NCBI GenBank assembly: GCA_020846135.1
Contig: JADLEK010000014.1
Location: forward strand, 17,719 to 49,718
Direction of reading: 5' to 3'
From: Gammaproteobacteria bacterium
GTDB lineage: Bacteria; Pseudomonadota; Gammaproteobacteria; Competibacterales; Competibacteraceae
Length of the DNA stretch: 32,000 nt
Each line of letters begins with the position of its first letter. Positions within the stretch are counted from its first letter, which is position 1. The notes beneath the pieces were generated by a model that saw only the letters and a program-made list of their open reading frames with translations, was not told the origin of the DNA and ran no database searches. Of the stretch, positions 1 through 32,000 are shown one piece after another. The position numbers and the translations under genes were made by a program.

Positions 1-823
1 TGGCGAACAGGGTCAGCAGCAGCGTCACCACATGCTCGCCGCCGCCCAGGGTCAACTTGGTAAAGTTGGGCAGTTGCGCCAGATAGACGCTGCCCAGAAA
101 CCAGAACCAGGAAATGCCGAGAACCGATTGGAAAACGGTGAAATTTTCGTAGGTAAACTTGAGAATATTCCAGGTCTCGCTGACCGGGTTCCAGTTGATT
201 TTCAGGTCGGGGGCGGCAGGCGGCGCTTTCGGAATCGCCAGACTGCTCAGAAACCCAAGGATGGCAATGGTGATCACCGCACACGATACCCAGAGATGAC
301 CCTGCTGCCAGGCGATCAGAATCCCGCCAAGCATGGTGCCGAGCAAAATCGCCATGTTGGTGCCCATTTCGATCCAGGCATTACCGCCGATCAATTCTTC
401 CGGGCGCAGATGCTGCGGCATGATGCTGTACTTGACCGGTCCGAACAGCGTCGAATGCAATCCCATCATGAACAGCATCGCGATCAGGAGCGGTACGCTG
501 TTGAGCATAAATCCCGCCGCTGCGCCCAGCATGATGATGATTTCCAGCAGCTTGACCCAGCGGATGTAGCGCGACTTTTCAAACTTGTCGGAGAGTTGCC
601 CGGCGGTCGCCGAGAACAGGAAGAACGGCAACACGAACAGCGCGGCGCTGAGATTGATCAACAGATTGGAGCGGGAAGGGTCGCTGGCCGCAATCTGGAA
701 CGCGATCAGAATAATCAGGGCGTTCTTGAACACGTTGTCGTTGAACGCGCCCAGAAACTGGGTGATAAAGAACGGCAGAAACCGCCGTTGCTTCAACAGG
801 GTGAATTCATTATCGTGAGCCAT
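1..823 (-). CDS. MFS transporter, LplT-like (lysophospholipid transporter type); 3' end outside window
   Basis: Absent from the supplied ORF track because it runs off the left edge. Manual reverse translation from the ATG at 823-821 gives MAHDNEFTLLKQRRFLPFFITQFLGAFNDNVFKNALIILIAF...SATAGQLSDKFEKSRYIRWVKLLE...LFGPVKYSIMPQHL... The frame has repeated hydrophobic helices and stays open to position 1. The + strand ORF 32..958 lying over it is a shadow frame. Confidence 0.75.
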   Translation of the reverse strand, partial: MAHDNEFTLLKQRRFLPFFITQFLGAFNDNVFKNALIILIAFQIAASDPSRSNLLINLSAALFVLPFFLFSATAGQLSDKFEKSRYIRWVKLLEIIIMLGAAAGFMLNSVPLLIAMLFMMGLHSTLFGPVKYSIMPQHLRPEELIGGNAWIEMGTNMAILLGTMLGGILIAWQQGHLWVSCAVITIAILGFLSSLAIPKAPPAAPDLKINWNPVSETWNILKFTYENFTVFQSVLGISWFWFLGSVYLAQLPNFTKLTLGGGEHVVTLLLTLFA

Positions 824-958
824 GCGACGAGATTCTCCGAAAAGCGGATCAGCGCATCAGGGGTAGCCATCGGCTCCTGTGCAGTCAGTCACATGATAGC
901 TGTTGGCAGTCAGCGACTACCTGCTATTTTCACCACCTCATTATTGATTACTCCCGCC

Positions 959-1759
959 ATGCTCCTCCTAACTAAGATTCTCAGCCAAATCGCCTACCCC
1001 CTACTGATGGCGCTGCTCCTGGCGATGGTGGCGGGCATTCTGTCTTGGCGCGGCTGGCGGCGCACCGGAGTCGGGCTGCTCGCCATTGCGCTGGGCTGGC
1101 TGTGGTTGTGGGCGACCCCGGTCTTCAGCGACTGGCTGCGGACCGGGCTGGAGCAGCGCTACCCGTCCGGGCGGGTTGAAGACTTGCAGGTCGTCGATGC
1201 GGTGGTGGTTTTGGGTGGGGCCATGGAAGCCGCCGCGCCGCCGGAACGGCTCTACCCTAATCTTGGCGCCGCCGTTGACCGGGTCTGGCACGCCGCCCGG
1301 ATCTATCGCGCCGGCAAAGCGCCGGTCATTCTGGTTAGTGGCGGCAATCTGCCCTGGTCCAATATCGAACGTCCGGAAGCCGAGGTCATGGCCGAACTGC
1401 TTGAGGAACTCGGGATTCCCGCCTCCGCCATTCTCCGCGAATCCGCCAGCCGCACCACCCGTGATAACCGGGATTTTTCCTTGCCGCTGCTGCGCACCCA
1501 CGACATCCGGCGCATTCTGCTGGTGACTTCCGCCCTGCACTTGCCCCGGGCGCTGGCGCTGTTTCAGGACAGCGATCTCGTGGTGATTCCAGCGCCAACC
1601 GATGTGGAAGTGATCGAGAGTAGCGCAGCTCACCCGCTGCGCTGGCTGCCCGATGCGCAAGCCTTGGCGGACAGCAGTCGCGCCTTCAAGGAGTATTTGG
1701 GCGCCTGGGTGGATCGTAGCTGGCCGGTCAGCGTAGTTCCGCCAACAGGTGGGCGATGA
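959..1759 (+). CDS. DUF218 / YdcF (ElyC-SanA-like) family envelope protein
   Basis: This is the 3' portion of ORF 32..1759, taken from the in-frame ATG at 959. It has an N-terminal TM helix (MLLLTKILSQIAYPLLMALLLAMVAGIL). DUF218-type motifs follow: VVVLGGA, ILVSGG, ESASRTTRDN and LLVTSALHLPRA. Start choice is uncertain. Confidence 0.75.
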   Translation: MLLLTKILSQIAYPLLMALLLAMVAGILSWRGWRRTGVGLLAIALGWLWLWATPVFSDWLRTGLEQRYPSGRVEDLQVVDAVVVLGGAMEAAAPPERLYPNLGAAVDRVWHAARIYRAGKAPVILVSGGNLPWSNIERPEAEVMAELLEELGIPASAILRESASRTTRDNRDFSLPLLRTHDIRRILLVTSALHLPRALALFQDSDLVVIPAPTDVEVIESSAAHPLRWLPDAQALADSSRAFKEYLGAWVDRSWPVSVVPPTGGR

Positions 1760-1834
1760 GATGTTCGGCCTGAGCTAGGTAACCGCCGCCAAACAGGTTG
1801 AGGTGGTTGGTCGTCGCCCCGCCCTGAGCGGATG

Positions 1835-1862
1835 AAAAAGGGGCGGTCGTAGCCCCGCCCCC
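1835..1862 (-). terminator. Rho-independent terminator downstream of dctM
   Basis: A 7-bp GC stem pairs GGGGCGG (1840-1846) with CCGCCCC (1855-1861) around an 8-nt loop. On the minus strand it is followed by TTTTT (complement of 1835-1839). It lies 22 nt after the dctM stop, between convergent genes. Confidence 0.55.
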
Positions 1863-1883
1863 TTACTTCATTCGAGGCAACCG

Positions 1884-3161
1884 CTAGAACAGCAACTGGG
1901 GCAGGAACAGACTGACCTGCGGGACATAGGTGATGATCATCAGGAACGTCAGCATGATCATCAGCCACGGCATGGCGGCTTTGACCACATCCCAGAGCGG
2001 CATTCCGGTAATTCCCGAAGTCACGAACAGGTTCAATCCCACTGGCGGGGTAATCATGCCGATTTCCATGTTCACCACCATGATGATGCCCAGATGGACC
2101 GGATCAATGCCCAGTCGGGTCGCAATGGGAAACAGGATCGGGGCCAAAATAAGCAGGATCGACGATGGCTCCATGAAGTTGCCGGCGATCAACAGGATGA
2201 TGTTGACCACGATTAGGAATTGCCAGGGTGCCAGACCCCAGCCGATGATCGTTTCCGCCATCACCTGCGGGATCCGCTCGGTGGTCAGCACATGGGCGAA
2301 CAGCATGGCGTTGGCGATGATGAACAACAGCATCACCGTGACCTTGCCCGCATCGGCGAATACATGGGGGATTTGTCCCCAGCTCATGTCCTTATGGATG
2401 AACAGAGCGACGATGAAGGCGTAAACCGCCGCGACGGCAGCGGCTTCGGTCGCGGTAAAGATGCCGCCGTAGATGCCGCCCATCACTACGAAAATCAGCC
2501 CCAGCCCCCAGGAGGCGTCGCGGGTCGCCACCAGCAACTCCGGCACGGATGCCCGCTTCTGCACCGGAATCTTGAACTTGCGGGCGCTGAAATAGATCGC
2601 CCCCATCAGCATCAGCCCCAGCAAAATGCCGGGAATGACGCCCGCCATAAACAACTGGCCGACCGACTGCTCAGTCGCGGCGGCGTACACCACCATCACG
2701 ATGGAGGGCGGAATCAGAATCCCCAGAGTGCCGGCGTTGCAGATCATGCCGGCGGCATAGGATTGCGGATAACCGGATTTGACCATCGCGCCGATGACAA
2801 TCGAGCCAATCGCCGCCACGGTCGCCGGCGATGACCCGGAGACAGCGGCAAACAGCATACAGGCCAGCACCGAGGCAATGCCCAGCCCGCCGTGGAAATG
2901 CCCGACTGCGGCGATGGCGAAGCGGATCAAGCGCCGCGCCACCCCGCCGGTGGTCAGGAACGCCGAGGCTAGAATGAAGAACGGAATCGCCAGCAGAGTG
3001 TAATGCTCCATGGTGTCGAACAGCTTGAGCGACATCGACGCCAGCGAGTCATTGGTGAAAAACAGGATGGTCAGAATGCTCGACAAGCCGAGAGAAAACG
3101 CAATCGGCACGCCCATGATCAGAAACAGAAACAGCAGGCCAAACAGGCACAGGGAGGTCAT
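1884..3161 (-). CDS. dctM: TRAP transporter large permease subunit
   Basis: 425-aa polytopic membrane protein with a typical DctM N-terminus (MTSLCLFGLLFLFLIMGVPIAFSLGLSS). Its start overlaps the dctQ stop by 4 bp (ATGA). Confidence 0.9.
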   Translation of the reverse strand: MTSLCLFGLLFLFLIMGVPIAFSLGLSSILTILFFTNDSLASMSLKLFDTMEHYTLLAIPFFILASAFLTTGGVARRLIRFAIAAVGHFHGGLGIASVLACMLFAAVSGSSPATVAAIGSIVIGAMVKSGYPQSYAAGMICNAGTLGILIPPSIVMVVYAAATEQSVGQLFMAGVIPGILLGLMLMGAIYFSARKFKIPVQKRASVPELLVATRDASWGLGLIFVVMGGIYGGIFTATEAAAVAAVYAFIVALFIHKDMSWGQIPHVFADAGKVTVMLLFIIANAMLFAHVLTTERIPQVMAETIIGWGLAPWQFLIVVNIILLIAGNFMEPSSILLILAPILFPIATRLGIDPVHLGIIMVVNMEIGMITPPVGLNLFVTSGITGMPLWDVVKAAMPWLMIMLTFLMIITYVPQVSLFLPQLLF

Positions 3162-3757
3162 GGCGCTTTCTCCTCGCGGTTGATGGGAGCCGAGGGATGT
3201 TCCGGATGCAGGACTTCGATCGCCTCAACCGTTTCCACGGACTCAACCGCTTCAATGGCCTCGCGGGCCTCGTCAGCCAGTCGTAACCCTTCCTGGCGGC
3301 CATGCACGGTATGCCAGGCGACTTGCAACAGGCGCAGCAGGGCCAGCGCCAGGCCAACCGGTAACATGATGAACGGAACCCAGCGCGGAATCGGCAGATC
3401 TTGAGCTTCGATGCCAATCGAGTAGAGCTTGTGGACATAGCCGGTAGCGCCCACCAGCAGAATGATGCAATAGGCACAGCAGCACAGCACGGCGATCAGC
3501 CCGACCGCGCGGCGCAAGGGGTAGGCGAACTGACGCACCACCACATCGATGCCAATGTGTGCGCCAACCTTGATGCCATAAGACACGCCAAACAGCACCA
3601 GCCAGGCGAACAGATAGGTGGTCAATTCCAGCGCCCAGCCAAAACCCGCGCCAAAAAAATAGCGGGCGACGACCTGGCTAAAAGTGATCAGGGTCATCAA
3701 TCCCAGCAGCAGGGCAATGAAGCCCTCCTCCAGATGATGCGCAATACGGATTAACAT
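3158..3757 (-). CDS. dctQ: TRAP transporter small permease subunit
   Basis: Four-TM small protein located between dctP and dctM. I prefer the ATG at 3757 (MLIRIAHHLEEG), which is preceded by GGAGAG, over the track start at 3793. It has an acidic C-terminal tail (EAIEAVESVETVEAIEV). Confidence 0.85.
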   Translation of the reverse strand: MLIRIAHHLEEGFIALLLGLMTLITFSQVVARYFFGAGFGWALELTTYLFAWLVLFGVSYGIKVGAHIGIDVVVRQFAYPLRRAVGLIAVLCCCAYCIILLVGATGYVHKLYSIGIEAQDLPIPRWVPFIMLPVGLALALLRLLQVAWHTVHGRQEGLRLADEAREAIEAVESVETVEAIEVLHPEHPSAPINREEKAP

Positions 3758-3835
3758 GCGGAACTCTCCGAACGGAAGCGCGAGAATAACCACCCCATGC
3801 GAACATGAGGCGGTCCGATCAGTCAGGAAGAGGCG

Positions 3836-4912
<1,077 letters not shown>

Positions 4913-4976
4913 CTAACCATCAAAGATAGAAGAGAACAGCGCGAATGTATGTGCAAGACCTACCGCTGATTTTCCG

Positions 4977-5046
4977 GTCATCCCGGGGCAACTGGGTATC
5001 CAGTCGGTTTAGCAGATCACTGGATTCCCGCATACGCGGGAATGAC
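4977..5046. repeat. REP/MITE-like palindromic element (the 'LDSR.RGNDE / VIPA.AGI' type intergenic repeat)
   Basis: The arms are imperfectly inverted (GTCATCCCGG...GGTATCCAGT // CACTGGATTC...CGGGAATGAC). A perfect inner hairpin pairs ATTCCCGC with GCGGGAAT around the loop atac (5024-5043). It is non-coding and lies upstream of dctP. Confidence 0.6.
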
Positions 5047-5059
5047 GAAAATATAAAAT

Positions 5060-5096
5060 CCTGAATTTATTGGCGAATCCCGATCCCGCGGTGTAG
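5060..5096. repeat. 37-bp direct repeat, left copy (non-coding duplicate of the yadH 3' end)
   Basis: CCTGAATTTATTGGCGAATCCCGATCCCGCGGTGTAG is identical at 37/37 positions, in the same orientation, to 13568-13604. Confidence 0.95.
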
Positions 5097-5230
5097 GGGT
5101 CTTGGAATAACGACTCTGGAGACTTGTGCTTAGCCAAGCGGCCGGTGAGCAAACCCGGCGATCGCGATGCGATGACCGGATTCCGGATTCTGCAGGAAGA
5201 ATGAGCTTGATTGACGTGCGCAGCTCGGGG

Positions 5231-6040
5231 TCAGGGATCGTAGCGACCCCGGCAGGCGTTCAACAGAATGGTCAGGACCGCCAGATTGCCTTGGATACTG
5301 CTGATCTTGGTGGGGACTTGGCCGGTAGCGGGGTAGCGACGAGTGGTGGGCAATTCGAGACAGCGATAGCCCAGTTTTGGCGCTCGGTAGGACAGATAGG
5401 CCAGCAGTTCGTAAGTCAAGAAGATGTCCCTGAACGGGGCGACTTTAGGATCGAACAGCAGTTTGCGGCTATACGCTCTGAATCCCTGGGTGGTGTCGGT
5501 CCAGTGAAACCCGGAACAAAAGCTCAGCAATGGCGCATGGACCCAACGAATAGCAAATTCGCGAAATTTCGGCGTGTTTTCGCCAACCCCGCCGGGGATA
5601 TAGCGTGAGGCTTGGACGAAATCCGCGCCGTTTTGCAGGGCGTTGATAAATCGGGGGATGGCGGCGGGATCGTCCTTGTTGTTGCCGTCAATGGTGACAA
5701 TGCCTGCATAGCCCTGTCCAAGGGCGAAGGCATAGGCGCAACGAAGTTGGGCGCTCAGCTTGCCGGGTCCGGTTTTGACCAACAGACCGCGTACACCCTG
5801 AGCTTGAAGTGCAACTGTGTTCAGCGAACCGTCGGTGCTGCCGCCGTCCACAATCAAAATATCCGCCAGATTCTGAATTCCAAGAGTCGCCATTCGGTCG
5901 AGCAGCTTTCCAATCCGCTCGCCTTCGTTAATGACCGGAATGACAATGCACCACGGCTGACCTTGACCTAGCCATAAACGGGTTTCAAAGGCGGGCACTT
6001 GCCAAGTGGCGCGGATTTCCGGGGTTATCTCAGCGTTCAT
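5231..6040 (-). CDS. Family 2 glycosyltransferase, soluble DPM1-like
   Basis: GT2 hallmarks are present: CIVIPVINEGERI, ILIVDGGSTDGS and VTIDGNNKDDPAAIP. There is no C-terminal TM helix. The ATG at 6040 (MNAEITPE) is preferred over the track start at 6079. Confidence 0.8.
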   Translation of the reverse strand: MNAEITPEIRATWQVPAFETRLWLGQGQPWCIVIPVINEGERIGKLLDRMATLGIQNLADILIVDGGSTDGSLNTVALQAQGVRGLLVKTGPGKLSAQLRCAYAFALGQGYAGIVTIDGNNKDDPAAIPRFINALQNGADFVQASRYIPGGVGENTPKFREFAIRWVHAPLLSFCSGFHWTDTTQGFRAYSRKLLFDPKVAPFRDIFLTYELLAYLSYRAPKLGYRCLELPTTRRYPATGQVPTKISSIQGNLAVLTILLNACRGRYDP

Positions 6041-6103
6041 CGTTTTAATCCATATGGATACACAAATAAATTCAACCAAAAAATGGTATAGAAGCCGTAT
6101 CGC

Positions 6104-7712
6104 TCATTTGATATTCGCTACTGATATATTCTGAAATGAATCAGTATTGGGGTCATAAACAATTGCTCCTGCATATTCATATACATTGGATATTAGAAAC
6201 GTGCTTTTTACATTCAGCAATACTCCAGCGCACGCTTTCCTACCAACAACCAAAGATTTTAATTGGTCTGCGTTCTTGATTCCTTCAAAAACGCCTCGAT
6301 TAAGAGAAAGATTAACCCATCCTCGCACGGATGAATTCAAAGCATAGAGTACACAGGGTTCAGAGTATGAAGGAAGCTGATCGAGGAGTAACTTATTATT
6401 TTTTAAAGCCACACTAACGTCTATTTCTCTTGCTCGTACTTGAAAAATAACCAAGTTTGATATTAACCCAATTATTAGCAAAGAAGTCAGTAAAATGCGG
6501 ATTTTGATCTTGGCAATATGAATGCTTAGCGCAATCAGGAGCATCATTGGAACAATCGCTTTGAGTCTATCAAAACTATAGCTATATGCATGATTCATAA
6601 GCAGAAAATTTTCTAATAGAGGAGTAGATGATGCAATTAGCATAAGAACTATTACTCTTTTATTAATTATAGCATTACGATAACGCCAGATTATATACGT
6701 CGAAATAGTTGCAACTAAAGGAAGAATCCCATAAGACATGATGTGTCCATATCCTAAGTGAAATGGAGTAGAACGTAGGCCACTACGAGCAAAAAATCGG
6801 CGAGATAAAGCATAAATAGTATTTTCTGCACCAGCGACCCAGATAAAGTGAAGTAAAAACAATATAATTGCGATAACCGATGAAAAAATAATACCAAATG
6901 TAAGCCAATACAGTTTGTTATTTTTATTTTTGCGAGCCAAGTAAAAAATAATCCCAGCATTAGTCACAGCCGTTAAATAGCCAGTCCATTCTGTCATTGC
7001 ACCTAAAAAAGTTGCCCCTATCAATATTAAAGCAGTTGTTGTGACTGGACTGGACTGGACTGGAACCATAATAGCCGATTAACTTAAATAGCGCTATAAG
7101 CTGAGTTAACCAAAAGATTTGAAACAAAGAGTGGTGCCAATAAATTACTCCATGAGAGTAAAGTGCTTCATTAGAAAATATGTAAAATAAGGTAAGACTT
7201 ACAACTGCTACAGCACGGCTCACTGAAGATAATCCGAAATTTGTTAAGAATACACTCACCACCCATGCAAAAAGAAAAGTTGCTATCAAATGAATGAGCA
7301 TATTAAAAAATGCCAAGTTTTCTATCGTCAAATCATAACCAGTAGCCTCAAAATATAGATAAGGAATGAAAAAACCCAATGGAGAAAAAGAGGTATAATA
7401 GTAGTTACCATAGCTATCCGGTACTGTCGCGCCCCACGGGATGTTTTTATCCTCTGGATTGCCTAAACTTACAATGGGTAAAAATTTGTGAACACCGAAA
7501 GGAGTCGATTGAAGTGCTTTAATTGTGAGAAGAACGTGGTAACTAGCATCTATGTTATCGATAACATATCGATTACTATCATGATGGGTAGTTCGCAAAA
7601 AATATGAGAGCAAGAATAACGATAAAATACCAACAAAGATAAAAGTCAAAAGGAGAGAAGAAAAACTACGATATTGCGAACCGCCATTAGATACGCTCAA
7701 ATCGTGATTCAT
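6104..7712 (-). pseudogene. Polytopic membrane protein with GT-C-like architecture, split into two frames at a pentanucleotide repeat (candidate phase-variable gene, OFF state)
   Basis: The upstream fragment is 7712..6960 (ATG at 7712, RBS AAGGAA, MNHDLSVSNGG...). The downstream fragment is 7069..6104 in the +1 frame. Both are rich in hydrophobic helices and end with a C-terminal soluble domain of about 110 aa. The span is 1609 nt, so adding 5 nt gives one 537-codon ORF. GC is about 33%. Confidence 0.7.
7043..7064 (-). repeat. Pentanucleotide tandem repeat: (GACTG)x4+GA on the + strand, (TCCAG)x4+TC on the coding strand
   Basis: Read directly from gtGACTGGACTGGACTGGACTGGAacc. It sits exactly where the two reading frames of the split membrane-protein gene overlap. 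Confidence 0.95.
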
Positions 7713-7726
7713 TTGATATTCCTTTT

Positions 7727-8080
7727 TTACGCACGCACAGTAATCAAAACCACGCCGACCATCACCAGTACAATGCCCGCGATGGTCGTCCAGTGAAAAG
7801 GCTCCCGGAATAGCACCAGAGATAACACAGCGACGGTTGCCACCGCTCCCGATGTCAATATTGGATGCGCCACGTTCAAGGGCAGCACCGACAACGCGGC
7901 GGCATACAGTAGGAATGCGCCGCCGTACAACGCCAGTCCCAGCCAGAACGGCCAATTGCTCAAGGCGCCAATAGGATCGCTGAGCGAAGGAAACTGACGC
8001 GGCGGCAGCATCGCGAATTTGACCAGCACACTGGCCGATGCGTTGGCGGCAATCCCGGAGAGCAGAATCAACCATTTCAT
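7727..8080 (-). CDS. Small four-TM EamA/SMR-like protein, ArnE/ArnF-type (putative undecaprenyl-phosphate-sugar flippase subunit)
   Basis: 117 aa with four hydrophobic helices and an LPLNVAHPIL motif, as in ArnE/F-type proteins. Its start overlaps the upstream gene's stop by ATGA. Confidence 0.7.
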   Translation of the reverse strand: MKWLILLSGIAANASASVLVKFAMLPPRQFPSLSDPIGALSNWPFWLGLALYGGAFLLYAAALSVLPLNVAHPILTSGAVATVAVLSLVLFREPFHWTTIAGIVLVMVGVVLITVRA

Positions 8081-8919
8081 ACCGATGCTCCGTTTCCAGC
8101 CCAGTCGTCCCGGTAATAACGAATCGCGACTTGCAAGGCGCGCTCGACAGCTTGCAGCGGCGGCTCTTGTTTGGCAGCCAGCATTTCAATCGTCACGATC
8201 TGATCCGGTAGTGTGGCGTTCAAAGCTCGGCTCGCCGCGTGATGATCGCAACCGCCATCGCCCAGAGTTGCCAAATCCGGTTCGCTGGCATGGACATGAC
8301 CGATCAGAGTGGAATAGCTGGCTATGACTGCTTCGGGCGCCTCGTCGTTGAGGGCCATTGCCCCGGTGTCGAGTTGCATCCGAATCGCCGGATGATCAAC
8401 CTGCTTCACTATCGCCGCTGTTTCGGCGCTGTTGGTCATGAAATTGGCGCCGTAGCAGGGCGGATTGGGTTCCAGGCAGACCCGCACTCCGTGAACGCTG
8501 GCGCTATTGCCCAAGCGCCGGAAGAACTCCACAGCCACGGTTTCGGTTTGAGCATCGCTGAGGCTGCCGCGATCCCGATTTTTCGGGGAGCCGAACACCA
8601 GTCGGGTCGCGCCCAGACCGCCGCCAATCCGGCACACCGCGTCCAGATGCGCCAACATGGCGGTTTGTATCTCAGGGCTGGCGAACAGGTTCAGGCCAGT
8701 GGTTCCAAACAGCAACGCCTGCATTCCGGTGATTTCGATGCCGCGCTTGCGCCACCAATCGCTTACCCGGCTCATATCGTCCGGGGTCGCTTGCCGGGGA
8801 TCGGGGAAATACTTGCCGGGGGCAATGTCTATGGCGTCTACGTTGTATTGATGCAGCAGATCCGCCACCGCTTCGTCATCGCGCACGTCCCAAGCGATAT
8901 TGGAGATGGCGATTCTCAT
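8077..8919 (-). CDS. Sugar phosphate isomerase/epimerase, xylose-isomerase-like TIM barrel
   Basis: From the ATG at 8919 (MRIAISNIAWD...). It shows the pattern typical of the AP-endonuclease-2/xylose-isomerase TIM family (LVFGSPKNR, VCLEPNP, HVHASE). It has ATGA overlaps at both ends. The track start at 9018 is an extension. Confidence 0.7.
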   Translation of the reverse strand: MRIAISNIAWDVRDDEAVADLLHQYNVDAIDIAPGKYFPDPRQATPDDMSRVSDWWRKRGIEITGMQALLFGTTGLNLFASPEIQTAMLAHLDAVCRIGGGLGATRLVFGSPKNRDRGSLSDAQTETVAVEFFRRLGNSASVHGVRVCLEPNPPCYGANFMTNSAETAAIVKQVDHPAIRMQLDTGAMALNDEAPEAVIASYSTLIGHVHASEPDLATLGDGGCDHHAASRALNATLPDQIVTIEMLAAKQEPPLQAVERALQVAIRYYRDDWAGNGASV

Positions 8920-9719
8920 TGGCCCATTCCCGCGTTTTTCAGAGTGACCGGTTCCGATTGCGCATAGGCCCGAATCGCCAGTAGCGTTTCCCGCTTGCTG
9001 TACTGATATGCGCCGCAACCGCCGAATAGCGCGGCGTGTTTGGATTGGAAATCGTAGCAGGCCGGTGGATTGGCGAGGGTGTTTTGAAACTCCCGGCCAA
9101 ATCCATGTTGGGCGACTTCGGCGACGCTAATCGGCTCGGCGGTTAAGTGGACAAATGAAAGTTGCGCCTGCAATGCGGTTTGAATGTCGTACCAGAGATT
9201 GACCATTGGATAGAACTGGAACACGCCACGGCTCTCAATGGCGTCCAGATTATTCTGATTCAGGAAATCGAAAATAACGTTCTTGCGTAAACCAGGACCA
9301 ACCAGTCCCGGCAGCCGCACGATCAAATGCCGGGGAAAGTGGGACTCGACAAAGGTTTCCAAATACCGGCGATGCAGGCCATAAGGTTGCAAGCCGGTTT
9401 CATCAACCGCTGTGTCCTCGGTGACGCCAAATGGAATCTTGAATACGTCTACGGTGCTGATGAGGATAAATTCTTGGGTTTTTATTTCCCTAAGATTATT
9501 TTTTAACTCATTTATGTTATTTAGATCAGCATCAGGATTTTTGTTTGCAATCCATTTCTGGGCTGGAGCAGCGCAGCAAACTGTGATCGGGAATACTTTA
9601 CCAAATCCGTCTGAGAAATTTTCTCGACCTAACAGTGTTGATGAATGGCATTGTCTAGCTATAGAGCTTCCAACAAACCCTTTTGCCCCAATGATTAACA
9701 TATTGTCATCTAAGTTCAT
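8916..9719 (-). CDS. NAD(P)-dependent epimerase/dehydratase-family SDR (atypical)
   Basis: From the ATG at 9719 (MNLDDNMLIIGAKGFVGSS), which carries the Rossmann GxxGxxG. LISTVDVF and PYGLHRRYLE align with the S...YxxxK signature, but R replaces K. The 5' third of the gene is AT-rich and the remainder is GC-rich. Confidence 0.7.
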   Translation of the reverse strand: MNLDDNMLIIGAKGFVGSSIARQCHSSTLLGRENFSDGFGKVFPITVCCAAPAQKWIANKNPDADLNNINELKNNLREIKTQEFILISTVDVFKIPFGVTEDTAVDETGLQPYGLHRRYLETFVESHFPRHLIVRLPGLVGPGLRKNVIFDFLNQNNLDAIESRGVFQFYPMVNLWYDIQTALQAQLSFVHLTAEPISVAEVAQHGFGREFQNTLANPPACYDFQSKHAALFGGCGAYQYSKRETLLAIRAYAQSEPVTLKNAGMGQ

Positions 9720-17041: not shown

Positions 17042-18091
17042 TCACGGTTGTTGGGGCAACAGGTAAGGTTCAAATTCCGGGGTATAGCGTTCCTGAAAAG
17101 CGCCATCAGCACCAATCAGGATAAAAAACACGGCCAGATGATGCTCGGTCGCCAGACGGAAACCCAATTCAGGCCCCGCCGCCATCAGCGCGGTCGCGGT
17201 CGCATCGGCTTGACTGGAAAAATCGCTGATCATCGTTACTGAAGCTAGGGTCTGCGGAACCGGTCGACCCGTCTGTGGATTGATAATATGGGAATAGCGC
17301 CGACCGTCCTGTTCGAAGAAATTGCGATAGTCGCCCGACGTGGAGATGCTGTGATCGCCCAGCCGCACCAACCGCTCCACCGCCCGCTGACCGGGAGCGG
17401 GCTGCTCAATCGCAATCGTCCAGGGCTGACCCTTGCCGTTGCGGCCCCTGGCTTGCACTTCACCGCCGATGGACACTAGATAGTCATTGATGCCGGCGGA
17501 ATTAACCAGCGCCGCCAGTTGATCCACGCCATAGCCTTTCGCAATCGCCGACAGATCCACATAGAGATCGGGCCGATCTTTTTTCAACGCTGGCGGCTCG
17601 TCGCGGACTTGTAGCCGCCAGTAGCCAACCCGCTCGCGGGCCTGGGCAATGGCGGCTTCGTCCGGTGCTTGATCGCGGCGCGGCTCCGGCCCGAATCCCC
17701 ACAGGTTGACCAGCGGCCCCACCGTAATATCGAACGCGCCGCCGCTCAGTTCGCTGATTTGCAGGCCCTCGGAGACCACTTGGCCCAGCTCCGGCGATAC
17801 CGTAATCCAGTCGGTGCTGGAGTTCTGATTGAAGCGCGACAGTTCCGAGTTCGGGTCGTAAGTGGACATCACTTTGTTAATGCCGGCCAGCAGCGCCTCG
17901 ACCCGGGTTTTGAGATCGGTGGAGACCATCTGGCCCGGAGCGGGCACCAGCTTGAGATCATAGCTGGTGCCCATGGTTGACCCGGAGATGTGAACTGTCG
18001 GATCGGGAGCTGGCGGTTCACAACCGCTCAGGATTAGCGCAGCCAGCAATAGCATTCCGCCTCGAAGCAGGATCGCCGCTGGGCCAGCCAT
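17042..18091 (-). CDS. apbE: FAD:protein FMN transferase (ApbE family lipoprotein)
   Basis: From the ATG at 18091. It has a lipobox (LAALILSGC) and then GSTMGTSYDLKLV, which is typical of ApbE. AIAKGYGVD and SISTSGDYRNFF are also present. The track start at 18238 is an extension. Confidence 0.85.
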   Translation of the reverse strand: MAGPAAILLRGGMLLLAALILSGCEPPAPDPTVHISGSTMGTSYDLKLVPAPGQMVSTDLKTRVEALLAGINKVMSTYDPNSELSRFNQNSSTDWITVSPELGQVVSEGLQISELSGGAFDITVGPLVNLWGFGPEPRRDQAPDEAAIAQARERVGYWRLQVRDEPPALKKDRPDLYVDLSAIAKGYGVDQLAALVNSAGINDYLVSIGGEVQARGRNGKGQPWTIAIEQPAPGQRAVERLVRLGDHSISTSGDYRNFFEQDGRRYSHIINPQTGRPVPQTLASVTMISDFSSQADATATALMAAGPELGFRLATEHHLAVFFILIGADGAFQERYTPEFEPYLLPQQP

Positions 18092-18211
18092 GATGATGAA
18101 CCGGTTGTTTTTCAGCAAAGCACGACTACCTTTTGAGGTTATAAGGTTAAAAAATCCGGTCTTTTCTCTCTCCGTTCCCTGTTTCCCGAAACCACCCGCA
18201 AAGAGAACTCC

Positions 18212-19495
18212 ATGTCCGATCCAACGGCGCAAGATCATACTCCTCTACCGGGCGATTCCGAATTTACCGCCCAGCATGAGACTGACCCGGAACCCCCGAA
18301 ATTGCCACTCAGCGGCATCCGGGTGATTGATGTAGGAACCTTCCTGGCCGGCCCGCACGCCGCCTCGGCGTTGAGCGAGTTTGGAGCCGAGGTGCTGAAA
18401 GTCGAGCACCCCATCGCCGGCGATCCGATGCGGCGGTTCGGGACGTCCACCAAACGCCATGATGCAACTCTGGTCTGGCTCAGCGAGGCCCGCAACCGCA
18501 AATCGGTCACGCTCGACCTGCATCAGACCGAGGGCGTGCAACTGTTCCTGCGGCTAGTGGAAAAGTCCGATGTGCTGATCGAGAACTTCCGGCCCGGCAT
18601 CATGGAGGAATGGGGACTGGGCTGGCCGGAACTGAGCGCCGCCAATCCGGGGCTGATTTATCTGCGGGTATCCGGTTACGGCCAAACCGGGCCGTATCGC
18701 CACCGCTCCGGATTCGCCCATATCGCCCATGCCTTTGGCGGTCTGTCCTATCTGGCCGGCTTCCCCGGCGAAACCCCAGTATTGCCCGGCACCGTGCCGC
18801 TGGGCGACTATTTTTCCAGCATTTATGGCGCTATCGGGATTCTGATGGCGCTGCGCCACCGTGAGAAAACCGGGCGCGGCCAGATCATCGATATCGGTAT
18901 TTACGAGGCGGTCTTCCGGCAACTGGACGAGATCGCTGCTTCTTATGGCTTGTTGGGCAAGGTGCGGGAGCGGGAAGGCGCCGGCAGTTTCGTCGCGGTG
19001 CCGCACGGTCATTTTCGCACCCAGGATGACAAATGGATCGCGATTGCCTGCACGACCGACAAGATGTTCGAGCGGCTGGCCGAGGCGATGGAGCGCCCAG
19101 AACTGGCGTCTTCGGCCTTGTACGGCGAGCAGCGCAAGCGGCTGGCTGCTCGTAATGAAGTCAATCAGATCGTGATCGAATGGGTCGGATCGTTGCCTCG
19201 CGCCGAGGTTTTGAGCCGCTGTCTGGACAAGGAAGTCCCGATCGGCAAGCTCAATAGCATCGCCGACATTTTCGAGGATGAGCATTTTCAGGCGCGGGGC
19301 AATCTGGTCACGCTGGAGGAGCCGGGTTTGGGCGAGGTGGTGGTTCCCGGAGTCACGCCCACCCTGTCGGCGACGCCCGGGCGAGTTCACAGCCTGGGGC
19401 CGACGCTGGGCAACGCGACTTATGAAGTGATGCGTGAACTGCTGGGGATTTCCGCCGACGACATCAAGCGGCTGCGCCAGCGCAAGATCATCTAA
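18212..19495 (+). CDS. Class III CoA-transferase (CaiB/BaiF family), paralogue 1
   Basis: [43 protein letters not shown] and GYGQTGPY are family III hallmarks. Length is 427 aa. Confidence 0.85.
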
Positions 19496-19520
19496 GCCAG
19501 GCTTTCCGGGAGAAAATGTA

Positions 19521-20741
19521 ATGAGCAATGCTGATGAAACCGACCTGCCGTTGAGCGGCATTCGGGTGATCGATGTCGCCACCGTGATCGCTGCGCCCTA
19601 TTGCGCCGGGATTCTGGGCGAATTTGGCGCTGAGGTGCTGAAAGTCGAGCATCCGGTCGGCGGCGATATTTGCCGGCGCTACGGCACTCCGACCGCCCGG
19701 GGCGATACCCTGGCCTGGTTGAGCGAGGCCCGTAACAAGAAGTCGGTGACCATTGATTTGCACCGCCCGGCTGGGGTGGCGGTGTTCAAGCAGTTGATCG
19801 AAAAAGCCGACGTGCTGTGTGAAAACTTCCGGCCCGGTACGCTGGAAAAGTGGGGCTTGTCCTGGGAAACCCTGCATGAAATCAATCCGGGTTTGATCAT
19901 GCTGCGGGTCACCGGTTACGGCCAAACCGGCCCGTACAAGGATCGACCCGGCTTTGCCCGGATCGCTCATGCGGTGAGCGGGATCGCCTATCTGTCGGGA
20001 ATGCCCCGGGGCACGCCGGTCACGCCCGGATCGACCACGCTGGGCGATTATCTGACCGGTCTGTATGGCTGTCTGGGGGTGTTGATGGCCTTGCGTTATC
20101 GGGAACAGACCGGGATCGGCCAATACATTGACGCTGCGCTGTATGAATCCATGTTCCGCTGCACGGATGAGCTGGCGTCGGCCTATGCCATGTATGGCAC
20201 GGTGCGCGAGCGGCATGGCCCGACCCATAATGATTTCGCCTGTCCCTATGGGCATTTCCCGACCAAGGACGGCAAATGGATCGCGATTGCCTGCGCCACC
20301 GACAAGCTGTTTGTGCGCCTGACCGAAGCGATGGGCCGGACGGAGCTGGCTTCTTCCGGCTTGTACGGCGAACAGAAAACCCGGCTGGAACACCGGCACG
20401 ATGTCAACGAAATCGTCCGGGACTGGTGCGGCTCTCTGACCCGGGAAGAAATTCTCCAGCGCTGTTTCGCCACCGGAGCGCCAGCGGGACCGTTGAATAA
20501 CATCGCCGACATTTTCGGGGATCGCCAATTCCATGCCCGGCGTAATCTGGTGGCGATTGATGATGCGGATTTAGGCGAAACGATTGTGGTGCCTGGGGTG
20601 ATTCCCCGCCTGTCGGAAACGCCGGGAAAGATTCGCCATTTGGGGCCGAAACTGGGCCAGCATACCGAGGAGATTCTGGGAAATCTGCTGGGCATGAGTG
20701 CGGAAGAAATCAGCGGATTGAAAAAGAAACGGGTGATTTGA
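19521..20741 (+). CDS. Class III CoA-transferase (CaiB/BaiF family), paralogue 2
   Basis: From the ATG at 19521, preceded by GGGAGA. It is collinear with paralogue 1 and, by eye, more than half the positions are identical. The track start at 19434 overlaps the upstream gene. Confidence 0.85.
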
Positions 20742-20802
20742 TCCAGCAGCAGTTAAACCCGAACCAACATTCTTAAATTTGAGCAGAGAGGAGCATCAGC
20801 CC

Positions 20803-21912
20803 ATGAAAGCCCGCGCCGCCGTCGCCTGGGAGCCGCAACAGCCTTTGGTCATTGAAGAAATTGACATAGAGGGACCGAAATCCGGTGAAGTCCTGCTCAA
20901 GGTGGTCGCCTCTGGGGTTTGCCACACTGACGTTTTCACCCTGTCCGGCGATGATCCCGAAGGCGCATTTCCCTGCGTTCTCGGCCATGAAGGCGGTTGC
21001 GAAGTAGTCGAGTGCGGACCCGGCGTCAAAGGATTGAAACCCGGCGATCACGTCATTCCTCTCTACATCCCGGAATGCGGCGAGTGCGAATATTGCCGCT
21101 CGCCCAAAACTAACCTCTGCCAGTCCATCGCCGCGACGGTCTGGACCGGCTACATGCCGGATCATACCCGCCGGTTTTCCTGCAAAGGCCAGCCGTTGTT
21201 TCACTATATGGGCTGCTCGACCTTCGCCGAATATACGGTGGTGCCGGAGATCGCCCTCGCCAAGATCAATCCCGCCGCGCCGCTGGACAAGGTGTGCCTG
21301 CTCGGCTGTGGCGTCACTACCGGGATCGGCGCGGTGCTAAATACCGCCAAGGTTGAACCCGGTGCTACGGTCGCCGTGTTCGGCCTGGGGGGCATCGGCC
21401 TGTCGGTGATTCAGGGCGCAGTGATGGCGCAGGCCGGACGGATCATCGCCGTTGATCTCAACCCCGACAAATTCGCGATGGCGACGGCGCTGGGCGCGAC
21501 CGATACCCTGAATCCGGCGGCGCTTGGCGGCGATCTCGTCGAGGCGATCAAGGAGATGACCCACGGCGGGGTGGACTACTCGTTCGAGTGCATCGGTAAC
21601 GTCAAGGTCATGCGTCAGGCGCTGGAGTGTTGCCACATGGGTTGGGGCGTTTCGACCATCATCGGCGTCGCTGGCGCCGGTCAGGAAATCCGTACCCGTC
21701 CATTTCAACTGGTGACCGGACGCACCTGGAAAGGCACCGCGTTTGGCGGGGTCAAGGGTCGGACCCAACTGCCCGGCTATGTTGAAAAATACCTGAGTGG
21801 TCAGATTGAACTGGATCGGATGGTCACCCACACCCTGCCGCTGGAGCAGATCAATACCGCTTTTGACCTGATGCACGAAGGCCAGAGCATCCGCTCGGTG
21901 ATTATTTTCTAG
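20803..21912 (+). CDS. frmA: S-(hydroxymethyl)glutathione dehydrogenase / class III alcohol dehydrogenase
   Basis: 369 aa from the ATG at 20803, preceded by [49 protein letters not shown]...GHEG is the canonical zinc-ADH class III N-terminus. Confidence 0.9.
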
Positions 21913-21923
21913 GAGCAGGGACC

Positions 21924-22766
21924 GTGGAACACATCGAAGCGATCAAGGAATTTGGCGGCTGGCTGAACCGTTACCGCCACGACTCGACCACTTGCCAGTG
22001 TGCGATGACCTTTTCGGTTTACCTGCCGCCGCAAGCCGCAACCGCCAAAGTCCCGGCGGTGTACTGGCTGTCCGGGCTGACCTGCACCGACGACAACTTT
22101 CGGGTGAAAGCCGGCGCGCAACGCTATGCGGCGGAACTGGGGCTAGCGCTAGTCATTCCCGATACCAGTCCTCGGGGCGAGGCTGTGCCGGATGTCCCGG
22201 ACCGCTATGACCTTGGACAAGGCGCGGGCTTCTACGTCAATGCGACTCAGGCGCCATGGGCGAAACACTACCGGATGTATGACTACATCACCCGCGAATT
22301 GCCGGCGCTGGTCGAAGCGAAACTGCCGCTAATTCCCGGACTGCGGTCGATCAGCGGGCATTCAATGGGCGGACATGGCGCATTGATTTGCGCGTTGAAA
22401 GAGCCGGGCCGTTATCGATCGGTGTCCGCGTTTGCGCCAATTTGCCACCCGATGGCCTGCAGTTGGGGGCAAGGCTGTTTTAAAGCCTATCTGGGCGATG
22501 ACCGCGAAACATGGGCTGATTACGATGCCGCCCGCCTGATCGAAGCCGGCGCGGAACCCATTCCTTTGTTGATCGATCAGGGTTCCGCCGATGAATTTCT
22601 GGCCCAGCAATTACACCCGGCCTCGCTGGAGCGGGTCTGCGCCGCGCGCCAATTTCCGCTGACCCTGCGCTGGCAAGAGGGCTACGATCACAGCTATCAC
22701 TTTATCGCTAGCTTTATCGGCGACCATCTCGCTTACCATACCCAGGCCCTGCGCGGTGCAGTTTGA
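21924..22766 (+). CDS. frmB: S-formylglutathione hydrolase (esterase D family)
   Basis: GTG start preceded by AGGAG. It has a GHSMGGHGAL nucleophile elbow. The pairing with frmA is the classic formaldehyde detoxification pair. Confidence 0.9.
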   Translation: MEHIEAIKEFGGWLNRYRHDSTTCQCAMTFSVYLPPQAATAKVPAVYWLSGLTCTDDNFRVKAGAQRYAAELGLALVIPDTSPRGEAVPDVPDRYDLGQGAGFYVNATQAPWAKHYRMYDYITRELPALVEAKLPLIPGLRSISGHSMGGHGALICALKEPGRYRSVSAFAPICHPMACSWGQGCFKAYLGDDRETWADYDAARLIEAGAEPIPLLIDQGSADEFLAQQLHPASLERVCAARQFPLTLRWQEGYDHSYHFIASFIGDHLAYHTQALRGAV

Positions 22767-23038
22767 AACCTGTCGGGCTGGTAGCCACTCAAAGCCCGGC
22801 TGACCACTGTTCAGGAGGCTCCCATGATCGATCCCTTGCGCCACCACACTCCATGGTCCCTTTCGCGCTGAACATCTGCGGGAAGGCGACCGCTATGAAC
22901 TCTCGACATCCCAGCTACTGCGCCCCGGCAGGACGCGAACACGCCGCGCCTAATTTGACCAGTGTTCGATGCGGATTGACTGCGGGTGGGCTGATTGCGA
23001 AACCGACACGCTGGATCACCTACTTTGAAAATCCCGGC

Positions 23039-23632
23039 ATGAAATCAGACCTGCTAAAACCATTGTTAAGCCTGTTGCGCGGCGAACTCAATCAAGCCCG
23101 CCGCCGAAAAAACCGCTCGCCGTGGGTGATCGGCGGGCTGGTCATCGCCATTATCGCTATCAGCTACTTCCTGCATGAACCCAAGGCCCCGGCCAAAGTA
23201 TTGGCCCGGGGCGCAGAACTGAACTGTACCGTCAAATCGGTCTACGACGGCGACACCCTGACCGCTGGTTGCCCGGAAGGCGAGGTCAAGGTGCGGGTGT
23301 TCGGCATCGACGCCCCGGAAATGGGCCAGCAACCGTGGGGCACTCAGTCGCGGGACGCTTTCCGCCGCTTGGTCAATCGTGGCGACTCGGTTAGTTTACG
23401 GGTAATCGATCAGGATCGCTACGGACGAACCGTTGCTCAGGTCTTCACCGGCAGTCGCGATGCTGGCCTGGAGATGGTTCGGCAGGGGCGTGCGGTCGTC
23501 TATGAGCAATACAACGACTCTGCCGCCTACCAGCAAGCCGAGGCCGAAGCGCGGCAGGCCAAACGCGGGATCTGGCAGCGATCCGGCAGCCAGCAGGACC
23601 CCGCCGCCTGGCGGCGGCTGAATCCGCGTTGA
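23039..23632 (+). CDS. Membrane-anchored thermonuclease (staphylococcal nuclease, SNase-like)
   Basis: From the ATG at 23039. An N-terminal TM helix (WVIGGLVIAIIAISYFL) is followed by VYDGDTL...VRVFGIDAPE...DRYGRTVA...GLEMVRQG, which matches the SNase fold motifs. The track start at 22763 is an unsupported extension. Confidence 0.8.
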   Translation: MKSDLLKPLLSLLRGELNQARRRKNRSPWVIGGLVIAIIAISYFLHEPKAPAKVLARGAELNCTVKSVYDGDTLTAGCPEGEVKVRVFGIDAPEMGQQPWGTQSRDAFRRLVNRGDSVSLRVIDQDRYGRTVAQVFTGSRDAGLEMVRQGRAVVYEQYNDSAAYQQAEAEARQAKRGIWQRSGSQQDPAAWRRLNPR

Positions 23633-23658
23633 AGTTAAAACCCTGCTGTTCGGCGAGA

Positions 23659-25113
23659 TCAGCGCTTCTTCTTGGGGATATACAAATCAGTAATCGTCCC
23701 CTCGAACACTTCCGCCGCCATGCCCACCGATTCGCCTAAAGTCGGGTGGGGGTGAATGGTCAGAGCAATGTCCGCCGCATCACAGCCCATTTCAATCGCC
23801 AGCGCCACTTCACTGATTAAATCGCCGGTGCCGGTTCCGACAATCCCGCCGCCAACAATTCGATGAGTTTCCTCGTCAAAAATCAGCTTGGTGAATCCCT
23901 CATCGCGGCCATTGGCAATCGCCCGCCCGGACGCTGCCCACGGGAATTTGCCGACGCCGATCTTAAGCCCCTGCTGTTTGGCGGCTTCTTCGGTTAAACC
24001 CACCCAAGCCACCTCCGGATCGGTATAGGCCACGCCGGGAATCACTTTAGCGTCAAAGAAACTCTTGTGACCCGCCGCGACTTCAGCGGCGACATGGCCT
24101 TCATGCACCGCTTTATGCGCCAGCATCGGCTGTCCGACAATATCGCCAATGGCGAAAATATGGGGGACATTGGTACGCTGCTGTTTGTCTACCGGAATAA
24201 AGCCACGCTCATCAAGCTTGATTCCGGCTTGGTCTGCGCCAATTTTCCGGCCATTCGGACTGCGTCCGGCGGATTGCAGAATCAGATCATAAAGCTGCGG
24301 TTCCGCCGGCGCATTTTCACCCTCGAACGTCACTCGTAAACCTTCCGGCAAGGCTTCAACGGCCGTAGTTCTGGTTTTCAGCATGACCTTGTCGAAGCGC
24401 CCAGCGTTCTTCTTTTCCCACACCTTGACCAAATCCCGATCCGGTCCCTGCATCAAACCATCCAGCATTTCGACAATATCAATCCGCGCGCCCAGCGTGG
24501 AATACACCGTCGCCATTTCCAGGCCGATAATCCCGCCGCCAATGACTAATAACCGTTTGGGCATAAAGCGCAATTCCAGCGCTCCAGTCGAATCGACAAT
24601 GCGCGGATCATCCGGGATAAACGGTAAATGCACCGCTTGACTGCCGGCGGCAATAATGCACTGGTCGAAACGGATGATCTGTTTCTCGCCGGTTTTATCC
24701 TGGCCCGACCCGGTGGTGAGTTCGACTTCCAGATGATGCGGATCGAGAAAATGCCCATAGCCGCGTACTACCTCGACCTTGCGGGCTTTCGCCATTCCCG
24801 CCAGTCCGCCGGTCAGTTTATTGACGATCTTGCTTTTGTGCGTCCGCAACTTGTCCAGTTCAACGGTTGGCGGGCCAAAAACCACGCCCAGTTCGGCGAA
24901 ATGCGCGGCTTCATCCATCACCGCCGCAACATGCAGCAATGCTTTGGACGGAATGCAGCCGACGTTCAGGCAGACGCCGCCCAAAGCCGGATAACGTTCA
25001 ACCAGCAGGGTTTTCAGGCCCAGATCAGCGGCGCGGAAGGCGGCGCTATAACCGCCGGGACCAGCGCCCAGCACCAGCAATTCAGTATGAAAATGGGGTT
25101 CCAGTTGGCTCAT
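23659..25113 (-). CDS. lpdA: Dihydrolipoyl dehydrogenase (E3)
   Basis: 484 aa with GAGPGGY, the redox-active GGVCLNVGCIPSK, and HPTLGE near the C-terminus. Confidence 0.92.
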   Translation of the reverse strand: MSQLEPHFHTELLVLGAGPGGYSAAFRAADLGLKTLLVERYPALGGVCLNVGCIPSKALLHVAAVMDEAAHFAELGVVFGPPTVELDKLRTHKSKIVNKLTGGLAGMAKARKVEVVRGYGHFLDPHHLEVELTTGSGQDKTGEKQIIRFDQCIIAAGSQAVHLPFIPDDPRIVDSTGALELRFMPKRLLVIGGGIIGLEMATVYSTLGARIDIVEMLDGLMQGPDRDLVKVWEKKNAGRFDKVMLKTRTTAVEALPEGLRVTFEGENAPAEPQLYDLILQSAGRSPNGRKIGADQAGIKLDERGFIPVDKQQRTNVPHIFAIGDIVGQPMLAHKAVHEGHVAAEVAAGHKSFFDAKVIPGVAYTDPEVAWVGLTEEAAKQQGLKIGVGKFPWAASGRAIANGRDEGFTKLIFDEETHRIVGGGIVGTGTGDLISEVALAIEMGCDAADIALTIHPHPTLGESVGMAAEVFEGTITDLYIPKKKR

Positions 25114-25228
25114 GACGGATTAATCCATTTGTATGGTTGGAGAGAATCAGACGGTAGGCTAAACCTGATCTGAATGAGAAGGGGAGACCCGGTCGTCATG
25201 ATGGAATACAGGCAAGCCTTGTTTGCGA

Positions 25229-25561
25229 TTACGACCACATCGGATAGCGTTGATGCAGGTAGCGTTGTTCGGCGATCAAGACCGTGAAGGGAATTTCCTG
25301 ATGCAGGAACAAGGCGACTTCGCCGTTTTGCGCCCGCACCACGGTGCCTTCAATAGCGACTGCAGCGCTGCGCTGACACCGCAGGATGCCCTTGATCAGA
25401 TCATGTGGGTTCGGAGGATCTACACCGACCACCGCATAGCGCAAGCCCCGGGCGGAAATGTCGAGGACCGCGCAGGTTTGTCCAGCGCATTCAAATTTTG
25501 GCCGCTCCGGGAATGGGTAGCGAATCCGGTGATACTGGCGACGTTCATCATCCGCAGCCAT
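25229..25561 (-). CDS. PilZ-domain protein (stand-alone), copy 2
   Basis: From the ATG at 25561. It has RQYHR (RxxxR) and DISARG (DxSxxG) c-di-GMP-binding motifs. Length is 110 aa. It begins 4 nt after the stop of copy 1. Confidence 0.75.
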   Translation of the reverse strand: MAADDERRQYHRIRYPFPERPKFECAGQTCAVLDISARGLRYAVVGVDPPNPHDLIKGILRCQRSAAVAIEGTVVRAQNGEVALFLHQEIPFTVLIAEQRYLHQRYPMWS

Positions 25562-25565
25562 AGGC

Positions 25566-25916
25566 TTATCCAGTCCGCGCCCGATAATGGGCGAGCAGGT
25601 AACGCTCTTCGCCACGCAGAACGGTAAAGGGAATTTCACTATCCGGCATATAGAGCGCGATTTCGCCCTCCTGAATCCGAACGACCGAGCCGCGTACTGG
25701 CGCTTGCGCCCGATCCCGAAATCGCACCAGCCCCTCGATCTGATCGCCAAGAGCGAGCCGTGGTTGCCAGTCATTGACAATGCAGCGCAATCCCCGCACT
25801 GAACAGTCCACGACCTCGTAATGGTGTTCGCCGATGACCAGCAACGGTCGTTCGGCGCGTGGAAAATGGAGACGATAGTTCTCGCGTTTTTCCAGCTCGG
25901 CGGCGGGATCGGACAT
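25566..25916 (-). CDS. PilZ-domain protein (stand-alone), copy 1
   Basis: From the ATG at 25916. It has RENYR (RxxxR) and DCSVRG (DxSxxG). Length is 116 aa. It starts 5 nt after the xseA stop. Confidence 0.75.
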   Translation of the reverse strand: MSDPAAELEKRENYRLHFPRAERPLLVIGEHHYEVVDCSVRGLRCIVNDWQPRLALGDQIEGLVRFRDRAQAPVRGSVVRIQEGEIALYMPDSEIPFTVLRGEERYLLAHYRARTG

Positions 25917-25921
25917 GGCGA

Positions 25922-27184
25922 TCAGCATCCTGGCGACTGAGGATGAGTAACTAATTCTGACCATGAGTCTAGCGCAGAAACCGCCTTAATTTCACAGCGC
26001 AGGCAACCTTCACCTAGAAGAGTTTCTATCGTATCGCCGATCTCAACTGCGCTGGCTCGTTGCACAATCCTGCCCTCCGGATAACGGCGAACAATCGCAT
26101 AACCGCGCTGTAGAGTCGCCAGTGGACTTAGGGTGTGCAGGCGACCACTCACCTGCTGCAAGCGTTGGGCAGCGGTTTGCAGCCGCCAGCGCAGCGCCTG
26201 CCGTAACCGTTGTTCCAGTTCGTCAAGGCGCTGGGTGCGATTCCGCAACCGGCGGTGCGGGTGTTGCCGGGCCAGGCGTTGCGCCAGTTGTTCCAGCTGT
26301 TGCCGCTGGTCGGTCAGCCGGCGGCGCAGTGTGTGCGCCAGCCGCTCCTCCAGCGCCCGGATCTGGCGCAGCCCGTCCTGCCGGTCAGGACCGGCCAGTT
26401 CCGCCGCGGCAGTAGGGGTGGCGGCCCGCAGGTCAGCGGCGAAATCGGCAATAGTCACGTCGGTTTCATGACCGACCCCGGTCACTAGCGGGATAGCGCA
26501 ATCGGCAATCGCTCGCGCCACACCCTCGGCATTGAACGCCTGCAAATCCTCCAGCGCGCCGCCGCCCCGCACCAGCAACAGCACAGCGCATTCCCGGCGC
26601 TTTGAAGCCAGCCGAATTGTGGCGGCGATGCGCTCTGCCGCGCCGTCGCCCTGCACCGGGACCGGATAGAGCAACACCGGCGTCTGCGGACAGCGGCGGC
26701 GCAGGGTGGTCAGCACATCATGCAGGGCTGCGCCGGTCGGCGAGGTGATGACCCCGATCCGGTGCGGGAAGGGCGGCAGCGGCTGTTTGCGATCCGGCGC
26801 GAACAGCCCTTCCTGTTCCAGCCGCAGTCGCAATTCATCGTAAGCCTGCCGCAACGCGCCAGCGCCAGCCTCCTCGACAAACTCGACAATGAGCTGAAAC
26901 TCGCCACGGGATTCGTACAGGCTGACCCGGCCTCGGGCCAACACCTGCTGGCCATTGCGCGGGCCGTCGCGAAACAGGAAGGCGCGGTTCTGGAACAGGG
27001 CGCAGCGCAGCTGGGCGCTGGCATCCTTCAGCGAGAAGTAGACGTGTCCTGAGCTGGGACGGGACAGATTGGAGACTTCACCCTGCACCCAGATCATCGG
27101 AAACACGTCTTCCAGCAGGTATCGCGCCTCCTGATTCAGGCGGGAAACGGTGTAGACAGTGCGAGTGGGGGAGGGATCGCTCAC
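25922..27184 (-). CDS. xseA: Exodeoxyribonuclease VII large subunit
   Basis: GTG start. YTVSRLNQEARYLLEDVFPMIWVQGEVSNLSRPSSGHVYFSLKD is the characteristic XseA OB-fold N-terminus. Length is 420 aa. Confidence 0.9.
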   Translation of the reverse strand: MSDPSPTRTVYTVSRLNQEARYLLEDVFPMIWVQGEVSNLSRPSSGHVYFSLKDASAQLRCALFQNRAFLFRDGPRNGQQVLARGRVSLYESRGEFQLIVEFVEEAGAGALRQAYDELRLRLEQEGLFAPDRKQPLPPFPHRIGVITSPTGAALHDVLTTLRRRCPQTPVLLYPVPVQGDGAAERIAATIRLASKRRECAVLLLVRGGGALEDLQAFNAEGVARAIADCAIPLVTGVGHETDVTIADFAADLRAATPTAAAELAGPDRQDGLRQIRALEERLAHTLRRRLTDQRQQLEQLAQRLARQHPHRRLRNRTQRLDELEQRLRQALRWRLQTAAQRLQQVSGRLHTLSPLATLQRGYAIVRRYPEGRIVQRASAVEIGDTIETLLGEGCLRCEIKAVSALDSWSELVTHPQSPGC

Positions 27185-27187
27185 GGT

Positions 27188-28570
27188 TCAGGGTTTTCCG
27201 GATGCGGGCTGATTTTTCATCCGCGAAGGATCGAAGAAGCCGGCAGCGCTGATTTCGATAGCGGCAATCGCAAAGTTAAGGTTCTGCCCGACCTTCAGAC
27301 CCATGGTGGCGATGCCGATCACGGTGCCGTCGTGCAAAATTACCGGGCCGCCGCTGTTGCCGGGGCTGATCGGCGCGGAAATCTGGATATAACGCACCCC
27401 GTCGATCTCGCGCAACCCGCTGATCACGCCAGTGGAAAAGGTGCCTTCCAGACCGTAGGGATTGCCGATCACGAACACATCCCGGCCAATCAGATCCTGG
27501 CTGTAGGTGGCGTTGAGGATAAAGCGGTCGGCGCCGTTCAGCGAGGTGGATAATAAGGCCAGATCGGGCGACTTGCCGCGTCGGCGAATTTTGGCGACCG
27601 ATTCGCGCCCGCCGCATTTCACCGCCAGGTTATCGGCCTTGTCGATCACATGATCATTGGTAATCACCAGCCCATCGCTCGAAACCAGCAGGCCACTGCC
27701 CAGATTGTCGGTTTTGCCATTGCGGGTCGTGACGATCAGGCAGGTGATCGGCAGGCTGCGCCGGTAAATGCGTTGCCCCAGATTGTCGTTGCCGGCAGGC
27801 GCGGGCTGGGGAGGGGACGATGCCGGTGGCGGAGTAGCCACGGGTTTGCCCAGACTTGCCCCCGGTTGCAGTGCGTTGGGCAAAGAGTTCACGGCAGGCT
27901 GCGGGGGGGGCGCGGCTGTCGGAACGGGAGGAATACCGGGGTTGGCCAGAGAGGTCGGCGGAGTTTGTGGTTGCACGGCTTGCAGAGCCTGCAATGCGCC
28001 GATTCGGACCGCGTCAGCGGGATCGGTGGTCGCCAGTTGTCGCAGTTGTTCCGTCAGCGTCGCCGGGTCCGGGGCGAACTGGTAGGCGTTGGCGAAGGCC
28101 CCGGCGGCGCGCTGGGTATCGCCAGTCTGACCATAGACCTGACCCAGGGTGAACCAGGTGGCCGACTGGCCGGGTGCCAGCGACAGCGCATAGACCGCCA
28201 GGCGCTCGGCCTCTTTGAGCCGGCGCAGCAGCAGGTAGGTCAGGCTGAGTTGATTGGCGATCTCCGGATCGGCGGGATCGGCGATGAATGCCTGACGGAA
28301 CGCGGCCAGGGCTTCCTTGAACCGGTTGCCAGCCAGATGATCGAGGCCCTGCTGGCGAAACGGTCGGGCCTGGGTGGCATCGCCGGGTTCCGGGCGGCGC
28401 TGGTTGTCCAGTTGCTCGCGGAAGGTCAGTACGCCAGCCTGATCCTTGGTGGCGGCGGCGGCGATCATCTGCTGGACGTAATAGTCAATGGTGTCGTACT
28501 GGCCGGCCCACACCGCCGTTGCGCTCGCCAGCGTCAGCAGTACTGCCGCCAGTGTCCGTCGGAGATTCAT
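27188..28570 (-). CDS. Secreted TPR-domain / trypsin-like (S1, DegP-type without PDZ) serine protease fusion
   Basis: The signal peptide is MNLRRTLAAVLLTLASATAVWA. It is followed by about 180 aa of TPR-like repeats and then a Pro-rich linker of about 70 aa. The protease domain has the His (TNDHV), Asp (SPDLALL) and Ser (GNSGGP) triad. Confidence 0.8.
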   Translation of the reverse strand: MNLRRTLAAVLLTLASATAVWAGQYDTIDYYVQQMIAAAATKDQAGVLTFREQLDNQRRPEPGDATQARPFRQQGLDHLAGNRFKEALAAFRQAFIADPADPEIANQLSLTYLLLRRLKEAERLAVYALSLAPGQSATWFTLGQVYGQTGDTQRAAGAFANAYQFAPDPATLTEQLRQLATTDPADAVRIGALQALQAVQPQTPPTSLANPGIPPVPTAAPPPQPAVNSLPNALQPGASLGKPVATPPPASSPPQPAPAGNDNLGQRIYRRSLPITCLIVTTRNGKTDNLGSGLLVSSDGLVITNDHVIDKADNLAVKCGGRESVAKIRRRGKSPDLALLSTSLNGADRFILNATYSQDLIGRDVFVIGNPYGLEGTFSTGVISGLREIDGVRYIQISAPISPGNSGGPVILHDGTVIGIATMGLKVGQNLNFAIAAIEISAAGFFDPSRMKNQPASGKP

Positions 28571-29277
28571 GGCGCAGTGCGGGGAGCGCGGGAGGAACTG
28601 GCCGGATTGGCCATGGGCGCCATTTCGGAATGGGGGGCCAGGGGCGGCACGATCACGGTCGCTACCGGCAATTGATAAAGCTGCAAGGTGGCCAGCGCCG
28701 CATTGCGCAGGGTATCGGCGGCTTCGTTCTCGGCGATGTTGCGCAAAATTTCCTCGGCCCGCATCGCGTTCTGGGCATAGCGATAGGTGTTAGCCAGTGC
28801 GCCAATCGCCCGTCGGGCGTCGTTTTGCAGACCATAGACCTGGGCCAACTGGAACCAGGCCACCGCCCGCGCCGGCTCCAGGGATAGCGCCTGTTGCAGG
28901 GCGCGTTCGGCCTCCGGCCACTGACCCAGCTTGCGATGGACCAGGCCCAGATGATTGGCGGCTTCGACGTTGCCGGGATCGAGTTGGACTGCCTGCTGAA
29001 AGGCCATCAGTGCGGTCTGTTGATCGTCCTGGCGCAGGGCCGCCAGTCCGCGTTGCAGAGCGGCGCTGGCCGCTGCAGGATCGGACGAAGCCGGGCGCGG
29101 GTTTTGCTCCAGCATCCGCTGCATCGCCACGATGCCGTGTTCATCGTTGGCGGAGGCCAACTCAATCATTTGCTGCACATAGTAGCGGTTGCTTTCCAGA
29201 TTCTGGGCGAACGCCGGGCTGGCGGCTAATAACCACGCCGCCAGCAGCAACACCGGTTTGAGTAGAGTGTTGTTCAT
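28567..29277 (-). CDS. Secreted TPR-repeat protein, paralogue of the N-terminal half of the downstream protease
   Basis: The signal peptide is MNNTLLKPVLLLAAWLLAASPAFA. It is collinear with the protease's TPR region (YYVQQMI..., AERxxxxALSLxP, WFxLxQVYG). Its stop overlaps the protease start (ATGA). Confidence 0.8.
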   Translation of the reverse strand: MNNTLLKPVLLLAAWLLAASPAFAQNLESNRYYVQQMIELASANDEHGIVAMQRMLEQNPRPASSDPAAASAALQRGLAALRQDDQQTALMAFQQAVQLDPGNVEAANHLGLVHRKLGQWPEAERALQQALSLEPARAVAWFQLAQVYGLQNDARRAIGALANTYRYAQNAMRAEEILRNIAENEAADTLRNAALATLQLYQLPVATVIVPPLAPHSEMAPMANPASSSRAPRTAP

Positions 29278-29299
29278 CCCACGCCTGCCTGCCGAAGTC

Positions 29300-29806
29300 T
29301 CACAAATCCTTGATGGCGTCGTACTGCCGTTCCAGACTCAGCCGTTTGGCGTCGGCTTGGGCGGCGGTGAGTTGTCCCCGCTCCAGTTGGGTCTCGAACT
29401 GCTGGATATTGCCGGTCAATTGCTGCTGTTTGCGCCGCAGTTCCGCCGTCTGCCGTTCAGTCATGGCCTTGGAGCTTTTTAACTGATTGATCCGGTTGGC
29501 AAGCGCCCGGTTTCTGGCCTTGAGCGAAGCCAGTTGCCGGCGTTGCGCCGCGACATCATCAGCTTTCATCGCCCGTTGGTCTTCCAGATAGTCACCTTCC
29601 TCGCGCAGGGCGCGCAACTGGTTCAGCGATTCGCCCCGCTGTTCGTCCAGAATTTGCTGGCGGGCGTCGTAGTCGCCGGACGAGAGGCCGCGCACCCCGC
29701 CGAAAAAGCCGCCGGTGTGGGGATCGTTGCTGGGATCGGTCGCACAGCCGGCCAGGATGAGCAGGCTCAGAGCGCCGCCCGATAGAGTTGTCGTAATGGT
29801 TTTCAT
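29300..29806 (-). CDS. Coiled-coil lipoprotein
   Basis: The ATG at 29806 is preceded by GGAGG. It has a lipobox (LLILAGC) followed by about 140 aa of Q/R/E/L-rich heptad-like sequence. Confidence 0.75.
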   Translation of the reverse strand: MKTITTTLSGGALSLLILAGCATDPSNDPHTGGFFGGVRGLSSGDYDARQQILDEQRGESLNQLRALREEGDYLEDQRAMKADDVAAQRRQLASLKARNRALANRINQLKSSKAMTERQTAELRRKQQQLTGNIQQFETQLERGQLTAAQADAKRLSLERQYDAIKDL

Positions 29807-29878
29807 AATGCGGACCTCCGGTTCCCGGACTCCCGCACCCGGCGGGAGGGGGAACAATACGGGATAGCGGGTTCAGAT

Positions 29879-30535
29879 TCAGATCGACATGCCGTCGTAC
29901 ATTTGCTGCAAGCTGGCCACGTTCTGGCTGGATTGCTGACGGGTCTCCTTCAGTTTGACCACATTCGATTCGAGTTGTCGGCTGTATTGGTCCTGCGGAC
30001 CGCGCTGTTGCCGGGTTTCGCTGTACACCTGATTGGTGTCGGCCAACTGCTGTTCAGCCAGTGAATTAACTTTTTTGGCGGTCGCCAATTGTTTTTCCAC
30101 GGTCGCCTTTTGCCGGACCAGCGCATCGCGGCTGATCTTGCCAGCCCGGTATTCCCGCGCCAGTCGCCGTGATTCGCGATCCAGTTGGGCGATGTCCTGA
30201 TAAATCTGCTGGTTCTGGGCGTCGGCTTCGCGAATGAACTCCTGATTACGCTGAATTTCAGCGACCAGGAAATCCTCTTGGCGGGCGTATTGGGCCTTGC
30301 GGTCAGCAACCGAGCTGCCAATGCCAGCGCCAATCAGTCCACCGGCCGCCGCGCCGATCAGGGTGCCCGTGGTATTGCCGCCAATGGCGTAGCCGAGACC
30401 GGCGCCAATTAGCGCGCCGACTCCCGCGCCCTGGGCTACGGTGGTTTGCTGGTCGTTCATACCAGCGCAACCGGACAGCGATGCGGCGATCACAGTGGCG
30501 ATGAGAAGATTTTTTATAGCATAGCGATGGAACAT
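29879..30535 (-). CDS. Glycine-zipper plus coiled-coil lipoprotein
   Basis: From the ATG at 30535. It has a lipobox (AASLSGC) and a glycine-zipper segment (GAGVGALIGAGLGYAIGGNTTGTLIGAAAGGLIGAGIG). A long Q-rich predicted coiled coil follows. Confidence 0.75.
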   Translation of the reverse strand: MFHRYAIKNLLIATVIAASLSGCAGMNDQQTTVAQGAGVGALIGAGLGYAIGGNTTGTLIGAAAGGLIGAGIGSSVADRKAQYARQEDFLVAEIQRNQEFIREADAQNQQIYQDIAQLDRESRRLAREYRAGKISRDALVRQKATVEKQLATAKKVNSLAEQQLADTNQVYSETRQQRGPQDQYSRQLESNVVKLKETRQQSSQNVASLQQMYDGMSI

Positions 30536-30643
30536 AAGCGTCTCCGGGAGGTAATCGAGGATGAAAGGGCTTGAGTCAGGAAAGTTTGGGACGCGCCGGA
30601 CGGGAAAGCAATGCACAGGCGTGACGAAATATGGAACTGACGG

Positions 30644-31477
30644 TTACCGGTGGCACTGGGTGATGAGCAGGGCGATCAGGGTCGTGATGGCCGTCGTCAG
30701 CGAGCCAAAAGCAATCGCCAGAGTCGCGTAGGTTTTGAGCTTTTCGTGCCGGTCCAGTGGTGGCGGAGTGGGTTGACCAGTGCCGTGGGCAGGAGGCGTA
30801 CTGGACGGTGCAATAGGAATCAGCGGAGCAGAGGGTGGTTGTGTGATCGGAACAGGAACCGGCGTTGTGGGCAAGACCCGGCTCGGCGGCAGAGGCAGTG
30901 GAGTTATCGGTCGATTGATGGGACGCGGCTGCGGGCTGGACGGCGTTGCGGGCGGATGTCGGAGGCTGGGCGTTTCATCCAGCACATCTACCCCAAACTG
31001 CCGGCTGAGTTCGGCCAGATTGGCTTTCAGTCCCTCACCTTTGGCCCGCACCTTCCACGCACCGTTATAGCGATACAGTTCGGCTACCAGCAACGAACGA
31101 CTTTCAATCGGCTCGACCAGCCGGAACCGGACCGCATAATCGCCGGCAGTGGGGGCGGCGATAAAGATGGCGTCGGTCATGGCCTGAAACGTGCCGCTGC
31201 TCAGGGTGGCGGTAAAGATGCACTTGCGCACCGCGCCGGGCAGGGCGTCGAGGTTGATCAGGAACGCCGGACGATCCGGATCGATGCGGATCGCGTCACC
31301 GGGGCTGGCCGGCTGGTTGTAGAACACAAACCAGTCGTCAGCTAGAACCCGGTCATGGGCATCGAGCGCGAAGCAGGCGAAATCGAGTTCGCCGGGGATG
31401 TTGTTCCAGAGCAGGCGAATTTGCACCCGGCCGGACGCGGCCAGTGGCGCATTGGCGCCTTTAATCAGTTCTTTCAT
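30644..31477 (-). CDS. TerD-like domain protein with Pro-rich linker and C-terminal TM anchor
   Basis: The N-terminal roughly 165 aa follow the TerD pattern: ELDFACFALDAHDRVLADDWFVFYNQ and ELYRYNGAWKVRAKGEGLKANLAELSRQFGV. A P/T/S-rich region of about 70 aa comes next. The protein ends in the TM helix TYATLAIAFGSLTTAITTLIALLI. The start is either ATG 31477 or GTG 31486. Confidence 0.7.
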   Translation of the reverse strand: MKELIKGANAPLAASGRVQIRLLWNNIPGELDFACFALDAHDRVLADDWFVFYNQPASPGDAIRIDPDRPAFLINLDALPGAVRKCIFTATLSSGTFQAMTDAIFIAAPTAGDYAVRFRLVEPIESRSLLVAELYRYNGAWKVRAKGEGLKANLAELSRQFGVDVLDETPSLRHPPATPSSPQPRPINRPITPLPLPPSRVLPTTPVPVPITQPPSAPLIPIAPSSTPPAHGTGQPTPPPLDRHEKLKTYATLAIAFGSLTTAITTLIALLITQCHR

Positions 31478-31543
31478 GCCGTACACGGAAATCCATCTCA
31501 GGGAATGCGAAATTATACAACGGGACAGGCCACCCCGACGCTG

Positions 31544-32000
31544 TTACGGCCGGCCAGTACTCGACAGCAGCGGAGTTCGAATGCTGACTGCGTTCCAGTC
31601 AGCGGGCGGACGCTGTTGCAACGCCCCGCGCAGCCGGTTTACCAGTTGTGGGCCGCTCAGGTTCAGCTCGGCGACCGGGGTGCGCGGTTTCTTCACGTGC
31701 TTGAGGTCGGCCCGGCCCAGCAGATTTAACGGTTGGCGGGTTGCTGCCAGAATGAAGGTTTCAGCGCCGGGCGGCGGATCGGGCGCATAGCGGAGTTTTT
31801 TGCCGCCGGCGGGCGGGAACGTGACCGGTTCGTTGGCGCGCACCGGATAATTGGTGAGCAACTGGCCAGTCTGACCGGATGAATGGATGAAATACAGATT
31901 CAGATAGCCGGGCGCGGCAGTTTGAAAATCCAGTCGGACCGGTGCGCCGATATGTAATACCGGCTGTTCGCAGCGCAGCATCACCGTAAATTTAGCCTTG
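31544..32000 (-). CDS. DUF4384-domain protein, C-terminal part only (5' end outside window)
   Basis: The frame stays open upstream of the track's GTG start (...KAKFTVMLRCEQP) to the window edge. LHIGAPVRLDFQTAAPGYLNLYFIHSSGQTGQLLTNYP...PPGAETFILAAT matches the DUF4384 pattern. Confidence 0.65.
   Translation of the reverse strand, partial: KAKFTVMLRCEQPVLHIGAPVRLDFQTAAPGYLNLYFIHSSGQTGQLLTNYPVRANEPVTFPPAGGKKLRYAPDPPPGAETFILAATRQPLNLLGRADLKHVKKPRTPVAELNLSGPQLVNRLRGALQQRPPADWNAVSIRTPLLSSTGRP

What the first reader, a model, noticed from the sequence alone, without database searches (positions are those of the whole stretch)
6104..7712. Pentanucleotide (CCAGT/TCCAG)x4 tract sits exactly at a frame change in a GT-C-like membrane protein gene: candidate slipped-strand phase-variation switch
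On the coding (minus) strand, 7064-7043 reads TCCAG x4 + TC. The frame that starts at ATG 7712 (RBS AAGGAA) enters the tract as ...LIGYYGSSPVQSS. It then reads 27 non-membrane-like codons (HNNCFNIDRGNFFRCNDRMDWLFNGCD) to a stop at 6960. The +1 frame leaving the tract (VPVQSSPVTTTALILIGATFLGAMTEW...) continues as hydrophobic helices for about 320 codons to 6104. No Shine-Dalgarno precedes the ATG at 7069 that opens this second ORF. The span 7712..6104 is 1609 nt, which is 1 mod 3. Gaining one 5-nt unit, or losing two, would therefore produce one uninterrupted 537-codon ORF. That is nearly the same length as the neighbouring GT-C protein (about 525-539 aa). Tandem short repeats within coding regions that switch surface-glycan genes on and off are well established in Haemophilus, Neisseria and Campylobacter. 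The same arrangement here, in a horizontally acquired cassette of a GC-rich host, would mean stochastic ON/OFF control of an envelope glycan modification.
Basis: partly seen in the sequence, partly recalled or inferred. Interest (0 to 1): 0.8.

Follow-up and report, generated by a model that had tools for sequence, protein, structure and literature searches.

The report
Repeat-number switch in a glycosyltransferase gene
A five-base repeat inside a horizontally acquired sugar-transferase gene of an uncultured wastewater bacterium is found in nature with four copies (gene broken) or five copies (gene intact) in otherwise identical DNA. It therefore behaves like the ON/OFF "contingency" switches known from pathogens, although fast reversible switching has not been shown.

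Summary
On the minus strand, 7064-7043 is (TCCAG)x4+TC. It splits a 1609-nt low-GC gene into a 250-aa and a 321-aa ORF, and only 2 or 5 units restore one frame.

The predicted 5-unit allele exists. Six public contigs, including a Candidatus Contendobacter MAG (MCC8992553.1), carry five units and encode exactly the predicted 537-aa protein. The window and 27 distinct contigs carry four.

Over 12.4 kb, one 5-unit contig differs from the window by no substitution. It differs only by this unit and by one C in a poly-C tract of a neighbouring GT2 gene. These two tracts are the longest microsatellite and the longest homopolymer of the region.

The intact protein aligns end to end with single-chain homologues and has a confident GT-C fold. 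It has no Pfam or NCBIfam match. It sits in a Gtr/Arn-like module (GT2, small flippase-like protein, GT-C) and is itself an accessory insert that sister strains lack.

Verdict: a real slipped-strand ON/OFF polymorphism and a credible low-unit-number phase-variable locus. High-frequency reversible switching is unproven. Only the 4- and 5-unit alleles were seen, OFF dominates, and a one-off inactivation remains a serious rival. This is a new member of a known kind.

The parts
7043..7064 (-). (TCCAG)x4+TC pentanucleotide repeat; 4 units here (out of frame), 5 units in the natural in-frame alleles
6104..7712 (-). Complete low-GC GT-C glycosyltransferase gene, frameshifted in this window; 537 aa in the 5-unit allele (P0124)
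6960..7712 (-). ORF A (250 aa): authentic N-terminal 216 residues, including the conserved D/E55 of the NxDASYH motif, then tract codons and a 27-residue out-of-frame tail
6104..7069 (-). ORF B (321 aa from an ATG that has no Shine-Dalgarno): authentic C-terminal 60% of the enzyme, comprising transmembrane helices and the C-terminal beta-rich domain
7719..7724 (-). AAGGAA ribosome-binding site, 6 nt upstream of ATG 7712
7709..7721 (-). 5' copy of a perfect 13-nt direct repeat, GAATATCAAATGA, containing the start codon
6104..6116 (-). 3' copy of the same 13-nt direct repeat, containing the stop codon; spacing 1605 nt, so the pair brackets the ORF exactly
7727..8080 (-). 117-aa membrane protein of SMR/EamA type with weak ArnE/ArnF-like matches; candidate flippase for the lipid-linked sugar
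5231..6040 (-). 269-aa GT2, GtrB-like, a candidate polyprenyl-phosphate sugar synthase; the gene immediately downstream of the switch
   Evidence: phrog_841 GtrB-like, 6.7e-16
8077..8919 (-). 280-aa xylose-isomerase-like TIM-barrel protein (sugar isomerase/epimerase type)
8916..9719 (-). 267-aa protein with a weak NAD-dependent epimerase/dehydratase match
9716..11335 (-). Second low-GC membrane protein (536-539 aa), also GT-C fold, with no detectable sequence similarity to the switched gene
11304..12431 (-). FAD-dependent oxidoreductase (DAO family)
12365..13483 (-). GT2 with weak ArnC/GtrB-like matches; 372 aa here, 343 aa in the C7 allele
12487..12494 (-). Poly-C tract (C8 here) at about codon 330 of that GT2; C7 in the 5-unit contigs and C9, C10 or C11 in sister lineages

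Best explanation
The gene at 7712-6104 encodes a GT-C-fold, lipid-phosphate-sugar-dependent glycosyltransferase. It belongs to a Gtr/Arn-like periplasmic glycan-modification cluster in a Competibacteraceae bacterium (Candidatus Contendobacter) from wastewater.

An in-gene (TCCAG)n microsatellite gains or loses whole 5-nt units by slipped-strand mispairing during replication. Five units give the full 537-aa enzyme (ON). Four units, as in this window, end translation after a 250-aa fragment that lacks helices 5-13 and the C-terminal domain (OFF). The long untranslated stretch that follows probably also reduces expression of the GtrB-like GT2 downstream.

The locus therefore acts as a heritable and potentially reversible mutational ON/OFF switch for one envelope glycan modification, with both states present in natural populations.

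Shown: the tract, the frame logic, the natural 4- and 5-unit alleles in identical backgrounds, the fold, the operon context and the accessory nature of the gene.

Inferred: the slippage mechanism, polarity on the downstream gene, the acceptor glycan, the switching rate, reversibility, and the selective agent (most plausibly phages or grazers that recognise the glycan).
For: (1) The tract is perfect and not a chance feature.

(2) Natural alleles differ by exactly one unit. Five units: L001 (GCA_020890935.1), L002, L017/L036, L018, L019 and L020. Four units: the window and 27 distinct contigs.

(3) The 5-unit product is identical to the in-silico fusion.

(4) L002 (5 units) differs from the window over 12,428 nt by 0 substitutions and 2 indels. 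One is the TCCAG unit and the other is C8 to C7. These are the longest microsatellite and the longest homopolymer of the compared region. Length changes at repeats therefore outpace substitutions summed over more than 12 kb.

(5) No 4-unit contig of good quality shows a second lesion in the gene.

(6) The tract lies in a short loop (residues 218-225) between helices, where the model's confidence is lower (pLDDT block means 77-81). That loop is gap-rich and variable in length among homologues, so it tolerates SSPVQ insertions.

(7) An in-frame 5-unit tract implies earlier expansions from a shorter in-frame tract.

(8) Function and context: AF2 pLDDT 91.9 and Foldseek hits to AglB, STT3, DPY19, ArnT and AftA/B; neighbours are a GtrB-like GT2 and an SMR-type small membrane protein; a similar neighbourhood occurs on a Cereibacter plasmid; a 33%-identical relative sits between lysis and tail-fibre genes on a phage contig.

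(9) Precedent: the H. influenzae hsdM (GACGA)4 tract is reported to switch from 4 to 3 units at a high rate (PMC2651432).
Against: Only the 4- and 5-unit alleles were found. The exact products predicted for 0, 1, 2, 3, 6, 7 and 8 units are absent from the 15-billion-protein collection.

Four to five units is at or below the cut-off some surveys use for pentanucleotides (5 or more; PMC5953494).

The OFF allele is about ten times more frequent. P0121 is listed in 63 blocks of the collection and P0126 in 31, against 2+2+2 contigs for the ON products.

In all eight long main-lineage contigs, 5 units go with C7 and 4 units with C8. Two fixed lineages would give the same pattern.

The gene is dispensable: sister strains lack it. 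No read-level evidence for mixed unit numbers within one sample could be obtained. The tract is in mid-gene (codon 216), not near the 5' end as in many classical cases.
Confidence: 0.6

Rival explanations
1. One-off inactivation. A single historical loss of one repeat unit knocked out a dispensable accessory gene. The null allele then spread clonally or by recombination. The locus is a young pseudogene, not a switch used repeatedly.
For: Only two alleles were seen. OFF dominates. Unit number is perfectly linked to the poly-C state in eight long contigs. The gene is absent from sister-lineage contigs L056-L060. The tract is short. The gene is 100% identical across three backgrounds, so either allele could have travelled by recombination rather than arising again.
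Against: There are no secondary lesions in about 27 OFF contigs, although the lineage is so clonal that this argument is weak. The only differences from the ON contigs are at the two longest repeats of the region, which marks these sites as hypermutable. Such sites will also revert in very large populations. The ON allele persists in several unrelated samples and in a second genomic background (L036).
Confidence: 0.28
2. The 4-unit gene is still expressed. Either a programmed +1 ribosomal frameshift on the repeat restores the full protein, or the two fragments (250 aa plus a 297-321-aa product started internally) assemble into an active split enzyme.
For: ORF B keeps an in-frame ATG at 7069. 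A second ATG (MTEW, about 6997) is preceded by AGGTG, and gene callers chose it on contigs in 31 blocks of the collection.
Against: There is no known +1 frameshift signal at the tract and no Shine-Dalgarno before 7069. The AGGTG lies only 2 nt from the second ATG. The homologues listed by the profile search are single chains. The natural in-frame allele shows that correction happens at the DNA level.
Confidence: 0.04
3. Sequencing or assembly artefact: the true sequence is in frame everywhere.
For: Some source genomes are long-read MAGs, where indel errors occur.
Against: The 4-unit state is reproduced in at least 27 contigs from independent samples and assemblers, including short-read SPAdes, MEGAHIT, Logan and JGI assemblies, one at 44x coverage. 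The 5-unit state is reproduced in 6 contigs. A 20-25-nt pentanucleotide tract is far shorter than an Illumina read and is not a homopolymer.
Confidence: 0.01

Closest known systems
Pentanucleotide-repeat phase variation of H. influenzae hsdM, (GACGA)4, and of the hmg-locus LPS flippase, (TCAGC)2-3 (PMC2651432)
   Same: An in-ORF 5-nt repeat with very few units (2-4). Gain or loss of one unit shifts the frame. ON and OFF alleles occur among strains. The targets are surface-glycan or phage-defence functions.
   Different: Those occur in a host-adapted pathogen, and a switching rate was measured for hsdM. Here the organism is an uncultured wastewater bacterium, the gene is a GT-C enzyme, the tract is in mid-gene, and no rate is known.
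Neisseria opa (CTCTT)n, and pgl/lgt glycosyltransferase SSRs; H. influenzae lic2A/lgtC/lex2 tetranucleotides; C. jejuni poly-G glycosyltransferases
   Same: Slipped-strand translational ON/OFF control of surface structures and glycosyltransferases. Several switchable genes lie in one glycan cluster; here a poly-C tract lies in the neighbouring GT2.
   Different: The classical tracts are longer (5-30 units, or G9 and above) and usually near the 5' end. The enzymes are mostly soluble GT-A or GT-B types, not GT-C.
Salmonella/Shigella gtrABC O-antigen glucosylation operons (PMC2909390, PMC3688519)
   Same: A horizontally acquired, low-GC, type-specific GT-C (GtrC) partnered with a GtrB-like GT2 and a small flippase. 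Expression is phase-variable, with consequences for phage resistance. Relatives are phage-borne (L049).
   Different: Phase variation of gtr is epigenetic (Dam/OxyR at the promoter), not SSR-based. The small protein here is of SMR/EamA type, not GtrA (PF04138). The cluster here also carries an FAD oxidoreductase, an SDR-like protein and a TIM-barrel isomerase.
ArnC/ArnE-ArnF/ArnT, CsbB/GtcA/YfhO and RgtE/RgtA-D three-component lipid-linked glycosylation systems
   Same: The logic is GT2 plus a small flippase plus GT-C. ArnT is a structural match (5f15, TM-score 0.51). Sources name some homologues 'YfhO family' or 'RgtA/B/C/D-like'.
   Different: There is no Pfam or NCBIfam match to any of these families, no sequence match to any solved structure, and the acceptor and sugar are unknown.

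Membership tests
SSR-mediated (slipped-strand) translational phase-variable gene / contingency locus | Perfect tandem simple-sequence repeat inside the ORF, with a unit length that is not a multiple of 3 | tested here: met
   (TCCAG)x4+TC at 7064-7043, 100% perfect; only 2, 5 or 8 units are in frame
SSR-mediated (slipped-strand) translational phase-variable gene / contingency locus | Repeat number at or above the thresholds used to call phase-variable SSRs | tested here: inconclusive
   4-5 units. This is above the threshold of 3 or more used for H. influenzae (PMC2651432), but at or below the threshold of 5 or more used by PhasomeIt (PMC5953494)
SSR-mediated (slipped-strand) translational phase-variable gene / contingency locus | Repeat-number polymorphism among closely related genomes that produces ON and OFF reading frames | tested here: met
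   5 units in 6 contigs and 4 units in the window plus 27 contigs; 0 substitutions over 12.4 kb between L002 and the window
SSR-mediated (slipped-strand) translational phase-variable gene / contingency locus | High-frequency, reversible switching within a clonal population (mixed unit numbers in reads or colonies) | not testable with these tools
   There was no access to reads or cultures. Indirect evidence only: no other unit numbers in the protein collection, and linkage to the poly-C state in long contigs
SSR-mediated (slipped-strand) translational phase-variable gene / contingency locus | A switchable phenotype (a glycan epitope, or phage sensitivity) | not testable with these tools
   The organism is uncultured
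GT-C fold glycosyltransferases | Polytopic membrane domain with the GT-C architecture plus an extracytoplasmic C-terminal domain | tested here: met
   AF2 pLDDT 91.9, pTM 0.92. Top Foldseek hits are AglB (2e-5), STT3, DPY19, ArnT, AftA/B, PimE and ALG3, with TM-scores (query-normalised) of 0.44-0.57 for hits at E<=0.001 and 0.51 for ArnT
GT-C fold glycosyltransferases | Conserved acidic residue in the first extracytoplasmic loop, just after TM1 | tested here: met
   In the motif N-x-[DE]-A-[STP]-[YFW]-H (residues 53-59), the acidic position is D or E in all 33 of the 34 aligned sequences that cover it (P0107 starts after the motif). Its catalytic role is inferred, not shown
GT-C fold glycosyltransferases | Membership of a curated GT-C sequence family (PMT_2/ArnT, YfhO, STT3 and others) | tested here: not met
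   No Pfam or NCBIfam hit at E<=0.01 and no significant sequence hit in the PDB (best E about 1). It is a separate uncurated family of at least 1319 clusters at 50% identity
Gtr-type three-component glycan modification (GtrA/GtrB/GtrC) | Adjacent GtrB-like GT2 that makes the polyprenyl-phosphate sugar | tested here: met
   The 269-aa GT2 at 6040-5231 matches phrog_841 'GtrB-like O-antigen conversion' at 6.7e-16 and PF00535
Gtr-type three-component glycan modification (GtrA/GtrB/GtrC) | GtrA-family (PF04138) flippase | tested here: not met
   The 117-aa neighbour matches EamA, SMR, TMEM234 and ArnE/F-like models, not GtrA. A Cereibacter relative's cluster does carry an annotated GtrA family protein
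Gtr-type three-component glycan modification (GtrA/GtrB/GtrC) | Horizontally acquired, type-specific GT-C; often phage-borne | tested here: met
   GC 35-38% against about 56-62% in the flanks. The gene is absent from sister strains with the same operon. It is identical in three backgrounds. A relative lies between Rz lysis and tail-fibre genes on IMG/VR contig L049
Gtr-type three-component glycan modification (GtrA/GtrB/GtrC) | Dam/OxyR epigenetic phase variation at the operon promoter | not tested
   The mechanism proposed here is different (an in-ORF SSR); the promoter was not analysed for GATC/OxyR sites

The most novel reading that the evidence does not exclude
The cluster may be a multi-switch 'glycan phasome' in a free-living, uncultured activated-sludge bacterium. 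It would combine a pentanucleotide ON/OFF switch in one GT-C, a hypervariable poly-C tract (C7 to C11, all three frames) in the upstream GT2, and exchangeable low-GC GT-C cassettes. Together these would generate combinatorial surface-glycan diversity in a strain that is otherwise identical across sewage metagenomes of several independent projects, presumably as bet-hedging against phages. That would extend contingency-locus biology from host-adapted pathogens to engineered and environmental microbiomes.
Probability: 0.3. Interest if true: 0.7.

Novelty: new member of a known kind. Interest (0 to 1): 0.55.

Why it matters
SSR contingency loci are textbook biology for Haemophilus, Neisseria, Campylobacter and Helicobacter. 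A full-text search found no paper linking phase variation to Competibacteraceae.

Here public metagenomes already contain both the ON and the OFF allele of a surface-glycan enzyme in a strain that is otherwise invariant over 12-17 kb. This gives a directly testable case for whether phage or grazer pressure in wastewater plants is met by mutational switching of glycans. The sample accessions are in hand.

It also flags an uncurated GT-C family of at least 1319 clusters, whose gene neighbourhood (GT2, FAD oxidoreductase, TIM-barrel isomerase, flippase-type protein) recurs on a Cereibacter plasmid and one member of which lies on a phage contig.

A practical point for annotation: the two 'hypothetical proteins' MCC6134287.1 and MCC6134286.1 are halves of one gene.

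Tried and rejected
Searches that found nothing useful:
- A scan of metagenome contigs with the 22-mer (left flank plus 2 units) returned only L021, an unrelated chance match with different flanks.
- Two genome-contig scans, one with the protein and one with a 27-mer, found nothing. The species representative in that collection evidently lacks the gene.
- tblastn against deposited phage genomes gave no match.
- Pfam, NCBIfam and a profile search against PDB sequences gave no family for the 537-aa protein. PHROGs gave only one marginal hit (phrog_9201, E=0.0067) to a 55-position family of unknown function.
- Exact look-up of the products predicted for 0, 1, 2, 3, 6, 7 and 8 units found none.

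Tests that could not be completed:
- Linkage of the poly-C state to the unit number. Via cluster member P0134, ten C7 contigs were fetched, but apart from the MAG contig all end before the tract, four of them at the same window position 12266-12268.

Ideas considered and set aside:
- L048 looked like evidence of decay. It has an interrupted tract (TCCAGx3+TCCTG), four A-to-T changes within 45 nt, and then 340 nt of unrelated non-coding sequence. I set it aside as a low-coverage, possibly chimeric 896-nt scaffold. A link between the A-specific changes and a diversity-generating retroelement was considered, but nothing supports it.
- The two low-GC membrane proteins are not paralogues by BLASTP (E=0.42).
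- A programmed frameshift or split-enzyme reading is judged unlikely (see rivals).
Full report
OBSERVATION. The minus strand reads ...GGCTATTATGGT-TCCAG-TCCAG-TCCAG-TCCAG-TC-ACAACAAC at 7064-7043. Tandem Repeats Finder gives 7043-7064, period 5, 4.4 copies, 100% matches, the only microsatellite in the window with four or more copies. ORF A runs from ATG 7712, with AAGGAA 6 nt upstream, to the stop at 6960. It is 250 aa and ends in the 27-residue tail HNNCFNIDRGNFFRCNDRMDWLFNGCD. ORF B (7069-6104, 321 aa) starts at an ATG without a Shine-Dalgarno and reads MVPVQSSPVTTTALILIG.... The span is 1609 nt, which is 1 mod 3. Rebuilding the gene with 1 to 7 units shows that only 2 units (532 aa) and 5 units (537 aa) give one ORF. 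A period-5 run of 22 nt never arose in 2000 Markov simulations of the window (maximum 18) or in 20000 simulations of the gene (maximum 21). The gene is a 35-38% GC island in DNA of about 56-62% GC.

IS IT ONE GENE? Yes. The 5-unit fusion finds 138 homologues (120 listed, 435-671 aa) at 28-42% identity, mostly covering 80-98% of the query. It aligns end to end with 33 of them. Invariant residues lie before the tract (P79, Y106, S108, F109, Y191, W192) and after it (W244, R307, E369, N370, H376, D383, K386, R465, G466). A profile search of 1.84 billion cluster representatives finds 1319 members. Almost all of the best 150 match in a single stretch spanning nearly the whole profile. No homologue is split.

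THE PREDICTED ALLELE EXISTS. The 90%-identity cluster that holds ORF A and ORF B also holds 537-aa and 658-aa members. P0124 (MCC8992553.1, Candidatus Contendobacter sp. MAG) is letter for letter the in-silico 5-unit protein. I fetched the DNA of 47 related loci. Five units occur in L001/L037 (GCA_020890935.1), L002 (ERZ15186002), L017/L036 and L018 (ERR14888851/49), L019 (SRR13994828) and L020 (SRR13094909). Four units occur in the window and in 27 distinct contigs from ENA, JGI and Logan assemblies made with different assemblers, one at 44x coverage. NCBI annotates the 4-unit MAG as two hypothetical proteins, MCC6134287.1 and MCC6134286.1. The frameshift is therefore real, not an assembly error, and the polymorphism is exactly one repeat unit.

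BACKGROUND DIVERSITY. The main lineage is almost invariant. L031, L032 and L034 match the window perfectly over 11.5-17 kb. L002 (5 units) differs from the window over 12,428 nt by no substitution and two indels. One is the TCCAG unit. The other is C8 to C7 in a poly-C tract at 12494-12487. L001 adds one SNP. These two tracts are the longest microsatellite and the longest homopolymer of the compared region. That is the signature of slipped-strand mutation. It implies that length change at these repeats is at least as frequent as substitution summed over more than 12 kb.

LIMITS OF THE EVIDENCE. Five points argue for caution.
- All eight long main-lineage contigs show 5 units with C7 or 4 units with C8. 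Two fixed sub-lineages would give the same pattern.
- Attempts to break the linkage failed, because the other C7 contigs end before the tract, four of them at the same window position 12266-12268.
- No product of a 0-, 1-, 2-, 3-, 6-, 7- or 8-unit allele exists in the 15-billion-protein collection.
- The OFF products are listed in 63 and 31 blocks of the collection, against 2+2+2 contigs for the ON products.
- Four to five units is borderline by published cut-offs: 3 or more in PMC2651432, 5 or more in PMC5953494. However, the H. influenzae hsdM (GACGA)4 tract is reported to switch at a high rate.

WHAT THE PROTEIN IS. Pfam and NCBIfam gave no match, and PDB sequence searches gave no significant one. 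With the 34-sequence alignment, AlphaFold2 gives a confident model (pLDDT 91.9, pTM 0.92). Foldseek places it among GT-C enzymes: AglB 7e9s (2e-5), yeast and human STT3, DPY19, ArnT 5f15 (TM-score 0.51), AftA/AftB, PimE and ALG3. The motif N-x-[D/E]-A-S-Y-H lies right after the first transmembrane helix, and its acidic position is conserved in every aligned sequence that covers it. This fits the conserved acidic residue that GT-C enzymes carry in their first external loop (established knowledge of the family). The tract encodes residues 217-226, a short loop between helices 193-217 and 226-242. In that region the model's block-mean pLDDT falls to 77-81 and the homologues differ in length. Such a position tolerates SSPVQ insertions. 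In the OFF state only the N-terminal 216 authentic residues are made.

CONTEXT. All genes from 13483 to 5231 lie on the minus strand, adjacent or overlapping. In order they are:
- a GT2 with weak ArnC/GtrB-like matches;
- a DAO-family FAD oxidoreductase;
- a second low-GC 536-539-aa membrane protein;
- a 267-aa protein with a weak epimerase-family match;
- a xylose-isomerase-like TIM-barrel protein;
- a 117-aa protein of SMR/EamA type, weakly ArnE/F-like;
- the switched GT-C gene;
- a 269-aa GT2. The last matches the PHROG 'GtrB-like O-antigen conversion' at 6.7e-16.

The second membrane protein is also GT-C by fold (pLDDT 74; top hits PglB, DPY19, STT3, ALG12, AftA). It is unrelated in sequence to the switched gene and has only seven homologues. 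A Cereibacter sphaeroides plasmid carries a 29%-identical relative next to a sugar-phosphate isomerase, an FAD oxidoreductase, a GtrA family protein and a GT2, so the gene partnership recurs in a distant organism. An IMG/VR contig carries a 33%-identical relative between an Rz lysis gene and a lambda-J-like tail-tip gene, the classic position for lysogenic-conversion genes. By analogy with the Gtr, Arn, CsbB/YfhO and Rgt systems, the GT2 would load a sugar on polyprenyl phosphate, the small protein would flip it, and the GT-C would transfer it to an envelope glycan. This pathway is inferred; neither the sugar nor the acceptor is known.

THE GENE IS AN ACCESSORY INSERT. Sister-lineage contigs L056-L060 have the same operon, with a different 596-aa membrane protein and a HicB gene. 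They have no 537-aa gene: the stop of the SMR-type gene is followed after 8 nt by the start of the 269-aa GT2. Two sister-type backgrounds do carry the gene, with different recombination junctions. L026 has 4 units, its AP_endonuc and SMR-type genes are about 15% divergent, and its junction lies in the last 20 nt of the SMR-type gene. L017/L036 has 5 units and a main-lineage-like segment that begins upstream of the AP_endonuc gene. The gene is 100% identical in L026 and differs by one SNP in L036. It has therefore moved recently between backgrounds, and either allele could have travelled with it. In the window the ORF is bracketed exactly by a perfect 13-nt direct repeat, GAATATCAAATGA. The 5' copy (7721-7709) contains the start codon and the 3' copy (6116-6104) contains the stop codon.

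MECHANISM AND RIVALS. My best explanation (0.6) is a slipped-strand ON/OFF locus. Five units give the enzyme. Four units truncate it, and the roughly 860 untranslated nucleotides that follow probably also lower expression of the GtrB-like gene downstream. The states interconvert at a rate far above the substitution rate, and selection, most plausibly by phages or grazers that recognise the glycan, sets the mix. An in-frame 5-unit tract itself implies earlier unit gains from a shorter in-frame tract. The main rival (0.28) is a single inactivating slip in a dispensable gene that then spread. It explains the two-allele spectrum, the dominance of OFF and the linkage, and it cannot be excluded without reads. 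Expression despite the frameshift, by +1 recoding or as a split enzyme (0.04), lacks any signal and is made unnecessary by the DNA-level in-frame allele. An artefact (0.01) is excluded by replication across assemblies.

COMPARISON AND NOVELTY. In mechanism this is the classical contingency-locus design: H. influenzae hsdM and hmg pentanucleotides, Neisseria opa, pgl and lgt, and C. jejuni poly-G. In function it resembles GtrC-type serotype-converting GT-C enzymes, whose known phase variation is epigenetic (PMC2909390). Two defining features of phase variation, rapid reversible switching and a phenotype, could not be tested. The sequence-level and comparative criteria are met. A full-text search found no paper linking Competibacter or Contendobacter with phase variation. 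I rate it a new member of a known kind. Its interest is moderate: public wastewater metagenomes already hold both states in an otherwise invariant strain, so the hypothesis can be tested directly.

Noticed in passing
window 12487-12494 (minus-strand poly-C in the GT2 gene 12365-13483): A second variable repeat in the same cluster. The tract is C8 in the window and in all 4-unit long contigs, and C7 in the 5-unit contigs and in ten further contigs. Sister lineages have an uninterrupted C9, C10 or C11. This puts the GT2 C-terminal tail in all three frames (products of 341-344 or 370-372 aa). It also changes whether the GT2 ORF stops 20 nt before the DAO start codon or overlaps it by 67 nt.
   Followed up: partly
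window 6104-6116 and 7709-7721: A perfect 13-nt direct repeat, GAATATCAAATGA on the coding strand, brackets the switched ORF exactly. One copy holds the ATG and the other the TGA. It may mark cassette insertion or exchange. There are no other copies in the window, even allowing 2 mismatches.
   Followed up: partly
L056-L060 (sister lineage) against window 6040-7727: Presence/absence polymorphism. The same operon lacks the 537-aa gene, and the SMR-type gene's stop and the GT2 start are 8 nt apart. The other GT-C slot holds a different 596-aa protein in place of the 536-539-aa one, so both low-GC GT-C genes behave as exchangeable cassettes.
   Followed up: partly
window 1-17069 against L031, L032, L034 and others: Very high clonality. 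Contigs from unrelated sewage and wastewater metagenomes (sample prefixes HEND19, MUNK22 and DTU_2022, plus JGI and Logan assemblies) are 100% identical to the window over 11-17 kb.
   Followed up: partly
L038-L041, ending at window 12266-12268: Four independent assemblies of the C7 allele break at the same position inside the DAO gene. This suggests co-existing strains that diverge from that point, producing a fork in the assembly graph.
   Followed up: no
L048 (ERZ28614981, 896-nt scaffold), corresponding to window about 6650-7205: The tract is interrupted (TCCAGx3+TCCTG) at 4-unit length. Four substitutions, all A to T, fall within 45 nt after the tract. The last 340 nt are unrelated, ORF-free and purine-rich. 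It is either a decayed copy or a chimeric low-coverage scaffold.
   Followed up: partly
L049 (IMGVR_UViG_3300031084_000257) 3529-5112: A 527-aa relative (33% identity) of the GT-C lies between a phage Rz lysis gene and a lambda-J-like tail-tip-fibre gene, the typical position for a lysogenic-conversion gene.
   Followed up: partly
L065 (Cereibacter sphaeroides plasmid CP031752.1, 23003-31604): A similar neighbourhood in a distant organism: a relative of the GT-C, then a sugar-phosphate isomerase/epimerase, an FAD-binding oxidoreductase, a GtrA family protein and a GT2. This suggests the lipid-linked sugar is oxidised, reduced or epimerised before transfer.
   Followed up: no
window about 14435-15880 (from the L031/L037 gene tables): An IS1595-family transposase gene and a PIN-domain gene lie between the ABC ATPase gene and the ABC-2 permease gene just upstream of the glycosylation cluster.
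   Followed up: no
L006 against window 4236-4262: A 27-nt in-frame deletion in the DctP solute-binding protein gene, with the short repeat GCTGG at both deletion edges, in one sewage assembly (ERZ28577646).
   Followed up: no
window 27903-27910: A second G8 homopolymer in the window. It was not covered by any fetched locus, so its variability is unknown.
   Followed up: no

Follow-up and report, generated by a model that had tools for sequence, protein, structure and literature searches.

The gene cluster

The window, i.e., the whole stretch of 32,000 nucleotides that was analysed, comes from Candidatus Contendobacter (Competibacteraceae). It is ordinary chromosome; the cluster shows no GC anomaly, and no defence or mobile genes were found around it. 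Six open reading frames, G6-G5-G4-G3-G2-G1, all on the minus strand, make up the cluster. The initial annotation had reported short spacers of about 60, 108, 72 and 22 nt and a 4-bp overlap. The reading frames and spacings match this description: G6 and G5 are separated by 57 nt (66 nt from the ATG start of G5), G5 and G4 by 105 nt, G4 and G3 by 72 nt, G3 and G2 by 22 nt, and G2 overlaps G1 by 4 bp. Scans of the window for promoters and terminators gave no informative signal on operon structure. The features are:

27188..28570, minus strand: G1, secreted protein (460 aa) with TPR, Pro-rich linker and S1 (trypsin/HtrA-like) serine protease without PDZ
27263-27721, minus strand: G1 protease domain
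about 27746-27970, minus strand: G1 Pro-rich linker
about 27971-28483, minus strand: G1 TPR region
28567..29277, minus strand: G2, Sec-secreted TPR protein (236 aa; Pfam TPR_1)
29300..29806, minus strand: G3, lipoprotein, universal core (168 aa from the ATG at MKTITT)
29879..30538, minus strand: G4, glycine-zipper lipoprotein, universal core (219 aa from MFHRY)
29891-30280, minus strand: G4 C-terminal three-helix bundle
30308-30439, minus strand: G4 N-terminal glycine zipper
30644..31477, minus strand: G5, TerD-TM, accessory, lineage-specific (277 aa from ATG)
30662-30718, minus strand: G5 C-terminal TM helix
about 30737-30978, minus strand: G5 Pro-rich linker
30995-31471, minus strand: G5 TerD domain
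31544..32000, continuing beyond the window, minus strand: G6, DUF4384 lipoprotein, accessory, C-terminal 151 residues

A Pfam profile search bore out the domain content previously assigned to all six proteins, and their envelope targeting could be read from signal peptides, lipoboxes and a TM helix. Just past the end of the window lies a divergent gene for a secreted caspase-FGE-sulfatase protein (L003:7833-9245).

The protease and its TPR partner

G1 matches Trypsin_2 (2e-26, residues 291-420) and TPR families, but no PDZ domain in Pfam. Its triad H307/D336/S406, already seen to be intact, is invariant in 32 of 32 homologues. Its best curated NCBIfam matches are Do/HtrA, DegS and DegQ, all far below the equivalog cut-offs (104 bits against 416 for Do/HtrA, TIGR02037; 82 against 423 for DegS). 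G2 is a TPR protein (TPR_1, 7.6e-14). Sec signal peptides are seen in the sequences of both G2 and G1, and the cleavage site of G2 is of the Sec type (AFA-Q), not a lipobox. With the NlpI profile of NCBIfam G2 reaches 20 bits, the cut-off being 250. The TPR region of G1 had been called a paralogue of G2, and rightly so: the two share 38-40% identity over G1 residues 12-229. G1 is translationally coupled to this paralogue by a 4-bp ATGA overlap, which is also found in two other loci (L004, L010).

The lipoprotein pair

G3 and G4 had been treated as filler. The census reveals them as the universal core of the module. Both carry a lipobox, LAGC in G3 and LSGC in G4. In Pfam, G3 yields generic coiled-coil matches only, and its profile matches to EnvC are of the same generic kind. 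It is characterised by the motif C-x(2-6)-[DN]P-xx-GGFFGG-xx-G-xx-G-x-Y-xx-R at 29660-29728 (alignment A1), which is followed by an antiparallel helical bundle; 235 representative homologues have 160-190 aa. G4 matches Gly-zipper_Omp (5.6e-07) and YMGG (2.9e-06) and has 303 homologues. Both proteins are predicted to be helical bundles. The AlphaFold2 model of G3 (pLDDT 82.6) has helices at residues 45-111, 117-142 and 148-167; that of G4 has helices at 87-131, 137-179 and 184-216 with pLDDT >90 and the zipper at low confidence. A solved or annotated homologue of either protein was not found in the PDB.

The comparison set comprised 86 related loci. G4 and G3 are adjacent in all 61 genome loci, the genome scan having sampled only G3 variants with the pattern GGFFGG[VMI][HRA]G, and in every metagenome locus whose length allows both to be seen. 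In every case the G4 homologue lies immediately upstream of the G3 homologue. The pair thus is an invariant core, two outer-membrane lipoproteins travelling together.

Conserved unit and optional additions

In Competibacteraceae, G4-G3-G2-G1 are collinear in 39 of 39 loci, and the surroundings of this block are of at least three different kinds. Only these four of the six genes form a conserved unit. The initial annotation had taken all six as a single set; the TerD gene, however, is present in 6 and the DUF4384 gene in 8 of 29 Competibacteraceae loci, and both are absent from all relatives outside the family. The stress or defence framing had rested on precisely these two, the least conserved members.

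G5 contains a genuine TerD domain (Pfam 1.2e-24, 87.3 bits versus a cut-off of 25.3, residues 6-164) and a single C-terminal hydrophobic helix (residues 254-272) with the conserved segment KLKTYATLAIAFGSLTTAITT..TQC; an upstream GTG at 31486 would extend it to 280 aa. The Ca2+-binding motif GDNxTGxGxGDDE, visible in the second TerD domain of actinobacterial matches, is by eye absent from G5 and its Competibacteraceae homologues (alignment A4). No other ter genes (terZABCE, TerY-vWA and the like) were called within 10 kb in L001-L004, L008 and L010. The TerD-TM gene occurs beside the module in two different arrangements. It is an optional, lineage-specific addition, not a core part. In a Chromatiales genome, a TM-anchored TerD homologue heads a separate envelope cluster with MotA/ExbB and TPR genes.

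G6 (DUF4384, 6.5e-10) had been read as the C-terminal domain of a larger protein. In full length it is a small lipoprotein of 193 aa with the lipobox IVGC (L003:9353-9934), of which 42 residues lie outside the window. On one side its gene always has the caspase-FGE gene, on the other G5 or G4. G6 is accessory and optional, and probably tied to the neighbouring caspase. DUF4384 is a known accessory domain of orthocaspases (PMC3501461; PMC7475262), and its reputed company with caspases holds here too: the divergent neighbour, found upstream in 21 of 29 Competibacteraceae loci, is a secreted protein with Peptidase_C14 p20 and FGE-sulfatase domains (Pfam). The caspase is catalytically intact, its dyad H127/C179 being kept in 20 of 20 sequences. 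The combination of Peptidase_C14 with FGE-sulfatase accounts for 4.9% of bacterial metacaspases (Asplund-Samuelsson 2012, PMC3501461; PMC7475262).

Relatives outside Competibacteraceae

In other Proteobacteria and in Desulfobacterota, homologues of the pair reside in an operon of seven genes: vWA, ABC ATPase, FtsX/MacB-type permease, FGE-sulfatase, G4-like, G3-like and S41 protease. The full set was found in 14 loci and parts of it in further ones; its proteins share 50-58% identity between Gammaproteobacteria and Desulfobacterota. The permease combines four TM helices with a periplasmic domain of about 440 aa; the S41 enzyme is a C-terminal processing protease with PDZ. The ABC/FtsX motor, the vWA protein and the different protease had escaped the first reading. 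Rarer variants contain a secreted TPR-CHAT protein, or a kinase with PP2C, or a tubulin-like GYF protein (Tubulin_2-GYF). The protease family thus differs (S41, TPR-S1, secreted TPR-CHAT, caspase) while G4-G3 stays. All partners carry signal peptides or lipoboxes. A secreted protease goes with the pair in every instance, a secreted protein with an FGE-sulfatase domain in most.

Across phyla the module occurs patchily, and the degree of sequence identity does not follow phylogeny, a pattern suggestive of horizontal transfer. In Hahella, and only there, the copy lies back to back with adjacent, divergent bpMoxR/bpX genes. Neither in the window nor in 41 Competibacteraceae loci was an ABC/FtsX, vWA or S41 gene seen within 8-10 kb; an inner-membrane drive, therefore, is either missing in this family or encoded elsewhere.

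What the module may do

The cluster in the window appears to be the form that a widespread envelope module, as yet uncharacterised, takes in Competibacteraceae; in this module a scaffold or adaptor at the outer membrane would control a periplasmic protease that can be exchanged. We consider this somewhat more probable than all other explanations together. By analogy, G4-G3 would form an outer-membrane-anchored helical scaffold or adaptor, to which the protease docks and which gates its activity. Docking or the choice of substrate may fall to the TPR domains. The FGE-sulfatase domain has a C-type-lectin-like fold and might recognise a ligand. In the commoner seven-gene form, the MacB/FtsX-type ABC mechanotransducer and the vWA protein would drive the module from the inner membrane, much as in FtsEX-EnvC. 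The output would be regulated periplasmic proteolysis. A scaffold-plus-protease module at the envelope had been proposed from the outset, and it remains the best reading. As to the purpose, envelope remodelling or a stress response is rated slightly above defence.

The same anatomy might, of course, serve another purpose, that of an envelope-level conflict system for defence against phages, predators or toxins or for programmed cell death. On this view, a signal derived from the invader would be detected by the FGE-sulfatase, vWA and TPR parts, with the protease as effector. The patchy cross-phylum distribution with identities unrelated to phylogeny, the constant core with swappable proteases (S41, S1, caspase, CHAT), the varied input modules (vWA, FGE-sulfatase, kinase/PP2C, Tubulin_2-GYF) and the neighbourhood in Hahella are all in line with this idea, as is the recurrence of the same domain repertoire in the conflict systems of Kaur et al. 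2020 (PMC7159879) and around FtsZl1 (Makarova and Koonin 2010, PMC2875224). However, PADLOC gives generic domain-level matches only, the locus is ordinary chromosome with neither defence or mobile neighbours nor a GC anomaly, and it lacks the MoxR, STAND or GTPase NTPases that define the Kaur systems. Moreover, all Competibacteraceae loci found have kept the module, and their synteny is partly conserved, a pattern that fits a core function of the lineage better than a variable defence island. We regard a conflict system as rather unlikely.

Two further explanations fare much worse. The original proposal, a six-gene, TerD-centred envelope stress or defence system related to ter operons, could invoke a TerD domain above the Pfam cut-off, its place beside the module in several Competibacteraceae in two arrangements, and the Chromatiales cluster headed by a TM-anchored TerD. 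Yet the low counts of TerD and DUF4384, their absence outside the family, the lack of ter partners within 10 kb and the missing canonical Ca-binding motif contradict it; the census has largely refuted this proposal, and we deem it very improbable. Just as little credit is due to the view that G1 is a housekeeping quality-control protease of the HtrA/DegP type amidst unrelated envelope proteins. Do/HtrA, DegS and DegQ are indeed the best curated matches of its protease domain, but the score is far under the equivalog cut-off, a TPR domain takes the place of PDZ, G4-G3-G2-G1 are strictly collinear in 39/39 loci with translational coupling, and elsewhere the pair recruits unrelated proteases.

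The scaffold reading can be extended, though only tentatively, and we would sooner bet against the extension than on it. G4-G3 may be the heart of an undescribed trans-envelope "protease switch" that has spread horizontally across Proteobacteria and Desulfobacterota. The input would lie at the inner membrane (a MacB/FtsX-type ABC with vWA, a kinase with PP2C, or a tubulin-like GYF protein) and, by way of the outer-membrane pair, would fire an exchangeable periplasmic protease (S41, S1, caspase or CHAT), with the lectin-fold FGE-sulfatase protein as ligand sensor. The response would be one of suicide or defence in the periplasm. Competibacteraceae would then possess a derived form that has no motor and has taken up a caspase and, in some species, also a membrane-anchored TerD.

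Comparison with known systems

The gene set had not been recognised as a described system, and no match emerged from PADLOC, NCBIfam, the PDB or the searched literature. PADLOC-DB 2.0 contains no specific match of the components; at the domain level, the trypsin domain hits RT-Protease_XI, the ABC ATPase mad3 and the caspase a generic caspase model.

NlpI of E. coli (with Prc) and LbcA of P. aeruginosa (with CtpA) are TPR lipoproteins that act as adaptors of S41 proteases. Common to these systems and the present one are an outer-membrane lipoprotein partner of a periplasmic protease and TPR domains in the partnership (G2, G1), and relatives of the cluster use S41 with PDZ. The lipoproteins here, however, are glycine-zipper and helical-bundle proteins without detectable homology to NlpI or LbcA, G2, the TPR protein, is no lipoprotein, G1 is S1 instead of S41, and the window and the Competibacteraceae flanks are devoid of S41. 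Nor is a link to peptidoglycan hydrolases evident.

Type VII ABC mechanotransducers comprise FtsEX-EnvC, MacB and LolCDE; FtsX clamps the coiled coil of EnvC (PMC7668044, PMC5985334). In the seven-gene relatives, an ABC ATPase and an FtsX-type permease similarly adjoin periplasmic coiled-coil proteins. In contrast to FtsEX-EnvC, these relatives have no LytM or amidase partner and the output is a protease; in Competibacteraceae, no ABC/FtsX lies within 10 kb of the module.

The divergent neighbour shares the Peptidase_C14 plus FGE-sulfatase architecture of orthocaspases, but is secreted, and DUF4384 is a separate lipoprotein; the embedding of caspase and DUF4384 in a lipoprotein-protease module is not described in the orthocaspase surveys (PMC3501461; PMC7475262). 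With ter operons the cluster has a TerD-family domain in common; G5, however, has a TM helix as tail anchor but neither the Ca-binding motif nor ter partners, and the module can do without it.

The vWA- and tubulin-centred systems of "conflict" or "membrane remodelling" (Kaur 2020, PMC7159879; Makarova and Koonin 2010, PMC2875224) share with the module vWA, FGE-sulfatase (FGS), caspase, trypsin and TPR as well as Ser/Thr kinase with PP2C, Tubulin_2 and GYF. FtsX, S41 and glycine-zipper lipoproteins do not figure in either paper, and the window, the Competibacteraceae loci and the seven-gene operon contain no MoxR, STAND or GAP1 NTPase. All parts of the present module, moreover, are periplasmic.

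The cluster and its continuation beyond the window

The six minus-strand reading frames at 27188-32000, their spacers and their domains were all borne out by an ORF and Pfam check of the initial annotation. Read from G6 to G1, the genes are separated by 57 nt (66 nt if G5 starts at its ATG), 105, 72 and 22 nt, and the last two overlap by 4 bp. Pfam assigns Trypsin_2 and TPR to the protease G1, TPR to G2, a glycine zipper to the lipoprotein G4, TerD (87 bits) to G5 and DUF4384 to G6; the lipoprotein G3 has generic coiled-coil matches only. Lipoboxes are present in G3, G4 and full-length G6, Sec signal peptides in G1 and G2, whose TPR portions are 38-40% identical. The GC content of the cluster, 60-66%, is like that of its surroundings. 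Downstream, xseA begins 3 nt past the stop of G1, followed by two small tandem PilZ-domain genes on the same strand (25229-25964) and lpdA. A promoter and terminator scan over 25500-32000 gave nothing better than shuffled sequences. Elsewhere in the window, a low-GC island (6000-11300; 33-45% versus about 60%) borders on TRAP transporter genes and on DAO and GT2 genes; its ORFs at 6104-7069, 6960-8189 and 9716-11335 are without any Pfam match.

An exact-sequence look-up of G5 retrieved the same locus on long contigs, one of 3.46 Mb. The DUF4384 protein, cut off by the window end, could thus be recovered as a complete lipoprotein of 193 aa. Its neighbour is the following gene:

L003 (window locus plus flank):7833-9245, immediately past window position 32000, minus strand: secreted fusion protein of an orthocaspase (Peptidase_C14) and an FGE-sulfatase domain; its gene diverges from that for DUF4384

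Large polyketide synthase genes come next. The H/C dyad of this caspase-FGE protein is kept in 20/20 homologues. The architecture is a recurrent one, accounting for 4.9% of bacterial metacaspases (PMC3501461; PMC7475262). Where DUF4384 is present in Competibacteraceae loci, it has the caspase gene on one side and G5 or G4 on the other, which fits its record as an orthocaspase accessory domain (PMC3501461; PMC7475262). Secreted orthocaspase-FGE-sulfatase proteins, for long no more than a known architecture, would here gain a concrete set of genomic partners. The caspase-FGE gene is seemingly in fragments in one Competibacteraceae MAG, where it stands between TerD and G4 (L008:11078-12800; L039:5517-7107); the cause may be a frameshift or an error of assembly.

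A constant core in the Competibacteraceae

A genome-collection scan seeded on G3, with an alignment of six sequences and covering variants with the pattern GGFFGG[VMI][HRA]G, yielded 41 Competibacteraceae loci. G4-G3-G2-G1 are collinear in all 39 that reach far enough. The remaining genes are less constant. For 29 loci, 3 kb or more of sequence is available upstream of G4. The caspase-FGE gene precedes the module in 21 of them (in some as fragments), DUF4384 is found in only 8 and TerD in only 6. The latter two are therefore facultative additions, and the six-gene, TerD-centred framing of the initial annotation is not supported. Around TerD homologues of 50-57% identity, G5-G4-G3-G2-G1 recur with different flanks, sometimes with G6 and sometimes without it, and in one context (L039) the caspase gene separates TerD from the module. 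Upstream of G4, cross-locus alignment reveals a conserved Shine-Dalgarno sequence and, in TerD-less species, a conserved caspase-G4 intergenic block; the window's G5-G4 spacer has nothing in common with these sequences.

After the module, about 10 Competibacteraceae loci have a conserved trio of proteins of 572, 796 and 1058 aa, convergent downstream of G1 (L004:14663-20948, L008, L010). The 796-aa member is FtsW/RodA/SpoVE-like, the other two are without Pfam match. In the window and in L012, xseA takes the place of the trio.

By its sequence, G5 is a genuine TerD-family protein. It is confined to a minority of species, displays no canonical Ca-binding motif and has no ter partners within 10 kb. 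Its single C-terminal TM helix is conserved and preceded by DRHEKLK. Basic residues flank the cytoplasmic side of TM helices (positive-inside rule), so the TerD domain is predicted to be cytoplasmic. Most homologues have an additional Pro-rich periplasmic tail of 40-60 aa. The window protein lacks it; this short form is common to the homologues P0005 and P0011 and, hence, is not a sequencing artefact. More distant TerD homologues have unrelated neighbourhoods: the one in L006 stands alone, and that in L005 belongs to another cluster. The L005 cluster (L005:10001-16227, Chromatiales GCA_023156155) is an envelope cluster headed by a TM-anchored TerD homologue of 40% identity; it also encodes a MotA/ExbB protein of 370 aa, a TPR protein and three proteins without annotation. 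It weakly hints at TM-anchored TerD as a general inner-membrane accessory of envelope systems.

The lipoprotein pair

G3 has 235 representative homologues (sequence clusters) of 160-190 aa each. All of them share the pattern C-x(2-6)-[DN]P-xx-GG[FL][FLI]GG-xx-G-xx-G-x-Y-xx-R, with a coiled coil after it. The AlphaFold2 model of G3 is an antiparallel helical bundle with one helix of 67 residues (pLDDT 82.6). That of G4 is a confident three-helix bundle behind a glycine zipper of low confidence, as is expected of a membrane-embedded or oligomeric element. In E. coli, the +2 residue after the lipidated Cys predicts lipoprotein sorting; by this rule the Ala at +2 in both G3 and G4 predicts sorting to the outer membrane. 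Paralogy of the two is not detectable, since hhalign finds the lipoprotein signal peptide as the only common part. PDB searches with G4 and with the G3 profile yielded nothing beyond generic glycine-zipper and coiled-coil matches, and Foldseek comparison of both models with the PDB produced no match at E <= 0.001, with weaker hits confined to designed helical bundles and MukF.

Relatives outside the family

In about 20 genomes outside the Competibacteraceae, a G4 homologue lies immediately upstream of a G3 homologue. Among them are Sedimenticola, Thioalkalivibrio and Chromatiales, Rhodocyclaceae, one alphaproteobacterium, and Desulfomicrobium, Desulfacinum, Desulfobacterium, Geobacteraceae, Desulfuromonadaceae and Syntrophobacteraceae. 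Clustering of the neighbours disclosed a conserved operon of seven genes around the pair.

Genes of the seven-gene operon
Position 1: vWA protein, about 712 aa, signal peptide
Position 2: ABC ATPase, about 265 aa
Position 3: FtsX/MacB-type permease, about 610 aa, with four TM helices and about 440 aa in a periplasmic domain
Position 4: FGE-sulfatase with C-terminal coiled coil, about 549 aa, signal peptide
Position 5: G4-like lipoprotein
Position 6: G3-like lipoprotein
Position 7: S41 peptidase with PDZ, about 360 aa
Example: L053:889-9646, Sedimenticola selenatireducens DSM 17993, NZ_ATZE01000026
Further loci: L054-L072, L083, L086

The operon is complete in 14 loci, partially in view in others, and recurs in metagenome contigs and in Ectothiorhodospira variabilis. 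The flanks of the 41 Competibacteraceae loci (8-10 kb) contain no vWA, ABC/FtsX or S41 gene. Between Sedimenticola and Desulfobacterota the operon proteins are 50-58% identical, not less than among gammaproteobacteria, which points to horizontal spread.

Variants exist. In L078 a secreted TPR-CHAT protease directly precedes the pair and S41 is missing. Hahella aquimaris (L085, CP132203) has PP2C and a 981-aa Ser/Thr kinase upstream of the pair, and Desulfotignum a Tubulin_2-GYF protein and a repeat protein, both with S41 downstream. The Hahella variant (L085:1-5212) stands back to back with bpMoxR, bpX5 and bpX6 genes (5413-11544), Pfam families of the MoxR-vWA-beta-propeller ternary systems.

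A motif, D[AD]LEG (typically SLDALEGSGLGD), occupies the inter-helix loop of 20/32 G3-like lipoproteins versus 0/1358 background ORFs. It is found among the G3-like ORFs of L053-L072, L075-L077, L083 and L084; it is absent from Competibacteraceae G3, Hahella G3 and L078. The Sedimenticola vWA protein (L053) has three copies at its N-terminus, at about residues 40-66. The motif could be a docking or cleavage site.

Proposed function and comparison with known systems

The pair is nearly always accompanied by a secreted protease, which comes from one of four families that are unrelated to each other or distantly related (S41, S1, C14 caspase and CHAT), and frequently by an FGE-sulfatase-domain protein. 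From this constancy of the pair amid its partners we infer that G4-G3 may form a helical scaffold or adaptor that is anchored in the outer membrane and serves a periplasmic protease. The earlier idea of a scaffold and a protease acting together at the envelope is supported in outline, with a mechanism drawn by analogy. The window holds a lineage-specific variant of a widespread module, presumably for adaptor-controlled periplasmic proteolysis. No description of this module was found in PADLOC, NCBIfam, the PDB or the searched literature: NCBIfam has no family-level assignment for G3, G4, G5, G6 or the operon's vWA and FGE proteins, and literature searches for the operon's set of domains turned up no paper on it. 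The chance that the family as a whole merits description as a system in its own right is substantial.

What it serves can be read in two ways. A role in conflict or defence would suit the patchy, horizontally spread distribution and the swap-in repertoire (vWA, FGE-sulfatase, caspase, CHAT, trypsin, kinase/PP2C, tubulin-GYF), which matches the catalogues of Kaur et al. (PMC7159879) and of Makarova and Koonin (PMC2875224). The NTPase that defines their systems, however, is missing, and PADLOC returned only generic domain matches, none specific, for all window proteins and the seven-gene operon. Envelope remodelling or stress is placed slightly above defence: no Competibacteraceae locus departs from the module's strict conservation, synteny is kept in part, the chromosomal context is ordinary, and the analogies discussed below point the same way.

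If the proposal is true, a small unannotated lipoprotein pair is the hallmark of an entire class of systems for regulated proteolysis in the periplasm, and the exchange of unrelated proteases round a constant scaffold is a natural experiment in periplasmic protease targeting and control. Cultured hosts are Sedimenticola selenatireducens DSM 17993, Hahella aquimaris, Ectothiorhodospira variabilis and Desulfacinum infernum DSM 9756.

Compared with each known family, the module misses at least one defining feature. NlpI-Prc and LbcA-CtpA are pairs of an S41 protease and a lipoprotein partner; it is this combination that the S41-bearing form of the module resembles, by analogy, not homology. The same holds for FtsEX-EnvC (PMC7668044), where the likeness is an FtsX-type ABC transporter acting on coiled-coil proteins. 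In the seven-gene form, the FtsX-type ABC would be a plausible mechanotransducer of this kind and, if so, would extend the FtsEX/MacB mechanotransduction family by a new kind of output, a protease.
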